Positions 1 to 64,000 of a stretch of DNA of 64,000 nt are shown one piece after another. The stretch spans positions 224,001-288,000 of IMG/VR virus record IMGVR_UViG_3300015615_000629. The stretch is one strand, 5' to 3'. How positions within the stretch are numbered: position 1 is the stretch's first letter; every line of letters starts with the position of its first letter. The notes under the pieces are model-generated. The model did not search any database. It was not told the DNA's origin and was given only the letters and a program-made list of their open reading frames with translations. Made by a program: the position numbers and the translations under genes. Source of the DNA: a virus (Duplodnaviria; Heunggongvirae; Uroviricota; Caudoviricetes).

Positions 1-1157
1 TTGGGCTGATTTTGGATGCGATTTACATGATATTCTGTTTCTTCATCGGGAACTAGAATATAAGCATCACCTCTAGGATCATATCCAGGGCGTCCAGAAC
101 GTCCAATTTCTTGAAGAATATCGTAAGTTTCGACTTCGGCTAAGCCTCGATGAACGCCAACAATAATTACACGGCGGGCAGGGAGGTTACAGCCCCATGC
201 CACGGTACTAGTAGCCACCAAAACATCTAATTCTCTTGTCCTGAAAGCGTTTTCAATACGATGCCTGTCTGTTTTGTCCAAATCCGCACTATGAAACTCT
301 ACTTTCTTACCTAATGCTTTAATTCTATGTAAGATAATCTCACCAGTGCGTTTGGTGTGAACAAACACCAAAAATCTATCTTCGGGATATCTCTTAAGCA
401 CTTCTAACGCAGTAAGAACCTTTTCCTCTTCGTTGTCATCGTAATTTCTTTGGTGTTCATAGGTTTCAAAATGAACACTTAAAGGACAGGGCCGCCAGTT
501 GGACTGGAGAAGATACGTGTTTTTACCATTAAGAACATAACTCGCCCATTCGGCCATTTCATTAGAGTTTGGAATCGTGGCAGACAGCAAACAAAGCCTA
601 CAAGTAGGATTCATTTTGCAGAATTTCATTAACGATATTTCAACATGATCGCCACGTGAAGGAGCACCACAAATATGGAATTCATCCTCTATTAAGACAC
701 CCACATCTAGCAAAAATTTATTGTTTTCTGATTTGAAGTTACGGACTCTAGAACTTAACATTTCTGGAGTCATTACGATAATATCTGCTTCCTCCAATTC
801 CTTCTTTCTGGTAGCAGTTAGTTGATAGTCGCCGGTGCAAATAGAGATTTTTAAATCGCCAAAGTGATGGTTTTCATCCGCCCAATCGTCCAATTTCTCC
901 TTTGCCAGAGCCTTCATTGGAGCGATATAAATGGCTTTACGTTTGTTTTTACGAATTTCATGAGCCGCCAACATCTCGGCAATTACTGTTTTGCCAGTGG
1001 AAGTGCTCGCGGCGACAACAAGGTTGCAATCTTCGGAATAAACCTCAAAAGCCCTGCTTTGAACTTGATTAAAGTTCTCAAAGGGAAACTTCCCCAAAGG
1101 GAAATTCTTTGTAGGTACTAATTCTTTCTGGTCAGTTATTTTAATAATCGGTGGCAT
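1..1157 (-). CDS. Ski2/Hel308-like SF2 helicase (3' end runs off window)
   Basis: Not in the ORF track; hand-translated from ATG at 1157: MPPIIK...FNQVQSRAF...NLVVAASTSTGKTVIAE (Q-motif and Walker A), IDEFH (motif II), LSAT (motif III), QEIGRSGRPGYD (motif VI). Confidence 0.9.
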   Translation of the reverse strand, partial: MPPIIKITDQKELVPTKNFPLGKFPFENFNQVQSRAFEVYSEDCNLVVAASTSTGKTVIAEMLAAHEIRKNKRKAIYIAPMKALAKEKLDDWADENHHFGDLKISICTGDYQLTATRKKELEEADIIVMTPEMLSSRVRNFKSENNKFLLDVGVLIEDEFHICGAPSRGDHVEISLMKFCKMNPTCRLCLLSATIPNSNEMAEWASYVLNGKNTYLLQSNWRPCPLSVHFETYEHQRNYDDNEEEKVLTALEVLKRYPEDRFLVFVHTKRTGEIILHRIKALGKKVEFHSADLDKTDRHRIENAFRTRELDVLVATSTVAWGCNLPARRVIIVGVHRGLAEVETYDILQEIGRSGRPGYDPRGDAYILVPDEETEYHVNRIQNQP

Positions 1158-1167
1158 TATATAGGTT

Positions 1168-1560
1168 ATGACTCCAAAACCAATCTATACTTTGGTTGCA
1201 CTTCTCTCAATAGCAATTCTTTATATTTACAACCAGAAACATAATAAACCGAATTTTTCACCTGTTTCAGCGGAAACGCAAGCTCCAAGACTCGTAATTA
1301 ACGACCAAGGAGAAATTACCAATGCGGGCGATTTACTTGAAGATATAGAATGGGACAAAGGCAAAAAATCCATTATTGTATTTAGTCCAGAGCCTTTCTT
1401 GGTAGTTTCACCCTATCCAAGAATGTATAAAGGCGAATGCCTCCTAGAAGCAACGCTCCTAAGAGGCACTGAGCCCGCGTACAAAGAAAGGGTTATCTAT
1501 AATATCAAACCAACCGAGGAATCGGAATGGCTATCAATTAGAGGCAGAGTAGAACGCTAA
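1168..1560 (+). CDS. hypothetical protein, N-terminal membrane anchor
   Basis: 130-aa ORF with hydrophobic N-terminus; TATATA 4 nt before ATG. Confidence 0.7.
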   Translation: MTPKPIYTLVALLSIAILYIYNQKHNKPNFSPVSAETQAPRLVINDQGEITNAGDLLEDIEWDKGKKSIIVFSPEPFLVVSPYPRMYKGECLLEATLLRGTEPAYKERVIYNIKPTEESEWLSIRGRVER

Positions 1561-1811
1561 ACTTCTACACCGAATCTGGCATCATGCTCTTTAAAGACAA
1601 AATTGCCGACATATTCGAGCATATCAAACCATTCATCTGGCGAAACGGCTGATTGCAGCCATTTGTCGATGTTTTTCTCGACAGCCAAGCGGTCGGAAAT
1701 TTCTGGGCGGTCTCCGCAAAGATTCTGTTTGTAACGAACGTAAAGATAGATCAAATCATCATCTGAAATACGGCGTACAAACTCTCTTAACATAGCATCG
1801 GACTTCTTCAT
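1557..1811 (-). CDS. hypothetical protein
   Basis: 84-aa ORF tiling with neighbours. Confidence 0.7.
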   Translation of the reverse strand: MKKSDAMLREFVRRISDDDLIYLYVRYKQNLCGDRPEISDRLAVEKNIDKWLQSAVSPDEWFDMLEYVGNFVFKEHDARFGVEV

Positions 1812-2030
1812 ATGAATAACCTCATAAACAAAGAAAAACTTGAAAATTTACTTGTCGCACACTGGACAGAATTTATAAACATTCAAGAACTACTCAAATA
1901 TTTGGGACATCCCAATAAAAAGGTACAAAAACTCACCATTTCCCGTTTTGAGCGAACAAATACGGGATTTATAGTATGGCTTGAATTTCTTCTAGACGGA
2001 ATAGAAACTACCAGGGAGATATTGCTTTAA
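1812..2030 (+). CDS. hypothetical protein
   Basis: 72-aa ORF fills the gap; starts head-to-head (CATATG) with the minus-strand gene. Confidence 0.55.
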   Translation: MNNLINKEKLENLLVAHWTEFINIQELLKYLGHPNKKVQKLTISRFERTNTGFIVWLEFLLDGIETTREILL

Positions 2031-2329
2031 ACAATATCAAACACTTTAATTTCATGTCCTGAATTATCTAAAATACTATCTTCGAAAACTATTCTACTAT
2101 CTTGTTTCATGAACCGCAAGCCCAAATTATAGGAGTCAATAGACACCGTTCTATCATCTTGGGTGGCAATTACCCATGAGTAATTATCACACTTTTCAAG
2201 GTCTCCAGAACGTCCTTCTTTGGTAACTCCAACTTCAAGAATAATGCCATCCGGAAGCACCAATTCTATGTGACCTTCTTCTCTAAGGTGGGTAATGAGA
2301 AGGTGTTGGATCTTGTCCTTTTTGGTCAT
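2027..2329 (-). CDS. hypothetical protein
   Basis: 100-aa ORF with strong SD (AGGAGG) upstream. Confidence 0.75.
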   Translation of the reverse strand: MTKKDKIQHLLITHLREEGHIELVLPDGIILEVGVTKEGRSGDLEKCDNYSWVIATQDDRTVSIDSYNLGLRFMKQDSRIVFEDSILDNSGHEIKVFDIV

Positions 2330-2360
2330 ATTAACCTCCTAAATATACAAATATTTAGTG

Positions 2361-2804
2361 TTAATACAATGTGACCTTATCAGGAGAAATGTAAGTATAT
2401 CTAAAACCTTCGTGGTTGCAGCGTTCCCCTGGAATGTTGTGCGGTCTAGGCTTGCCAGCCTTATCCAAGCAAATCGTCCAAATATAGATTTTTCTACCTT
2501 CTTTGAACACTTCAATCAGCGATAGTTCATGTCCGCCAAGAGCTTTTCTAGCAAGTTTTACAAGAAAATGGAATGGCAAAAAAGGTTGATTTAATCCATA
2601 CACCTGGAAGGTTTCGAGCATGTATTTTTCATATTCGGCTTTGCTATAGCGAATGCAAATATTGTATCCATCAACTGTAGTTTCGATGCTCTTAAGTGCT
2701 TCTACATCTTGCTCTTCCGTCGCCGAAGCCTTTGGGAAGTTATAAGAGATCAGATGCTCGCCCAAGGCTCTGAGTTCTTCTATGGTTTCATCGAAACTCT
2801 TCAT
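2361..2804 (-). CDS. hypothetical protein
   Basis: 147-aa ORF; TAGATA 5 nt before ATG. Confidence 0.75.
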   Translation of the reverse strand: MKSFDETIEELRALGEHLISYNFPKASATEEQDVEALKSIETTVDGYNICIRYSKAEYEKYMLETFQVYGLNQPFLPFHFLVKLARKALGGHELSLIEVFKEGRKIYIWTICLDKAGKPRPHNIPGERCNHEGFRYTYISPDKVTLY

Positions 2805-2812
2805 ATGATTAT

Positions 2813-3637
2813 CTACTTATATGATTTGTAATTTTCCGACCAAATGCCGTCAAGTGCTTTATTGTCCTTAATTCTTTTCAAAAACCAGTTTTTCAAATCT
2901 TGTTCTAATGGTATTTTATTAAAAAAGTCACTTCTTTCCAGCCACAGAAGAGAACTCCACTTATCCCCAGACTTATACTTTTTAGGGGTTGGAAAGTCTT
3001 TTACTGTCTCTACAAAATTAAGGAGTAAAAGAGTCCAGTTTTTCACCAAAAGAGGATCGAGTTTCGATTCCGCTAGTCTAAATTCTATAGTACAGCGGCT
3101 ACCGTTTACCATATGGATAGTATTAATTGAGAAATACTTATTAACCCCCAATTTATGGATGAGTTTATCGGGGCGAATGTCCATATTATGGGAAAACCAA
3201 GGATGCAAGCCTATACAACGGCAATAACGGTTATGTTTTCTATATGGTGGTACAGAATCGAAGAAAATTGGCTCGAATTTAATCCAATAAGCAAGAATCT
3301 TGGCTATTTGTCTTTGAGGCATATCCCCGACATTGATATGGACATGCAAAGCACAGCGATTATCGGTTTGAATTCCTGCTTCTCTTAAAGAATCGACTAT
3401 TTTAGCAGTTTCATGAATTTCTCGATAGGAATTCATGACAGGTGAACAAATCTCGAAACCACAACTATTATCTGGCTTTATTATCCAAATATCATTATTG
3501 TGGGTTTGTTCATGTAATCTAACTTGGGCTGGATGTCCTAAGAGTTTAATGGTTTGGCAGGCATTCATTTGAGGCTTTATGTCTTTACCATTAGCCTCGA
3601 TTTCTATACCGAAACTCCTATTGTACAGATTTTGCAT
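2813..3637 (-). CDS. putative amidoligase (COOH-NH2 ligase, Amidoligase_2-like)
   Basis: Motifs SFGIEIE, KPDNS..FEICSP, CALHVHI, KY.SIN, TIEFR. Confidence 0.85.
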   Translation of the reverse strand: MQNLYNRSFGIEIEANGKDIKPQMNACQTIKLLGHPAQVRLHEQTHNNDIWIIKPDNSCGFEICSPVMNSYREIHETAKIVDSLREAGIQTDNRCALHVHINVGDMPQRQIAKILAYWIKFEPIFFDSVPPYRKHNRYCRCIGLHPWFSHNMDIRPDKLIHKLGVNKYFSINTIHMVNGSRCTIEFRLAESKLDPLLVKNWTLLLLNFVETVKDFPTPKKYKSGDKWSSLLWLERSDFFNKIPLEQDLKNWFLKRIKDNKALDGIWSENYKSYK

Positions 3638-3654
3638 TTTGGTACAATTTGGAA

Positions 3655-3858
3655 ATGATTAAAAACAATTGTGTATGCACTATGGTTCGCTTACCAAACG
3701 AACAAACCTTCTTTACATTCAGAAGGAACTACAGAAAGTTAATCGAATTCGCCAACTTATTCAATGCCGAATTGTCCATTGTTAAGGTAAAAGAAGCAGA
3801 AGTTCTTACTCTTCAAGAATTATCATCTGTGATAAGCGAAAACAAATTGTGTAGTTAA
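3655..3858 (+). CDS. hypothetical protein
   Basis: ATG 6 nt after extended -10 TGgTACAAT (3640-3648). Confidence 0.65.
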   Translation: MIKNNCVCTMVRLPNEQTFFTFRRNYRKLIEFANLFNAELSIVKVKEAEVLTLQELSSVISENKLCS

Positions 3859-3894
3859 GTTCGAATTCACTTTTTGTAGCGTTATTCCAGTCCA

Positions 3895-5529
3895 TTATGT
3901 TAATTGGTATTTACTAGAAGAACCTTTACCACTTTCTATGCTGTCTATTACGTAGTTGAGACGTTCTTTTTGGATTGGATGCTCTGCGGCTTCTAACTTT
4001 TGCTTTAGAAAAGGTAAGAATTCTCTACCATTAATCCCGAGTTTAGACAATCCATAGTAGAAACCCCAGCCATTCATGAAGTCGAAAGCACTCATTATCA
4101 TCCTATAAAAACCGATTACTGTGGGGGTATCGGTTCCTGTGCTACCGAATAAATTGGCAACATTTTCATATACATGATGCGGACTTACTCCAAGTGCTTT
4201 ATGAAGTCTAGCAACTTCAGATACTATCTTTTGAGTAATCGGCTCTGGAATTGGCTTGTATATCTGTAGGCGGTCAAAGATATCATTGATGGACCCTACG
4301 TTACGCCAATACTCTGCTGGGTCTTTTATTATCAAATCTATTTTTTGACTAAGATCATTAGTAATTTGATTTTGAGCCAAATTTTTCAATACCGGATTAA
4401 ATTTATCAAATTTGTTGGCCACCCTAGTTTGTATATGACTAGATAATTTTTCAAATATTTCCGGTGAGATTACATCGGCCAAGGCTTCGAAATTGGTGTA
4501 CTCGATTAAATCCGGACGTTCAATAATAAGATTTCGAATTGCTTCTAACACTTCAGGCGACCATTTCTTATGTGGCCTGCTTAAAAACATGGCCAATGCT
4601 CGCTCTCCCATTTGTAATCCAACTGGACTCAAAACTTTTGTCTTCTCCAACATTTTCAAAATGTTGTAGTCGGTTGGGGCCGGAGTAACAAAGTGATCGC
4701 TGCCAAAGGTGTCTGAATAAGGGCCACCTTTTTTAATGTATCTTCCTGGTTTTATCTTGCCCTGCTTCGATTCAATCCACTTCTTTACCGTTTCCATAAA
4801 ACCTGGAACTGGGTCGCCATAAATAGACTCTTCAGGGATTGCTATAGACTTTCCAGATTTGCTTGAAAACCTTCTGATTAATATTCTTGCTTTTGCATCT
4901 TTAATACGAGTCCACTCTGGAGATTCTTTTGATCTTAATTCCTTGGCATAAGGGTCAAGAACGGCAGGAAGCAAATAGGCAACAAATCCACCATTTTTAA
5001 TTTCACAATAAACGGTCTTTCTGTTCTCTCCATCATCTAAATTCATACAAGAAGTCCAGTTTTGATCTGTAGACATTCGAGCGATATCGTGGATATTAGA
5101 TGAAATTACTACTTCATATTTCGCTTGTCCTTTACCAATCCGTGCTGGAGAATTTTCGAAGTCGTTCAGCAAATCCTTGTAATAATTATTAGCCATCCTT
5201 TGCTCATCTCTGAACTTACGTTCAGAATACTCGTCTTTTTTGGCTTCAATCTCTCTTAAATCCTTTTTCCATGCGGCATTAATTAATTTTCCAATTTTGA
5301 AAATGTTTTTGCCTTTTTGAGCCAATCCGGCAGAATAATCGGTTATTTCATAACCAGCGTCTTTGAGAAAATCAACCACAGATTTATCTGTTTTGTTTCG
5401 ACGGTATAATGGAAGATATATCCGTTCAGTTGGAAACCAGTCTTTAAAGGCAAAACTTCTATTTGAGGCAGCAGAAATTACCTTATCGACATGTTGAGAA
5501 TAATCTTCGAGCCAAAGCCTGAAATCCAC
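3895..5529 (-). CDS. hypothetical phage protein with MDFRLWLE N-terminal motif and W-x-SCM domain
   Basis: 544-aa ORF, SD AGGAG; DIARMS...WTSCM...VAYL...ARILIR pattern. Confidence 0.75.
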   Translation of the reverse strand: MDFRLWLEDYSQHVDKVISAASNRSFAFKDWFPTERIYLPLYRRNKTDKSVVDFLKDAGYEITDYSAGLAQKGKNIFKIGKLINAAWKKDLREIEAKKDEYSERKFRDEQRMANNYYKDLLNDFENSPARIGKGQAKYEVVISSNIHDIARMSTDQNWTSCMNLDDGENRKTVYCEIKNGGFVAYLLPAVLDPYAKELRSKESPEWTRIKDAKARILIRRFSSKSGKSIAIPEESIYGDPVPGFMETVKKWIESKQGKIKPGRYIKKGGPYSDTFGSDHFVTPAPTDYNILKMLEKTKVLSPVGLQMGERALAMFLSRPHKKWSPEVLEAIRNLIIERPDLIEYTNFEALADVISPEIFEKLSSHIQTRVANKFDKFNPVLKNLAQNQITNDLSQKIDLIIKDPAEYWRNVGSINDIFDRLQIYKPIPEPITQKIVSEVARLHKALGVSPHHVYENVANLFGSTGTDTPTVIGFYRMIMSAFDFMNGWGFYYGLSKLGINGREFLPFLKQKLEAAEHPIQKERLNYVIDSIESGKGSSSKYQLT

Positions 5530-5540
5530 ATTATTCTCCT

Positions 5541-6017
5541 CTATCGTTTTTTATAATCTCTAAACGATTTCAATCCAGTTCTTTGCTCAACAGGCTTATC
5601 TTTCTGCTCAACAATGGGTTCTTCTTCAGTTTTCTGAACTATTCTATTGAGTTGAATCTTAGTTTGAACGGGTTCTGTTTCTTCGTTCTTTTTAGAAAAA
5701 CTAATTTCTACAGAATTCTTAAGGTTTACTTGAGCTTCATACAATTTGAAATAGGTGGAATCGGCAATTGCCTCAACCACCAATCTGCCTTCTTTATTAT
5801 CAAATTCCTTGAGTTTGGGAATGTGTATTTCGCAGGTGCCGTCTTCTTTTATATTTCCGTAAAAGAACAAGTTTTTATTGTCTTCAAATTCTAAACATAA
5901 TCTTATTTCTACCGAATCCTTGGAGGCTCCATCGATAGCGATGTTACAATTAAAGGTTTCTCCTTTATTTTTGTAAATCGTTAGGCTGTCTACCTTTGGG
6001 TTATTTTCGTTTTGCAT
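5541..6017 (-). CDS. hypothetical protein (possible virion protein)
   Basis: ORF downstream of structural genes; ends LKSFRDYKKR. Confidence 0.65.
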   Translation of the reverse strand: MQNENNPKVDSLTIYKNKGETFNCNIAIDGASKDSVEIRLCLEFEDNKNLFFYGNIKEDGTCEIHIPKLKEFDNKEGRLVVEAIADSTYFKLYEAQVNLKNSVEISFSKKNEETEPVQTKIQLNRIVQKTEEEPIVEQKDKPVEQRTGLKSFRDYKKR

Positions 6018-7716
6018 ATTTTTGTCCAATATTCGATAAAATCAGCTTAGGCATTTGGGGATTATACCCTACTAAAGTCACGTTATCCGCAGACAATGCC
6101 ACGCTTTCTTTAACTTCTCTAATATGTTCGTATATATTGTTTTTATACTTAAATTTAATAGTTATTATTCGACCAACAGACCTGTTAGAACCAATAAACG
6201 CACCAACAACAGAACCGCGACCCAAGTCGTATCGGTACGGATTGGAACCTGGCTTTGCGGGAGCGGGGATGATGGTTGCTTCGGCAAATAGATTAGATTC
6301 ACAGTTAAAAGGAACAGATGTGTCAATTCTTGATACAGTTCCGTCTGCATTTAACTGTGAATCGACCGATAAATTAGCCGAACCACTATAATCCACAAAA
6401 GCATTAGCGGCTAAAGAGGATGCACCTTCGATAAAGGAAATAGCAGATATTGCAAGTTCCGCAATGGGATCGCAGCTTGAATCTCCACTAAGATTACATT
6501 GACCACCCTTGAAAAGGTGGGCGGAAGCCGTTATTGACGAATTTCCTTCAATGCTCGTCGAAGCATTATGTAAAACACTACCAGAACAGACTATTGAAGA
6601 TTCGCCGTTTAAACTGACAGTTGCAGTATGGGCAACCGTTGCCGTAGCAGTTAAACTACTATCTCCGCTTAATATCGCACTACTAGACGAATTTTGAACC
6701 GTCCCAGCAGCAAAGAGTGAAGAATCACATTCCAAACTCACTTCAGCAAGATGTAAAACTTCGGAATTAACAGTTAAACTAGAATCTGCATCTAAAGAAC
6801 AATTACCAACAAAATCACATATAGCAACCGAACTTAATGTTGAAGTGCCATCAAGTGTTACGGCCGCCGCATAGACTACTGCAGAATTAACAGTTAAACT
6901 AGAATCTGCATCTAAAGAACAATTACCAACAAAATCACATATAGCAACCGAACTTAATGTTGTATTGACTGCTAAATTAACGGATGCAGTATGTGCTACA
7001 CTTGAATCTACGCTGAATGTTGCGGTATTTTCAAATGTACAACCACCTTCAAATAACAAGCCAGCCGCAGATGATAAAGTTGAATTTACAGACAATGCAG
7101 ATGTAGCAGTATGTGCCACAAACGCATTTACACTTAATGTTGCAGTGCTGTCAAGCGTTACAGCAGCCACGTAAGAAACTTCGGAATTAACAGTTAAACT
7201 AGAATCTGCATCTAAAGAACAATCGCCGACAAAATCGCATACAGCAACCGAACTTAACGTTGAAGTGCTATCAAGAGTAGATGTGGCAGTATGTGCTACA
7301 AATGAATCGACACTTAACGTTGAAGTGCTATCAAGAGTAGATGTAGTAGTATGTAAAACTTCGGAATTAACACTTAAACTAGAATCTGCATCTAAAGAAC
7401 AATCACCAACAAAATCACATACAGCAACAGAGCCTAATGTTGCAGTGACTGCCAAATTGACAGTTGCACCATGTTGTACGTTTGAATCGACACTTAAAGT
7501 TGCAGTGCTATCAAGAGTAGATGTGGCGGTATGAGCCACAAATGAATCGGCACTTAATGTTGAAGTTGCATCTAAACTGGCACTACCGTTATGAGTAGTG
7601 CCAGATGACACCTCTTGAGGGATAAAAGGCCGACGTTTTCTTCTATAAACTACCCGTAAGAAATTCCTGGGAAAGGAATTTCCAGAATTATAATATTCTG
7701 ACGGGTCTAGAGGCAT
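6001..7716 (-). CDS. Ser/Ala/Thr-rich repeat virion/tail-fibre-like protein
   Basis: About 20-aa periodic repeats (e.g. AVCDFVGDCSLDADSSLTVNSEV); adjacent to structural-like genes. Confidence 0.7.
   Translation of the reverse strand: MPLDPSEYYNSGNSFPRNFLRVVYRRKRRPFIPQEVSSGTTHNGSASLDATSTLSADSFVAHTATSTLDSTATLSVDSNVQHGATVNLAVTATLGSVAVCDFVGDCSLDADSSLSVNSEVLHTTTSTLDSTSTLSVDSFVAHTATSTLDSTSTLSSVAVCDFVGDCSLDADSSLTVNSEVSYVAAVTLDSTATLSVNAFVAHTATSALSVNSTLSSAAGLLFEGGCTFENTATFSVDSSVAHTASVNLAVNTTLSSVAICDFVGNCSLDADSSLTVNSAVVYAAAVTLDGTSTLSSVAICDFVGNCSLDADSSLTVNSEVLHLAEVSLECDSSLFAAGTVQNSSSSAILSGDSSLTATATVAHTATVSLNGESSIVCSGSVLHNASTSIEGNSSITASAHLFKGGQCNLSGDSSCDPIAELAISAISFIEGASSLAANAFVDYSGSANLSVDSQLNADGTVSRIDTSVPFNCESNLFAEATIIPAPAKPGSNPYRYDLGRGSVVGAFIGSNRSVGRIITIKFKYKNNIYEHIREVKESVALSADNVTLVGYNPQMPKLILSNIGQKYAKRK
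6760..7560. repeat. intragenic 60/120-bp tandem repeats
   Basis: Near-identical block gaattaaca(g/c)ttaaactagaatctgcatctaaagaacaat at ~6764, 6884, 7184 and 7364. Confidence 0.85.
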
Positions 7717-7733
7717 TCTATTATCTAGTTAGA

Positions 7734-8165
7734 TTATGCCAATGTAACATCTAAATCATTCGTAGAAAAAGTAAATGTATCTCCGCTAGTAACTGTCTTA
7801 GAAACAGACAAAGTGCCATAAAACAATAAATTTCCGGCATCATAAGTAGCACTATCTGTGATAGCCACAGCCACTATCGTGCCCCAGCTGCCAGATGCAG
7901 TTGGAAACGTAATATCTGAAAGATTAGAGGTTGCTCCGGAAGAAATTGCCGCCCAATTAGCATCATCTGGGTCTAAGGTTTGCCTTGCATAACTACCAGA
8001 ATTGGGAACTTCATTGCCGGTACTAGTGGAAAATTCGCCAGTATCATTTGCATCGGCTGCTGTTGTCAATAAAGCAATAGCAAGTGTTGTCGGCTTGCTA
8101 AAAGTCCCATCCCTAAATATATGAGTTAATACTTGTCCACGCAAATAATCAGACATTGCTGCCAT
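7734..8165 (-). CDS. small virion structural protein (tail/fibre-associated family)
   Basis: Pattern SDYL...YARQ...ITFPTA.GSWGT...GNLLFYG.L...KTV.SGD typical of phage structural proteins; SD AGGAG. Confidence 0.75.
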   Translation of the reverse strand: MAAMSDYLRGQVLTHIFRDGTFSKPTTLAIALLTTAADANDTGEFSTSTGNEVPNSGSYARQTLDPDDANWAAISSGATSNLSDITFPTASGSWGTIVAVAITDSATYDAGNLLFYGTLSVSKTVTSGDTFTFSTNDLDVTLA

Positions 8166-8198
8166 AGTTTAAATCTCCTGTATCTATATTAGTGTGTT

Positions 8199-8666
8199 TT
8201 ATCCGATTTCTCTAAAAGTAATCTGAACGGTACAATCAAAAGAAGCCGATGGATTAGCCGTTAATTTAAGCCCGACTGTAGCGGATGGAGGTATAATCGA
8301 TCTTTCTTCTGGCAATGGATCATACCTATAACCGGCTAAATTATTAAATCCTTGCTTATCTATTGCGTTTGCGGCATAAGTTGGCTCACTCGCTGTAACA
8401 TTATAAGCAACAGTGGCACTTGTATTTGCACTACCAACTTCCGTTTTAGTCACGGCAGAAGCAGCTAAATCAGACTTAGTTGGCGTTCCAAGGCTAGTTA
8501 CACGAGCCAAAGCCGCCTCCATCTGGGAGGAAGTGCTGTTAGTTCGATTTGTGACAGTAGCTTCTAATATTTCTATACACATTGTCGAAGGGGCTGTAAT
8601 ATACATTAATGTTTTAGCCGCACTTACGCTGCTGATATCTACGCTGGCGATGTATACGTCTCTCAT
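8199..8666 (-). CDS. putative virion structural protein
   Basis: S/T/A-rich beta-type 155-aa ORF in the structural cluster. Confidence 0.65.
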   Translation of the reverse strand: MRDVYIASVDISSVSAAKTLMYITAPSTMCIEILEATVTNRTNSTSSQMEAALARVTSLGTPTKSDLAASAVTKTEVGSANTSATVAYNVTASEPTYAANAIDKQGFNNLAGYRYDPLPEERSIIPPSATVGLKLTANPSASFDCTVQITFREIG

Positions 8667-10099
8667 CTAACTCTCCTTACCTTTTGCACTACTGTATTTG
8701 CTATGCTTTGATATGCTCCAACACTTGGATACGACGTAAAAGTCTTAGAATATCCACTTAATTGGAGAAAATTCCCACGCCCCATATTTATGGATTCCCC
8801 GTTAATTATTCTAAAGTCACCATTGGCGGCATCTGCATATGGATTATAAGAATAATCAATAGCACCAGAAATAACATAATTTGTTGCAGCACGAGGAGTA
8901 CCATTTCCATAAAAACCACAATTTATTATAAGTCCGGATGTTAAATTAGGATTTGAATTTACAACTGAAACGCCATTTCCGGTATTGTTTACAAAGTTGC
9001 AATTTTCAATATAAACAGTTCCACGAGCACTTCCACCAGATGATGTGGTATCTCTAAAACCATCAACTGCATTTCCGTAAGAATCGCAATTTACTAAACA
9101 TACAGGAGCGGTTCCGCCAGTGTTAAGAACAAACCCAGAACCTCCATTTGTGTCAGCAATGCAGCCAATTAAAGAACAACCCACAGCACCACTTGAATTT
9201 ATCATATATCCTGGTCTGGCTGTATTGCCTGTGCTATCATGTGACACGCATCTTACTAAACATCCACTTGTCACAAGAAAATTACCAGAAGCAGTGTTAT
9301 TTACAGTATTGCAAACATAAGCTTCGCATTCTACAAGCAAGCCCCCTTGGATAGTACACCCCGCACCCCATGCATTACGAAATGCACAATTATAAATTGT
9401 CGAGTTGTTCGTACCACCAGCACCCGTGCTAAACATAGCAACATGCCCGCCAGAGGTGCCATTAGAATCAAGAATCATATTTTTGATAAAAATTCCACTA
9501 GCGGTGGTTCCAAATAGTTGTATGGCCGTCCCGCTTGTTGGACCTTTGATGAGAAAACGGCCACCATCTCCAACCGAACTGGTATAACCTTCTATGGTAA
9601 TTGGACCATTATTGGCCATGTTCCCGCCAGCACCCGTCAACGTATAATCTGTTGTAGTGTTATCTCCGGTTCCTTTCACGTTCACTCTAACTGGATTAGA
9701 ACTGGTATTAACTGCTGCATTGGTAATAAAACTAAGTGGAAAAATGCTGGCCGCGTTAGGGCCAGCCCAAGCTCCGCCAATTTTACAAGTCCTACCCGTC
9801 GCACCAGTAGTAGTGGTGCCCGATCTAGCCGTTGTACTTATGTCGATGCTTGCTCCACCACCATTAATGGCTGTAACTCGGCCTATTAATGTGGTGACAG
9901 TGGCGGCGTCTAGATAAATGCTGGCAAATTCACCAACAGAAACGCCAGAAAATGGAGTACCAGAAGCCGCTGTGAAACGATTAGCAGCGGCGTTACCCCA
10001 ATCGCCATTTGCACTAGTGACAGATGCACTATCGGCTGTAGTAGAGCCGGCATTTAGATTACTGCCGGTAGATTGGACATAAAACTCGGTAAAAGCCAT
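8663..10099 (-). CDS. right-handed beta-helix (pectin-lyase-like) virion/tailspike-like protein
   Basis: Repeated xxNC/GC..N..xG units; G/S/T/N-rich. Confidence 0.7.
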   Translation of the reverse strand: MAFTEFYVQSTGSNLNAGSTTADSASVTSANGDWGNAAANRFTAASGTPFSGVSVGEFASIYLDAATVTTLIGRVTAINGGGASIDISTTARSGTTTTGATGRTCKIGGAWAGPNAASIFPLSFITNAAVNTSSNPVRVNVKGTGDNTTTDYTLTGAGGNMANNGPITIEGYTSSVGDGGRFLIKGPTSGTAIQLFGTTASGIFIKNMILDSNGTSGGHVAMFSTGAGGTNNSTIYNCAFRNAWGAGCTIQGGLLVECEAYVCNTVNNTASGNFLVTSGCLVRCVSHDSTGNTARPGYMINSSGAVGCSLIGCIADTNGGSGFVLNTGGTAPVCLVNCDSYGNAVDGFRDTTSSGGSARGTVYIENCNFVNNTGNGVSVVNSNPNLTSGLIINCGFYGNGTPRAATNYVISGAIDYSYNPYADAANGDFRIINGESINMGRGNFLQLSGYSKTFTSYPSVGAYQSIANTVVQKVRRVR

Positions 10100-10120
10100 T
10101 TACCTATATATGAGTAACAA

Positions 10121-10426
10121 CTATTCATTAAATCCAACCAATCTCTGAATTGGACTGCCCAATAATTTAGTGCGTGCCTCTGCCCTCTTGTCGAATTCCT
10201 GCTTGACGGCGATTGCCTTAGCCAATCTAACTTCGGCCATACCGTCATCATCTGGAAAATACCAGCCTTCAGGGTCATCGTCTGTAACAACATCGAAATA
10301 ACCCGTGCCATCGTCATTTCGGGTCGCTCTAAGACATAAACCTAACGGATGAAAGAACTTACGGTTTGCTTCTTGAAGAAAACCGCCATCGCAAAATTCT
10401 TTGACATTCATAATCTTATCGGTCAT
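10121..10426 (-). CDS. hypothetical phage protein
   Basis: 101-aa ORF, ATGA overlap with upstream gene; G.LQEANR.FFHPLGL motif. Confidence 0.7.
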   Translation of the reverse strand: MTDKIMNVKEFCDGGFLQEANRKFFHPLGLCLRATRNDDGTGYFDVVTDDDPEGWYFPDDDGMAEVRLAKAIAVKQEFDKRAEARTKLLGSPIQRLVGFNE

Positions 10427-10860
10427 TTTATCCCAAGTTCTTTCTTAATCTTCTTGCGTTCTTCTGCCAGTCTGGTTTCTAGCATCTTCTTTTTTTCTCG
10501 ATAACTCTTGGTCTTTTCTTTTTTTGCTGCTTCCTTTTTCTCGACCTCTTCAATAATCTCTCTCGTTCTGGCTACAATTTGGTCGTTGTCCATGAAAAGA
10601 AGTTCTTTTTCAAAACCATCAGGATAAGCCAAGTATAATTTGCCAGAGAATGCCCCAGCACTTACTAAATCGTATCGCAAAACCTGAGACAGACTGAACT
10701 CTTGTTCATCGTAATCGCACCACTCAAAATGGCACTTAAATGCCTTACAGAGCAAGTCTATAACTTCGTTTATCCTGTTTTCAATTTTTCCGCTAAGTTC
10801 GTCCGTTTTTTCCTGCTGGACAAAATATTCAGTAATATCATTTTCTGTTAACTTGTCCAT
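10423..10860 (-). CDS. hypothetical protein
   Basis: 145-aa ORF in tiled operon. Confidence 0.7.
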   Translation of the reverse strand: MDKLTENDITEYFVQQEKTDELSGKIENRINEVIDLLCKAFKCHFEWCDYDEQEFSLSQVLRYDLVSAGAFSGKLYLAYPDGFEKELLFMDNDQIVARTREIIEEVEKKEAAKKEKTKSYREKKKMLETRLAEERKKIKKELGIK

Positions 10861-11261
10861 ATCATTCCTACCTTTCCATACAATTTTTCTACTTCGTCTC
10901 TATTATTGTGTTCATCACATAGTTGGAACATTTTTGTATCGACGATTGCCAATAATGTTGTCCATTCTCCACAAACTTGACATTTTCTCTGCGTATTTTT
11001 GTCCTCTGTTTTTAATCGAAGTTGGAAATCTAAAATATATTGCTTATAACATTCTTCTGCTTCTTCTTGCGTTTCATGACCACATTCGTGGAATTTATCA
11101 GAATTCTCTGTAATGCATTTAACATCTTCAGGGAACAAATTATAGACTTCATTAGTAACATCTGGCAGATGGCAATAACCAACAGGGTATATAAAATTAT
11201 CGTTCTGACACGTGTAGTCCCATTTGCCATCTTTACGTTGTTTGGCTGAGTAATAATTCAC
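10848..11261 (-). CDS. hypothetical protein, Cys/His-rich (CxxC...C..H)
   Basis: 137-aa ORF in tiled operon. Confidence 0.7.
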   Translation of the reverse strand: MNYYSAKQRKDGKWDYTCQNDNFIYPVGYCHLPDVTNEVYNLFPEDVKCITENSDKFHECGHETQEEAEECYKQYILDFQLRLKTEDKNTQRKCQVCGEWTTLLAIVDTKMFQLCDEHNNRDEVEKLYGKVGMIWTS

Positions 11262-11758
11262 TTTACTTCCTCGGGAACAACATAAATAGTTCCATCGCCT
11301 GATGGATAGAATTGCAATTCTATTTCTTTCTGTTTTTCACCTTCACGTATTACGCGGGAAGGTTGACGACTACAGCCAATAAAGAAGAAACACAATAACA
11401 TTAGTCCTAGTCCTAAAAGCGGATGTTTCTTGTAAGTTTCGGCAGCGGCGTCGAAAGCACCTTTTGCTATTTTCATTTCCTTAATTATTTCTTCATCAAT
11501 TTTGATAATGTTCACAGGAATTATATCGCCATTAATGGCTCCCCAGAAACCGTCCATTAGAAAAGTCGCTTCAATTACATCGGCTTTTGTACCTTCTAAA
11601 TAAGCCAATTTCTTCCCTTTACAAGACATAATGGCAAAAACGCCATTATCTGGCAATCTATGAAAAAACTTTTCTCTTAATTGATCAATATCCGATGGAT
11701 TACTGTTCATCTTTTTTACTCGAATGAGCGAACATTTTCGATAAACGACTAGTGGCAC
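11258..11758 (-). CDS. hypothetical membrane protein (start probably ~11710)
   Basis: Hydrophobic segment near C-terminus; tiling. Confidence 0.6.
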   Translation of the reverse strand: MPLVVYRKCSLIRVKKMNSNPSDIDQLREKFFHRLPDNGVFAIMSCKGKKLAYLEGTKADVIEATFLMDGFWGAINGDIIPVNIIKIDEEIIKEMKIAKGAFDAAAETYKKHPLLGLGLMLLCFFFIGCSRQPSRVIREGEKQKEIELQFYPSGDGTIYVVPEEVK

Positions 11759-11939
11759 TTCTGTTTGGGTCTGACAAGCCGTTATCTAGACGATTTCGAT
11801 TTGTCGTATAAAGTCCAAATTCATCCTTAAGGACTACTTTGGTTTCATCACCCAACTTTTCAGTTTCTGCCTTGTCAATCATAGAGGCGTGACTGCCGAA
11901 TACACTTGGATATGCGTAACTACTTTTCTTTTCTGCCAT
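11700..11939 (-). CDS. hypothetical phage protein
   Basis: 79-aa ORF with SD. Confidence 0.7.
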   Translation of the reverse strand: MAEKKSSYAYPSVFGSHASMIDKAETEKLGDETKVVLKDEFGLYTTNRNRLDNGLSDPNRSATSRLSKMFAHSSKKDEQ

Positions 11940-11948
11940 TGTTATTTC

Positions 11949-12233
11949 CTATCTTAAATCACTTGATTGTTTTGGTTCGTTTATACAGCATCTGGGCTTA
12001 TCGGCCTTTGCTGACATCAACTTAAAGCCATGCTCTTTAGCTGCTTCGACGCATTTGTTTAAACTATCAATTAAAGATTCAACTTCTTCCTTGCCTAAAA
12101 CACATTCAAATCTAGTGTCGTTTTTGTCGGATTTCACAGTAAGTAAAACTTTACACTCTTTAGTTCTCATTACTTTGAGTAGGTTGTTGTCTACTCCTAT
12201 TTCGTCGGGGTATAACGCTGTTCTAACTTGCAT
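11949..12233 (-). CDS. hypothetical protein
   Basis: 94-aa ORF tiling. Confidence 0.65.
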   Translation of the reverse strand: MQVRTALYPDEIGVDNNLLKVMRTKECKVLLTVKSDKNDTRFECVLGKEEVESLIDSLNKCVEAAKEHGFKLMSAKADKPRCCINEPKQSSDLR

Positions 12234-12234
12234 T

Positions 12235-12927
12235 TTAATGCTCCAAAAATACTAAATCTAATTTTCCAGGTTTAAAGCAGAATTGGCAAGACTGGCAATC
12301 TGGAGAATTTCCTGTCTGTTCGGGACATACGATTGCTTTCTTTCCAGTAACCGTTTTATACCTTTTATCAGAAAGTTTTTCAAGGCGAACGTCTGTACTT
12401 AGCCAAGCGGTTCGCCAACCATCAGGAACAGATTCATTAATTGTCTTATCCATACTTGCCCAAAGATGAACATTCGGCAATAACCTAAGTTCATTAAGAG
12501 CGACAAGCATCTCAGGAATCCGCCAAGAACGAGTATAACCAAAGAAAATTACTTCTGGATGCTGCTTAACAATTTTCGTCCAAGCATTTACATATTCAAC
12601 AGTTCCGAAGTCTCCGGAAATATGCCATCTCAAGCAACGAACCCCTTTGGGCAAGGGAGGAATATCGCTACCTCTTTTAGTGTTCGCTGTCAACATTTCC
12701 CAAACAGGATTATTTTGCACCAATCTTTTAGCATAACAAATTGCTTCACATTCATCTGATGAGCCAACACAAGTATAGATGTTTCCAGGCAACGAAGAAT
12801 ACGTGAAAATATCTTTACCAATTTTTGAATTTCCCTTACCGTATGGTGAGATAAAAGATCTTCTATCTTCAATAAGATGCACAGCCAAATCATCAGAATC
12901 AACTTTATACCTGGATGCTTCTGTCAT
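12235..12927 (-). CDS. GP88-like protein (radical-SAM-related phage family)
   Basis: GNSKIG...TC...C...CYA, RWH.SGDF, YTRSW, CPEQ...C..C..C. Confidence 0.8.
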   Translation of the reverse strand: MTEASRYKVDSDDLAVHLIEDRRSFISPYGKGNSKIGKDIFTYSSLPGNIYTCVGSSDECEAICYAKRLVQNNPVWEMLTANTKRGSDIPPLPKGVRCLRWHISGDFGTVEYVNAWTKIVKQHPEVIFFGYTRSWRIPEMLVALNELRLLPNVHLWASMDKTINESVPDGWRTAWLSTDVRLEKLSDKRYKTVTGKKAIVCPEQTGNSPDCQSCQFCFKPGKLDLVFLEH

Positions 12928-14180
12928 TATAATTCTCCACTTTCGTACATTCTTCTAAAATGTCTGTAACCGCCATAAGTTGAAATGGCTCTCGCCAATT
13001 TCTTCAAGCCCATCTTTTGTAGGTTTGATTCGGTGGGAAAATGTCCAAGGTCATAAATAATTTTCTTTAAACCCATCACTGTTTCTTCCAATCCCCTTCT
13101 AGCCTTGGGTGTAAAGACAGAATAATCTACATCTGGAAAATTTAGATAACAGTTATTTCCGAATTCTTTTTTCATGTAATAATCATGATGTTGTGCTGCA
13201 TCGATTTGACTTTTAAAACTTTGAAAATATGTTTTTCCATTGCCTAGATTCGCAAAAGCACGCCAGCCGTTCGTATCTTTTGATACACCCTTGTAAACAG
13301 ATGCTCTCCCCGCCACGGCACTGCGGTGCCTATTAGACTTGGCCACCTTTGCATACACTTCACTTGAGTCCACAGTTTTAAACGAATCAATCCAATCTTG
13401 TGTCATCTCCAACATTGAAAAATTTGGGATTGTGTTATTGTAATTGCTTATTTTGTTACACAAGATTACAAAATAGTCAAGATCAAAATCCCATTTCATT
13501 TCATTAATATGTTTATGAGTCCAATGTATATTGTTTTTATTATAGCCTAATTTTGAATTTATCCTGTCGAGGGAGGCCGTACACTCATTTTTTCCCTTTT
13601 GCTTTAATATCTCCCCGTTAAAGTTGAAATAAATTGGAATCCCACTCAATATACATCGTCCATTTTGCTCAACATACTTTTCCCAAGCCTCCTCAATAGT
13701 TAAATCGAATTTGATATTTCGATTTCTAGCGTGTATAATATATTTTCCAAATTTAGATTTACTTAATCGCCCAACCCCTTTGAATTTAGCGAAATTTACA
13801 ACGTCTGGTATCTTAAGATTAGGTAAATCATCTTTTTTATTTGCAATCAGATAACACAGATTCAAAAAATATTCTTGCGAATATTCAAGTTTCATTACAT
13901 TTACTTCTTTATGAACCCACTGTAAATTTCCTTTGATATATCCTATTTTAGAATCAATGCGATCAAGAGACATTGTAGCGGTTGTAAGAGTATCTCCAGA
14001 TAATTTACAAATCTTTTTTTGTTTTTTGAACAAATATTCAACGTATTTTAAATCTACACCAAACTCCAACGAACGATCTAATGCTTTCTTACGAGTATCT
14101 GTCCATTTTCGGCCTGAAATAAACTCGCCACCTTGCCAATATGGGCTCTTTTTGCCCGGCTTTGTCTTGTTATAATTCAT
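12927..14180 (-). CDS. homing-endonuclease-like protein: two HNH-like repeats plus AP2 domain
   Basis: Two copies of C.LSG...SLDRI(D/N)S..GY...N..W.HK..N.MK; S.YKGV...WRA...AA..HD...LNFP (AP2). Confidence 0.75.
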   Translation of the reverse strand: MNYNKTKPGKKSPYWQGGEFISGRKWTDTRKKALDRSLEFGVDLKYVEYLFKKQKKICKLSGDTLTTATMSLDRIDSKIGYIKGNLQWVHKEVNVMKLEYSQEYFLNLCYLIANKKDDLPNLKIPDVVNFAKFKGVGRLSKSKFGKYIIHARNRNIKFDLTIEEAWEKYVEQNGRCILSGIPIYFNFNGEILKQKGKNECTASLDRINSKLGYNKNNIHWTHKHINEMKWDFDLDYFVILCNKISNYNNTIPNFSMLEMTQDWIDSFKTVDSSEVYAKVAKSNRHRSAVAGRASVYKGVSKDTNGWRAFANLGNGKTYFQSFKSQIDAAQHHDYYMKKEFGNNCYLNFPDVDYSVFTPKARRGLEETVMGLKKIIYDLGHFPTESNLQKMGLKKLARAISTYGGYRHFRRMYESGEL

Positions 14181-14234
14181 TGTTCCTTAATTTTGGAGAA
14201 TTAAGACGAACGAGATTAGTGACTTCTTCCTCGC

Positions 14235-14537
14235 TCATATCTCGATTGACCCGATAATAAATCTTTCAACTTCTAATGTAGAAGGACTAGGACTATACAT
14301 GTTTTTATTCAAATATTCAACTGCTATAACGGCTGCTTCTCGCGTTGGATAAACAGTTGCCTCAGAAATACTCCCCCAACCGCCACACTCATGAACGTCC
14401 TCAATATAATATCGAACGCTGACAGGGCATTTTCCCATTTTAATACTGACGCAGTAATTTCCTTTAACAGAACTTTTCCCAAAAATATTTTTTGTTTTTA
14501 CAAACAACCAAAAAAAACCATTCATATGCTCTTTCAA
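14235..14537 (-). CDS. hypothetical protein
   Basis: 100-aa ORF, ATGA overlap. Confidence 0.55.
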   Translation of the reverse strand: MKEHMNGFFWLFVKTKNIFGKSSVKGNYCVSIKMGKCPVSVRYYIEDVHECGGWGSISEATVYPTREAAVIAVEYLNKNMYSPSPSTLEVERFIIGSIEI

Positions 14538-15280
14538 AGAAACCTTCCAAATGGATGATCAATTCCTTTTAAAGCATCCTCAATTTCTTTTTGTATTCTT
14601 TCAGGAATATCGAAAGTTTCAACTTCTAAAACAGGACGTTTCTTCTCCACTTCTTCGCAAGCTATTTTATAATAATTTTCGTCTTTTTCAATCCCAATAT
14701 ATCTGCGGTTCAGTTTCTTAGCCGCGACCAAAGTTGTTCCCGCTCCCGCACAAGGGTCTAAGACAATATCGCCTTCGTTAGAACTGGTTTTAATTAGATA
14801 TTCCATCAACTTCAACGGTTTCTGAGTAGGATGAAGTTTATTGCGGCTACACGGGTAATTCCAGACAGAACTTTTACAACGTTCATTAAACGTTGCCTTT
14901 GGAAACTTTCCGTAAACGCAACACTCAACCGAGTTTAACCAAAGATGTTGACCATTAGCTGGCGATGGATTTGTTTTATGTAAAATGCACAATCTTGTTG
15001 ACATTTTATTGTCAACAAATTTTTTCCTAATTTCAGAAACTTGTTCTGTACCACAAAAAATGTAAATACTGCCTTTTGTAACTCGAATGCATTCTGTAAG
15101 AAATGCATCTAGTTCAAATGTGGTTGTATCGGCAGCCCCTTTATCAAAATTTCTGAGTCCGTTGGAAGGGCGATTAACCTCGCCGTATGGAATATCGGTC
15201 AAAAGCAATTGAATTGTCTTAGATTCAATCTCCGGTAGAATTGTCATACAATCGGCATGAATTATCTGGTTTGTTTCCAT
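14534..15280 (-). CDS. N4-C/N6-A DNA methyltransferase (beta class)
   Basis: TDIPY catalytic motif, HPTQKP, VLDPCAGAGTT SAM-binding motif. Confidence 0.9.
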   Translation of the reverse strand: METNQIIHADCMTILPEIESKTIQLLLTDIPYGEVNRPSNGLRNFDKGAADTTTFELDAFLTECIRVTKGSIYIFCGTEQVSEIRKKFVDNKMSTRLCILHKTNPSPANGQHLWLNSVECCVYGKFPKATFNERCKSSVWNYPCSRNKLHPTQKPLKLMEYLIKTSSNEGDIVLDPCAGAGTTLVAAKKLNRRYIGIEKDENYYKIACEEVEKKRPVLEVETFDIPERIQKEIEDALKGIDHPFGRFL

Positions 15281-15471
15281 ACTTTGTTATTTTCAATAAA
15301 AGTTTCTTCAGAAGAACATTCTAGTCCTTTAAATTCCAATGATGATAAATAGCAATTTTCAAACACATGCTTTTGATGATTAACATCTATAAAGTAAAAA
15401 TTACTGCCCTCCCACCAGCATTGGAACTCGCCATCAACAACCAGAATTTTAATTTCTACTTTATCGCTCAT
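15262..15471 (-). CDS. hypothetical protein
   Basis: 69-aa ORF, ATGA overlap. Confidence 0.6.
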   Translation of the reverse strand: MSDKVEIKILVVDGEFQCWWEGSNFYFIDVNHQKHVFENCYLSSLEFKGLECSSEETFIENNKVWKQTR

Positions 15472-15725
15472 TCTCTATGAATTGCTCCATGATCTTCCAT
15501 ACAATGGACGGCAATTCCAGCAATCTTTCGCATAACATCAAGTGCTTGTTGGTCGCCAGAATTTAAAGCCCATGCTTCTTGTAATTTCGAATGATAGTAG
15601 CCCAACATAGTAATGTAGTTACCTACGGTATGAGGTTGTCCATCTGTGCGGGTTGGTGGTAATTTATCTTGATAGTCTCGCTCGCCATCAATTACTAAAT
15701 AAACTTCATTTCTTGTGCTTTTCAT
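15468..15725 (-). CDS. hypothetical protein (small helical, MazG-like fold possible)
   Basis: ERDYQD...RKIAGIAVHCME pattern. Confidence 0.65.
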   Translation of the reverse strand: MKSTRNEVYLVIDGERDYQDKLPPTRTDGQPHTVGNYITMLGYYHSKLQEAWALNSGDQQALDVMRKIAGIAVHCMEDHGAIHRE

Positions 15726-15733
15726 TTCTTTCC

Positions 15734-17074
15734 TTAAGGTAATCGACTTGAATCTTCACACATATAAAGCCATTCCAAAGAATGATTGGCCCACTTTTCT
15801 AAAAGTTCTTCCCAAGTATCAGAAGTAATATCAATGTTAAACATATAGTAAGGAACATTGTCGCAACCACTAAATAAAGGCATCAAAATAGTTCGATCCC
15901 AGTTTTCACGATTATAAATCTGACCGAAGTTTAAATCTTTTCCTTCAGCAGAAACAACATCTTCAATTTCTCCATTTTCGATATTAATCGAATACTTTTC
16001 ATCTTTGTAACAATAGTTTTCCTTGTTTAAAAGAAAACACTTGGCCCACGCAGGTACGATATCGTGCCTACATTTTCCACATACATCTTCGGAGGAACCA
16101 GATTTGATCGAATAGACCCCATCGGCGTAAGATATTGTAAGTTTTCTACAACCTCTAGTAATTGCTTCACTCAGATTAAATAATTCCCACAAGAACATAT
16201 CTTCCGGTTCGAGTAGACAAACAAGGTCGTCTTTATCCCAAATAACATACTTGTCTCCATAGCTTTCTTTTTCAAATAAACATAGAGCAAGTTCTTTATT
16301 TACCAAAGTACGAAAAATCTCAACTTCTATTTTCTGATTTGGGAATTCATCCTTCATCCGATGAAAACTAAAGAATTTCTTAAATTTTCCCTTAACATCA
16401 ATGTTTGCTTTTAAATTTTCAATTAAATTCAAATAACGTTCGACACCCATCAAATCTATTAGAAGATGTTTAGAACTGTTGTTTTGCTTACTAATGTCAT
16501 CTAAAGTCAGGCTGTTGTGGTCTTTAATATGTTTTTCTTCAACCAAAACACCATTATAACAAAATATTTTTGACCCATCTTCAAACAAGACAGCATAATC
16601 ATCGGGATGATGGAATCCTAAGTCATTGTGATATACCTCCACAGGTCTTTCAAAGATATAGCAATGCTTTACTCCATAAACAACCGCATAACTATTGTCC
16701 CACAGTCTGTGCAATATTTCTTCTAATTCACTGTGCAATGGAAATCTATAAATATGGGAAATTGGAAGCGATACAGAAAAATCTGCCTTACCAATCATCT
16801 TCCTGTTTATTACTTCGCGTAAAACATTTTTAAAACGAGAACTTTTTCCGTAACTCCTATTCGTAACAAAATACGCAATGTCACCAGTTGTATCTGGGTC
16901 TAACCATTCTACCCCTCTACTAAAACAAGTGTCGAAAAAATCTTTTGTTCCCCTAACAAAAATTACTTCTGGTTCTTTTATCTTCCAATGACGATATAAA
17001 TCACGAATTGCCTTGGCACATTCGTCTCTATCAATCGGCTCGGTTTTCAGAAATAACTCTGTGAATTCGTTCAT
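15734..17074 (-). CDS. DUF6745-like domain protein
   Basis: TEPIDR..C..AI..LY; ERP...FHH.D.YAV.F.DG....NGV. Confidence 0.65.
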   Translation of the reverse strand: MNEFTELFLKTEPIDRDECAKAIRDLYRHWKIKEPEVIFVRGTKDFFDTCFSRGVEWLDPDTTGDIAYFVTNRSYGKSSRFKNVLREVINRKMIGKADFSVSLPISHIYRFPLHSELEEILHRLWDNSYAVVYGVKHCYIFERPVEVYHNDLGFHHPDDYAVLFEDGSKIFCYNGVLVEEKHIKDHNSLTLDDISKQNNSSKHLLIDLMGVERYLNLIENLKANIDVKGKFKKFFSFHRMKDEFPNQKIEVEIFRTLVNKELALCLFEKESYGDKYVIWDKDDLVCLLEPEDMFLWELFNLSEAITRGCRKLTISYADGVYSIKSGSSEDVCGKCRHDIVPAWAKCFLLNKENYCYKDEKYSINIENGEIEDVVSAEGKDLNFGQIYNRENWDRTILMPLFSGCDNVPYYMFNIDITSDTWEELLEKWANHSLEWLYMCEDSSRLP

Positions 17075-17080
17075 TAGAAA

Positions 17081-18274
17081 TTATTCTCTCCCGCCAATAC
17101 CTAACAATTCATTCAATTCTTCGTCATCCTCGTCGGCTGTCGATTCTTCGACCAAATCACCACTTTGAACCAAATCGAAAGCAGCACGATATTCAGATAC
17201 ATATTCCTCTACTTCATCGGCAGAATTAGCATCCACTAAAGCAGGACATTTAAGCAAGACTTCCAAAGGAACTGAATTCTGCTCCTTAGTTGCCTTGAAT
17301 TTCACTTCCATTCCATTACTATAAGGTTCTAATACTGAATAGTTCCCGGCCTTACCAGTAATTCGCTCAGCCAAAAGTAGGCTAGAAAGCAATCCACCTG
17401 TCGGATTAATTCCAGAATTAAAAAACAACTGAACTTCATCTACTTCTAAACCAGGAGTGAAACTTCTGTTCTTTTTATTTGCAAACTTAAGGCCAACTCC
17501 AATTGGAAAACCCAATTTATTTGTAAAATGCTTTTTAGCAGAAGTTCTTAATCGAAGACTGGCGTAAAAAGGTAACGCTTTTCCACCGCCGCCAGTCACC
17601 TCGGGATTTCCATAACCGCCAATGGCCGAACGAACCTGATTGATAATCACCATTGTGGCATCGTTGTCGCTTAAGAACGGATTCAAACGTCTTAAACAAT
17701 CACCAGCGGCTCTAGCACGCTCGCCGGGCTTCTCGTTAGAACCTACAATCTTTTTGAAATCAGCTTGCGTGTAATTATCCGGAAGATCGGCGTATTTAGA
17801 CTCTCTGCCACACATAACGGTCGAGATTGAATCCCACAAGAAAGCAATCGGCTTATCAACACCAAAATGTTGCCTAATTTTCTTTGTAACGGAAATTACC
17901 TTACGCTCAATCTGGTCGAATTCCATCAATTCGTAAACCAATAGTTTATCCGTATCAACATGTGCAGCAGCCCTCATGAAATCAGCATTTGATGAACGTT
18001 CGCAATCCAAATAAACTGCAATTCCGCCCATCTTTTGGCAACCACGTAAAACACAATTACCAAGCAAAGATTTAGCAGAGGCTTGTGGTCCATAAAGTTC
18101 ACTCAAACGACCCCCTGGAAAACCACCACCGAGGAATCGCCCGCTACACATCCAATTGATGCTTAAATTTCCGCTATCAATGTAATATTTACTTTTTCCT
18201 ACATCTGACAGCAATTGACCTCCTGTTTCAGAGGCCAATGCCGCAAATGCGTCTTCTTTTTGTTTTTTAGCCAT
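17081..18274 (-). CDS. uvsX: UvsX/RecA-like recombinase
   Basis: GGFPGGRLSELYGPQASAKS, YLDCE, WDSI, INQVR, GGGKALPFYASLR, KKNR. Confidence 0.9.
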   Translation of the reverse strand: MAKKQKEDAFAALASETGGQLLSDVGKSKYYIDSGNLSINWMCSGRFLGGGFPGGRLSELYGPQASAKSLLGNCVLRGCQKMGGIAVYLDCERSSNADFMRAAAHVDTDKLLVYELMEFDQIERKVISVTKKIRQHFGVDKPIAFLWDSISTVMCGRESKYADLPDNYTQADFKKIVGSNEKPGERARAAGDCLRRLNPFLSDNDATMVIINQVRSAIGGYGNPEVTGGGGKALPFYASLRLRTSAKKHFTNKLGFPIGVGLKFANKKNRSFTPGLEVDEVQLFFNSGINPTGGLLSSLLLAERITGKAGNYSVLEPYSNGMEVKFKATKEQNSVPLEVLLKCPALVDANSADEVEEYVSEYRAAFDLVQSGDLVEESTADEDDEELNELLGIGGRE

Positions 18275-18285
18275 AATTTCCTTCG

Positions 18286-18654
18286 TTAATTATTTTTGTC
18301 TTTAACCTTCTCAAACGCACAGGCAAGAGACGAATAAAAATGATATCTACCATTTGCAAAATAACTGATGTTTATTTTCTGCCCATCGACCTTCGTTACA
18401 GTTGCAACAAAATGTCCATCAACAGCGAATTGAGTAGTTTGTTCAGCTTTAAAATAAACCAAATCACCTACATTAAACGATTCTCCACAAGTGGAAGATG
18501 CTTTTTGTAACAATCGCAAAGACAAGTCATTAAATAAGTTATAACGAAATTTATAGTCACTAAGCCATGTGCAAACAATCGCACTATTAATGCCAGTGAC
18601 TACCATTGTCGGGCCACCAGACTTTAATTGAACAAGATCACCTAACTGAAACAT
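18286..18654 (-). CDS. YodC/DUF2158-like protein (duplicated SH3-like unit)
   Basis: FQLGDLVQLKSGGPTMVV...C.W; second FNVGDLV repeat. Confidence 0.8.
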   Translation of the reverse strand: MFQLGDLVQLKSGGPTMVVTGINSAIVCTWLSDYKFRYNLFNDLSLRLLQKASSTCGESFNVGDLVYFKAEQTTQFAVDGHFVATVTKVDGQKINISYFANGRYHFYSSLACAFEKVKDKNN

Positions 18655-18672
18655 GCTTTATTCCTTGTGTGT

Positions 18673-18738
18673 AAAAGAAAAGTGGCGGGGCTGGCTCTAA
18701 CAAAACGGAAAATCTCGGAACCTAGCCAGCCCCGCCAC
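18673..18738 (-). terminator. intrinsic terminator after SSB gene
   Basis: 15-bp perfect inverted repeat gtggcggggctggct/agccagccccgccac (18682-18696, 18724-18738) followed by U-rich tract on minus strand. Confidence 0.75.
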
Positions 18739-18742
18739 AAAT

Positions 18743-19750
18743 TTAAGCCTTTTCCATTTCCTTGAAGAATTCATCTTCGGTCATGGTAGGGTCAATATTC
18801 AAACTCTCCATAGAAGGAGTCATCGAATGCCCAGCTGTTCCGCCCAATTTAACGCCACCAGTTGCTTCTACAGCGTAATTTGCCTGTCCATCCGAGGAGG
18901 TTGTTACCGTTACCTTGGGAGCAGCGGCAACCTCTGTTTGGAATTCACTCGGATCGTAAGACCCATTATTCGGTGAATCGTTAGGAATCAATCCCAAATG
19001 AATCTTAAGTTGATGCTTAAGTTCTTCAACTGGACGGACAACTCGCAACGACACCAAATCATGCAAATGATCCATATAATAAGCGATTTCATCCGGTGTT
19101 CCCAATGCCGATGATTCATCGTCAAAGTGTGACTGACCGTAATCCGGATACGAATTGCCATCATGCCCAGAAATCATCTGCTTTGTGATAATCAAATCAC
19201 GGCCACGCTCTGGGTCGGCAACGTTTCCTAAACCCTTAATCTTAAGGGCTTTATTACCAAACATTTTATTGATGATAACCTTGTGAAGTTTCTCACCAAT
19301 CGAAAGAATCTTCGGATCAGGACGTTCGCCGTTTTCAGGGCGAACAATGCAGTTATAGTAATATCTTGGACGCGGTTTCAAACTACGTGCCAAGTTCTGC
19401 ATTCGCTCTTGCTCGTCTCTGCCCTTCTTCTCCGATTCCTGCCAGAGCCAAGTGTAATGAGAACAAATTGGACAATCACCTAGCCATTTGTCGCCATTTA
19501 ATTCACGTGGGCAATGAAAACTGCGTTCGTTAATTCTGTGAATTCTAGTAGCCATAAAGAAAGGGCTACGATCACGCTCAAACTTACCCGAAAGAGCCGG
19601 TCCTAAAAGACGGACTACAATAGCTCCTGTTTCGGGGAAAGCAACGAAATTCTTAAGAAAGTCGTCATTACCGCCGCCTTTCTTAGTATTCTTGTCTTGA
19701 GAAAGCCTTTCGTGCTCGACAAGAAGATCGTTCATAAAATCGTTAGACAT
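18743..19750 (-). CDS. gp32-like single-stranded DNA-binding protein
   Basis: VRLL..., H.CP...CPIC zinc site, RYYYN, KIL..G, D.E.GRD, YPDY..S.F, acidic C-terminus; next to UvsX. Confidence 0.85.
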   Translation of the reverse strand: MSNDFMNDLLVEHERLSQDKNTKKGGGNDDFLKNFVAFPETGAIVVRLLGPALSGKFERDRSPFFMATRIHRINERSFHCPRELNGDKWLGDCPICSHYTWLWQESEKKGRDEQERMQNLARSLKPRPRYYYNCIVRPENGERPDPKILSIGEKLHKVIINKMFGNKALKIKGLGNVADPERGRDLIITKQMISGHDGNSYPDYGQSHFDDESSALGTPDEIAYYMDHLHDLVSLRVVRPVEELKHQLKIHLGLIPNDSPNNGSYDPSEFQTEVAAAPKVTVTTSSDGQANYAVEATGGVKLGGTAGHSMTPSMESLNIDPTMTEDEFFKEMEKA

Positions 19751-19829
19751 AAGTTACTCCAAAAGTTAAAAAATAAGTAATTTTCTTCAATCTCAATAAC
19801 CAAACTATGATTACCGTCGTTGAAATAAA

Positions 19830-19858
19830 GTTATACAAGTAGTATCGTGTGGTTGCAA
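19830..19858 (-). promoter_or_regulatory. sigma70-type promoter for SSB-UvsX operon
   Basis: TTGCAA-17 nt-TATAAC on minus strand in intergenic space. Confidence 0.65.
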
Positions 19859-19872
19859 TAGAAATTTTTAAT

Positions 19873-20244
19873 TTATTCTAAAATTTCTTTAGTTTTTTCT
19901 TCTAAGTAATCCATTTTTTCTTTAAGTGTATGACAGCCTTCATCTTCCAGCTTCTCATTTATTTTCTTGCGATCTTCCAATTCTCGTTTATGTTCCTGTT
20001 CTAGTGCCTCGATTAACTTGATGTTGTGTTGAACCTTAGACTCAAACTCTCTGAATTTGGCAACCTTCTCAGGGTCTTTAGGGTTGACAATAGGGTCTAA
20101 CCTTATTTCCCCTACTCTTGCCGCTTTTTCAAGAGACTCATCGTACTTACGCTTCTTTCTGATAGCTTCTCGACGACGTAAAACTGTCTGCTTAGCAGCA
20201 CGTTCTCTATTTTTCTTCTTTCTATCTTGCATTTTTTTAGACAT
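19873..20244 (-). CDS. basic coiled-coil hypothetical protein
   Basis: 123-aa K/R/E-rich ORF with SD. Confidence 0.75.
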   Translation of the reverse strand: MSKKMQDRKKKNRERAAKQTVLRRREAIRKKRKYDESLEKAARVGEIRLDPIVNPKDPEKVAKFREFESKVQHNIKLIEALEQEHKRELEDRKKINEKLEDEGCHTLKEKMDYLEEKTKEILE

Positions 20245-20933
20245 TAACCTCTCCTTAAAACAGGCATGCCAGAGTCATAATTGTCACTAAAACTAAGTTT
20301 GGGGCCGGCAGAAGGCGTTTTGCCCGATGCATCGAAGCCACCTATTAATGTTTTCGGAACATCCGGAAGAAAATGTTTATCCAACATTTTACGGGTTGTA
20401 CCACCATCGTCTGTAGTCGTGTATTGCACGCCCATCGGTCTGATTTCTTCTTTGTAAATTGGGTATCTTTTTCCAATGGTAAATTTATACCCTCTTCTTT
20501 TGTCCTCATGCACCAGAGCAGGTTCAATAGGATCATATATTTCATACCGAAGTGGAGAACCGCCATTCTGAGCTGGAGCCGCTGGGGTTGGTGTTGGGAT
20601 GGACGAAGGCAAGGCTGCCGCAACTGGAGGGGCGACTTCGGCTGGTGCGTCAACTACCGCTCCGTCGTCAAATCTAAATTTCTTATTCTTAATTACCAAG
20701 CCGTCTGCGGCTTCTTTATAACTCAATTTCTTTTTGGTAAATTCGTAGATTTCAACTTCCATCACCAAAATATTACGTCTGGCTAGTTGGGCCATAATCT
20801 TCCCTGCCACTACCGATAACTCGATATCATCCTCGGCAGAACCAACTTTAACCTTCTTGGTCTTAAGTTCCTCCTTGTTATATTCGCCCTTTTCGATTTC
20901 TTCATGATACTTAAAAATTATTTCAAAACCCAT
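20244..20933 (-). CDS. hypothetical protein (two domains, Pro/Ala linker)
   Basis: 229-aa ORF. Confidence 0.75.
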   Translation of the reverse strand: MGFEIIFKYHEEIEKGEYNKEELKTKKVKVGSAEDDIELSVVAGKIMAQLARRNILVMEVEIYEFTKKKLSYKEAADGLVIKNKKFRFDDGAVVDAPAEVAPPVAAALPSSIPTPTPAAPAQNGGSPLRYEIYDPIEPALVHEDKRRGYKFTIGKRYPIYKEEIRPMGVQYTTTDDGGTTRKMLDKHFLPDVPKTLIGGFDASGKTPSAGPKLSFSDNYDSGMPVLRRG

Positions 20934-20939
20934 ATTTCC

Positions 20940-21548
20940 TCATTTCTTGACAATTCCAGTGCCATACCTAGTAGGAACTATAACTACATCTCTGCTTTTA
21001 GTTTTACAGAAATCCGTAAATATCTGATTTCCCACAGACGACTTAACATGGTTAATTACAATATAACCATCCTCGGCAATATATTGCCAGATCAAATCTA
21101 GTCTCTGCCTTTCCTTGTCATATTTGTCTCCTAAGTTATTAAATAGACACAAATCCCACTTTTTCTCGCCCAAAATGGAATTAAATTGAGCATCCAAGTA
21201 ACCGCCAACATACAAATCAAACTTCTCTTTATAGACGGTTTTAATGTTTTTTCTGCCAAATATGTCTGGATAGTTCTCTTGCATCTCTTGAAATGCTAAG
21301 AAATTCTTGACACTTTTACATTGTTTCAGGAAACATGTGCTCAATAATCCCAAGTCAAAACCAATTTCCAATAGATTTGTAGGAGTTAAGTATTTCCCAA
21401 GATGAAAATAGAAAGGTGCATGGCGATTGTCTTTGTATTCAAGACTAGCCCTGCTATCGGGATTAGGTATGTTAAGATTGTCTAATAACATCCCAGATTT
21501 GATGAATTCGTTGGAAATATCTTTTTTTAAATTGTCTAGGAAATACAT
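20940..21548 (-). CDS. class I SAM methyltransferase-like protein (possibly degenerate)
   Basis: NLLEIGFDLG, WDL..., DGYIVI. Confidence 0.6.
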   Translation of the reverse strand: MYFLDNLKKDISNEFIKSGMLLDNLNIPNPDSRASLEYKDNRHAPFYFHLGKYLTPTNLLEIGFDLGLLSTCFLKQCKSVKNFLAFQEMQENYPDIFGRKNIKTVYKEKFDLYVGGYLDAQFNSILGEKKWDLCLFNNLGDKYDKERQRLDLIWQYIAEDGYIVINHVKSSVGNQIFTDFCKTKSRDVVIVPTRYGTGIVKK

Positions 21549-21564
21549 ATTTTTTGAAGATATA

Positions 21565-21606
21565 AAATAAAAAAGGAGGTTTAAAACACCAAGTTTTAAC
21601 CTCCTT
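21565..21606 (-). terminator. intrinsic terminator
   Basis: aaggaggttaaaac / gttttaaacctcctt hairpin followed by UUUUAUUUU on minus strand. Confidence 0.8.
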
Positions 21607-21761
21607 GTCTCAGACTCGGCAATCTGCCATTTACATTGAATTGTGGCTCAAACCATCCAATTCCCATATTTGCAATTTCTTGCGGATAAATGATGCCTTC
21701 TTATATGGACTTCCGGCAACACTTCAACACCACAAGTCGAAGAACAATGGCGTCCAAGACA
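21606..21761 (-). ncRNA. putative ~155-nt rod-like structured ncRNA (6S-like architecture)
   Basis: Nested pairings on minus strand: tgtcttggac/gtctgagaca, gccatt/aatggc, ttgtgg/ccacaa, ccatat/atatgg; no substantial ORF; terminator directly 3'. Confidence 0.55.
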
Positions 21762-21764
21762 CTA

Positions 21765-22250
21765 CTATTTAGTGTCTAATTCGTCAATATTTAAATCTTC
21801 TCTATTGTGATATAACTCAATATTAAACTTCTCCATTTCCTTTCTTAACGTATAAGAACGTGAAATGGCATTCTGATAACCTTTATCCCAAGCCCTCATG
21901 TGATTCTTTACTTTATTTACCAACTTGTCCAACTCCAACATTTTGCCTCTTGCCTGTTGAACCGCTGGATCAACTCTGGCTCGTGATTCCGCAAACTTAT
22001 CAGAACCACCTTCTTCCTTAGATGAAATAAACTTTGAATCAAATGTGTCTTTATACGCAAACTCGGCTTCTTTGTAAGCGTGCTCTAAATCAGCCAGTAA
22101 AGCACCAAAATAGTCATACCACAGATGCATCTCTTGTTGAAATCTGCCTAACGTAGCCTCATCAAAAAAGATACGATTGCGGTCTAAAACTACTTCTCTG
22201 CCGTCTATTGTAAAACTTTCCTTAGAAAGGATTTCGTCTATATCACTCAT
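21765..22250 (-). CDS. UvsY-like recombination mediator
   Basis: Helical coiled-coil protein of UvsY size next to helicase; F.E..L..F...WY.Y...E.RA..D. Confidence 0.6.
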   Translation of the reverse strand: MSDIDEILSKESFTIDGREVVLDRNRIFFDEATLGRFQQEMHLWYDYFGALLADLEHAYKEAEFAYKDTFDSKFISSKEEGGSDKFAESRARVDPAVQQARGKMLELDKLVNKVKNHMRAWDKGYQNAISRSYTLRKEMEKFNIELYHNREDLNIDELDTK

Positions 22251-23790
22251 TATCTTCCTTTGCTGCATCTAATAACTTTTTTCTGTCTTTCTCTTTAATC
22301 TTGTCTAGACTTCCTTCCATAAGGAGTTTAGCTGTGTCTGTAGTAGCTCGTTCTTTCTTATAATGTAAATACTTGGTTAATCTAGTAGAATATTCCTCCT
22401 CTGAAATTTCCATAAATTTCAACTTCCTATAATCAACAGATGCAAAAAATAGAAATCTACTTTTTCCAGCACGATGTTTAATTACAAATATTCTTGCTAA
22501 TCCACATGCTTTTTCATTATCATTCTGGTTAATCGACCAACAGCCATCTAAGGGTTTAATCTGCCCATAAGCATCACCTAGATTCTGATCATCTATAACT
22601 CCAATTTCCTGAGCATTTCTACCAGAACGATTAGGTTGTAAAGCACTTAAGCCACAAAATTGCTCTTCTACTGCCAGCCCTCTTAAGTCTCTTAAAATAC
22701 GGAATCGAGACTCCCAAACAGCAATATCAGGAGCATCTAACATTTCTCCTACGTAGTCAATAATAACCAAATCCGGTTTGAATCCACGCAAGGTTAATTG
22801 CGAATAATAGGCACGAAACATATTAATGTCCATCGTGCCGCCAGGAAATTGCTTAATTACCAACAATCTCTTATCTTCAAACTCAGAAACATAATCATTA
22901 ATTGCTTGTTCTACGACGAATTGGTTGTCCAACAACATAGAAGGCTCAATGTTGTATTGATTGGTAGGATCAACCAATTCAGCATCAAAACGCTCGGCAA
23001 GAGAATCTTGGTCTAATTCCAAGGTAACATATAATACCTTCTTGCCACGGTTTAAATTGGCAATAGCGGCACATTTGAGCATCAAAGACTTACCAGTTCC
23101 AGATAAACCTATCCAACAGCCAATTTCGCCTCTGGTTAAACCGCCCATTTGGAGTGAGTTATTGACAGATGGGAACACCATCGTAAAGATGTCGCCCGTC
23201 TCCATTAAGGCTTTTCTTCGCTCGTATCGCTCAGAAACATCCTGAAAATATTCTAAACCTATATCGAAATTGCGATCAACACGCATTGCCTGCTGTAACC
23301 GATCATTCACCTTCGCCCAAACAGCATCATCTGTAGAACCATTTATTAATCTGGCACATTCGAGAAAAGCCGTTCGTAACTCTTGCTTCTTGGCAAAGGT
23401 AGTTATTTTATCGAGCAAATAATCCCTGGTGCCTACCCCAGGAACATAATACTCATAACAAGCACTTATTTCAGTAAAATACCTAAGCCTTTCTTCAAGA
23501 CTCTTGCTAGATAACTTTTCCTGAATTTCCTGCTTTAGTTGAACCTTATCAGGTAAATTCCCGTACTTTTCAAAGAACTTGAAAAGTATTTCAGATGTTA
23601 ATTTATGAATTTCATTTTTGAAATATTTCGGTTTTATAAGTCCATCACTTTGAATGATAAACATCCTGTCTCTCATTAACAAACCTATTATTTCCCTCTG
23701 TAGGTCTGTTTCAAACTCATAAAACTTATCAGTCTCGTCACTTGGTTGTAACGAATTCAAAATATCTTGTTCATCTTTGCTTAGAGTCAT
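22243..23790 (-). CDS. DnaB/gp41-like replicative helicase
   Basis: GGLTRGE..GLSGTGKS, VLYVTLE, IIDY, SALQPNR, KHR. Confidence 0.9.
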   Translation of the reverse strand: MTLSKDEQDILNSLQPSDETDKFYEFETDLQREIIGLLMRDRMFIIQSDGLIKPKYFKNEIHKLTSEILFKFFEKYGNLPDKVQLKQEIQEKLSSKSLEERLRYFTEISACYEYYVPGVGTRDYLLDKITTFAKKQELRTAFLECARLINGSTDDAVWAKVNDRLQQAMRVDRNFDIGLEYFQDVSERYERRKALMETGDIFTMVFPSVNNSLQMGGLTRGEIGCWIGLSGTGKSLMLKCAAIANLNRGKKVLYVTLELDQDSLAERFDAELVDPTNQYNIEPSMLLDNQFVVEQAINDYVSEFEDKRLLVIKQFPGGTMDINMFRAYYSQLTLRGFKPDLVIIDYVGEMLDAPDIAVWESRFRILRDLRGLAVEEQFCGLSALQPNRSGRNAQEIGVIDDQNLGDAYGQIKPLDGCWSINQNDNEKACGLARIFVIKHRAGKSRFLFFASVDYRKLKFMEISEEEYSTRLTKYLHYKKERATTDTAKLLMEGSLDKIKEKDRKKLLDAAKEDNE

Positions 23791-23999
23791 GAATTATCCG
23801 AATCTCTTTCAAATTGCTCCCGAACGAATTTTAAACATTCTTGCACTCTTTTCTGGCGTTCTCGAAGCATTATTCTTTGTGCCTCTGCTTCAGGCTCAGC
23901 ATACCAGAATAATAATCCTTGTTTACCAAAATCTACAATGTCTCCAGGCTGTATAACTATGTCGTTGTCATTGTCATCAAACTTTATTCTTATTTTCAT
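23787..23999 (-). CDS. hypothetical protein
   Basis: 70-aa ORF with overlaps on both sides. Confidence 0.6.
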   Translation of the reverse strand: MKIRIKFDDNDNDIVIQPGDIVDFGKQGLLFWYAEPEAEAQRIMLRERQKRVQECLKFVREQFERDSDNS

Positions 24000-24553
24000 A
24001 ATTCCGCCAAATAATCGTATTCAGAAAGGCTTACCATGCCGTGTCTTACAGACTTTTCCCTGGTTACTTTCTTTCCAAGGGCTTTTTGAGCATTCCAAAC
24101 TATTGTTTTACAATAAGTGTTGAATTTATTATCAATCTTTAACTTGGCGTCCTTCTCAGGTCTGTTTTCTTTAGGAATAAACCGCTTGGTTAATCTTTCC
24201 AGCAAATTCTCTTGATGCACGCCAAATTTCTGCTTGTTTGCTCCATGCCTTGTCTTGTTTGCCCAAAGCTCTTTCAAATCTTTTAAAAGCATCAAGCAAA
24301 ACTTATCTTTGATGTGTTTTCCACATAAATGCAAACACCTTTCAAGATAAACTTGTCTCTTATGATAAGAACATGCTCTCATTAACGCAATGCGTAAATC
24401 TTGAGTAATATCCTCTTCTTCTAACATGCTGTTGTTATTGTTGTTACGTTTAATCAACTGCCACGAAGAGAAGTGACACAAATTACCATATTTTTTCTCT
24501 AAAATCACGAATTCCTCTGTAGAAACAGGGAAATCTTTAAAAACATCTTGCAT
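23996..24553 (-). CDS. sigma-factor region-2-like protein (no region 4)
   Basis: EEEDITQDLRIALMRA and KFNTYCKTIVWNA resemble sigma region 2.2-2.4. Confidence 0.5.
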   Translation of the reverse strand: MQDVFKDFPVSTEEFVILEKKYGNLCHFSSWQLIKRNNNNNSMLEEEDITQDLRIALMRACSYHKRQVYLERCLHLCGKHIKDKFCLMLLKDLKELWANKTRHGANKQKFGVHQENLLERLTKRFIPKENRPEKDAKLKIDNKFNTYCKTIVWNAQKALGKKVTREKSVRHGMVSLSEYDYLAEL

Positions 24554-24562
24554 TATATCCTT

Positions 24563-25453
24563 TCAGCCATAGTAAAGCCTTTGCCTCGCTACATTACAAA
24601 ATTCCTCGGATTTTTCGATACAAATAAAGTTACGATTAATTCTTTTACAGGCTACACCAGTAGTCCCACTACCAGCAAAACCATCCAATACCAAGCCTTC
24701 CTCTGGACACAGACACGAAACAACGTGTTCCAATACAGATAAAGGCTTTTGCGAAGGATGAACCATTACTTCATTTTTATCACTCACAACATAAGTGTCG
24801 TGCTTGTATTCATAATCTTTTCTGTTTGAGTCCTTTGCGGGCTCTCTAGTAAGCAATATGTCAAAGGTGTCGTCTAATTTCAAAATTTCTTTCAACGGCT
24901 TGTAAAATCTCGGCGTTGGCAAGCACCAAGCAGGATCACCAACTCTTGTCCATTTCATGACGAGTCTTGAATCGCAATTTAATTTCTTGGCTAATTCGCT
25001 TTTTGACAAACCAGATTTAATTAAATATTCACTTAAATAAGCGACTAATTCCGAATGAAATTCAGTAGGTTGTTTAGGTAGGTATTTTTGTCCGATAACT
25101 ATGGCTTGAGTTCTGGGAAGCCAGCCTAAGTATGGACGGGCATTGCCTTTAGGTAGGTACATCGATAAAGTTCGACGATACATGAATCCATTAGAACGTA
25201 AAGTATCTATACATACATCTAAGTTTCTCATCGTCCAAAAAATAGCAATATGGCCATTTCTTTTAATTTTAGGCTCAATCAGACGAAGAAAATTAACCAA
25301 AAGAGACTCGGCTTCATAAATATTACCGTCCCCATCATAACACATTCCCTCCCCATATGGCGGGTCAATAACAACGGCATCTAAACCTTCATCTGGTATT
25401 TCTTTAACTATTTCTAAACAATCACCTTGGGTAATTTCATTTATCATTATCAT
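24563..25453 (-). CDS. N4/N6 DNA methyltransferase (beta class) with inserted XRE-type HTH
   Basis: IDPPY, HPSQKP, VLDGFAGSGTT; internal GLSKSELAKKLNCDSRLVMKW HTH. Confidence 0.88.
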   Translation of the reverse strand: MIMINEITQGDCLEIVKEIPDEGLDAVVIDPPYGEGMCYDGDGNIYEAESLLVNFLRLIEPKIKRNGHIAIFWTMRNLDVCIDTLRSNGFMYRRTLSMYLPKGNARPYLGWLPRTQAIVIGQKYLPKQPTEFHSELVAYLSEYLIKSGLSKSELAKKLNCDSRLVMKWTRVGDPAWCLPTPRFYKPLKEILKLDDTFDILLTREPAKDSNRKDYEYKHDTYVVSDKNEVMVHPSQKPLSVLEHVVSCLCPEEGLVLDGFAGSGTTGVACKRINRNFICIEKSEEFCNVARQRLYYG

Positions 25454-28230
25454 TTCCCAAAGTTATCGGCCCATATTGTATAATCTAAACCATCTACGAC
25501 TCCATCGCCGTTGAAATCTCCACTTAAATTTTTCTTTAAAGTGGTCTTCCCAAAATTATCGGCCCATATTGTATAATCTAAACCATCTATAATTCCGTCT
25601 AAGTTGGCATCCCCTTTTGGAGTTCCCATGTTTGAAAAATTACCCCAAATTAAAAATGAAGTCTTATACGTCTGTCCGCCGAAAGTGTAATTTCTCGTAA
25701 AGATATTTAATCCAGGCACCAACTTAACATTTTCCGTCCAAGTAGATATCACACCCGGCTCATAATATGTAAGTTTAGCACGATAAGTCAAAGTATAATT
25801 AGAAACAGTGCTAATCATCGAACCCATGTTCCAGGCGGTAGGTAATTGAGACGAAATAGGAGCTACAGAACCAATAATACCCGTCATTTTTGTTGTGACA
25901 GGAGGTAAAATGTTACCAAAAGAAACTCCATATTTGTCATAAGCGACCTGATTTGTAATTCCAAGAATAGGTATTATAAAATTGGCATTTTGAGAGTCAT
26001 AATATATTTGAAAATCCTGACCTGTTTTATTGTAGTCGTAAACTCTTACATCTGTTTTATTTCTAAAATATCTGATCAATCCAATCATATCATTAGTGTT
26101 TATCAACTGTGCTAAATGATTTGGAGATTGAGTTAAAAAATCTTGCAAATATATGTTTTGATGAGGAACATTAACACTACTCAAGGTTCCAAACTTAGTG
26201 CTAACTATATTTACCTGAACACCAGGAACAGGAGCCGTAGGAATGTAAATATCTCTAAAATTATTCAAAGTGCTGTCTATAACATCAGCCCCACCCGAGC
26301 CAAGAAAAACTCCTACATCAAATCCTCGAATTTCTGTATTTACCACCCTGATAACTCCGGTAGCACCACCAGGATTCCCATCCACACCTAAACTTCTTGT
26401 ATAATTAGGCTCACTTTGTCTTTTGGGAAGTTTGTTAACACTTACGCCCAAATCATACGGACCAATTATTGTAGAATTTGACAATGTTTGATTAAGATTT
26501 CTTTCAACTAACAACGGAGAAGAATAATAAAACAAAAATCCTACGTCTTGCAATCCTCTAATTTTTACATTAAATCGATCCGCAGACCAGTTGCCCGCAT
26601 TGCTGTAATAACTAATGAACCCAGTACCTAAACTAACATCTGCAAAATTATCATGAAAACTGACAATCCGCTGGCTTGAAGGATTAAATGGTAAGTAATT
26701 TAAAACATTAGATTGAACGCCAGTTATGTAAGATAAATCTTGACCATTTACTTCGTGTAATTTCAAGCCTTCTTTGCCAAAAAGCCAATAACTAAACCCT
26801 TCACGCCTATATGAACCCGCTGCTACGTTTCCATATACATTCAACAAAGGAGATGCAAACCAATATCCAAAACCGCCATGTCCAAAACTATTGTTTAATC
26901 TCTCTTGTGGCAATGCATTTACGATAGTTACATCATTTACTCCAGAACCACCATTTGTGCCTATTACCAAATTATAAGATATTATGCCAGTTTCTGTCCC
27001 ATCTTCCGATGCTATTCCAGAACCACCAACAGACGCCACAACATTTTTTGTTATTGTGCCATATGTCTGGTGTAAAGCGATTCCCCATTTTAAATTATTG
27101 CCCTTGATGCCGCCATCTATGGCATTCCCTTCAAATATAAATGCATTTTCTAAATGATGTGCATGTAAAGCATATCGACCACGTTGATTAGTTCCTATGC
27201 TAATTAAATTTCCTGCTAAATCAAACTTAGTATCATTAACTGCTTTAGCCTCTGTTCTGCCCATATTAACGAAAGCAGCATATTTAACAGAAACTTCCGC
27301 ACTACCAGCAAACAAAGCATGTCCTTGAGAACCGGCTGCGGAACTAAATGTAACATTTCTAGTTAAATTACCAATATATCCTTCTTTATCATGTTCATAA
27401 GTTAATGGGGAATTTAACGTTACCGTATTATCATTTATTTCAGTTATAAATCGTCTCTCATCTTGTCTTTTATATGTCTGAGTAGTAGAGCCGACCTGAG
27501 TATCGGCAAAAAATAATTCATCTCCAACTGCCCAGTTTGTAATATCTTTGACGGATATTGTATTAACACCAACAACGGCTTTAGAATTTAAATAACTAAA
27601 TGTTGATGCTAATTCCGCTCCTTCTATATGAACATGCCCACCAATAGCCACCAATCCTATAGAACTTTGCGATGGATCTTCCGTTAAATTAAGCACACCA
27701 TCAAAAACAACATTAGTTTTAACATTTCTATTGTGATTTTCTATTTTTAAATGACCACCATCATAAACCATGATAGTGCCTAAATGAAGTTCTGTATTTT
27801 TGGTTGAATCAAATTCTAGCTCGCCCTTAACTCCTATTGTCTTTACAAAACTATAATCACTATCGTAAATTACCGTAGAGCCAACAGGGATCAAAACAAC
27901 ACTATTTTGGTCTAATTGATTCTCCCAATCAGACCAATTTGAAATTCCAAGCGGAGCAACAAAAGTAGGATTAGCTGCCGCGTCCGTGATCCAATCAGTC
28001 CCTGTGTCGGCGGGATGTTGCACGCCAAATCGAGGAAGTTGTCCAGTAGAAGAATCAGGAACAAAATAAATAAAATCAGAATGATCATGTTGAACTGTTA
28101 ATTGATCGTGTTGTGCCGTTGTAAACAAAACCGCATCTGGATTTTGAAGTGGAGCAACCATTGCAGATGCAGACATACATATCTTTTTTTCTAATCTCTC
28201 TATGGACAAGTTTTTTATATTTTTTCTCAT
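25450..28230 (-). CDS. secreted G8-domain/beta-helix protein with Planctomycete-type N-terminal motif and C-terminal dockerin-like repeats
   Basis: LSIERLEKKICMSA; G8-like V.IP.G..V.YD..G.L; GRYALHAH; two GD.N.DG.VDGLDYTIWADNFG repeats. Confidence 0.8.
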   Translation of the reverse strand: MRKNIKNLSIERLEKKICMSASAMVAPLQNPDAVLFTTAQHDQLTVQHDHSDFIYFVPDSSTGQLPRFGVQHPADTGTDWITDAAANPTFVAPLGISNWSDWENQLDQNSVVLIPVGSTVIYDSDYSFVKTIGVKGELEFDSTKNTELHLGTIMVYDGGHLKIENHNRNVKTNVVFDGVLNLTEDPSQSSIGLVAIGGHVHIEGAELASTFSYLNSKAVVGVNTISVKDITNWAVGDELFFADTQVGSTTQTYKRQDERRFITEINDNTVTLNSPLTYEHDKEGYIGNLTRNVTFSSAAGSQGHALFAGSAEVSVKYAAFVNMGRTEAKAVNDTKFDLAGNLISIGTNQRGRYALHAHHLENAFIFEGNAIDGGIKGNNLKWGIALHQTYGTITKNVVASVGGSGIASEDGTETGIISYNLVIGTNGGSGVNDVTIVNALPQERLNNSFGHGGFGYWFASPLLNVYGNVAAGSYRREGFSYWLFGKEGLKLHEVNGQDLSYITGVQSNVLNYLPFNPSSQRIVSFHDNFADVSLGTGFISYYSNAGNWSADRFNVKIRGLQDVGFLFYYSSPLLVERNLNQTLSNSTIIGPYDLGVSVNKLPKRQSEPNYTRSLGVDGNPGGATGVIRVVNTEIRGFDVGVFLGSGGADVIDSTLNNFRDIYIPTAPVPGVQVNIVSTKFGTLSSVNVPHQNIYLQDFLTQSPNHLAQLINTNDMIGLIRYFRNKTDVRVYDYNKTGQDFQIYYDSQNANFIIPILGITNQVAYDKYGVSFGNILPPVTTKMTGIIGSVAPISSQLPTAWNMGSMISTVSNYTLTYRAKLTYYEPGVISTWTENVKLVPGLNIFTRNYTFGGQTYKTSFLIWGNFSNMGTPKGDANLDGIIDGLDYTIWADNFGKTTLKKNLSGDFNGDGVVDGLDYTIWADNFGK

Positions 28231-28237
28231 TTTATCC

Positions 28238-29443
28238 TCAATAATTAATAAACAACTTTAAACCGTCATGAAACTCTTCATTACATTCCAATATCTTCTG
28301 GATACTTCTCTTAACGTGTCTTTCCCTGGAGTCTACCCCCAGAAGATATCCATCGTGGATGTGACCAACAATGTCACAACCCTTGGGGAGATTATCGTAT
28401 AATTTAATTAATTTGTAAAGACATATTATCGCCGCTGGAGCCTGAATTACAAAATTTCTACTTTTATACTCTTTTCCATCCTCAAACTGCCTAACCCTCC
28501 CAAAATAATCCGTATTTCCAGAATTCTTCACAAAATCAAATGCAGCAGGAAATAACTTCTTTATATTGTTCGATAACCTAGTAGCTGACTCTACAGAGAC
28601 ATTTAATCGCTCTGCAACCGACTTAATCCCCTGCCCATACACCATCGGTAAAAAGATGGACTTACACTTCTCTCTATGAACAGCTGTCGGCTCAACCCCT
28701 GTCGAATACTTCCATATACTCGAAAATACGTCCTGTCCGGAATCTAGAATTTTCCCAAGATTCTTGTCACCCGACAGCCATTGTAATACACAAACTTCAT
28801 GGCTTTTGTAGTCAAATAAACAAAACTCTCGCTCATAAGAGGCTGGCCCTAAAGCCGCTTTATCTTCTGAGGAAAGTGTATGCGGATTAAAAGAATACTT
28901 AAAAGACTTATGGCACTTCAATCGCCCATTCGTCTGCCCTTCTATATCATAACAAGAATAAACCTGTTTTTTAAGGACTTGATTGGTGACTCCCAACGTT
29001 TCAATAGTGGGAATGACCCTTGTTATCAAGGGAAGATGAACCTCCTGATATATTTTGTTTGCCTTTCCAAGGGCTTTAAGACGCTCAAATGCCTCTCTAT
29101 AATTACTCGGACGTACTTTGCTGATTCCGGAAAAACCTTCTAAGACTTTGATGTCAAACAGTTTATTGGGAGAATTAGGAAGGATTCCAGTCCTAGATTT
29201 GATAAAAGACAGGAGAGATTTGAAATTCCAAGAGAGAACAGGTCTGTCTAAAGAAAATAGACAATCTAATGCCCCGATTAGATTGTCTATTGGACCTGTT
29301 AATGGAAATTCTACCTTAACATCCCTGTCTTCTAATACTAAGACAGCAGGCTTGCTAAGATCAGTGAAATCAGGGACTTCCGGCTCACAATACACATACA
29401 AATTCTTGTCATAAAGACAAGTTAGAGCCGCAAAAAAGTCCAT
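28238..29443 (-). CDS. compact family A DNA polymerase-like protein
   Basis: TNGRL, motif A FDYKSHE, motif B R..CK....MVYG, RNF.IQ..AA, motif C HIHDG. Confidence 0.85.
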   Translation of the reverse strand: MDFFAALTCLYDKNLYVYCEPEVPDFTDLSKPAVLVLEDRDVKVEFPLTGPIDNLIGALDCLFSLDRPVLSWNFKSLLSFIKSRTGILPNSPNKLFDIKVLEGFSGISKVRPSNYREAFERLKALGKANKIYQEVHLPLITRVIPTIETLGVTNQVLKKQVYSCYDIEGQTNGRLKCHKSFKYSFNPHTLSSEDKAALGPASYEREFCLFDYKSHEVCVLQWLSGDKNLGKILDSGQDVFSSIWKYSTGVEPTAVHREKCKSIFLPMVYGQGIKSVAERLNVSVESATRLSNNIKKLFPAAFDFVKNSGNTDYFGRVRQFEDGKEYKSRNFVIQAPAAIICLYKLIKLYDNLPKGCDIVGHIHDGYLLGVDSRERHVKRSIQKILECNEEFHDGLKLFINY

Positions 29444-29464
29444 TGTTAGAATATAGACTAAACG

Positions 29465-29929
29465 CTATCGAATTGGAATAGTGACCGAAAAATTATGTGA
29501 ATCTAGTTTCCAATTCGGCCCAGGATCGTTTATCTTCCAGCCTTTTACGCCAGACAACATCAAAGGAATAATCACCTTCAAATTTGGCTGCAAGTTGGGC
29601 GAATCTTTTATATCGATAAACCATTCCCAAAAAACAGGCTCAGTTGTATCTAAATTCTTCAACGGCAAGTAGAATTCAACATGTGATCTAATGCAATGAA
29701 CCTGCCCCCAATCCCCGTAAATTAACCCCATTTCCTCTTCGTAACAAGAAGTTAAACCGGTTTCTTCCTTTATCTCCCTAATAGCTGCGGGAATTGGTTC
29801 TTCTCCAGGTTCAATATGTCCGCCAATTAAATTAATCTTTCCCTTTTGAAATTCCGGTCTATCCTTGACAATAAAGATCATCTTGTCGCTATTGAACGGC
29901 GTCACTAGACACAACACATACTTCTTCAT
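29465..29929 (-). CDS. NUDIX hydrolase
   Basis: GGHIEPGEEPIPAAIREIKEETGL Nudix box. Confidence 0.92.
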   Translation of the reverse strand: MKKYVLCLVTPFNSDKMIFIVKDRPEFQKGKINLIGGHIEPGEEPIPAAIREIKEETGLTSCYEEEMGLIYGDWGQVHCIRSHVEFYLPLKNLDTTEPVFWEWFIDIKDSPNLQPNLKVIIPLMLSGVKGWKINDPGPNWKLDSHNFSVTIPIR

Positions 29930-30536
29930 TTATTTCCTTTTCAGCTAAAATAATGCAATAACCGTTCCACCAGCCATTGGTGTTTTTCCAGTCATTCAAA
30001 TCTATCTTCAAGTGAATTTTATAGTTTAACTCGGCTAAAGCGTCTTTTGTCCCGTTAAATGGCTCATCCCAGGTGTAATCATCTACTAACAAAACAAATT
30101 TATCTGCTAATACAGAATCAAATTCTACAATTCCACGTTTTTGGGAATCATAGGAGTGATCTCCATCGTAAAAATAGACATTAACCTTTTCAATAGAAGT
30201 TTTATCAAACTCCCAACAATCTGACTCAACCATCTTTACATTCGATGCAGCATGAAGAGATAAGTTCCTATAACATATCTCACGAATTCCACGCCTGCGA
30301 CTAAAGTTGTCCACCCCTGTAAAAAAACCAGTATTCCCATAAGCAGCCGAAAGTAATGACGCTCCCATATAAGAACCAACTTCTAAATAATTACACTCTT
30401 CAAAATTACATAAATTATTCAGAAAATGCCTTATCTTTGGTGTCGCAAATCCTTCTACAGCAAGGATTTCCGAACTTAATCCAGAAGATAATTGCTCGGC
30501 TTTGTAAAGGGCTTCAAAAATATGGAAAGTATTCAT
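29889..30536 (-). CDS. class I SAM-dependent methyltransferase (Methyltransf_24-like)
   Basis: YLEVGSYMGAS, VDNFS, FYDGDHSY, VDD. Confidence 0.85.
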   Translation of the reverse strand: MNTFHIFEALYKAEQLSSGLSSEILAVEGFATPKIRHFLNNLCNFEECNYLEVGSYMGASLLSAAYGNTGFFTGVDNFSRRRGIREICYRNLSLHAASNVKMVESDCWEFDKTSIEKVNVYFYDGDHSYDSQKRGIVEFDSVLADKFVLLVDDYTWDEPFNGTKDALAELNYKIHLKIDLNDWKNTNGWWNGYCIILAEKEINEEVCVVSSDAVQ

Positions 30537-30685
30537 TTAATTTCCAAGGCTTTGTTTATTTTGGCATTAACTTCTGTTAATATTGTTCTTAAGCTATTGA
30601 TTGTTTTAGCCTGAGCGGTGGTCTGTTTAACTAATTCGTCAATTACCTTTTGCGGCTCTGCGAGGCGGCGTTCTTCGAATTCCAT
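30533..30685 (-). CDS. small coiled-coil protein (50 aa)
   Basis: Hand-translated MEFEERRLAEPQKVIDELVKQ...ALEIK; fills gap, TGA overlaps next ATG. Confidence 0.55.
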   Translation of the reverse strand: MEFEERRLAEPQKVIDELVKQTTAQAKTINSLRTILTEVNAKINKALEIK

Positions 30686-30693
30686 GTTTTCCC

Positions 30694-31518
30694 TTAATAA
30701 TTGGTTATAATTAGTTCCTTACCAGTCTTCTTCACTTTTTGGGAACTTCCACAATATGCCCATTCTTCCTCGTGAAAATTGAAATCCTTATAAAGTTCCC
30801 TTATAAATGGGTCATCATTATAACTTAAACAAATCTTATGATTAGATAATCTTATATTATTTCTTAGTTCGACATGATCATCTTCGTCGAAACAAAACTG
30901 GTACAACTTGTCGGTCTTAATCGTGTTGCTTTTGATGTAATAAGGCGGATCACAATAAATTAGAACATCTTCACCATAGGCTAGCAGCAAAGTATTGTAA
31001 TCACCGTGAGTAATTGTTACATCTTTAACCAACTCGGCTGCTTCTTCTAAAACTCCAGAAGTCGTTATGTTCCAACCACTTGGATTGGAATAGTACAATC
31101 TACTTGGGACTGAATAATTAACCCTGCCCGCCCAAACGGTTCGATTAATAAAGTAATACGATAAAGCCGAATCGTTTCTATTTAAAACCAGTTTATCAAA
31201 TTCGCCTTTTAACCTAGCATTATAGAGTTCTTTACCTCTTACAGTTTTAGCCTTCGGTTCATCGTCTTTTTCTGGCTCTATAGCTCGGCATTTGGTTATG
31301 AAGTCATTTGGACGGTATTTTAATGCTCTGTAAACTGATATTAGGTCTTGATTTACGTCATTTATCCAACGTGATTTCTCTTTGGAAATGTCGAAGAAGA
31401 TGCCGCCGCCACCAACAAAAGGCTCACGATATTCTTTAAAATCTGGAAATTTAGAAAGTATCTTTTGTTTGACGTTTTTTTTAGTTTTGCCACCAGGATA
31501 TCTAAAAATACTTTTAAT
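30694..31518 (-). CDS. Dam-like (D12 class) DNA adenine methyltransferase; no ATG/GTG/TTG start, candidate ATT start at 31518
   Basis: Frame open from 31560: KSIFRYPGGK, EPFVGGG, INDVN, YYFINR, YCDPPY, LSYND, ELIITNY; the track shows only the C-terminal half. Confidence 0.85.
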   Translation of the reverse strand: MKSIFRYPGGKTKKNVKQKILSKFPDFKEYREPFVGGGGIFFDISKEKSRWINDVNQDLISVYRALKYRPNDFITKCRAIEPEKDDEPKAKTVRGKELYNARLKGEFDKLVLNRNDSALSYYFINRTVWAGRVNYSVPSRLYYSNPSGWNITTSGVLEEAAELVKDVTITHGDYNTLLLAYGEDVLIYCDPPYYIKSNTIKTDKLYQFCFDEDDHVELRNNIRLSNHKICLSYNDDPFIRELYKDFNFHEEEWAYCGSSQKVKKTGKELIITNY

Positions 31519-32125
31519 TTTTAAAATTCTCCGGAAACATATCGAATACTTTAAATAACCTTAAAATTTGAGTTGAGTTCAAACTGTAAGTCTCTTTGTT
31601 ACCAAATCTGATATCTGAATGGATCTTTTCCCCTTCGGCCCTGATCTTCTTTACATCCGCCGATGTAACGAAAAACCACTTACTCCAAGGATTCGGAACC
31701 GTTTGAGTCCTAGTTTTGGAAAGACCTGTCTGGTATGACGTTATAAAGATAATTTCTGGATTTTCTTCTAGACGCTTTAAGTCCACCTCCTTCCAACCTG
31801 CCTTCCAGGCCCAACTGTTTTTAACGTCAATAATAGTTAAATCACTAAACCCCACCGACTTAAACAAATCCGCTCCATCCATGTTTCGCCAGCCTTGTAC
31901 CATTTTTATGATATAATCTGGATTCCATGTAAAGTTTGGATCCATATCAACTTCCCCATCGTTGTGCTTAGAGGCATTTAAAACAGATTCCCAAAGCGGT
32001 TGAGATGGGTGGATTGCGTCGATAACGATTCTTTCAATCACACCGGTTTTCTTAATCTCGTAAGCAAAAACCGGTTTCGGACGATTGTCCATTCGTTTAA
32101 TTAAATTTGCATTCATGTAGTCCAT
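31514..32125 (-). CDS. hypothetical protein, possible PD-(D/E)xK nuclease
   Basis: GADL...IIDVKNS motif; directly upstream of methylase. Confidence 0.5.
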   Translation of the reverse strand: MDYMNANLIKRMDNRPKPVFAYEIKKTGVIERIVIDAIHPSQPLWESVLNASKHNDGEVDMDPNFTWNPDYIIKMVQGWRNMDGADLFKSVGFSDLTIIDVKNSWAWKAGWKEVDLKRLEENPEIIFITSYQTGLSKTRTQTVPNPWSKWFFVTSADVKKIRAEGEKIHSDIRFGNKETYSLNSTQILRLFKVFDMFPENFKN

Positions 32126-32131
32126 ATCGCC

Positions 32132-32160
32132 AAATTACAAAAACCACATTTTTATGTCAA
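32132..32160 (-). promoter_or_regulatory. sigma70-type promoter, leaderless
   Basis: TTGACA-17-TAATTT, 6 nt before ATG at 32125. Confidence 0.6.
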
Positions 32161-32176
32161 GATGTGAAATTAAAAA

Positions 32177-33316
32177 TTAATAGATTTCAACTCTTAGTTT
32201 GGGAGCCACACCAAGGGCTCTAAACGTGCGTCTAACGGCGTCCTGAATTATGGGTATGTTTTCCCTAGTTGAAATAAAAGAATCATGGATCGTTGTGATA
32301 AACGCATTAGGATGGGTATCCATAAGGTCTCGGCAGATTTTATTGATAACAATGTCAGATTCGAGCCGTTGCATAGTCCAGGCGGCGTTTCGATAGTCAG
32401 ATTTCTTGAGTTCCTTCAAAGTGGCAGCAACGGTTGGGAAGAGTTCGCAAAATTTAGGATGAGTGTCCTTGCCAAAGAAGACATCTCGGTAAAGAACATG
32501 CTTGATATCCTCAGTTGGTTGAAGCAGAAGTTTTTCAGACAAAAAGGGATAAATTTCTCCTGCTTCAACAAGAGATTTGTAGTGCTCCAAATCAGTCGCT
32601 GCGCAACATGAAATGGATCCCATATACACACCATTATTACAAGATCTAGAAAGAATATAGAGCAATAGAGGCTGTGAAGAGCTTATATCTAGATTTACGA
32701 TTGATTGATCATTAAATTTAAGATATTTTCTAAGATCTCTTTTAAGATTTGTTATATTTGTATGAATTCTTCCAAAAGAATCTTCTTTCAGATAAAATGA
32801 TTTTTCTATGATTTTATCTATTGAAGATTTAGCACAATTGAAGTCTTCTATATTTTGCCAAGTTTCGATTTCTTCATATGCTTTTTCACTAATTGTAATT
32901 CTTGAAAGGAACTTATACAAATGTTTTTGAAGATCAGTGTATTTGTAAGTTTTTTTGTTTCTTAACATTGCAGAAACAAGAGTTTTTGTTTTTATTTTAG
33001 ATTTTCTTATTTTTGATTTATACTTTTTAGAAATTCTGTATCCAAGACATTTTTTTGCCTTAGCATAAAAACCATCACACTCCAAAACACCTATATCTCC
33101 TAAAATATTGGCATAAAATTTATGATCTCTGATAATCTTTCTAAGTATTTTGGAATCAAGTGGCACATAATCGCTAGGCATTTGATAATACCTTTTTGAC
33201 ATAATGATGTTAACAAAATATGTCATCCTATCCAAATCAGTATCAGATACTTTGTACCCTTTTTCACAAAGTAAGGATTCTAAGTCAAGATTTTCTGGCA
33301 GATATAGATAATCCAT
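32177..33316 (-). CDS. divergent PolA-superfamily palm-domain protein
   Basis: GRIHT, NLDISSSQP (motif A), Q..ES, TIHDS (motif C). Confidence 0.7.
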   Translation of the reverse strand: MDYLYLPENLDLESLLCEKGYKVSDTDLDRMTYFVNIIMSKRYYQMPSDYVPLDSKILRKIIRDHKFYANILGDIGVLECDGFYAKAKKCLGYRISKKYKSKIRKSKIKTKTLVSAMLRNKKTYKYTDLQKHLYKFLSRITISEKAYEEIETWQNIEDFNCAKSSIDKIIEKSFYLKEDSFGRIHTNITNLKRDLRKYLKFNDQSIVNLDISSSQPLLLYILSRSCNNGVYMGSISCCAATDLEHYKSLVEAGEIYPFLSEKLLLQPTEDIKHVLYRDVFFGKDTHPKFCELFPTVAATLKELKKSDYRNAAWTMQRLESDIVINKICRDLMDTHPNAFITTIHDSFISTRENIPIIQDAVRRTFRALGVAPKLRVEIY

Positions 33317-33322
33317 GCCAGG

Positions 33323-33351
33323 ATTATGCTAGAAAGTGTTTTTAAAATCAA
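33323..33351 (-). promoter_or_regulatory. sigma70-type promoter, leaderless
   Basis: TTGATT-17-CATAAT, 6 nt before ATG at 33316. Confidence 0.6.
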
Positions 33352-33357
33352 GCCTAA

Positions 33358-34008
33358 TTAATGTTGATCTTTTAGCCATTCTTTGAAAGATTCGGAAGCC
33401 ATTGCCCAATGTTTTTGACCAGGAGTTAGATGATCTTTCCAAGGATTAAGTTTAGGTGTAGCACCTTGTTTCAAAAGTGCCTGTCGTTTTTCATTCCCAC
33501 GAAGCAAATGCACAGGTGGAGCGGCATCTAGTTTGTCTTGATTAGATGCATCGAAGTCTGAGAGTCCTTGTTTTAAAAATTGGCTATAGGGTATTGGTTC
33601 TTTGGTGAAAACTGTAGAAATGTAAGTATTATTGTTTATCAAACCTCTACTTTTTAATTCTTTTAAACATGCGGGTAATAGCGTTCTAAACATCTTTTCG
33701 CTTGGCTTTCCATTCCAAAAGGCGACTACATGTTTGTTTTTATGTTCTGGATATTCGCCCAAAATATCTGTGAAATGGGCTACCCTGCCCACTAAAGCAT
33801 CGTTTGTTGGTCGGTCTGGAGGACTAGTTCCGTGTCTTTTTACATAATTGCTATAATAGGGCTCTCTATTGGCAACATCGGGATGTATTTCGTCTTTTTT
33901 ACCAAGATACAATCCTTCCTGAGCGGTATACAAAAAGGTTTTCTCGTCATCGCTACTAACAATGTCGTCTGGAGTAAAAAATGAATAACTTCGATTTAAG
34001 AATCCCAT
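33358..34008 (-). CDS. paralog family member 3
   Basis: SD AAGGAGG before ATG 34008; shares ALVGRV, FWN, LPACL, TYIS, TPGQKHWAMASE.FKEWL. Confidence 0.8.
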   Translation of the reverse strand: MGFLNRSYSFFTPDDIVSSDDEKTFLYTAQEGLYLGKKDEIHPDVANREPYYSNYVKRHGTSPPDRPTNDALVGRVAHFTDILGEYPEHKNKHVVAFWNGKPSEKMFRTLLPACLKELKSRGLINNNTYISTVFTKEPIPYSQFLKQGLSDFDASNQDKLDAAPPVHLLRGNEKRQALLKQGATPKLNPWKDHLTPGQKHWAMASESFKEWLKDQH

Positions 34009-34631
34009 TCTAGCCTCCTTAACCACTCCTTGAAGCCTTCGGAAGCCATCGCCCAATGCTTTTGACCAGGAGTTAAGTCTTTCCAGGGACTCAACTTAGG
34101 AGTTACGCCTCTATTTAAAAGGGCTTGTTTTTTGTCCTGTCCTTTTAGTAAGTGTATTTCTCTATCTGCATTTAGTTTATCTAAATTTGCCTGGGTTGCT
34201 TTTGGTGATAATCCGTGTTTTTTGTAGTCTTGATAAGTTATTGGAACATCGTTAAAAACAGAAGAAATATAGGTTGCATCATCAATTAATTCTAGAGATT
34301 TAAGTTTAAGTAAACAGGCTGGTAGAAGTTGGTTAAAAATATCTTCATTATGATTCCAAAAAGATACATGTCTTCCTTTTCTCCCTTTGAAATATTTCGG
34401 TGTACTAACTCTTCCTACCAGAGCAGTTTTGTAAGGATGATTATCTTCGGGATGCCAACCATATTTTTCAAGATGATAATCTTCATATTCTTTACTTCGC
34501 TTCAAGTCACCGTGCGTGTTTGTTGGATTGCCCAAAAACATTTTATGATCTTCAGTGAAAAAGAAGGCAATAGCGGTTATATTGTTTCCGCCTTCCCAAA
34601 TGTCATCTGGTGATATCCATTCATTTATCAT
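33996..34631 (-). CDS. paralog family member 2
   Basis: Same conserved blocks as its neighbours. Confidence 0.8.
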   Translation of the reverse strand: MINEWISPDDIWEGGNNITAIAFFFTEDHKMFLGNPTNTHGDLKRSKEYEDYHLEKYGWHPEDNHPYKTALVGRVSTPKYFKGRKGRHVSFWNHNEDIFNQLLPACLLKLKSLELIDDATYISSVFNDVPITYQDYKKHGLSPKATQANLDKLNADREIHLLKGQDKKQALLNRGVTPKLSPWKDLTPGQKHWAMASEGFKEWLRRLEWDS

Positions 34632-35281
34632 TTTTCACCTTTCAACCATTCCTTAAAGCCTTCAGAAGCCATTGCCCAATGCTTTTGACCAGGAGTTAAG
34701 TCTTTCCAGGGTGATATCTTAGGTGTTACACCACGTTGTAGTAATGCCTGTTTTTTGTTGTTTCCACCAAGTAAATGTATTTCTCTATCTGCATCTAACT
34801 TTTTCAAATTGCTAAGGTTTAAAACAGGCGACAGTCCTGACTTTTTATAGTCTATATATGTGATTGGTCTGGCGTTATAAGCAGATGAAATATAAGTTGA
34901 ATCATCAATCAACTCTAAAGATTTAAGTTTACTTAAACACGGTGATAGTAATGTTTTAAGAAGATCGTTTTTATTCCAAAAAGACACGAATCTGCCAAAA
35001 AGAATCCCTCTTTTTAGGTTGCCAACTCTGCCTACTAATGCGAATTCGGTTGGCCAACCATAGTTGGGTTTTTCACCAAATCTATCAACGTGATAAGCAT
35101 AATACTTTTTATCATACATTAATTGCCCGTGCGTCTCATGCTCACCACCAAGAAAGAGATGTTGATCGTTGGTGAAAAAGAAAGGGATCGCCGACCTATC
35201 GGTCTCATGTATGTCATTTGGTGAGATGAACAATGGCGGTAGAGGTCTTTCTCTTTCTACTTTATCTTTTATACTATGCAT
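34628..35281 (-). CDS. paralog family member 1
   Basis: Same conserved blocks as its neighbours. Confidence 0.8.
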   Translation of the reverse strand: MHSIKDKVERERPLPPLFISPNDIHETDRSAIPFFFTNDQHLFLGGEHETHGQLMYDKKYYAYHVDRFGEKPNYGWPTEFALVGRVGNLKRGILFGRFVSFWNKNDLLKTLLSPCLSKLKSLELIDDSTYISSAYNARPITYIDYKKSGLSPVLNLSNLKKLDADREIHLLGGNNKKQALLQRGVTPKISPWKDLTPGQKHWAMASEGFKEWLKGEK

Positions 35282-36267
35282 TATCCACCTACATTAGGAG
35301 TCAATAGTGTTAAAGCCTTAACCGGAACTGGTTTAGTGCCAATTACCTGATACTGCTGCTCAGAACGTGTATCTACAGTTTTCATTAAATATCGGGAATC
35401 TATCCTAACTCTCCAAACATCTCTTTCTCCATGCAAATCAGTCGCCAAACCAAGAGCACTATCATATTTACTTGTTAAATATATATTAGGTGGAATTGTA
35501 GTTGCATTATCATATAAATGTCTATCCTTAGAAGGTCTTGCCGTATAAAGAGTTAGGGCCTTTCCTGTTTGACTAGAACCTGGATTTTGAAGTTCTTTGA
35601 TTAAAGCAAAATATTCACTTTTTACCTCATTGTTACTTAGAAACTCATCTTCATCGGCATCCAAAATATCATCAATTTCTAATTTATCGTGAAGTAGGAC
35701 TTGAAAATAGGGAGCAGATGGAACCGCAAAGACCACCTCAAAAGCAGTAAGTGGCTCTAGATTAGTTTCACTATAACTAGGTCTTATAAGCAACCTAGTC
35801 TTGATTTCCACATTTGATTTTTCGATTAATTCCTTCAATTTATTGGCGTTTTCTATGGTTTTTGCATAGATCGATTTTATGTCGTCTTGAATCTCTTTTT
35901 CTTCTGATTTATTGCTTTTTAAATAATTTAAGTCCCAAAGAAAGGTTAAAACTTTTCTTAAGTCCTTGTTATCAAAGGAGTTAGGTAAACCTCTATACCA
36001 CTTATAATATTGTTCAACTTCATGATCGAAGACGGCGGTTCCTATGTATTTCATAGAACGAATAAGTTCAGTTGTTCTTGGATATTTGAAGCTTTGTAAT
36101 TTGATTTGTAGGTTAGAGGTTTCTTGTTGTAAATTTAAATTTTTTACTTTTTCTACATTGTCGTTGTGGTAGTTGTGTAGTTCTCTTACATAGTTTGTTA
36201 AAGAATGGAGATATTTGTCGAAATCTGACAAAGTAATTGATGATAACCATTCAAAAAACGTTTGCAT
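35281..36267 (-). CDS. hypothetical protein with possible C-terminal ADP-ribosyltransferase-like fold
   Basis: MQTFFEWL N-terminus; C-terminal LYTARP...IYLTS...A..A...VWRV...EQQY. Confidence 0.55.
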   Translation of the reverse strand: MQTFFEWLSSITLSDFDKYLHSLTNYVRELHNYHNDNVEKVKNLNLQQETSNLQIKLQSFKYPRTTELIRSMKYIGTAVFDHEVEQYYKWYRGLPNSFDNKDLRKVLTFLWDLNYLKSNKSEEKEIQDDIKSIYAKTIENANKLKELIEKSNVEIKTRLLIRPSYSETNLEPLTAFEVVFAVPSAPYFQVLLHDKLEIDDILDADEDEFLSNNEVKSEYFALIKELQNPGSSQTGKALTLYTARPSKDRHLYDNATTIPPNIYLTSKYDSALGLATDLHGERDVWRVRIDSRYLMKTVDTRSEQQYQVIGTKPVPVKALTLLTPNVGG

Positions 36268-36314
36268 AAAGGTAGTTAGGATGAGTTTTTACGTTTTGGC
36301 GTGTAAATAAAAGC

Positions 36315-39300
36315 ATGCCAACAAAAACATGGGCTTCGGCCTCAAATAGTACATGGAACTCTTCTGGAAACTGGAGTCCATCGGGTGTCCCTGGCACCGG
36401 GGACGACGTTGTTTTCGGAGATGGAGTAAACAATGGCAATTGTACGGTTGATATTGCCGTATCTGTGGCTAGTTTAACCATCAACAACACTTATACTGGA
36501 TTGGTGGATTTCGGAACTACTAGAACTTTAACCACTACTGGCGACGTTACAATCGACACAGGAAGTACAGGTGCCACGACAACTAAGTTTAGTGCTAATG
36601 GTCTCAGTGGTGGTCTACATTATACAATTGGTGGAAACTTAGTTGTTAGCACTGCTCGTAAAGTTCTCTGGTATGGAACTCTTGATATAACTGGAAATGC
36701 GACATTTTCTGGGGCTGGAGATCGAACCTTTGGATTTAGCACCATAAATTGCGTGGATTATACTAATTCAGGATCTTCGACTAGTCAAATATTTGGAAAC
36801 ATAACTGCAACTGGAAATTTTAATTCATCCAGTGCTGACGCGGGTACTATATTTGCTCTTGTTACAACTTTATCTGGAACTAGTAAAACTTTTAGTGCTA
36901 AGGCCACGCAAGATTTTTCATCCCTAGTTATAACTGGTTCTTATACTTTCTCTCAAGCATCAGGGGTAGGTTTTAATGCTCAAGATTTCTCCGTCGGTAC
37001 AGGCGGTACATTTACAAATAACGTGACCGAAACCGACGGCGTGATCCTGCAGGTCGTTACAATCGATGGCACTTATGCAGGTAGTGGAACTCAATATCTG
37101 GGAACAACAGGAGTAACTGGCTTTCCCTGTAATATAGACATTAATGGGACATGGTCTAACAGCGGCACAACGCAGGTTTCATGGGATATCCTTATGTCTA
37201 CGGCGGCTACGCCTCAAGCAGTAAGCGGAACATGGAATTTTGTTAAAAATGGAGATTTTCCGGGAAGCGATGTCTCAGTTGCACAAACTTTGAGCGGACA
37301 GTTTAGATTTACAGGAAATGTAAGTTTCGATTGTGACGACGCAAACACATATGCATTAACAATAGCCTCTTTGACCGGAACCGAGTTTCAAAGTGCTCTT
37401 ACCACCAGCAATACAGGTGGTGGTACATTTACTTATCTTCCATTGTCGGTTCTATCTTTTACGACAAATACAGCAAACATTTCATTGTTGGATAAAAGTT
37501 ATGGTGCAATGACTTTCTCCGGAGGAACTAAAACACTTACAGGTAGCGGCTTTACATCATCTACCTTAACTGTAAGTGGCGGTACTTTAAACGCAAATAA
37601 TAAAGCACTTACTACTTTAGGAAATTTTGTAATAAGTGGTACTGCGGTATTTCAAGGAGGTAATCAAACTCATACCATAGGTGGAAACTGTGTCTTCTCT
37701 GGCACTGGCACTTCAACATTTTCCACTTGTACGATTAATTTAAGTGGTGATTGGGATTTGTCAGCTATGGGTGTGACTTGTAATATGACGTTCACCTCTA
37801 TGACTCTTAATCTAAATGGAACTGCCAAACAGTTCCTGGCGGCAGCTATTACTGGATTTACAATTGGAACAATTAATGTTAATGGAACGTATACGATTCC
37901 TTTAAATACCTCGTTCAGGGGTATGCGTGGGGGAACAAGTGGAATTAACATCAAGAGCGGTGGAACCTTAACCAATAACGAAACTTCAACAAGTGGTGGT
38001 GTTGTTGTCACTGGAAGCATACTGGTTGTAGAAAGTGGTGGCACTTATGCTGGTACTGGAAACTTAACTTGTATTAATGGTGCAATTACTCATAGCGGCG
38101 GCACTTGGTCGAACACAGGAACTAATACAATTGGATGGAACCATACTTTAACAGGTGGCACTTGTAACTTTACAGGAACTTGGAACTTCTCCAAGTCTGG
38201 AGGAACGGCAGGTGGCGGTTCTTCTAGAACTCAAACTCTTACCGGTACAGCCTTTACGTTTACTGGGCCTGTTACGTTTAATTGCGACGAAGCAGCTACT
38301 TATATTGTAACAAACAGTAATGTAAATTTGAATTTTTCAAATAATATTGTTTTTTCAAATAGTGGTTCGGGAACTTTCACTTACAATAAGGGTTCTGGAA
38401 CAATTACGTTGAATGCTTCTTCTGGTTCCGTAAATGCCGGCTTCTTTGACAGATCTATCGAACCGTTAGTTGTAAGTTGCAGTGGAGCGACAACTACCTT
38501 TGTGGGAGGATTTACAACAACCTCTTATACGCATAGTGCGGGTAATGTAGCGGGCGGGGCTGTTAACATAATTGTAAACGGCGATACAACAATAACAAGC
38601 ACAGGAACTGTATCTTTAACTAGCGGTGGCTCTTGGGCTTCTACAGGAAGTTGGGATAGTTCTTCGGCCACTGCTATTTCGGCAGCTGCTTGGATTTTCA
38701 CTTTTACCGGAACATCGAAAACTATCAATACTTCAAATACTGGAACCGGTCTCGGAATCGTAACATTCGATACAGGAAGCACTTACAGTGTTGGTTCAGG
38801 TGGTTTAAATTGTGCTGGTATTGTTCTTGTTGGCACTTTGAATATTAGTACGAATTCAGTTGCTTGCAAGGGACAATTTAATCTAGCAGGAACAATATCT
38901 GGTTCGGGAGCATTTACTGTTACAAATGGAACCATAACCAATGATGGAACCTGGAGCCATACTGGCACATTGAATGTAAATCAAAGTTGTACAATGACTT
39001 CGAGTTCTTCAACTAGCACGATTCCTTGCACGGTTAATTTTAATCAATCCAGCGGTACTCCAACTTTGGTATTTTCGAAAGATCACACGTTTACAGGAGA
39101 TGTAACATTTTCTCAGGACGTTGTGGCGAATTATACAGTTAATTTTGCTTCCAAAGCGATGAATTTCAATAAGAATTTAACATTCTCTGCTTTAACACCA
39201 AGTAATTTGATAATTTCAAATCCTGGTACGACAACTTTAGGCGGTAGCAGCGGAAGCCACACGATAGCTTTAATTGATAAAACTATTGGTGATTTAGTAA

Positions 39301-40892
39301 TCAATGCTAGTGGAGCAACTAAAACCTTTTCCTCTGGTTTTACATGTGCGAATTTAACGGCTTCTGCTGGAAATGTAACTTTTTCGGATATTGCTGTAAA
39401 TGCAGCGATTCTTACTTTGAGTACGGTTGGAACCGTTGATTTGGGAAGTGGTGACTTCTTCGTTACCACCTGGAATAGTTCATCTGTAGGAACCCTTACC
39501 GTTGGTACTTCTACAGTTACAGTTACTGGCGGAACATTAACTACCAGTTCTACCTCCTTGGGGGCTGTTACCATTGCAGGTGTTTCATTAGTATCTTCAA
39601 CTGCTAACGTTGGTAATCTCACATTATCTGGAAGCCTTAATTTAGGAGGCACATTAACAACCTCGGGCTCAACAGTTACTTTGGGTGGGTCTATTAGTGA
39701 TGTTGGAACCTTAAACATAACGAATGGCCCTGCAATCGCCTTTAATACAAGCATGGCAAGCACATTAACTTTGTTGATTGATCAAGGCGGCACAGTAACT
39801 ACTTCCGGCTCAACTATTACTTTCGATTGCCCAACAACGTTTAGGAAGCAATCAGGTGCTCACACATTAACATTTTCTAAAAATGTTCTGTTTAATGACG
39901 ATGTTACATTCACGCAGAATGCGACGGGTACAACCTTTACAATTCAGCCATCAAATAAGAATCTTACTTTCAAGAAAGATGTGACTCTTGTAGAAACTGA
40001 TGCTGATGGTTTGGTTTGGACAAAAGGTAGCGGAACCATTACTTTATCTGGTAGTTCTACGCAAAATATTAATTTCTTGGGCAAAACCGTTGAGGATATC
40101 GTTTCGACCGGAAGCGATGTGGTTTTGGTAGACGATTTGGTTTGTGATACATTATCTTTGAATAGTGGCGGATTTGATTTTGGTGGAAAGAATGTTACAA
40201 CTACTGGAGACTTAACTATTCTTAGTGTAGATTTAACTGGATTAGGCGACAGTATCATCACGGTTGGTGGAGATTTTTCTGCCGATGGAACAGTCTCCAG
40301 TTTATTGGATTTAAATCCAGATTCTGTTTGGGAATTAAACGTAACTGGTTCTGGTCATGTAACCTATGCAAGTGTAAAAAACAGCGATGCATCGGGAAGT
40401 TCTGATGCAATTAGAACTACAAACTGTGTGGACGAAGGAGACAACATTAATTGGAGATTCAAATTACTTGTTGAATCTTTAGATGTCGAACAAAATGTTG
40501 ATCCTGTTCCTGGCGTCGAACTAAGAGTTAATTTGGAAGATGTTGCTGGAACGACTGATTTATTGTTTTACGGTAAGCATTTGGACGATGATTCTTATGT
40601 GTTACTTGGTACTGTTTCTATCTCGACTGATAGAATTGTGACATTTGTATGGAAAGACCTCTTGCAGGGTCAATTCTATCAGTGGTATGCTATTGCCACG
40701 GATGTCCAAACGGATGTCCAAGTGTTTTATACTAGTTCGCCTCCTTTAGCCGCTGACGGCGGATTTGTCTGTAAATTAGATAACGGACAAAGGATTAGAA
40801 CACATTCCCAATATGTCTGTCCCGCTAACGCAGATAGTTGTAGCGGATCGGCGTTAGTGGCAGCAAGCACAGTTTGCGATCAAAGATTGTGA
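36315..40892 (+). CDS. large G/T/S-rich beta-solenoid adhesin/tail-fibre-like protein
   Basis: 1525 aa; N-terminal W..SGNWS..GVP..GDDVVF motif; repetitive beta units; TAAATA 5 nt before ATG. Confidence 0.8.
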   Translation: MPTKTWASASNSTWNSSGNWSPSGVPGTGDDVVFGDGVNNGNCTVDIAVSVASLTINNTYTGLVDFGTTRTLTTTGDVTIDTGSTGATTTKFSANGLSGGLHYTIGGNLVVSTARKVLWYGTLDITGNATFSGAGDRTFGFSTINCVDYTNSGSSTSQIFGNITATGNFNSSSADAGTIFALVTTLSGTSKTFSAKATQDFSSLVITGSYTFSQASGVGFNAQDFSVGTGGTFTNNVTETDGVILQVVTIDGTYAGSGTQYLGTTGVTGFPCNIDINGTWSNSGTTQVSWDILMSTAATPQAVSGTWNFVKNGDFPGSDVSVAQTLSGQFRFTGNVSFDCDDANTYALTIASLTGTEFQSALTTSNTGGGTFTYLPLSVLSFTTNTANISLLDKSYGAMTFSGGTKTLTGSGFTSSTLTVSGGTLNANNKALTTLGNFVISGTAVFQGGNQTHTIGGNCVFSGTGTSTFSTCTINLSGDWDLSAMGVTCNMTFTSMTLNLNGTAKQFLAAAITGFTIGTINVNGTYTIPLNTSFRGMRGGTSGINIKSGGTLTNNETSTSGGVVVTGSILVVESGGTYAGTGNLTCINGAITHSGGTWSNTGTNTIGWNHTLTGGTCNFTGTWNFSKSGGTAGGGSSRTQTLTGTAFTFTGPVTFNCDEAATYIVTNSNVNLNFSNNIVFSNSGSGTFTYNKGSGTITLNASSGSVNAGFFDRSIEPLVVSCSGATTTFVGGFTTTSYTHSAGNVAGGAVNIIVNGDTTITSTGTVSLTSGGSWASTGSWDSSSATAISAAAWIFTFTGTSKTINTSNTGTGLGIVTFDTGSTYSVGSGGLNCAGIVLVGTLNISTNSVACKGQFNLAGTISGSGAFTVTNGTITNDGTWSHTGTLNVNQSCTMTSSSSTSTIPCTVNFNQSSGTPTLVFSKDHTFTGDVTFSQDVVANYTVNFASKAMNFNKNLTFSALTPSNLIISNPGTTTLGGSSGSHTIALIDKTIGDLVINASGATKTFSSGFTCANLTASAGNVTFSDIAVNAAILTLSTVGTVDLGSGDFFVTTWNSSSVGTLTVGTSTVTVTGGTLTTSSTSLGAVTIAGVSLVSSTANVGNLTLSGSLNLGGTLTTSGSTVTLGGSISDVGTLNITNGPAIAFNTSMASTLTLLIDQGGTVTTSGSTITFDCPTTFRKQSGAHTLTFSKNVLFNDDVTFTQNATGTTFTIQPSNKNLTFKKDVTLVETDADGLVWTKGSGTITLSGSSTQNINFLGKTVEDIVSTGSDVVLVDDLVCDTLSLNSGGFDFGGKNVTTTGDLTILSVDLTGLGDSIITVGGDFSADGTVSSLLDLNPDSVWELNVTGSGHVTYASVKNSDASGSSDAIRTTNCVDEGDNINWRFKLLVESLDVEQNVDPVPGVELRVNLEDVAGTTDLLFYGKHLDDDSYVLLGTVSISTDRIVTFVWKDLLQGQFYQWYAIATDVQTDVQVFYTSSPPLAADGGFVCKLDNGQRIRTHSQYVCPANADSCSGSALVAASTVCDQRL

Positions 40893-41524
40893 TAGAACAT
40901 CGTTTAGATTCAATTCTTCGTTATAATATGACGCCCGATGAGGCTTCCGCCTATCAACTAGCCATTCTCTGGTCTGAGTTGGTAAATAAGCATTTTCCAT
41001 CGTCTAAAAATATAGTTTTAAGGTCTTTGGGGGATCCTAGAAAATCCATATTATTCAAATATTGTTATAAATTGTATATTGAGTCTAGAGGAATCATTAA
41101 CGAAGACGATTTCGAGCCATACATGTTGGCTCAGATTACTATTTTGAAGGCTCATAATTGTGACAACATAAGCCCACAAAGTTTAGTAGGCGAAAAAGCC
41201 TGGAAACGTTGGCAGGTTTGGCAATCCAAGTATCAAAAAGCAGAAAAAAAGGCAGAAACTACAATAATCACTGCTTCCAACACTAAAATAAAAGCAGACT
41301 TAGACAGGAGTAGGGCTTTTCTTGAGAAGCGAATTGGAGAAATAAGTAAAAAATCCTTATCAGATAATAAGGATAACGTCTCAAAATGGTTGGTCTTAGA
41401 TAAGGTTTCTCCATTGTTTGTTTTATGTTTTTTTGAAAAAACCGAATTTAATGATTTGTTTGGAATGAATTCAGATATTTATGATGGTTCTTTAGAGCAA
41501 GCTAAAAAGTTAGTAAGTGCTTAA
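40874..41524 (+). CDS. hypothetical phage protein
   Basis: 216-aa ORF (start uncertain). Confidence 0.7.
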   Translation: MRSKIVIEHRLDSILRYNMTPDEASAYQLAILWSELVNKHFPSSKNIVLRSLGDPRKSILFKYCYKLYIESRGIINEDDFEPYMLAQITILKAHNCDNISPQSLVGEKAWKRWQVWQSKYQKAEKKAETTIITASNTKIKADLDRSRAFLEKRIGEISKKSLSDNKDNVSKWLVLDKVSPLFVLCFFEKTEFNDLFGMNSDIYDGSLEQAKKLVSA

Positions 41525-42277
41525 AGCGGCGATAGTTGTGTTGATAATTTCTTCTACGGGTTGGGATGGACAATAGATTTCATCCCATTCTGACGGCTGT
41601 GGTTCCCAAATATGACCTTTTATTGGGGATTGTACGTCATGACCAAAGCAACGGATTGTGCCTTGAGTTTGGCTATAACTTAAATCTATAATGAATTCTT
41701 CGACTCTAGCACTACCTGGAGCTTCTACGCCTTGTCCCCTTAAGGACATATAGATTAAGAAGTTGTTATCGTTTTTCTTTCTAACTCCTTCAAAAACAAA
41801 GATATTAGGGGCATGTTTTCTTACATAAACAGATAACTTGCTGGACAGTTTTTCTAATCCGGTAAACTTCTCAGAAGGAGAGTCCGGTGGTAAAACATCA
41901 ATTTGATTAAGTTTATCCATTAATTTTTCTGCTAATTCTTCTTCGGCTTCATGCTTAACGTAAAGCAAAGGAACAATCTCTTTACATACCCAGATGGATT
42001 TTCCTAGTAGATCGTGTGATTTTTTTCTTATAATTGCTTTGAAGGAACCTAATGGGCTGAAAGTGAGTCTAATAACATCGCTTTCCTGTCCCCACTGGAT
42101 TTCATTTTCCCAATCTCTTTTTGCTGCTTTTCCGTTTAAAGAATATTGATTCAATCTTGATACAATAGCACTTACGCTTATATCTTGAATTGGATCTTCG
42201 TTTTTTTCTTTCTCGGCTAGTTTTACGGATTTTTCAAATCCAAATATGTCAGTCCATTCATTCCATGTTTTAATCAT
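41510..42277 (-). CDS. hypothetical protein (MIKTWNEW N-terminus)
   Basis: 255-aa ORF. Confidence 0.75.
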   Translation of the reverse strand: MIKTWNEWTDIFGFEKSVKLAEKEKNEDPIQDISVSAIVSRLNQYSLNGKAAKRDWENEIQWGQESDVIRLTFSPLGSFKAIIRKKSHDLLGKSIWVCKEIVPLLYVKHEAEEELAEKLMDKLNQIDVLPPDSPSEKFTGLEKLSSKLSVYVRKHAPNIFVFEGVRKKNDNNFLIYMSLRGQGVEAPGSARVEEFIIDLSYSQTQGTIRCFGHDVQSPIKGHIWEPQPSEWDEIYCPSQPVEEIINTTIAALSTY

Positions 42278-42283
42278 TGTACC

Positions 42284-42289
42284 TATATA
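42284..42289. promoter_or_regulatory. palindromic TATATA box between divergent genes
   Basis: Only 16 nt separate the ATGs at 42277(-) and 42294(+); TATATA is 4 and 6 nt from them. Confidence 0.5.
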
Positions 42290-42293
42290 CGGT

Positions 42294-42662
42294 ATGGACT
42301 TCAGATTGTGGCTCGAAACTCAAGATTCAGAAAGTATAAAACTATCTATTTTAGGTTCTTTACCTGACGAGTTAAAAGGCGATCATAGAGATGAAGAACG
42401 TCTTATGTCTATGCGTACTTCTACATTTGGCAAGGACATACTTGATAAAGTCAGAAACTTGGGTATAATACAAGGTCTGAAAGATAGCGACCCACAACGC
42501 TATCAGGATGTAATTTCTGCAATCGGAAGCGGGATAACGATTTCCGACCTTATTGAGAAGGTAGCCGGAAAAGATGGTTTGGGTAATTTGAAAAATCCAG
42601 GCAAGCAACCATCTTTAATGACTGATCCTAAAGCACTCCCTTACGCAATGTCATTCCAATGA
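42294..42662 (+). CDS. hypothetical protein (MDFRLWLE N-terminus)
   Basis: ATG at 42294; same first 8 aa as the 3895-5529 protein. Confidence 0.75.
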   Translation: MDFRLWLETQDSESIKLSILGSLPDELKGDHRDEERLMSMRTSTFGKDILDKVRNLGIIQGLKDSDPQRYQDVISAIGSGITISDLIEKVAGKDGLGNLKNPGKQPSLMTDPKALPYAMSFQ

Positions 42663-43255
42663 AAGAATTTAAGACTTGGTTTGAAGAAAATACAGGAAAA
42701 ATAGTTATTCTGGCTAGGGGTCTTCCTGGTTCTGGTAAAAGTTTTACTGTGAACCGTCTCGTAAAAGAATTTGGTGTTTCGGATAAAAATATCTTTTCGG
42801 CGGACCATTATTTTATCCCAATGACAAGGGAATTTCGCCAACAAGGTATCGATATAAGTCCAAAAGAAGAACGTGATGAATATTTATCTAATTTCAATCA
42901 TGTTCATTTGCCTCTTGCTCATGAAACATGTTTCAATCGTTTCAAAAATGCAGTAGACAAAGGCGTTTCGCCATTAGTTGTTGATAATACAAATGTGAGT
43001 CTTCGTCAGATTGAGAACTATGTAGTTTACGCTTCTGCTGCCGGATACGACGTAAGATTGCAAGAACCAGAATCCCCTTGGTGGAAGGAATATTCGCCTT
43101 ATTTAGCGAATAAACAGAAACATGCAGATAAGGTTGAAGAATTAATTGATATTTTACATCAAAAGAACAGCCATGATGTTCCTAAAGAAACACTGCGACA
43201 TATGGTTAATATGTGGGAACCAAATTTAACTGTGGATAAAGTATTTGAAAAATGA
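42659..43255 (+). CDS. AAA_33 / N4BP2-like P-loop (polynucleotide) kinase
   Basis: ARGLPGSGKS, SADHYF, AH..C, VVDNTN, N.HDVP. Confidence 0.85.
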   Translation: MKEFKTWFEENTGKIVILARGLPGSGKSFTVNRLVKEFGVSDKNIFSADHYFIPMTREFRQQGIDISPKEERDEYLSNFNHVHLPLAHETCFNRFKNAVDKGVSPLVVDNTNVSLRQIENYVVYASAAGYDVRLQEPESPWWKEYSPYLANKQKHADKVEELIDILHQKNSHDVPKETLRHMVNMWEPNLTVDKVFEK

Positions 43256-43521
43256 GATATCTGTTCTTGTTTATATTATTATTGCCTTCGCTCTGTAAGG
43301 CACAAAGCAATCGGTTAGTTACTTTTGATTTCGCCAATCTTCCAAAGGTAAACGAAGAAGTTCTGTATTATCAAAAAGCCAGATATCAAGGATATACTCC
43401 ATTTTTTACTACTGCCAATGGTGGAGGCTATGAGATAATCCCAATTTACAATTTATTGACCGGTTCTGGCTCAATAGTAGAAGCAAATGGTCATTTTGTT
43501 AGAACTCTAAAGTATCCTTGA
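43252..43521 (+). CDS. small secreted hypothetical protein
   Basis: Signal-peptide-like N-terminus; ATGA overlap. Confidence 0.55.
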   Translation: MRYLFLFILLLPSLCKAQSNRLVTFDFANLPKVNEEVLYYQKARYQGYTPFFTTANGGGYEIIPIYNLLTGSGSIVEANGHFVRTLKYP

Positions 43522-44899
43522 TGATTACTTCATGTCCTTCTTTTTCTAGGACTTTTATCCTGTTTTTAGAATGATCATGTAAATATTCATTTATTCTAAA
43601 TATGAAATCGTAATAATTTAAAATATCTTTATCATCTGCGGTTCTTAGTCCTCTTCCCATTCTTTGAATTATTTGATGTTCTGCTGTTCCGCCAGCGGCA
43701 TTAACTAGGTTCGTTACTTTTACGTTAATTCCAGTGTTAAATATTCCGTGAGTTGCAATAGCGACCACATTTCCCTTGCCAGACTGAAGTTTTTTTATGA
43801 CTTCTTTTCTGGTTTCTAGGTTGTCTTTGCCTCTAATCCAGATTGCTTCTGGAATTAGATGGTTTAAAGAATCTCCATGAGCAATCCTTTCTACAAGGAT
43901 TAGCGTTCTGCCTTTTAGTGTTTTGACTAAATTCTTTACTGTTTCATGAAAATGGTAAGATTCGGCAATTCCATGAGTGACCGCATCTTGGTACACATCA
44001 TAAGGTATTTGGGGTTCGTCGATTGGATAAAATATACATTTTGAATCTGATAGTATCTTGCGTTCTTGTAATTCTTTGGTTGTTAAAACACCATCAGGTG
44101 ACTTTGTTTTAAATATAGGACCGAAATAACCCTTGACTTCATATTTTTGAGTTTTGTCACTGCCGCCGAACTTAAAAGGCGTAGCAGAAATACCTACTCT
44201 TACACAAGCATTTGCTAATTTATTGTAATATTTCTTCGGTTCCTTGGACATTAATTCATGGATTTCGTCCACAAATAACGCCTGAATCTTTGGTAAATAA
44301 GACTGCATTTTATGCAACGACTGTACGGTTGCACAGGTAATATTCCCAATTTCGTTATACTTGTCGTATAGGCGTCCTACGTCGTTAAATCCAATATTCT
44401 TAAGTTCGGAGTAGTTTTGCTCTACCAAGCTCTTTTTGTTTGCTAATATAAGCGTTGGGACGCCTTCTGGAAGGCATTTAAGGGCTCCGAGAAGGATGAA
44501 TGTTTTTCCGCTGCCTGTGGGTGACTTAATGATGCCACGCTGGTATTTTATGGCTTGGTTAATGAAATCAACTTGGTAGTCATACATTTCTATCCCAGGT
44601 AGGAAATTTTTGTCAATTTCCTGGTGGATAAATTGGATTTTGTTTCTGGTGTCGGAAGCGGTGAAGGGTTCTTTTAGAATGGAAAGGGCAGTAACAATTT
44701 CAGGAAGAAGTCCTGTAAGGAACTTTCCGCTATCTTTTTTGAAGAATTCTGTATATCCATCCCAGATTCTGCGTTTGTAGGCAGAACTATGGAAGTAATT
44801 TTTGTCGCGAAATCTGAGTTTTTGCCACAAAATGTGCTTTAAGTCATCATTCGTCGTGTTGAGAAAAGAATGTATATTTTGTATGTTAAGAGAAGTCAT
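43499..44899 (-). CDS. uvsW: UvsW-like SF2 DNA helicase
   Basis: WDGY, YDYQ, SPTGSGKT, VDEIH, SATP, QRMGRGLR. Confidence 0.88.
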   Translation of the reverse strand: MTSLNIQNIHSFLNTTNDDLKHILWQKLRFRDKNYFHSSAYKRRIWDGYTEFFKKDSGKFLTGLLPEIVTALSILKEPFTASDTRNKIQFIHQEIDKNFLPGIEMYDYQVDFINQAIKYQRGIIKSPTGSGKTFILLGALKCLPEGVPTLILANKKSLVEQNYSELKNIGFNDVGRLYDKYNEIGNITCATVQSLHKMQSYLPKIQALFVDEIHELMSKEPKKYYNKLANACVRVGISATPFKFGGSDKTQKYEVKGYFGPIFKTKSPDGVLTTKELQERKILSDSKCIFYPIDEPQIPYDVYQDAVTHGIAESYHFHETVKNLVKTLKGRTLILVERIAHGDSLNHLIPEAIWIRGKDNLETRKEVIKKLQSGKGNVVAIATHGIFNTGINVKVTNLVNAAGGTAEHQIIQRMGRGLRTADDKDILNYYDFIFRINEYLHDHSKNRIKVLEKEGHEVIIKDTLEF

Positions 44900-44945
44900 T
44901 AGTCATATTGTACCATAATTATTCGTATTTCAAATACATATTTAC

Positions 44946-45221
44946 ATGGATTTTAAAGGCTGGAACCACAAATCTTTTGGAATAATTTCAGCCGAAAGGC
45001 CAGAAGTAGACCAGACTTACGAATTATTGAATATTCTTAACAAAAGGTTCAAATATGAACCCATTGATGGGCATTGGAAAGGACAGCCCGAGAAGTCCTT
45101 TGTGGTATTTGATATAAATTTAGAAAGTCTTTTAGATCTAGCTAAAAGATTTGGGCAAGAGGCGGTAGTATATAAGCCAGAGAATGGCGTAGCTCAGGTG
45201 GTACATCTAAATGAACTTTAG
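44946..45221 (+). CDS. DUF3293-like protein
   Basis: GIISAERP...G.W..PEKSFVV...LAKRFGQEAV. Confidence 0.7.
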   Translation: MDFKGWNHKSFGIISAERPEVDQTYELLNILNKRFKYEPIDGHWKGQPEKSFVVFDINLESLLDLAKRFGQEAVVYKPENGVAQVVHLNEL

Positions 45222-46098
45222 GCTTTTTATAGAAAGATATGGTGGAGCCACCAATAAGATAATGTACCACGGCACTACCGATGGTGTATTGAAGAATATT
45301 ATGTCTGTTGGATTAATTCCTAATGCTAAAAAATCATGGAACAACGATCCAGGTAATTTTGACACTCCTTCTAGAGATTCATTAGGTGGCATATATGTTA
45401 CAGATAACCTAATGACAGCAATGTCAGCCGCCAGAAACACAGTACAGAGTCTTGGCGGCCAAAATAGAATTTTGGTAATAATGTCACTTCAACCAAGATC
45501 ATTTCTGGCAGACGAAGATTCAATAAGTTTTTTCACTCAGAGACTATGGCATCCTAAATATAACCCAAATTCATGGCTTACAAAAGAATTATACAATTCT
45601 TGGCTTAAAGATCCGAATTCAGAGATGGTTCAGGAATTTAGACAACATTATGTGGAATCTATTTTTGAGTCTCTAGAATATAAACTTGGAAAGTTACACC
45701 CTGAATTAGAGAAAAGGCTTAAGATTCTTTTAGAAGAAGGCTTTACAATCGCTTTAAAGCGTAAGGCAGCCTATGCTGACTACGATTCATGGGGAGATTC
45801 TGGCCCCAAAATTGATTTAGATAAAAATCAGGTAGAACGAGAATACAGTCAGTATATGGACCAACTGACCAGGACGCTAAGATCGTTGTTGGCCCAGCCA
45901 GATAAGAGCAATAGTATAAATTTTACGGCTAGATTAGAACAACCAGTAAGATTTTCTGGAAAGAATAAGATTATTTGTATTGTTAAGATAACAAGAGATG
46001 AAACAAGACGCGATAATGTAAGTGTCGTTTATGGAGAACTTCCAGATAAATTCAAGGCAGACTGGACAGAAAGGATTGGTGAATTGAATGTTATTTAG
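45211..46098 (+). CDS. putative ADP-ribosyltransferase-fold protein (H-Y-E-like clade)
   Basis: MYHGTT....I...GL.P ... GIYVT...A..AA. Confidence 0.65.
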   Translation: MNFRLFIERYGGATNKIMYHGTTDGVLKNIMSVGLIPNAKKSWNNDPGNFDTPSRDSLGGIYVTDNLMTAMSAARNTVQSLGGQNRILVIMSLQPRSFLADEDSISFFTQRLWHPKYNPNSWLTKELYNSWLKDPNSEMVQEFRQHYVESIFESLEYKLGKLHPELEKRLKILLEEGFTIALKRKAAYADYDSWGDSGPKIDLDKNQVEREYSQYMDQLTRTLRSLLAQPDKSNSINFTARLEQPVRFSGKNKIICIVKITRDETRRDNVSVVYGELPDKFKADWTERIGELNVI

Positions 46099-46486
46099 TT
46101 TAATCTTGGGTGTTATCGTATTCTTTGCGGATGACAAGAAGCCAGAGCCTCCCAAAAAAGACAAAAGGTTTGAGAAAGTAGTTTTGGTTTATAACCCAAG
46201 TTATGCTGGTGAGATGAATATGTGGGTTCCTTTTTGGACACCGCCTGTAGCACCTGGAACCATTATAAATTTTGAAGAACAAGAGAGCGGCTGCGTGTAT
46301 TCTTGCTATTACATTGACGAGAAAAAACGAAGATGTTTTGCCGTTTGGGAATTCGATGGTTGGCACTACGACCAGCAAGAAGATGACGAAGGAAATTTCT
46401 TTTATCGGTCAAACGGAAAAATGTTAGTAAAAAGAATGTTGGTGTTCAGATGTGATGGAAACACTACAGACATTGATAATCGTTAA
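46088..46486 (+). CDS. secreted/membrane hypothetical protein
   Basis: Hydrophobic N-terminus; tiling. Confidence 0.6.
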   Translation: MLFSLILGVIVFFADDKKPEPPKKDKRFEKVVLVYNPSYAGEMNMWVPFWTPPVAPGTIINFEEQESGCVYSCYYIDEKKRRCFAVWEFDGWHYDQQEDDEGNFFYRSNGKMLVKRMLVFRCDGNTTDIDNR

Positions 46487-46757
46487 GAAACTTCTCTAGA
46501 GAAACCGATGGCTTATCAAAGCAGACTTCGTTTTTAATTGAACCCATCTTGGTGTTAGGTGGATACTTCTTTCTAACCGTTTCGATGGCTTCTCCAAGAT
46601 GCGACATTACTTCAAGATAATTCGCCGCTACAGTGTCGTCGGCATCAACTGCGATACATTTTAGCGATTCTACGAAGAATTCTGCCTCTTGAATTGTCAT
46701 ATTATGGATATCGTTCAAACGAGATAGAAGTTCTGCGTAATCTTTATCCATTGTCAT
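46464..46757 (-). CDS. hypothetical protein
   Basis: 97-aa ORF with SD AGGAG. Confidence 0.65.
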   Translation of the reverse strand: MTMDKDYAELLSRLNDIHNMTIQEAEFFVESLKCIAVDADDTVAANYLEVMSHLGEAIETVRKKYPPNTKMGSIKNEVCFDKPSVSLEKFLNDYQCL

Positions 46758-46827
46758 CTCCTAGTTCATTTTTGAAGTTTTAAACGAGATTTTCGACAAA
46801 ATTACTTTGTTTGACATTAGATATCGT

Positions 46828-47106
46828 ATGGAATTTAGGAGTTGGTTGTATCAAGAAGTAGAGGCTACCAGCGGTAAAACTAGTTTATACCCTTTAGGGT
46901 ATGGCGGAATCGGTCTTTATCCATTGCAATATTTCCTGCCGGTTGCTGCCGATGCGATTACTTACATTTCAATGGATAAAAGGCTTTATCACAACGGAGA
47001 AGGACCGCCGTTCTCGATTCTGCATATCAAGGGCAATCCTAGTTGGCCTTCTACAAAGAACCCGAATAATGGTGAAGGACCGCCGTTCTCAATCGCTAAA
47101 ATTTGA
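46828..47106 (+). CDS. small protein (MEFRSWL N-terminus) with internal NGEGPPFSI repeat
   Basis: TAGATA 4 nt before ATG 46828; duplicated gaaggaccgccgttctc. Confidence 0.65.
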   Translation: MEFRSWLYQEVEATSGKTSLYPLGYGGIGLYPLQYFLPVAADAITYISMDKRLYHNGEGPPFSILHIKGNPSWPSTKNPNNGEGPPFSIAKI

Positions 47107-47517
47107 TGCTTTTATTGCATTTTTGAAAAGTTTCAAATAATTTTGTATTTGGACTCTCGCTTCATGCCCTTGGCAACCAAACGTTTGGTTTCGGTTTTGT
47201 CCGTCTTTGAGTGAATGTAAAAACGTTTTTACTGACAAAATATCGTCGTTAATTGTTATTTCAGCCTCGCCGTATTTGTAATTGTTTTCAATTATATCGA
47301 CTTTGGTATAGTAACTATTACCGAATGAAACCTTTTCAAACCAATCAATTAGATAATATGTCTGCTCGACACTTGTTGTAAATTCTACCATCTTGGAAAT
47401 AGAGTCGGCCTCTGGAAGTTTATCGGGTTCGGGATAGCGATTTAGAGAACAAAATCTCCAAACAACGTTATCGTTGCCCACATATCGCACCAAAAAGTAG
47501 AATATTATTCTAGACAT
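47089..47517 (-). CDS. hypothetical protein
   Basis: 142-aa ORF. Confidence 0.65.
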   Translation of the reverse strand: MSRIIFYFLVRYVGNDNVVWRFCSLNRYPEPDKLPEADSISKMVEFTTSVEQTYYLIDWFEKVSFGNSYYTKVDIIENNYKYGEAEITINDDILSVKTFLHSLKDGQNRNQTFGCQGHEARVQIQNYLKLFKNAIKASNFSD

Positions 47518-47795
47518 TCATCAATCTTGGGTTGTGGGAAAACTGAAAGCATTGCTTTTTCTTCTGCTAAATTATGTTCTTCAAATGAATTCATAACGTC
47601 CCATTCTTCGATATTGATATAAAAGAACCGATTTCCGTATAAGGTTTGAGTCTCCCACTGGTTTTCAGATAACTTAACTGCCTTTGGGTGGTCTTTCTGA
47701 ATAAGTTCTTCACATAGTTCTCTACTAGAAAACACTTCAAAAACACTACACTTTTTAGTGTCCTCGAATGTCATAGTTAAAATATAGACTTTCAT
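47505..47795 (-). CDS. hypothetical protein
   Basis: MKVYIL... start overlapping upstream TGA. Confidence 0.65.
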   Translation of the reverse strand: MKVYILTMTFEDTKKCSVFEVFSSRELCEELIQKDHPKAVKLSENQWETQTLYGNRFFYINIEEWDVMNSFEEHNLAEEKAMLSVFPQPKIDECLE

Positions 47796-48280
47796 TGCTC
47801 TTCTCCTAGCCATTTCTGGCAAAGTTCGCCAAACCATTCGCCTGGAATACCAGACATCACTTTTTCCACTGTTCTTTCTTCGTTTCCGAACCTAACAATG
47901 AACTTATCATCCTTTAGTTTAACCGTCCAATGGTCTATAGTTGGGTCAATGTTTCTGAAAAAGGGAGCCAATGCCGTGCTTTGCAAGTCATTTATTATTA
48001 CTCTATTACCTTCGAGTAGTTCATTTTGTTTGTCAATTATAACTTTTTGTTTGTCAATAATAGACCTCTGCATCTGATCTATTTCTTCATAGTGTTTTTC
48101 TAAGGAAACCTTTCTTATCAATAGCAACAATGAAAAATTAACTGAAATAAGTAGCCCAATTTTTACAAACCAAAGAGAATCACTATTCAGATTGAAGGGG
48201 AGTAATGATACTACTACAATGTAGTTGATGGCAGCTAAAATTCGGGCTTTAGACTTAGACATTTGAAACATTGAAGGCAC
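47792..48280 (-). CDS. membrane protein (2 TM plus coiled coil)
   Basis: Hydrophobic segments; paralog of 48703-49116. Confidence 0.65.
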   Translation of the reverse strand: MPSMFQMSKSKARILAAINYIVVVSLLPFNLNSDSLWFVKIGLLISVNFSLLLLIRKVSLEKHYEEIDQMQRSIIDKQKVIIDKQNELLEGNRVIINDLQSTALAPFFRNIDPTIDHWTVKLKDDKFIVRFGNEERTVEKVMSGIPGEWFGELCQKWLGEEQ

Positions 48281-48722
48281 ACTCTCTTAGTGTTTCCAGT
48301 TCTTCTTCAGTTAATTCCAAAAGAATAATGTTATCTTTTCTGTAGCGTCTAGATTCATCGCAAAGTAGTTCAGAAACTGCCTTATTTTCTACTTTTGTTG
48401 AAAAACTAGATAGCTCGGCAACTGCCCGCTCGACATCTTCTAGTTCTGTTTTAATCGGGTTATCAGGCAATCCTTGTTCTTTCTGACGAGTTATTGTGTG
48501 TTCTTTTGCCCTTTCCCAGATTAGTTCGCTATATCTTTCTTTTGCCTCTTCGACATGTTCAATTGATTCTCCTGATAGCGTATGGAGCAAGACTTTCTCA
48601 GCGGATAGTCGTTGCCCTTCTTCATACATGGAATTTACCACTTGCTTTTCTAGTTTTAAAACTCTAACAATGCACAGAATTAAAACCAACAAGACACCTA
48701 TGCTAGCTATCGTTCCAACCAT
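48255..48722 (-). CDS. membrane-anchored hypothetical protein
   Basis: N-terminal TM segment. Confidence 0.65.
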   Translation of the reverse strand: MVGTIASIGVLLVLILCIVRVLKLEKQVVNSMYEEGQRLSAEKVLLHTLSGESIEHVEEAKERYSELIWERAKEHTITRQKEQGLPDNPIKTELEDVERAVAELSSFSTKVENKAVSELLCDESRRYRKDNIILLELTEEELETLRECAFNVSNV

Positions 48723-49116
48723 GATACAAATCTTCTAGTGTGAATGGTGTGTCAACCTCTACCGATTTGTCTTCATTACCAAAGACAAACATCGATTTTC
48801 CCTTTTTTACAACATGTCGCCAATGACAAATCTCTGGGTCAATGGATTTCATCATCAACCCAACATTAAGGTTCATTAGTTCGATATTTTCGTCTTTGAC
48901 GGTTTCATATAAGCCCCTCCAGTTACTCGACGATTCACGGTAACTCTCAGCAAAGAAGCGATAAGAGATTGTCTTGAAAAGGAAAAGGAGAATTACAAAT
49001 ATTACAAAGGCACGATTGTAAAACACAATCGCATACGCAGCTAGAAATATCTCGCTGACACTTTGGATTATTTGGCCAGAGTAGTTCCGCCAAAAGTTTT
49101 TAATCTTCGACAACAT
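48703..49116 (-). CDS. membrane protein (2 TM plus coiled coil)
   Basis: ATG 6 nt after TGtTACAAT; IDP..HW...FGNE shared with 47792-48280. Confidence 0.65.
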   Translation of the reverse strand: MLSKIKNFWRNYSGQIIQSVSEIFLAAYAIVFYNRAFVIFVILLFLFKTISYRFFAESYRESSSNWRGLYETVKDENIELMNLNVGLMMKSIDPEICHWRHVVKKGKSMFVFGNEDKSVEVDTPFTLEDLYHGWNDS

Positions 49117-49151
49117 GGCTACATTGTAACACAAGTTCGCCGATCAGCCAA

Positions 49152-50201
49152 CTAGTCAAATGAAAGGCTGTAAGTGTCTTTGCGACAAGAGGTTAGGTCA
49201 TGAATAAATTTGCCGATCATGCGTTTATTTACGTGTGGCATGACGATAAGATGAGAAAGGTCTTTTTCACTGACCAACTGCCATTTTCGGCAAACCGAAT
49301 TTGATGGACGCTGAAAGACGAGGATATTTGAGAACGGATTAGCCCAGCAGGGATAAGATATTCCTTCAAATTTACTTTTTGAATAATTTAATAAACCAAT
49401 GCAGTAGTTGGTTGATCTTCTTAATCCATTTTTCTGAATTTTTTCCCAAAAATAGGCTGTGGCCAAACCGCTTCTAGAGCCTGTTATTGTTGTATCAAAA
49501 CTATTCAAATAGGGGATGAATCTATTTTTAGATATGGTTTCTGTGGCCAGAAAGACGCCGCAAGGAATAGGAACACCAAGCATTTTGTGTCCAGAGACAG
49601 CAATGCTTTGAAATCCCTGATTGAAATCAATTTTTGGGCCATCTAGAAAAGGTAGGGTTAATCCAAATAAGGCGGCATCTACATGAATATAATGTTGAGT
49701 GTTCTTTAATATCGATTTAATTCTAGGAATATCATCTATGGCCCCTTTCATAGTAGTGCCAACATTAGCCACATAAATAGCTGGGGTGGAGATAATTGCT
49801 TCTAACTTTGAGTAATCCACTTCCCCGTTGCTTTGAGACGGTATTTTTACAAGCCTTAATCCGAGAATATAGGCTGCTTTGTCAATACTGTAATGGGTTT
49901 GATCGGAACAATAAATGGTGGCATTTGGAACCTGTTCCCTGCCACGAAGTAAACCACAAAGGTTTCCTTCGGTGCCACCTGTGGTGACATATCCCCAATA
50001 TTTTTGAAGATTGTATAGGTTGGCGAAGTATTTAAGTATTTCAAGTTCTAGGTCATTAGTATTTAAATGGTAATTAGATTCTTGAAATGGGTCGCCTAGA
50101 TTGTTGATTACGAAGGTATTTTTTGATTTACAACGAATTGGATATCCCAACATGTGCTTGCTGGCGATATCCATCCGTTGTAAATAATTTGATTTCAACA
50201 T
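49152..50201 (-). CDS. PLP-dependent group II decarboxylase (histidine/serine decarboxylase-like)
   Basis: LGYP, NNLGDP, WGYVTTGGTEGNL, THYSI.KA, GTTMKGAID, HVDAAL, SGHK (PLP Lys), GSRSG. Confidence 0.9.
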   Translation of the reverse strand: MLKSNYLQRMDIASKHMLGYPIRCKSKNTFVINNLGDPFQESNYHLNTNDLELEILKYFANLYNLQKYWGYVTTGGTEGNLCGLLRGREQVPNATIYCSDQTHYSIDKAAYILGLRLVKIPSQSNGEVDYSKLEAIISTPAIYVANVGTTMKGAIDDIPRIKSILKNTQHYIHVDAALFGLTLPFLDGPKIDFNQGFQSIAVSGHKMLGVPIPCGVFLATETISKNRFIPYLNSFDTTITGSRSGLATAYFWEKIQKNGLRRSTNYCIGLLNYSKSKFEGISYPCWANPFSNILVFQRPSNSVCRKWQLVSEKDLSHLIVMPHVNKRMIGKFIHDLTSCRKDTYSLSFD

Positions 50202-51073
50202 TACTTGCTCAGTGATTGAACGGTTGTAATGGCTTTTTGAGCTTCGGTCTTGCAGCCTTCACAGCAAAAATAAACTTTCTTGCCGTTAATTTCTAGAAAA
50301 ATATCTTTTGAAACTGGTTCTCCAGACATAGGACACTTTTCAGCGGCTTCAACCGGTGTAACATTCTGATCTTCGATAGGAGTTACATTTTCTGGTTGGG
50401 TTTCTGCGGGCTTAATTTCTGCCGAAGGTGCCTCCGGAGTTACAGGCTTTTCTGCGGTTCCAAGGATTTGTTCTTTAGCCTTGTTTACGCAGTCTTCACA
50501 ACAGAAATAAACTTTCTTATTCCCTATAGTAAGAAAATACTTACTGGAGGCTTCTTCGCCGGTAATAGGACAAGTTCTTTTAGCAACTTGCGGCTTAGGC
50601 TTCGGTGCAGGTGCAGCGGGTGCTGTCTGTGGTTTTTCTTCTACAATTTGCTCTTCTTTAGCGTAAAGATCGCTCTCTCTATAGGGATTTGTAGCTTTCT
50701 GATTGTAATAATTGGAATTTGTTTGCTGACGATTGCGGCTATAAACTAAATATCCCTTTTGCTCGTAACTTTGGCGATAGTTTTCGAAAGGATACCCTGT
50801 ATCGTAGTCAAGAACTCCATTGCCTCTAGAATGAGGTAGAATTCCGTTAATAACAGGTATTACTGAATATTGGTTGTTGTTGTAAACCTTTACAAACACC
50901 ATTTCATCGACTTGTCCACTATACTTGATTTGATAGTTAGTTCCGGATGAAACTTGTCGGATCGAACTTTCCATTCGTTGGCTAACAACCATTTCTTCAT
51001 CATCACAAGCAAAAACTTGTGCGGGAAGTGCAATTAGCAAGGCAAAAAGAATCTTTTTCATAAATTTCTCCAT
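50201..51073 (-). CDS. secreted protein with two YHS/TRASH metal-binding domains
   Basis: Signal peptide; CPITGE...VYFCCEDC and CPMSGE...VYFCCEGC. Confidence 0.85.
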   Translation of the reverse strand: MEKFMKKILFALLIALPAQVFACDDEEMVVSQRMESSIRQVSSGTNYQIKYSGQVDEMVFVKVYNNNQYSVIPVINGILPHSRGNGVLDYDTGYPFENYRQSYEQKGYLVYSRNRQQTNSNYYNQKATNPYRESDLYAKEEQIVEEKPQTAPAAPAPKPKPQVAKRTCPITGEEASSKYFLTIGNKKVYFCCEDCVNKAKEQILGTAEKPVTPEAPSAEIKPAETQPENVTPIEDQNVTPVEAAEKCPMSGEPVSKDIFLEINGKKVYFCCEGCKTEAQKAITTVQSLSK

Positions 51074-52452
51074 TAATAGTTGGTAATTAATTCCGAGTTG
51101 TCGAAAGTGTAATTAACAGGATACATGATTGTATTTGACTGTGTGTTGTTTCTGACGAAATAAAACCTAACAGGACTGTGGCTTTTTGACATAAATTCTA
51201 AATCATCAAAATTCTTTACAGCATATCCTGTTTTAGCTGGTGCTGGACTTCTTTTATCGACCGGAGTGGCCATGTAGATAACATCGTTTCTTTTAATTCC
51301 AGACTTGGCAGCGTTTCCGCCAACTTTCACATCTGTAACTAAAAATCCTACTCGATTTATAAATTTACTGTATTTTTCAATTCCGGTCAATCCGTAAATA
51401 TCCCAAATCTTATTTCTATGGTCGTATTCTCCCCTATCGACAAAATATGCTATTTTGTAATTTTTATGGATTTCTGGGTCGTAAAAGGCAATCCTGCCAT
51501 TTTCAAACTCTTGCTTTCTGAATTCATACGTTCCATCTTTGTATACTTTTCCATAAGGATTCCAAGAGAAAATCCCATCGCTTCCCCTGATTCTGCCTGT
51601 TAAATTTGGGTGTTCGTATATTATTTTTTCGCCTGGAATGAGCCTATCGACAGAGACTTGTGTTTGAGCGTGACAACTCTGGCATCTCGAATCATCCATG
51701 TCGATCAAGCCGAGTTTGTAGTCTTTTGGAAAAAGGCTATACAAATCGTTACTACAAGGAGTCCATTGATCTTCTGTAACATCCTTAAAAGGCAGAGACA
51801 GGAGAAAATCTACTTGAACTTCATTTAATTTGGGTAATATTTCTACATTTCCGCTAGCAACAAATACTTTATCATTTTCTGGATTTTCGATTTTTAGAAA
51901 TTTATATTTAGGAGTATATTGAACTCCCATTAATTCCATAAATTCTTCTCTATTGGCGACCGGCCGATATACATTGATTTTCCAACTGGTTGCCGTTTTT
52001 TCACGAGTTCTAATTTCATAGGCGATTCTTCCCTTTCCGCCTGGACGATCTACAAGAAGAAGTTCGCCAACAATGGCTCCCGTTGGAAATATCCACTTTA
52101 CAGGATGTGATTTAATTACTGCTACTGGTTCCCCTGGAAGGAATAAGAAGTTGACGCTGGTATAGGTGTGTTCAAAACCATTGATGCCAAAAGTGTTATC
52201 CCAGGGAAAGTCTAGATTGGCGTTATGATCCCTTAAATAATGGGCTTCAAAGACGCCTTGATATCTGGAACTTTTAAGTTGATAGTATCTAGGTATCTTA
52301 TAAAAGACGGTGCTAGGGCTAGTTAGAACTTTAGCCAAACGTTCATCACTTGTCTTAGGCAAGGTGAAGTTTGCAGAAGCCAGATCAAGTGGGTATTGAG
52401 CGTTGGCAATCTGACAGAAGGTCAGAAACAGAAAGAAATAGATAGTTTTCAT
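51073..52452 (-). CDS. secreted protein with CxxCH heme motif and C-terminal PDZ-like domain
   Basis: Signal peptide; CQSCH; GFLVTDVKVGGNAAKSGIKRNDVI. Confidence 0.7.
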   Translation of the reverse strand: MKTIYFFLFLTFCQIANAQYPLDLASANFTLPKTSDERLAKVLTSPSTVFYKIPRYYQLKSSRYQGVFEAHYLRDHNANLDFPWDNTFGINGFEHTYTSVNFLFLPGEPVAVIKSHPVKWIFPTGAIVGELLLVDRPGGKGRIAYEIRTREKTATSWKINVYRPVANREEFMELMGVQYTPKYKFLKIENPENDKVFVASGNVEILPKLNEVQVDFLLSLPFKDVTEDQWTPCSNDLYSLFPKDYKLGLIDMDDSRCQSCHAQTQVSVDRLIPGEKIIYEHPNLTGRIRGSDGIFSWNPYGKVYKDGTYEFRKQEFENGRIAFYDPEIHKNYKIAYFVDRGEYDHRNKIWDIYGLTGIEKYSKFINRVGFLVTDVKVGGNAAKSGIKRNDVIYMATPVDKRSPAPAKTGYAVKNFDDLEFMSKSHSPVRFYFVRNNTQSNTIMYPVNYTFDNSELITNY

Positions 52453-52511
52453 CCATATGCTCCGTGGTTTTCAGGAGCATATGGGAAAACTATTTCTGCT
52501 GTCAATACGAA

Positions 52512-52769
52512 TTAAAAGGGAAGATACCAATAATAATTGTATGGGCGGTAGTAATACGGTGGATTATAAGGTCCATAAGGCCCATATGGAGCATATCGTT
52601 GACGATAACGATAAGTTGGCGGAACTGGAGTATAATTATAATTTGGGTAATTAGGGTAATATTGATATCTTGGCTGAGATGGTGGATATCCGTGACGGTA
52701 ATGTGGGCGAGCCGCTATAGCGGTTGCACCAAGCAATAATATTGCGAATGCTAATACTAAATTTTTCAT
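52512..52769 (-). CDS. small secreted Tyr/Pro-rich protein
   Basis: SD AGGAGG; signal peptide; YPNY/PYG repeats. Confidence 0.7.
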   Translation of the reverse strand: MKNLVLAFAILLLGATAIAARPHYRHGYPPSQPRYQYYPNYPNYNYTPVPPTYRYRQRYAPYGPYGPYNPPYYYRPYNYYWYLPF

Positions 52770-52780
52770 GATAAGCCCTC

Positions 52781-53035
52781 CTAAACTATATATAACTTGA
52801 TTTCGTGAATTAGTAATTGTTGCACCAATTCCCAATATTTATCTGTATAAGGTTCTGGTGTATCACAATAACAATTCGGCAATCTCCCCGAACAAATCCA
52901 TTTGTGGATTTTTGCTTCTGTTAGAGAAGTAAAAGGCTCAGAATCAAAAAATTCAACTGCATAGAATTTGGCTTCTTCGTCCCAATTAACTTCGCCAACA
53001 ACCTTGTCTTGATTCTTAAGATGTGCGGTTTTCAT
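52781..53035 (-). CDS. hypothetical protein
   Basis: 84-aa ORF, ATGA overlap. Confidence 0.65.
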   Translation of the reverse strand: MKTAHLKNQDKVVGEVNWDEEAKFYAVEFFDSEPFTSLTEAKIHKWICSGRLPNCYCDTPEPYTDKYWELVQQLLIHEIKLYIV

Positions 53036-53640
53036 TTGAAATCTTTTGGATCATAAACTTCCATCCACATTTCAATTTGATCTTTCAAAGAAATCCAGGG
53101 ATCAATTTGTTCCCTAATTTCTTCTGTGCTGAAGTCTTTTAAGGTATCGGGAAGCAGGTTGTTTTCTTCAGGTGTTAAATCTCTTTCCTTTGATATTTTG
53201 ATAATTTCTAATTCTTTTTGAACTACTTGGAGACGGCATTTTAGAGCATAGTGAATCAAACAAGCGGAATGTTTTGATATTGATAGGGTTTTTGTTGGTT
53301 CAATTGGTGGCGTTTTTTGCCATGCTTTCTCGGTGAGATACTTGTAATCTTCTACTAAATTGTGTGGAGATATGGCATCCTCTCTAAACTCGTTTCTAAA
53401 GGGAAGCATCCGTTCCCCATAAGGCCCCATAAGTTTCTCTAATTTATCTTTGTCATCGAGTTTGATAACAATAGCGTTATATCCTTCTCCATCATTAACA
53501 AAACAGCCAGCAGCGGATTGATTATCAACAATTGCTTCATCTATAGCCTGCCTAAGTTTCAGCAAGGCTTTAGTGTCACCAACGATAATAGCATCGCCAT
53601 GTTCTCGGTTTTGGGCGAACAGATGAAGAATGTTATCCAT
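53032..53640 (-). CDS. hypothetical protein
   Basis: 202-aa ORF. Confidence 0.7.
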   Translation of the reverse strand: MDNILHLFAQNREHGDAIIVGDTKALLKLRQAIDEAIVDNQSAAGCFVNDGEGYNAIVIKLDDKDKLEKLMGPYGERMLPFRNEFREDAISPHNLVEDYKYLTEKAWQKTPPIEPTKTLSISKHSACLIHYALKCRLQVVQKELEIIKISKERDLTPEENNLLPDTLKDFSTEEIREQIDPWISLKDQIEMWMEVYDPKDFK

Positions 53641-53926
53641 ACCGTCGTTTCCTCATGTTTTGCATTCTTACAATGCTAATGCCAACCACTAGCGATGTTA
53701 CAAAGATACCGAAAAGCGGGAAAAACTTACATAGAAAAAAGCAAGCAGAAATAGATAAAACTGCTAGAAATATCTCTTTAAAGATGAGTAATAAAGCTAT
53801 TTTCTTGCAATTTGGCAAGATGTCTTCTCGGTTTCCGCCTTGGTTAACCCATAAAAAGTACAATTGACGGATATTGATTTCGTCATTAAAAAACCTTTGA
53901 AGAATATTTTTTTCTTGCTTGTTCAT
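53633..53926 (-). CDS. hypothetical membrane protein
   Basis: Two TM-like segments. Confidence 0.6.
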   Translation of the reverse strand: MNKQEKNILQRFFNDEINIRQLYFLWVNQGGNREDILPNCKKIALLLIFKEIFLAVLSISACFFLCKFFPLFGIFVTSLVVGISIVRMQNMRKRRYG

Positions 53927-54047
53927 GTTCTACCTTGCTGAGACAAGTGAATAAATAAAAATAAAAGCGAATAATGTAAAAGTAAAGCCAACCAAAAATA
54001 GGTCGAACATTTAAATTTCCTTAGATTTGATTATAAATAATTTTACT

Positions 54048-54248
54048 ATGAAAACTTTCAAAGAGTGGATAAAAGAACAAATGCACATGGGTAGACCACA
54101 CGGACCTATGGGGCCTGATGGCAAAGTTTATGGATGGAGTAGCGGGCCAGTATCCCAAGTTCAAGGAACAAACACTTGGAAGTCAGATGATCGTCAACTA
54201 CCAAAAACCAATTTGCCAAAAGTAAATCCAAAGAGGTCAAAACCTTAA
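54048..54248 (+). CDS. small protein with T4 capsid-targeting-like N-terminus (MKTFKEWIKE)
   Basis: T4-type late promoter TATAAATA at 54032-54039, 8 nt upstream of ATG. Confidence 0.7.
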   Translation: MKTFKEWIKEQMHMGRPHGPMGPDGKVYGWSSGPVSQVQGTNTWKSDDRQLPKTNLPKVNPKRSKP

Positions 54249-55240
54249 ATTTCCTTAGCTAAGTTAGCATAAAGTTCTTTTGGATCGACTTCTGATAAGC
54301 CGCTCATCTGAGCATCATTCACTTCAACAAGTACCCAACCGCCTTCTTCTTTTTCTGCAATATCCAAAACAAAGAAATTCACATGTTTCGATACAATTTT
54401 AGCGACTTCATCGGCGAAGTTAAGACCAACTTCGTCTATTGTTCCTTTGCTTACATCATCAGCATTCGACCAATAATAGCCATGAGCAAGCCGTTTATCA
54501 CCAAGATAGAAGAATCTCCATTCATTGGTTATTGGCAAGTCGTATAGTCCAGTCTCCAAACGCTTTAAAGGAACATATTTTCGGTAAATTACCCCTTGTG
54601 GGCCAATTAGTGAATCATAGGCTAGTTCGATAGCAAGTTCTGATGCTTGCCGTTTAGTTTCGGCAAACATTGATTTATTCCATCTGTGTTTTCTGGAATT
54701 GGTTTTACCTTTTACCACAAATGGGCCAGGATGCTTACACTGATAGAAATTATTGTCATCCCATGACTCGAAAGTATAGTCTTTTAATACTTCGTAATAT
54801 TCGAAATCCGCAATCCAACGATGTTGGTCATAAGAATTTATCAGATAACAATTGTTGGACTCTAAATCTCGTTCCAACTCTTTATAATAAGGTAAAACAG
54901 AATATCGCCCAACCACAAGGTTGTTTTTGCATTCTGTTCGTTTCTTACAGACCGAAAGATGCTTTTCTGCCTCCTGTAGTTCACCCTTAAGGGTTTCTTC
55001 CTCTCGGAAGAGTAGAACTGGATTCGTATATGGCTTTTCCCACTTTTTAGTTAATGCGTCCACGGCATTCCAAGAGTAAGTATAATCTTCAAATGGTCCG
55101 TTGTTTAGAATTGGGTGCTTTTCAAAGGCAGCGAAGTCCCTACCCAAGAAATTCTTGATAACCTCTGTTGGGACTACACTGTAGTTTTTTATGGTAACAA
55201 TATGTGGTTGTATCAATGCCTCGGCTTCGGTTCTATTCAT
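54245..55240 (-). CDS. ATP-grasp ligase (R2K/DUF4343-like clade)
   Basis: PFVVKG..NSRK..W, RKYVPL, NEWRFF, FFVLDIA, VEVNDAQMSGL. Confidence 0.85.
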   Translation of the reverse strand: MNRTEAEALIQPHIVTIKNYSVVPTEVIKNFLGRDFAAFEKHPILNNGPFEDYTYSWNAVDALTKKWEKPYTNPVLLFREEETLKGELQEAEKHLSVCKKRTECKNNLVVGRYSVLPYYKELERDLESNNCYLINSYDQHRWIADFEYYEVLKDYTFESWDDNNFYQCKHPGPFVVKGKTNSRKHRWNKSMFAETKRQASELAIELAYDSLIGPQGVIYRKYVPLKRLETGLYDLPITNEWRFFYLGDKRLAHGYYWSNADDVSKGTIDEVGLNFADEVAKIVSKHVNFFVLDIAEKEEGGWVLVEVNDAQMSGLSEVDPKELYANLAKEI

Positions 55241-55554
55241 TTTTTAGGCATTCCTGAAACACCGGGGAAACGTCGTTCTTCTAGATATTTTTTATATTCT
55301 GGGGTTGTGATATCCATTTCGTAGGCGAATCGTCCATTGTGATATATTCTAGCAATTTTGTTGCATTGAATGACAATAGTAGGAGCGTTTGTCATAGCAC
55401 AACCGCCAATACCTGGAAATCCACATGTTGTGCTACCCCACATTTGGTAATGTATATGAATCTCAAATAAAGACTCTGGTTCCAATTCCTCGAATGCTTT
55501 CATGGCATCATCGTAACATTTGGCAAAAACTTCAGGTGTTAATTGACGGTGCAT
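55237..55554 (-). CDS. hypothetical phage protein
   Basis: QMWGSTTCGF.GIGG.AMT.A motif. Confidence 0.7.
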   Translation of the reverse strand: MHRQLTPEVFAKCYDDAMKAFEELEPESLFEIHIHYQMWGSTTCGFPGIGGCAMTNAPTIVIQCNKIARIYHNGRFAYEMDITTPEYKKYLEERRFPGVSGMPKK

Positions 55555-55885
55555 TGATTACCTTCCATCTAAATTCTGGTGGCGTACACTCACAACACCT
55601 TAGACGCTCTCCACAAGTCTGACAATATCCTTCACAATGCGGGCTCATAACAACATACTTGCCATTCTTGTCTGGCTTAAATTCTACATCCGGAAGCGGT
55701 TTCCCACAATGAGGACAGAAATTAACCGTTGATAATTCCCTGAAATATGTTGCACTATTTGTAAATAAAGCCCGCCAAGTAGGCTTTTCAGACAAATCAC
55801 CATCATAGATGCTATCAGGGCAAACAAGGAAAACGATGCCCTGTTCGGACTCTTCACAGCAATTAGGTGTTACTCTTTTTCTCAT
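55532..55885 (-). CDS. Cys-rich zinc-ribbon protein
   Basis: CC, FCPHCG, YC.TCG..CC.C. Confidence 0.7.
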   Translation of the reverse strand: MRKRVTPNCCEESEQGIVFLVCPDSIYDGDLSEKPTWRALFTNSATYFRELSTVNFCPHCGKPLPDVEFKPDKNGKYVVMSPHCEGYCQTCGERLRCCECTPPEFRWKVINAPSINT

Positions 55886-56520
55886 ATCTGAGTTATTTTC
55901 ATATCCTTAAGAGTAATTGTCCAGTTGTGTTTAACGCCACCCAAATAACTAATGATTTCTTCAGTAGCAACAGTTGTGGTTAATAGGATGACGTTTCGAC
56001 TCATGGGGTTATCACAACCATCTATGCCATTATCTCTAGGAACAACATAAGATTCATCCCAGATGATTTCCCCATAACTACCAGAACCATCCAATCCTAA
56101 ATGTAAACAAGGAATTTTGCTCTTTCTTGTTTCGTCTTGAAGGATTTTTCGGGCAGTCGGATTGTCGAAACAATCAATTACCAAAGAACATTTTCGGATA
56201 AGCTTAGATGCGTTCTCGGCGGTGAGTTGCCGATTTACTGTCTCTATCTCAACGCCAATGTTTCTGAATACTTTGTTCTTAATGGCATCTACTTTAAGAG
56301 CACCAACATCGGTAGTCGCCCATACTTGGGTATTTAGATTATGAATCTCTACCCGATCCATATCGAGAACTTTAATTTTACTAAAGCCTTGGCGGGTAAG
56401 ATTATCTACAAGATTGCTGCCTAATGCCCCGACACCACAGACTAGGATGTCCAGATCGGATATTTTCTTAATCAAATCTTTTCCGCGAAATATTTCTTCG
56501 TGGTGAAATTTACTTCGCAT
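55882..56520 (-). CDS. ThiF/MoeB-family E1-like adenylyltransferase
   Basis: VCGVGALGS, DMDRVE.HNL..Q, K, IDCFDN; candidate catalytic Cys in DGCD. Confidence 0.92.
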   Translation of the reverse strand: MRSKFHHEEIFRGKDLIKKISDLDILVCGVGALGSNLVDNLTRQGFSKIKVLDMDRVEIHNLNTQVWATTDVGALKVDAIKNKVFRNIGVEIETVNRQLTAENASKLIRKCSLVIDCFDNPTARKILQDETRKSKIPCLHLGLDGSGSYGEIIWDESYVVPRDNGIDGCDNPMSRNVILLTTTVATEEIISYLGGVKHNWTITLKDMKITQI

Positions 56521-56692
56521 TTAAGTGCCTTCTGAATCCTTCGACAATCTGCTCATCTGTGTAAGCATCTAAACTAGGCAAGCCATGTTTCTTGCCCATT
56601 TTCTTCATTTTGGTGATAATTCGATGTAATCGCCAACCGTAGTAGTTCGCCATTAGCCAATGGTAATAGTAGGCAATTCTATCCATGAACAT
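56510..56692 (-). CDS. hypothetical protein
   Basis: 60-aa ORF tiling. Confidence 0.55.
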   Translation of the reverse strand: MFMDRIAYYYHWLMANYYGWRLHRIITKMKKMGKKHGLPSLDAYTDEQIVEGFRRHLNAK

Positions 56693-57116
56693 CTGGCAAT
56701 TCCAATTCTTTATAGGTTATTTTTTTGAAATCGAATGTAAAGTGCTTTATACCTGGAATTCGGTAATCTCGCATTGGTTCGCTGTCGATGTCGAGGAATA
56801 AAGCGTCTGCCCCGCCGTCGTGTCTGTTTCCTATAACAACCTCGTTGATTATTTTTGTGGTGTTAAAATCTATACATTGACAGCAGTATTCTCCGTCTTT
56901 TAAATCTACTTCTACTATCTTTCCTTCGTTGACAGATTCGGAACCCATGTCGTTATATGTGAAATTATTCTCGACTACACCTTTTGCAACAAAAGGATAA
57001 GGATAGATTGTCACATCGCCGACAACGACCACGGGCCGCTCAACAGGCTTTATCTTAGTTCCACAACTATCGCAAATTCTCATGCTCGCCTCGCATGATC
57101 GATTAAAATTCCCCAT
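56679..57116 (-). CDS. hypothetical protein with CxxC pairs
   Basis: ICDSCG ... YCCQC. Confidence 0.6.
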   Translation of the reverse strand: MGNFNRSCEASMRICDSCGTKIKPVERPVVVVGDVTIYPYPFVAKGVVENNFTYNDMGSESVNEGKIVEVDLKDGEYCCQCIDFNTTKIINEVVIGNRHDGGADALFLDIDSEPMRDYRIPGIKHFTFDFKKITYKELELPDVHG

Positions 57117-57313
57117 TCTTCATTGCGATATTGATTTCGTTCTCTTAGGCAAGATTCTACATGTTTCAAGTTTAAACTAGAATCTTTGCTGGCAATATTG
57201 ACACCGCATTCTATGGCTTTATCCAGGCTTGGAGTATAATAACATTCTGATACTTCAATAGGGTGGTCCCAAAAGATAAGGCTAATTACAAACATTCTAC
57301 AAATTCTATCCAA
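57080..57313 (-). CDS. hypothetical protein
   Basis: 77-aa ORF tiling. Confidence 0.5.
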   Translation of the reverse strand: MDRICRMFVISLIFWDHPIEVSECYYTPSLDKAIECGVNIASKDSSLNLKHVESCLRERNQYRNEEWGILIDHARRA

Positions 57314-57711
57314 GTTATTGTTATGTTTCTGCTTTTTGCGAAATCGTAAGTTCTTTTGCCTAATTCGTTAAATTCATCCTTGTTTGGCGTTCGACTTAAA
57401 TGAATTGCTAAAGACAAATATGCAGGATATCTAGCCGTTCCCAACGTGGTGTGGTATTTCTTCTCGTATTCATCGCAATTCGACGAAAATGCATCTTCTT
57501 TTACGGGTTCCCCGTTATGGTCTGTGAACCAGCCTTTTGTAGGCCACATTTCGCAGCAACTGGGGAATAAATCATCTTCGTATACCTTCTCATTCACAAA
57601 ATCTGTTGTTATTTCAACCAAATCGTCATTACCTTCCATAACATATGAAGCAAGTTCTTGGTAAAAGTCGCCAACGTAATTCTCGGTATCAATAATTAAA
57701 AGTTTTTTCAT
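57286..57711 (-). CDS. hypothetical phage protein
   Basis: 141-aa ORF, ATGA overlap. Confidence 0.7.
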   Translation of the reverse strand: MKKLLIIDTENYVGDFYQELASYVMEGNDDLVEITTDFVNEKVYEDDLFPSCCEMWPTKGWFTDHNGEPVKEDAFSSNCDEYEKKYHTTLGTARYPAYLSLAIHLSRTPNKDEFNELGKRTYDFAKSRNITITWIEFVECL

Positions 57712-58019
57712 CGATATTTGTCCATGAGTTGGTGAGCACCTTCTGTACCACGCTCTGCTTCAAACGCTTCGAAGGCTTTATTCCATGCTATGCCTCGATT
57801 CTTTAGATGTCTGTCTGCCGCCCTAGTGATCGATGAAAAGGTCATTAAAACAACTGGCTTTAACCTGTTTTTATCTACCTTTTCGAGTATATAATCCACC
57901 TCTTCAAATCTTCCTTCACACAACAAATCGTCAATATTCCCGATTACATCGTGAACGCCCTTACGCTCCAATGTAACATATAATTTTTCAAGCCAATCGT
58001 CTAATTCTTTTACGTTCAT
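57708..58019 (-). CDS. hypothetical protein
   Basis: 103-aa ORF, ATGA overlap. Confidence 0.7.
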   Translation of the reverse strand: MNVKELDDWLEKLYVTLERKGVHDVIGNIDDLLCEGRFEEVDYILEKVDKNRLKPVVLMTFSSITRAADRHLKNRGIAWNKAFEAFEAERGTEGAHQLMDKYR

Positions 58020-58417
58020 GTTTTTCTAATTGAAAAAAATCGATTTCTGAATCCAAAATGTTTTGCTAACACCGGCTCCGAGTGGTCATCTGTATATACC
58101 CAGAAGTTGGTTCCGTCTATACCCCTTATAGCACAAATCAAAGGCTTTCCAAAGCACCCAACCCATCCAAACATTGTCTTTCTGTCTCTGTTACTAGGGC
58201 TTGCATCGCAGTGTGGGTGGGTATGCAAAAACCCCACAACACGGCCCGTTTGTTCTTCTTCAGAAACCAAGGAATCTGCATTGAAACCAACTTCGCTGCT
58301 GGTTCCGAAGTTCAGATAGACAGATTTGGAAAAAGTGAATTCTAACCCTAGAATCCGAATAGTTCGACCAAAAAGTACCCAAAGATGCTCAATTTCTTCA
58401 TCAATCATATCTATCAT
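58016..58417 (-). CDS. JAB/MPN+ (JAMM) metallopeptidase
   Basis: E..., VVGFLHTHP....PS.RD JAMM motif. Confidence 0.88.
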   Translation of the reverse strand: MIDMIDEEIEHLWVLFGRTIRILGLEFTFSKSVYLNFGTSSEVGFNADSLVSEEEQTGRVVGFLHTHPHCDASPSNRDRKTMFGWVGCFGKPLICAIRGIDGTNFWVYTDDHSEPVLAKHFGFRNRFFSIRKT

Positions 58418-59207
58418 GGCTTTCTCGCATGACTGTAACAAGGCTTTGTAGGTCAAAGGTTCTATCCTGTCCAGATAGACAGATTCCAGACGTTTGGACA
58501 TCTAGATTTTTGCTAATAACCGATCTGTGATTGTGTCCATCCACGACATAATCAATAGTATAAGTATCGCCACGCTCAATGTGGCCACGATACTCTGCTC
58601 CCGCACGAGTTAAAGCCAATCTTATTTTTTGTTCTTCTCGACTCTTTTTGGCCGCCTCGTTGGTAGTCCAAGCAAATAGATAAGAATTTCTTTCTGCTTG
58701 AGAGATTCCAGGTAAATTTAACTTGTCTGGTTCTAAATCAGAGGTAAAACTTTCTCTTAAATATTGAGCGTTTTGGAGTGGGACTTTTTCGTAAGACCCT
58801 TCATACCAACAGGTTACACCATCAAATCTGGCTTGAACTACATCAAAAATTTGAACTTCTTCGGCAAAGTGAATAGGGACAATGCCGGAAACTTTGTCCT
58901 GAGTTAATGGAATTCCATACCAAATTTGATCTTCTTGTTTAGCAAGTACAAACCTTACAGGTGGAAATAGATTAAGATATTGGGTTCGTTCGGCCAGAGA
59001 AGGCTGGCGAACAAGAATAGCCTCTTTAAAGTTTCTTGGCGTAAAGACGCCCCAACCAGAGAAGTGATTAGGTTGAGCCACCGACATGGATAAAATTACA
59101 CCATTGATACGGACCCTGATGGGTTTATCCCGAATAACAGGGCTTAAAAAGACAGAATCCTTAAATTCCGTCTCTTGTCGTGCTAATTTTTCAAATAAAT
59201 CTTTCAT
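58401..59207 (-). CDS. conserved protein with C-terminal E2-like GICL motif
   Basis: SGICLSGQDRTFDLQSLV; lies between Ubl/TROVE and JAB/E1. Confidence 0.55.
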   Translation of the reverse strand: MKDLFEKLARQETEFKDSVFLSPVIRDKPIRVRINGVILSMSVAQPNHFSGWGVFTPRNFKEAILVRQPSLAERTQYLNLFPPVRFVLAKQEDQIWYGIPLTQDKVSGIVPIHFAEEVQIFDVVQARFDGVTCWYEGSYEKVPLQNAQYLRESFTSDLEPDKLNLPGISQAERNSYLFAWTTNEAAKKSREEQKIRLALTRAGAEYRGHIERGDTYTIDYVVDGHNHRSVISKNLDVQTSGICLSGQDRTFDLQSLVTVMRESHDRYD

Positions 59208-59554
59208 TCTTGTTCTGCTTTTGTAATTGTTGGCTTAACTTCAATTCCTTTTAAATTTCCATTGCCAGTAAACCATATTTTAACTGGTTGTCCTGTTGGA
59301 ATGACAAGTGGTTCTACAGAATAGAGGGACATAACTCTGCCATCTTCAAACCTTATTTCCCAGTTTGTTCCTCCGTAACCCAATTCTGGGATTACAGAAA
59401 CTTGTTTGATTACTCCTTCAACAGATTGGCTTGTGCTGCCCTTTTTAGCAGAGTTAAAGGCAGTAAATAGCAGAGCGACTAGGATACCAATTATCGCCAA
59501 CGTAATCAGAAGTTCGATAAGTGTAAATGCTTTTTTCATGTTTGATCTTCCCAC
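59204..59554 (-). CDS. prepilin-type N-terminal cleavage/methylation domain protein
   Basis: KKAFTLIELLITLAIIGILVALL. Confidence 0.85.
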   Translation of the reverse strand: MGRSNMKKAFTLIELLITLAIIGILVALLFTAFNSAKKGSTSQSVEGVIKQVSVIPELGYGGTNWEIRFEDGRVMSLYSVEPLVIPTGQPVKIWFTGNGNLKGIEVKPTITKAEQE

Positions 59555-60006
59555 ACATCTGGAATGTATTTTAATTTTTCGCTGCGATTGACATATGATC
59601 GAACGTGGTCTAAATTTTTATAGTCAAATATATCCCAAAATTTAGTATTCCAAAATCTGTCTATTACTGTGTTGCACAATATTTTTTGATCTCTAAAACA
59701 AGGCCCCACATTAAGACATGTCAAACCGTTAGAACTTATATTTGGCAGCAATAATCCAAAGCCGCAGGCGTCAGTTAAATAGCAATATCTATATACAAAT
59801 AAATTTTGATGCGAAAGTTTTGTATAAAATATTGCAAATCTAATATTTGGAAACTTTAGACTAACTACCCTGTCAATAAACAAAGCTGGTCGGAGAGGTG
59901 AAGCAGTAAGCAGCAGCGTGCGAAAACCACTAGGTTGATCAATCTCTGCCTTATGCCAAACTCCATATGTGTCCCAATCTATTTGTGGGCTTTTAAAAAA
60001 ACGCAT
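59536..60006 (-). CDS. prokaryotic E2-like protein (Prok-E2 B/D-type candidate)
   Basis: LPNISSNGLTCL and FWNTKF resemble the PN...G..C..FW.S.F core. Confidence 0.55.
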   Translation of the reverse strand: MRFFKSPQIDWDTYGVWHKAEIDQPSGFRTLLLTASPLRPALFIDRVVSLKFPNIRFAIFYTKLSHQNLFVYRYCYLTDACGFGLLLPNISSNGLTCLNVGPCFRDQKILCNTVIDRFWNTKFWDIFDYKNLDHVRSYVNRSEKLKYIPDVWEDQT

Positions 60007-60022
60007 TTTCACGCGGTCCAAC

Positions 60023-60047
60023 AAAAAAGGGAGGGCTAAACCCTCCC
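60023..60047 (-). terminator. intrinsic terminator
   Basis: gggaggg-tttag-ccctccc followed by U6 on minus strand. Confidence 0.7.
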
Positions 60048-60075
60048 ATCATAGCACAATTTTTTCGATGTTCAA

Positions 60076-60258
60076 CTACTTATAATCGGCGATAATTTCG
60101 GTCATTGCCCTTTCGCAGGCTTCTAGCTCTTCTGGTTCAGATAATGCATTGTTTAAATAAAGATCAACAAGTTCTTCTAAATCGTCTAGATCATCAATAT
60201 CGTTAATTTTTTGATACTGACTTTTCAAAAGTTTTAATGCGGAAATGAAGTCGTTCAT
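60076..60258 (-). CDS. small acidic protein
   Basis: 60-aa ORF, ATGA overlap. Confidence 0.6.
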   Translation of the reverse strand: MNDFISALKLLKSQYQKINDIDDLDDLEELVDLYLNNALSEPEELEACERAMTEIIADYK

Positions 60259-60503
60259 TTGACGTTCTTTTGCTGTTCTTCGGCCTTTGGTTCTGGAACG
60301 AAGTAATCGCCTTTATTTATCTGATTATAGATTTGCTCAGAAACTTGAAATTGGTATGCAGGTGCTTTGATTACTACGTAATAATCCACTACCAAATTCC
60401 CATTTGTTTCTCGAAGCTTTCTGTACTTTTCTATAATCTCCCCTTCGGTTGGAGGGGCACAACCAACCAGAAAAAGTGCAATTAAAATGAGTAATTTACG
60501 CAT
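60255..60503 (-). CDS. putative lipoprotein
   Basis: Lipobox LVGC after hydrophobic leader. Confidence 0.7.
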   Translation of the reverse strand: MRKLLILIALFLVGCAPPTEGEIIEKYRKLRETNGNLVVDYYVVIKAPAYQFQVSEQIYNQINKGDYFVPEPKAEEQQKNVK

Positions 60504-62195
<1,692 letters not shown>

Positions 62196-62201
62196 CTCTT
62201 A

Positions 62202-62346
62202 AAAAACACTACTTCATCTGAGTCGCACTAGCAGTTTTGATAAACAACTAGGAATCGAACCTAGTCTTCAACCTCTGAAGGGTTGCGTCCTACCAACGGA
62301 CACTTGTTTGTAATGCTGTTGCAGTTGGAGACGTAGTAGTATTTTT
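62202..62346 (-). ncRNA. Y-RNA-like unit B containing tRNA cloverleaf (anticodon UCA)
   Basis: 18-bp terminal stem with G-U pairs on minus strand; same motifs; D arm gtcc/ggac, caacc-CUUCAGA-ggttg, T arm ctagg-TTCGATT-cctag (62242-62309); no CCA. Confidence 0.8.
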
Positions 62347-62355
62347 CCTCGTGTA

Positions 62356-62565
62356 TTAACCGAACACGGCTTCCGGACGAACCGTAATGTCACCCGTTGC
62401 CCGGTTGCGTTCAACGTGCATGTAACTCAACTTGCCCGACTCCAAATTTAAATGAGCCGTGACAGCCGACAAAATCTGTTCGTCAGACGAAACTTCGCCA
62501 ATATCAAGCAAGTTCTGCTCGACATCGTAACTTCGTCCGTCGTATCGAATGTGTAGTTGAGCCAT
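62356..62565 (-). CDS. ubiquitin-like (beta-grasp) protein with C-terminal Gly
   Basis: 69 aa, beta-beta-alpha-beta-beta pattern, ends ITVRPEAVFG; SD AAGGGG; E1/JAB nearby. Confidence 0.7.
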   Translation of the reverse strand: MAQLHIRYDGRSYDVEQNLLDIGEVSSDEQILSAVTAHLNLESGKLSYMHVERNRATGDITVRPEAVFG

Positions 62566-62588
62566 TTTAGTTTACCCCTTGTAAAAAA

Positions 62589-62698
62589 GACTTCGGTATC
62601 TGAGTCCTAGCAGCGTTGTCTTTGGGGCTTCACGCCCCGCAGACGGTCAAAACTTTGCAAGTGTTTGTAATGCTGTTAGCGTTGGAGACACCTGAGTC
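62589..62698 (-). ncRNA. Y-RNA-like unit C
   Basis: Terminal stem gactcaggtgtct/agataccgaagtc; CCAAC-N11-TACAAACA and GACTC motifs; inner ggggc/gcccc hairpin. Confidence 0.7.
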
Positions 62699-62700
62699 AA

Positions 62701-62831
62701 GGCGGGAGATGCTGGATTCGAACCAACTATTTCGGTTTTCAGTCGAAACGTTACCTTGTTTGTAGAGTTCTGTCAGTTGGCGACGGTAAAACCATCGAAG
62801 TCGAAAAAACCTGACTTTTTTAAATCTCCCG
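62701..62831 (-). tRNA. tRNA-Phe(GAA)-like RNA with large insertion replacing the D arm (unit D)
   Basis: Acceptor gggagat/atctccc, T arm gttgg-TTCGAAT-ccagc, anticodon loop CUGAAAA; insert contains CCAAC-N11-TACAAACA. Confidence 0.65.
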
Positions 62832-62859
62832 AATGACAACCATTGGTTGCCACTCCCCT

Positions 62860-62887
62860 AATCTACCGCAGTTTTTTCGTTTGTCAA
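62860..62887 (-). promoter_or_regulatory. sigma70-type promoter of RNA array/Ubl unit
   Basis: TTGACA-16-TAGATT; predicted transcript begins with 11-bp hairpin gagtggcaacc/ggttgtcattc (62831-62855). Confidence 0.7.
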
Positions 62888-62896
62888 CCAACTTTT

Positions 62897-63328
62897 TCAA
62901 GATTTTTTGTTTTTGCCAAAATTTTCGCAAAAACCCGCCAAAGTGCTGCCAATATTCCGATAGTAACGCTTGATTTCAGCGATCTCAAATTCCTGATTTC
63001 TAAAAGAATCCAGACTGACACCATTGGAAGAATGCACAAATCGGGTAATCTTGTCACCCTTGAAACATAAAACGCCTGCATCGTTTCTTAATAAAGGGTG
63101 AAATTTGGATTCCGAATCCAGAGAATTCCATAATTCTAGTTCTTTTTCAGTTGGTTTCAAGTCTTCAATTTCAAATCCATCAATTCCTGGGCTTCCCATA
63201 ATATACTTTTTTCCCTTAAATTCAATAATATGCTTTCTGCTTGGATGTCGCATGGCTTCCCTGATTTGCCTGCGTGCATCAGGGTCAGACATCATTTTTC
63301 GAAATCTATCACTAAGTAATACTTCCAT
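62897..63328 (-). CDS. hypothetical protein
   Basis: 143-aa ORF. Confidence 0.65.
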   Translation of the reverse strand: MEVLLSDRFRKMMSDPDARRQIREAMRHPSRKHIIEFKGKKYIMGSPGIDGFEIEDLKPTEKELELWNSLDSESKFHPLLRNDAGVLCFKGDKITRFVHSSNGVSLDSFRNQEFEIAEIKRYYRNIGSTLAGFCENFGKNKKS

Positions 63329-63329
63329 A

Positions 63330-63641
63330 TCAATTCCTAGAAACTGGTCTCAAACCTTCTTTATAATATCGAAGATTTCCCCTATTTACAATCTTTGTAA
63401 ACAATCCCACCAATCCAGGCAATACATCGTCTAGATATTCTGGCAACAAATCTGCCGTCATTATGCCTATCCATTTCTGGTGGCCTTCTGTGGCCTGTTC
63501 TTCTGTATCATATTGTTCGACAACAATTAACTCGTTTTCATTATAAAATGGGTGTTGAATGGCCGTCTCATAACGTGGATTGTCAAACGCCTTGACAGTT
63601 GATACCACTAAATTTGGTTCTTCGTGTGTAAGTTGGAACAT
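63330..63641 (-). CDS. hypothetical phage protein
   Basis: VSTV...YET.I...EQY.T.E.A..GH motif. Confidence 0.7.
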   Translation of the reverse strand: MFQLTHEEPNLVVSTVKAFDNPRYETAIQHPFYNENELIVVEQYDTEEQATEGHQKWIGIMTADLLPEYLDDVLPGLVGLFTKIVNRGNLRYYKEGLRPVSRN

Positions 63642-64000
63642 TTTCTGTTATACTTCTTAGTCAATGAGTACCTTGCCTTTAGTTTACAAACCCACGCTAA
63701 ACTAACTCCATATTTTTTCGCAATGTCCTTGGAAATCATATTTTTCGCATCGGCTATAAGTTGTTCTTTGGAAATTTTTTGAGGCCATTGGGCTTGCTTA
63801 CCACGAGGTTTCTTTATTCCATAACTTTTATACCAATACGAAACTGTCATTGAACAGACATTAAATATTTTTCCAATCTCTCGATAAGGCAAGTCACTTA
63901 GAGTTAATAGGACTTCCTTTGGAGGAATATTTGATTTGCCTTTTTTCTTATAGTTTATTTTGTAACGTTGTACCCTTTGATGAATGGCTTGTCTACTGAC
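63608..64000 (-). CDS. multi-HTH DNA-binding protein (5' end outside window)
   Basis: Frame open to window edge (VSRQAIHQRV...); HTHs YREIGKIFNVCSMTVSYW and SKDIAKKYGVSLAWV. Confidence 0.7.
   Translation of the reverse strand, partial: VSRQAIHQRVQRYKINYKKKGKSNIPPKEVLLTLSDLPYREIGKIFNVCSMTVSYWYKSYGIKKPRGKQAQWPQKISKEQLIADAKNMISKDIAKKYGVSLAWVCKLKARYSLTKKYNRKCSNLHTKNQI

What the first reader, a model, noticed from the sequence alone, without database searches (positions are those of the whole stretch)
55882..62887. Candidate phage system coupling a Ro60/TROVE-vWA protein and Y-like RNA array to a ubiquitin-like conjugation pathway
Seen, all on the minus strand and in order: promoter, RNA D, RNA C, Ubl-like gene ending ...PEAVFG, RNA B, RNA A, terminator, TROVE/vWA-like gene, two Cys-bearing E2-like candidates (59536-60006, 58401-59207), JAMM peptidase (HTHP...PS.RD), ThiF/E1. 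Established: Ro60 binds Y RNAs, bacterial YrlA-type Y RNAs mimic tRNA, and Ubl+E1+E2+JAB is the minimal prokaryotic conjugation/deconjugation set. Inference: the Ubl gene sits inside the RNA array, so RNA scaffolds and protein tagging are co-expressed. The phage may build a Ro-RNP that is ubiquitylated, or that directs tagging of host RNA-repair or defence factors.
Basis: partly seen in the sequence, partly recalled or inferred. Interest (0 to 1): 0.92.

Follow-up and report, generated by a model that had tools for sequence, protein, structure and literature searches.

The report
Ro60-like RNA particle with ubiquitin-like module
A 572-kb phage carries a conserved gene set, shared with other huge phages and many bacteria, that joins a Ro60-type RNA-binding protein and its tRNA-mimicking small RNAs to a tiny ubiquitin-like protein with its activating, cysteine-carrier and trimming enzymes; I found no paper describing this link between RNA surveillance and protein tagging.

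Summary
The observation largely holds. On the minus strand lie:
- a sigma-70-like promoter
- four Y-RNA-like units, one of which encloses a complete tRNA-like cloverleaf
- a 69-aa beta-grasp protein ending in a free Gly, set inside the RNA array
- a terminator
- a divergent TROVE/vWA (Ro60-like) gene
- a 268-aa conserved-cysteine protein
- a JAMM peptidase
- a ThiF-type E1

The coupling is real at the genomic level:
- All 13 viral contigs with enough flank keep the order TROVE, OB-Cys, JAB, E1. The Ubl gene lies upstream in 11 of them.
- 72 bacterial loci hold the OB-Cys gene, usually next to E1 and often next to TROVE, Ubl and the same RNAs.
- In 201 sampled cyanobacterial genomes, all 19 with the OB-Cys family also have this TROVE family.
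- The RNA family shows strong covariation.

What gets tagged is unknown. I found no paper describing this coupling. Earlier reports of this scan noted the same cassette on other DNA in at least 39 genomes, so this window is a further member of that still unpublished system.

The parts
62860..62887 (-). sigma-70-like promoter (TTGACA, 16 nt, TAGATT) in front of the RNA array
   Evidence: This is a consensus match only; such sites are about as frequent as in shuffled sequence (21 found against 17.3 expected).
62690..62831 (-). RNA unit D. It carries the shared 5' box GUCGCCAAC-N11-UACAAAC and the 3' box GACUCAGGU, a T arm (GUUGG-UUCGAAU-CCAGC) and an anticodon-like hairpin. An alternative outer pairing is CGGGAGAU/AUCUCCCG.
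   Evidence: Model R1 gives 23.5 bits, E = 6e-5, at 62792-62673.
62595..62692 (-). RNA unit C. It has the same boxes, is closed by GGUGUCU/AGAUACC, has a GC hairpin at the apex and has no tRNA-like head.
   Evidence: MFE -33.8 kcal/mol, z = -3.15, 0 of 200 shuffles as good.
62356..62565 (-). 69-aa ubiquitin-like protein ending RPEAVFG-stop
62208..62340 (-). RNA unit B. Basal stem and internal loop, second stem, then a full cloverleaf (62310-62240, anticodon UCA, no encoded CCA). The UACAAAC box is the 5' strand of its acceptor stem.
   Evidence: tRNA model 45.3 bits; R1 80.5 bits; covariation.
62075..62195 (-). RNA unit A. A 20-bp closing stem, the same internal loop and boxes, and a small apical hairpin with the 7-nt loop CUCAUAA.
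   Evidence: MFE -42.3 kcal/mol, z = -6.71; R1 38 bits, E = 1e-8; not in the seed.
62044..62066 (-). intrinsic terminator (AAACCGCC-UUUC-GGGCGGUUUUUU) about 35 nt before the TROVE start codon
60504..62009 (-). divergent Ro60-like protein (TROVE region plus vWA domain with an intact MIDAS site, DKSGS...T...D). The probable start is ATG 62009, behind AAGGAAAA.
   Evidence: A profile of 24 homologues matches phiLo Ro60 9KOP/9L5Y at 2.1e-5 and Deinococcus Rsr 2nvo at 8e-3. MIDAS residues are invariant.
60029..60047 (-). strong intrinsic terminator (GGGAGGG-TTTAG-CCCTCCC then T6). It ends the TROVE block after two small genes (60255-60503, lipoprotein-like; 60076-60258).
59536..60006 (-). It is not part of the conserved set.
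   Evidence: No hit in Pfam, PHROGs, PADLOC or NCBIfam. No tblastn match in related phage or bacterial loci.
58401..59207 (-). 268-aa OB-OB-Cys protein: two N-terminal OB-fold barrels, a long helix, a four-strand meander, invariant Cys243 (SAGICLSGxD), and a terminal helix. It is the candidate E2-like carrier.
58016..58501 (-). JAMM/JAB metallopeptidase. The conserved part starts near residue 38, so the likely start is ATG 58417 or 58408, abutting the stop of the OB-Cys gene.
   Evidence: Prok-JAB 2.1e-7, 31.3 bits against a cut-off of 25. PADLOC JAB models. Desampylase 1.7e-5. E38, H93-T-H95-P, S103 and D106 are conserved in 8 of 8 sequences.
55882..56520 (-). minimal 212-aa ThiF-type E1 adenylating enzyme
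   Evidence: ThiF 3.7e-32. GxGAxG, DxDR, DxFDN, C138 and C169-D-x-P are at least 95% conserved in 56 homologues.

Best explanation
This is one member of a conserved cassette found in bacteria and phages. It couples a Ro60-like ribonucleoprotein to a ubiquitin-like activation and transfer module.

Shown by sequence and comparison:
- The phage encodes a divergent TROVE/vWA protein.
- Directly upstream lies an array of four RNAs of a covarying family. Each has a basal stem, a conserved internal loop and a second stem. Two of them carry a tRNA-like head.
- A 69-aa predicted beta-grasp protein with an invariant free C-terminal Gly is encoded inside the array.
- Downstream, on the same strand, lie an OB-OB protein with one invariant Cys, a JAMM peptidase and a ThiF-type E1.

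Inferred:
- The TROVE ring binds the conserved stem and loop of the RNAs, as Ro60 binds Y RNAs.
- The tRNA-like heads mimic tRNAs, or recruit tRNA-handling enzymes or nucleases.
- E1 adenylates the terminal Gly of the Ubl and passes it to Cys243 of the OB-Cys protein. The OB folds of that protein hold it on the RNA or the particle.
- The Ubl is then attached to a protein of or near the particle. The Ro60-like protein itself is a candidate.
- The JAMM peptidase reverses the attachment.
- In bacteria the cassette often sits with the RNA 2'-phosphotransferase Tpt1, an AAA ATPase and once RtcB. This points to RNA damage or repair.
- In the phage the set would then protect or repurpose tRNA-like RNAs during infection, for example against host nucleases that cut tRNAs.
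For: - Component identities.
- Colinear order TROVE, OB-Cys, JAB, E1 in all 13 viral contigs that have flanks, with the Ubl gene detected upstream of TROVE in 11 of them, and in the three closest relatives.
- Of 72 bacterial loci holding the OB-Cys gene, E1 is next to it in 53, TROVE lies upstream within 10 kb in 30, and Ubl lies upstream of TROVE in 22.
- All 5 genomes whose OB-Cys locus lacked a nearby TROVE gene have this TROVE family elsewhere.
- Phyletic profile in 201 sampled cyanobacterial genomes: 19 both, 1 TROVE only (a partial hit), 0 OB-Cys only, 181 neither. Fisher p = 1e-25, not corrected for relatedness.
- The same RNA architecture lies between Ubl and TROVE in bacteria.
- RNA covariation: 25 of 30 pairs have compensatory changes. 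94.9% of cells are paired, against 77% in shuffles and 38-48% when partners are slid. 0 of 500 shuffles reach the observed values.
- Model R1 finds full-length copies on the TROVE strand, mostly within 2 kb upstream of TROVE, in 9 of the 10 viral loci (of 12 searched) that were not in the seed; none in L110.
- Tpt1 occurs in 18 bacterial loci and an AAA ATPase in 15.
Against: - No biochemical or expression data exist. No sequencing run holding this DNA could be listed.
- The TROVE assignment rests on weak sequence scores. Pfam vWA_Ro60 is below its cut-off, and I could not model the structure here.
- In this window, terminators and unrelated genes separate the blocks, so co-expression is not shown.
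- JAB was not detected in the cyanobacterial loci.
- RtcB and Tpt1 are not found in this phage.
- The target of the Ubl is unknown.
Confidence: 0.55

Rival explanations
1. Sulfur relay rather than tagging. The Ubl is a TtuB/Urm1-like sulfur carrier. E1 adenylates and thiocarboxylates it, and the OB-Cys protein uses its Cys and its RNA-binding OB folds to thiolate the tRNA-like RNAs or cellular tRNAs.
For: - The E1 is minimal and its closest named families are ThiF and MoeB.
- No sequence-recognisable E2 is present.
- OB folds of the S1, cold-shock and RNase R type suggest RNA binding.
- The RNAs carry T arms.
- The cyanobacterial versions lack a detectable JAB.
Against: - None of the conserved neighbour families that I annotated is a rhodanese, a cysteine desulfurase or a PP-loop thiolase.
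- The Ubl ends in [YFW]G, not GG.
- Every phage and planctomycete copy has a JAMM peptidase that resembles desampylase.
- The C-terminal domain of the OB-Cys protein resembles E2/UEV/RWD folds.
Confidence: 0.15
2. The Ubl is joined to RNA, not to protein. The OB-Cys protein binds a Y-like RNA or a tRNA-like 3' end and transfers the activated Gly carboxylate to a ribose hydroxyl, in a reaction like aminoacylation.
For: - The carrier candidate is fused to two nucleic-acid-type OB folds.
- The Ubl gene is embedded in the RNA array.
- The RNAs carry acceptor-like stems.
- Oxyester chemistry has been shown for the bacterial Bub pathways (PMC11601596).
Against: - This is purely inferential.
- The acceptor stems are closed by the carrier stem, and no CCA is encoded.
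- OB folds of the Mpa/PAN type, which are not RNA binders, match equally well.
Confidence: 0.1
3. The two modules are functionally independent and merely travel together, through shared descent of related genomes or a shared genomic island.
For: - In this window the modules are separated by terminators and unrelated genes.
- In some cyanobacteria the OB-Cys/E1 pair and the TROVE gene lie megabases apart.
Against: - Co-occurrence across Cyanobacteriota, Planctomycetota, Acidobacteriota, Myxococcota, Chlorobiota/Bacteroidota and huge phages, with conserved order.
- A near-perfect phyletic match: 19 of 19.
- The Ubl gene is always on the TROVE/RNA side, while its E1 is on the other side.
Confidence: 0.07

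Closest known systems
Ro60/Rsr with Y RNAs: Deinococcus Rsr-Yrn1-PNPase, Salmonella rsr-yrlBA-rtcBA, M. smegmatis YrlA/YrlB (PMC4201824), Thermus phage phiLo Ro60 with Yrl1/Yrl2 (PMC12135203; PDB 9KOP, 9L5Y)
   Same: - A TROVE plus vWA protein with small structured RNAs encoded just upstream on the same strand.
- The RNAs have a closing stem with a conserved internal loop, and some have a tRNA-like domain.
- Phage-encoded examples are known.
- An RNA-repair neighbourhood in bacteria (RtcB there; Tpt1 and once RtcB here).
   Different: - The protein is very divergent: Rsr NCBIfam 14.8 bits against a cut-off of 900, and Pfam TROVE not hit.
- The RNAs match no Rfam Y RNA family at E up to 10.
- The RNAs lack the GNCGAAN0-1G box and have GUCKCC / GYGCCC instead.
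- The tRNA-like head joins the carrier through its acceptor stem.
- No described Ro60 system contains a Ubl, an E1, a JAB or the OB-Cys protein.
Bacterial Ubl conjugation operons: Bil (operon type 6d of Iyer, Burroughs and Aravind 2006, PMC1779556; PMC10557695), Bub (type 6e; PMC11601596) and CBASS Cap2/Cap3 (PMC10097602)
   Same: A small beta-grasp protein with a terminal Gly, a ThiF-type E1, a JAB peptidase and a conserved-Cys carrier candidate. The E1 and JAB hit the PADLOC 'E1-E2' and 'JAB' models.
   Different: - The Ubl and the carrier match no PADLOC or Pfam model of those systems.
- The carrier is fused to two OB folds.
- The E1 is a stand-alone 212-aa enzyme.
- The partner is an RNA-protein particle, not a cyclase or another immune effector.
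- This cassette is also carried by phages.
E2-independent Ubl systems: archaeal SAMP/UbaA/HvJAMM1 (PMC4443979) and Thermus TtuB/TtuC
   Same: A minimal MoeB/ThiF-like E1. A JAMM peptidase whose best named match is desampylase. A possible dual use in conjugation and tRNA sulfur chemistry.
   Different: Those Ubls end in GG and are linked to sulfur metabolism. Here the Ubl ends in an aromatic residue plus Gly, an invariant-Cys partner is always present, and no sulfur-transfer genes were seen nearby.
Eukaryotic Ro52/TRIM21 with Ro60 particles (from my own knowledge, not tested here)
   Same: A ubiquitin-pathway enzyme historically associated with Ro60/Y RNA particles.
   Different: There is no homology. 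TRIM21 is a RING E3 and the association is indirect.

Membership tests
Ro60 / TROVE (Rsr) | Sequence match to the TROVE domain and the Ro60-type vWA domain | tested here: inconclusive
   - vWA_Ro60 8.6e-5, but 23 bits against a cut-off of 27.7, and no Pfam TROVE hit.
- phrog_850 'RNA-binding protein' 1.2e-7.
- Family profile against PDB: phiLo Ro60 2.1e-5 over positions 164-396, and Deinococcus Rsr 8e-3.
- NCBIfam Rsr 14.8 bits against a cut-off of 900.
Ro60 / TROVE (Rsr) | vWA domain with a MIDAS site (DxSxS...T...D) | tested here: met
   D326, S328, S330 and D412 are invariant and T388 is nearly invariant in 24 homologues.
Ro60 / TROVE (Rsr) | HEAT-repeat ring structure | not tested
   Both structure-prediction jobs went to the Ubl and the OB-Cys protein.
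Ro60 / TROVE (Rsr) | Cognate small RNAs encoded next to the gene on the same strand | tested here: met
   Four units lie upstream in the window. The same holds in relatives and bacteria. In the whole 572-kb genome, real full-length R1 matches occur only here; one further full-length hit, at 114.8 kb, lies in a tRNA array.
Y RNA / YrlA (Rfam) | Match to the Rfam covariance models | tested here: not met
   cmscan of 61900-63100 at E up to 10 lists tRNA plus chance-level hits only.
Y RNA / YrlA (Rfam) | GNCGAAN0-1G (or GGUCCGA) Ro-binding box near the 5' end (PMC4201824) | tested here: not met
   The conserved 5' box is GUCKCCAAC in the phages and GYGCCCYAAY in bacteria.
Y RNA / YrlA (Rfam) | Closing stem with a conserved internal loop, plus a tRNA-like domain in at least one RNA | tested here: met
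   Unit B scores 45.3 bits against the tRNA model.
Ubiquitin-like modifier (beta-grasp with activatable C-terminal Gly) | beta-grasp fold | tested here: met
Ubiquitin-like modifier (beta-grasp with activatable C-terminal Gly) | Free C-terminal Gly | tested here: met
   All 25 homologues end RPEAV[YFW]G followed directly by a stop.
Ubiquitin-like modifier (beta-grasp with activatable C-terminal Gly) | Adenylation by the cognate E1 and covalent transfer | not testable with these tools
   This needs biochemistry.
E1 / ThiF-MoeB adenylating enzymes | ThiF domain above the curated threshold, with nucleotide-binding and Mg-ATP motifs | tested here: met
   111.8 bits against a cut-off of 28.1. GxGAxG, DxDR and DxFDN are conserved.
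E1 / ThiF-MoeB adenylating enzymes | Catalytic cysteine | tested here: inconclusive
   C138 and C169 (CDxP) are at least 95% conserved. Their position in the fold was not modelled.
E2 / UBC-like carriers | Sequence match to UQ_con, the Prok-E2 families or the PADLOC E2 models | tested here: not met
   No such hit at E up to 1 in any of 98 family members. No PADLOC hit. hhalign against a Cap2 E2 domain gives probability 0.3%.
E2 / UBC-like carriers | UBC-type fold (helix, four-strand meander, Cys loop, helix) | tested here: inconclusive
E2 / UBC-like carriers | Invariant cysteine after the meander | tested here: met
   C243 and G241 are the only invariant columns in 98 sequences.
JAMM/JAB peptidases | Prok-JAB domain with the E...HxH-x7-S-xx-D motif | tested here: met
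   31.3 bits against a cut-off of 25. E38, H93, H95, S103 and D106 are conserved.
Bil / Bub / CBASS type II defence systems | A complete set of system-specific components | tested here: not met
   Only the generic E1 and JAB parts match PADLOC models. The Ubl, the carrier and TROVE have no hit. NCBIfam 6A-MBL cap2_3 and PRTRC ThiF score far below their cut-offs.

The most novel reading that the evidence does not exclude
The OB-Cys protein is an RNA-guided or RNA-directed ubiquitin-like ligase. The Ro60-like particle and its tRNA-mimic RNAs choose the substrate, or the Ubl is joined to an RNA end itself. That would make this the first prokaryotic system in which an RNA particle and ubiquitin-like conjugation work as one machine, used by bacteria for RNA-damage responses and by huge phages during infection.
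Probability: 0.15. Interest if true: 0.95.

Novelty: new variant of a known kind. Interest (0 to 1): 0.8.

Why it matters
- The function of bacterial Ro60 is still poorly understood. No paper I could search links it to ubiquitin-like chemistry.
- A conserved cassette gives concrete, testable partners: a 69-aa modifier, a 212-aa E1, one invariant cysteine, and defined RNAs.
- It would extend prokaryotic ubiquitin-like pathways beyond the known antiphage systems to an RNA-protein particle.
- It would show that huge phages carry the whole set.
- It offers a possible parallel to the old, unexplained association of the ubiquitin ligase Ro52/TRIM21 with Ro60 particles in animals.

Tried and rejected
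- ORF 59536-60006 as an E2: rejected. It has no family hits and is not conserved.
- Rfam Y RNA families: no match at E up to 10.
- Sequence evidence for E2 homology of the OB-Cys protein: none.
- The Atlas search on the C-terminal domain of the OB-Cys protein was uninformative, because the Atlas's own model is poor.
- Collecting more Cap2 E2 sequences for a profile comparison failed. Only 2 were found in 201 cyanobacterial genomes, and a relative search returned nothing useful.
- The search for homologous proteins with the Ubl found only one relative.
- Names of the OB-Cys family in public sources: none given.
- Sequencing runs holding this DNA: none was listed, so nothing can be said on expression.
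- The full-length R1 hit at 114.8 kb of the phage genome is an ordinary tRNA array, not a Y-like RNA.
- RtcB and Tpt1 were not found in this phage.
- Burroughs and Aravind 2016 (NAR) and the 2020 Annual Review on bacterial Ro60 are not held in the library. A description there cannot be excluded.
- Only the quick phylogenetic tree finished; the careful search did not.

Full report
**Setting.** The window is bases 224001-288000 of a 572,167-bp IMG/VR virus record with direct terminal repeats, rated complete. It is therefore a huge phage. Nearly all genes in the region of the finding lie on the minus strand.

**What is in the window.** Reading the minus strand from 62900 downward:
- A TTGACA-16-TAGATT promoter-like site at 62887-62860.
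- RNA unit D (about 62831-62690) and unit C (62692-62595).
- A 69-codon gene (62565-62356) behind an AAGGGG ribosome-binding site.
- Unit B (62340-62208) and unit A (62195-62075).
- A hairpin-plus-U terminator (62066-62044).
- About 35 nt later, the TROVE/vWA gene (ATG 62009 to 60504).
- Two small genes, then a second strong terminator (60047-60029).
- An unconserved 157-codon ORF (60006-59536).
- A prepilin-type N-methylation-motif protein (59554-59204).
- The 268-aa gene (59207-58401), then the JAMM gene (58501 or 58417 to 58016).
- Five small ORFs, then the ThiF gene (56520-55882).

**The RNAs.** All four units share GUCKCCAAC, an 11-nt spacer and UACAAAC on the 5' side, and GACUCAGRY on the 3' side.
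- Units A and C fold far better than shuffled sequence: z = -6.7 and -3.15.
- Unit B encloses a complete cloverleaf, anticodon UCA, that scores 45.3 bits against the Rfam tRNA model. No Rfam Y RNA family matches, even at E up to 10.
- The same architecture recurs upstream of the TROVE gene in related phages and in bacteria. There the boxes are GYGCCCYAAY ... AGCUUACAUAC ... GCUUUC-AACUUGCRC.
- I aligned 31 units of the single-cloverleaf type from 22 loci. That gave a consensus of a basal stem, an internal loop, a second stem and D, anticodon and T arms.
- Covariation in that alignment is strong. 25 of 30 pairs have compensatory changes. 94.9% of cells are paired, against 77% in column shuffles and 38-48% when partners are slid. 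None of 500 shuffles reaches the observed values.
- The model built from the alignment (R1) scores unit A at 38 bits and unit D at 23.5 bits. Neither was in the seed.
- In the whole phage genome, real full-length R1 matches occur only here. One further full-length hit, at 114.8 kb, is an ordinary tRNA array, and the partial hits are ordinary tRNA genes.
- In 9 of the 10 viral loci (of 12 searched) not used for the seed, R1 finds full-length copies on the TROVE strand, mostly within 2 kb upstream of TROVE; L110, with only about 1.4 kb of upstream flank, had none.
- This is a real RNA family, Y-RNA-like in design. It is not a member of the described YrlA or Y RNA families: it lacks the GNCGAAN0-1G box of PMC4201824.

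**The Ro60-like protein.** Its sequence scores are weak but consistent.
- Pfam vWA_Ro60 8.6e-5, below the gathering score.
- phrog_850 'RNA-binding protein' 1.2e-7.
- NCBIfam Rsr at 14.8 bits.
- PDB matches to the Thermus phage phiLo Ro60 (9KOP, 9L5Y) at 2e-5. With a profile of 24 homologues, also Deinococcus Rsr at 8e-3.
- The MIDAS residues of the vWA domain are invariant.
- I did not model its structure.

**E1 and JAB.**
- The E1 is a clear ThiF-family enzyme (3.7e-32). Its nucleotide-binding and Mg-ATP motifs are conserved, as are two cysteines, C138 and C169.
- The JAB protein passes the Pfam threshold and keeps the full E...HxH...S..D motif. Its best named match is the archaeal desampylase.

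**The 268-aa protein.**
- It belongs to a large unnamed family: 934 representatives at 50% identity, 293 of them at E below 1e-30. It has no Pfam, NCBIfam, PADLOC or PDB sequence match.
- In 98 diverse members, only G241 and C243 are invariant.
- The AF2 model is very confident, pLDDT 96.
- Residues about 20-140 form two OB-fold barrels. They resemble both S1, cold-shock and RNase R domains and the double OB of Mpa/PAN.
- I therefore call it an E2-like carrier candidate, not an E2.

**The other candidate.** ORF 59536-60006 has no family match and no counterpart in any relative. It is not part of the set.

**Is the coupling real?**
- In all 13 viral contigs that carry this TROVE family and have enough flank, the OB-Cys, JAB and E1 genes follow TROVE in the same order. 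The Ubl gene is detected upstream in 11.
- Of 72 bacterial loci with the OB-Cys gene, 53 have the E1 next to it, 30 have TROVE within 10 kb upstream, and 22 have the Ubl upstream of TROVE. Most are filamentous Cyanobacteriota. Others are Planctomycetota, Acidobacteriota, Myxococcota, Chlorobiota/Bacteroidota and Armatimonadota.
- Five genomes whose OB-Cys locus lacked a nearby TROVE gene all encode this TROVE family elsewhere. One of them has a second OB-Cys copy 2.5 kb from it.
- In 201 evenly sampled cyanobacterial genomes, the TROVE family is in 20 and the OB-Cys family in 19. All 19 are among the 20. The one exception is a partial hit. Fisher p = 1e-25, not corrected for relatedness.
- A quick tree of the OB-Cys protein puts the four phage copies in one clade (support 97), sister to four Planctomycetota MAG contigs (support 100). 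Those eight are exactly the copies in the tree that have a JAB gene. This fits a planctomycete host or donor, but the tree is unrooted.
- In cyanobacteria, the space between TROVE and OB-Cys often holds the RNA 2'-phosphotransferase Tpt1 (18 loci) and a classical AAA ATPase (15 loci). One Chlorobiota locus appears to hold an RtcB gene, judged from the sequence only.
- This phage has neither RtcB nor Tpt1.

**Mechanism.**
- Shown: the parts, their conservation, their linkage, and the RNA structure.
- Inferred by analogy: the TROVE ring binds the conserved stem and loop. E1 adenylates the terminal Gly. The Ubl passes to Cys243 of the OB-Cys protein, which is held on RNA or on the particle by its OB folds. 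A protein of or near the particle is tagged, and JAB reverses this.
- Rivals are a TtuB-like sulfur relay for RNA thiolation, transfer of the Ubl to RNA, and mere co-travel. None is excluded by computation.
- In this window, terminators and inserted genes split the set into three blocks, so co-expression is not demonstrated.

**Novelty.**
- Phage and bacterial Ro60 with Y RNAs are known (PMC4201824, PMC12135203, PMC7824862). So are bacterial Ubl-E1-E2-JAB operons (PMC1779556, PMC10557695, PMC11601596, PMC10097602).
- Four full-text searches for the combination found no paper that links them.
- A preprint on Asgard viruses mentions a Ro60 gene and E1-like genes in one virus, but without connecting them.
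- Two likely sources are not held in the library.
- Earlier reports of this scan describe the same cassette on other DNA, in at least 39 genomes, and also found no publication. Part of one of those reports failed a later check; which part is not stated.
- My analysis was done independently and agrees on the core. It adds the phyletic-profile test, the fold hints for an E2-like C-terminal domain, and the RNA covariation test.

Noticed in passing
window 54245-55240 (-): A 331-aa protein with an R2K-clade ATP-grasp domain (Pfam R2K_3 2.5e-24). This clade is predicted to add amino-acid or peptide tags. It lies three genes downstream of the E1 and is not conserved next to the cassette in relatives.
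   Followed up: partly
window 59204-59554 (-): A phage-encoded 116-aa protein with a prepilin-type N-terminal methylation motif (N_methyl 6.7e-8), inserted between the TROVE block and the OB-Cys gene. Such motifs are abundant in Planctomycetota, which fits the host hint from the tree.
   Followed up: no
L023 7949-9805 and 17 or 14 other cyanobacterial loci: The bacterial cassettes often carry the RNA 2'-phosphotransferase Tpt1/KptA and a classical AAA ATPase (FtsH/PAN/Cdc48-like) between TROVE and the OB-Cys gene. An unfoldase beside a Ubl system recalls Pup-Mpa and SAMP-PAN.
   Followed up: partly
window 62240-62310; L009 3799-3932; L010 4569-4703: The anticodon loop of the enclosed cloverleaf is not conserved between orthologous units: UCA here, CCA and UAG in two related phages, and other triplets in cyanobacteria. 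This argues for mimicry or a panel of decoys rather than one decoding function.
   Followed up: partly
L080 5960-9958 (Myxococcota MAG): This locus has two paralogous TROVE genes flanking a further vWA-like ORF, with a Y-like RNA before each TROVE gene.
   Followed up: no
G000:C1:141583-142101 (outside the window): A second ThiF-like stretch in the phage genome is interrupted by one TAG and one TAA. It may be a decayed second E1.
   Followed up: no
G000:C1 about 113-117 kb and 337-342 kb (outside the window): Partial R1 matches (the tRNA core only) reveal dense tRNA gene arrays in the phage genome.
   Followed up: no
L009 11262-11954: The JAB protein of a related 373-kb phage carries a roughly 100-aa C-terminal extension with a weak KOW-motif hit. 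The window's JAB lacks it.
   Followed up: no
L003 10116-10589: A related huge phage encodes a ribosome recycling factor (RRF 1.1e-23) just downstream of its TROVE gene.
   Followed up: no
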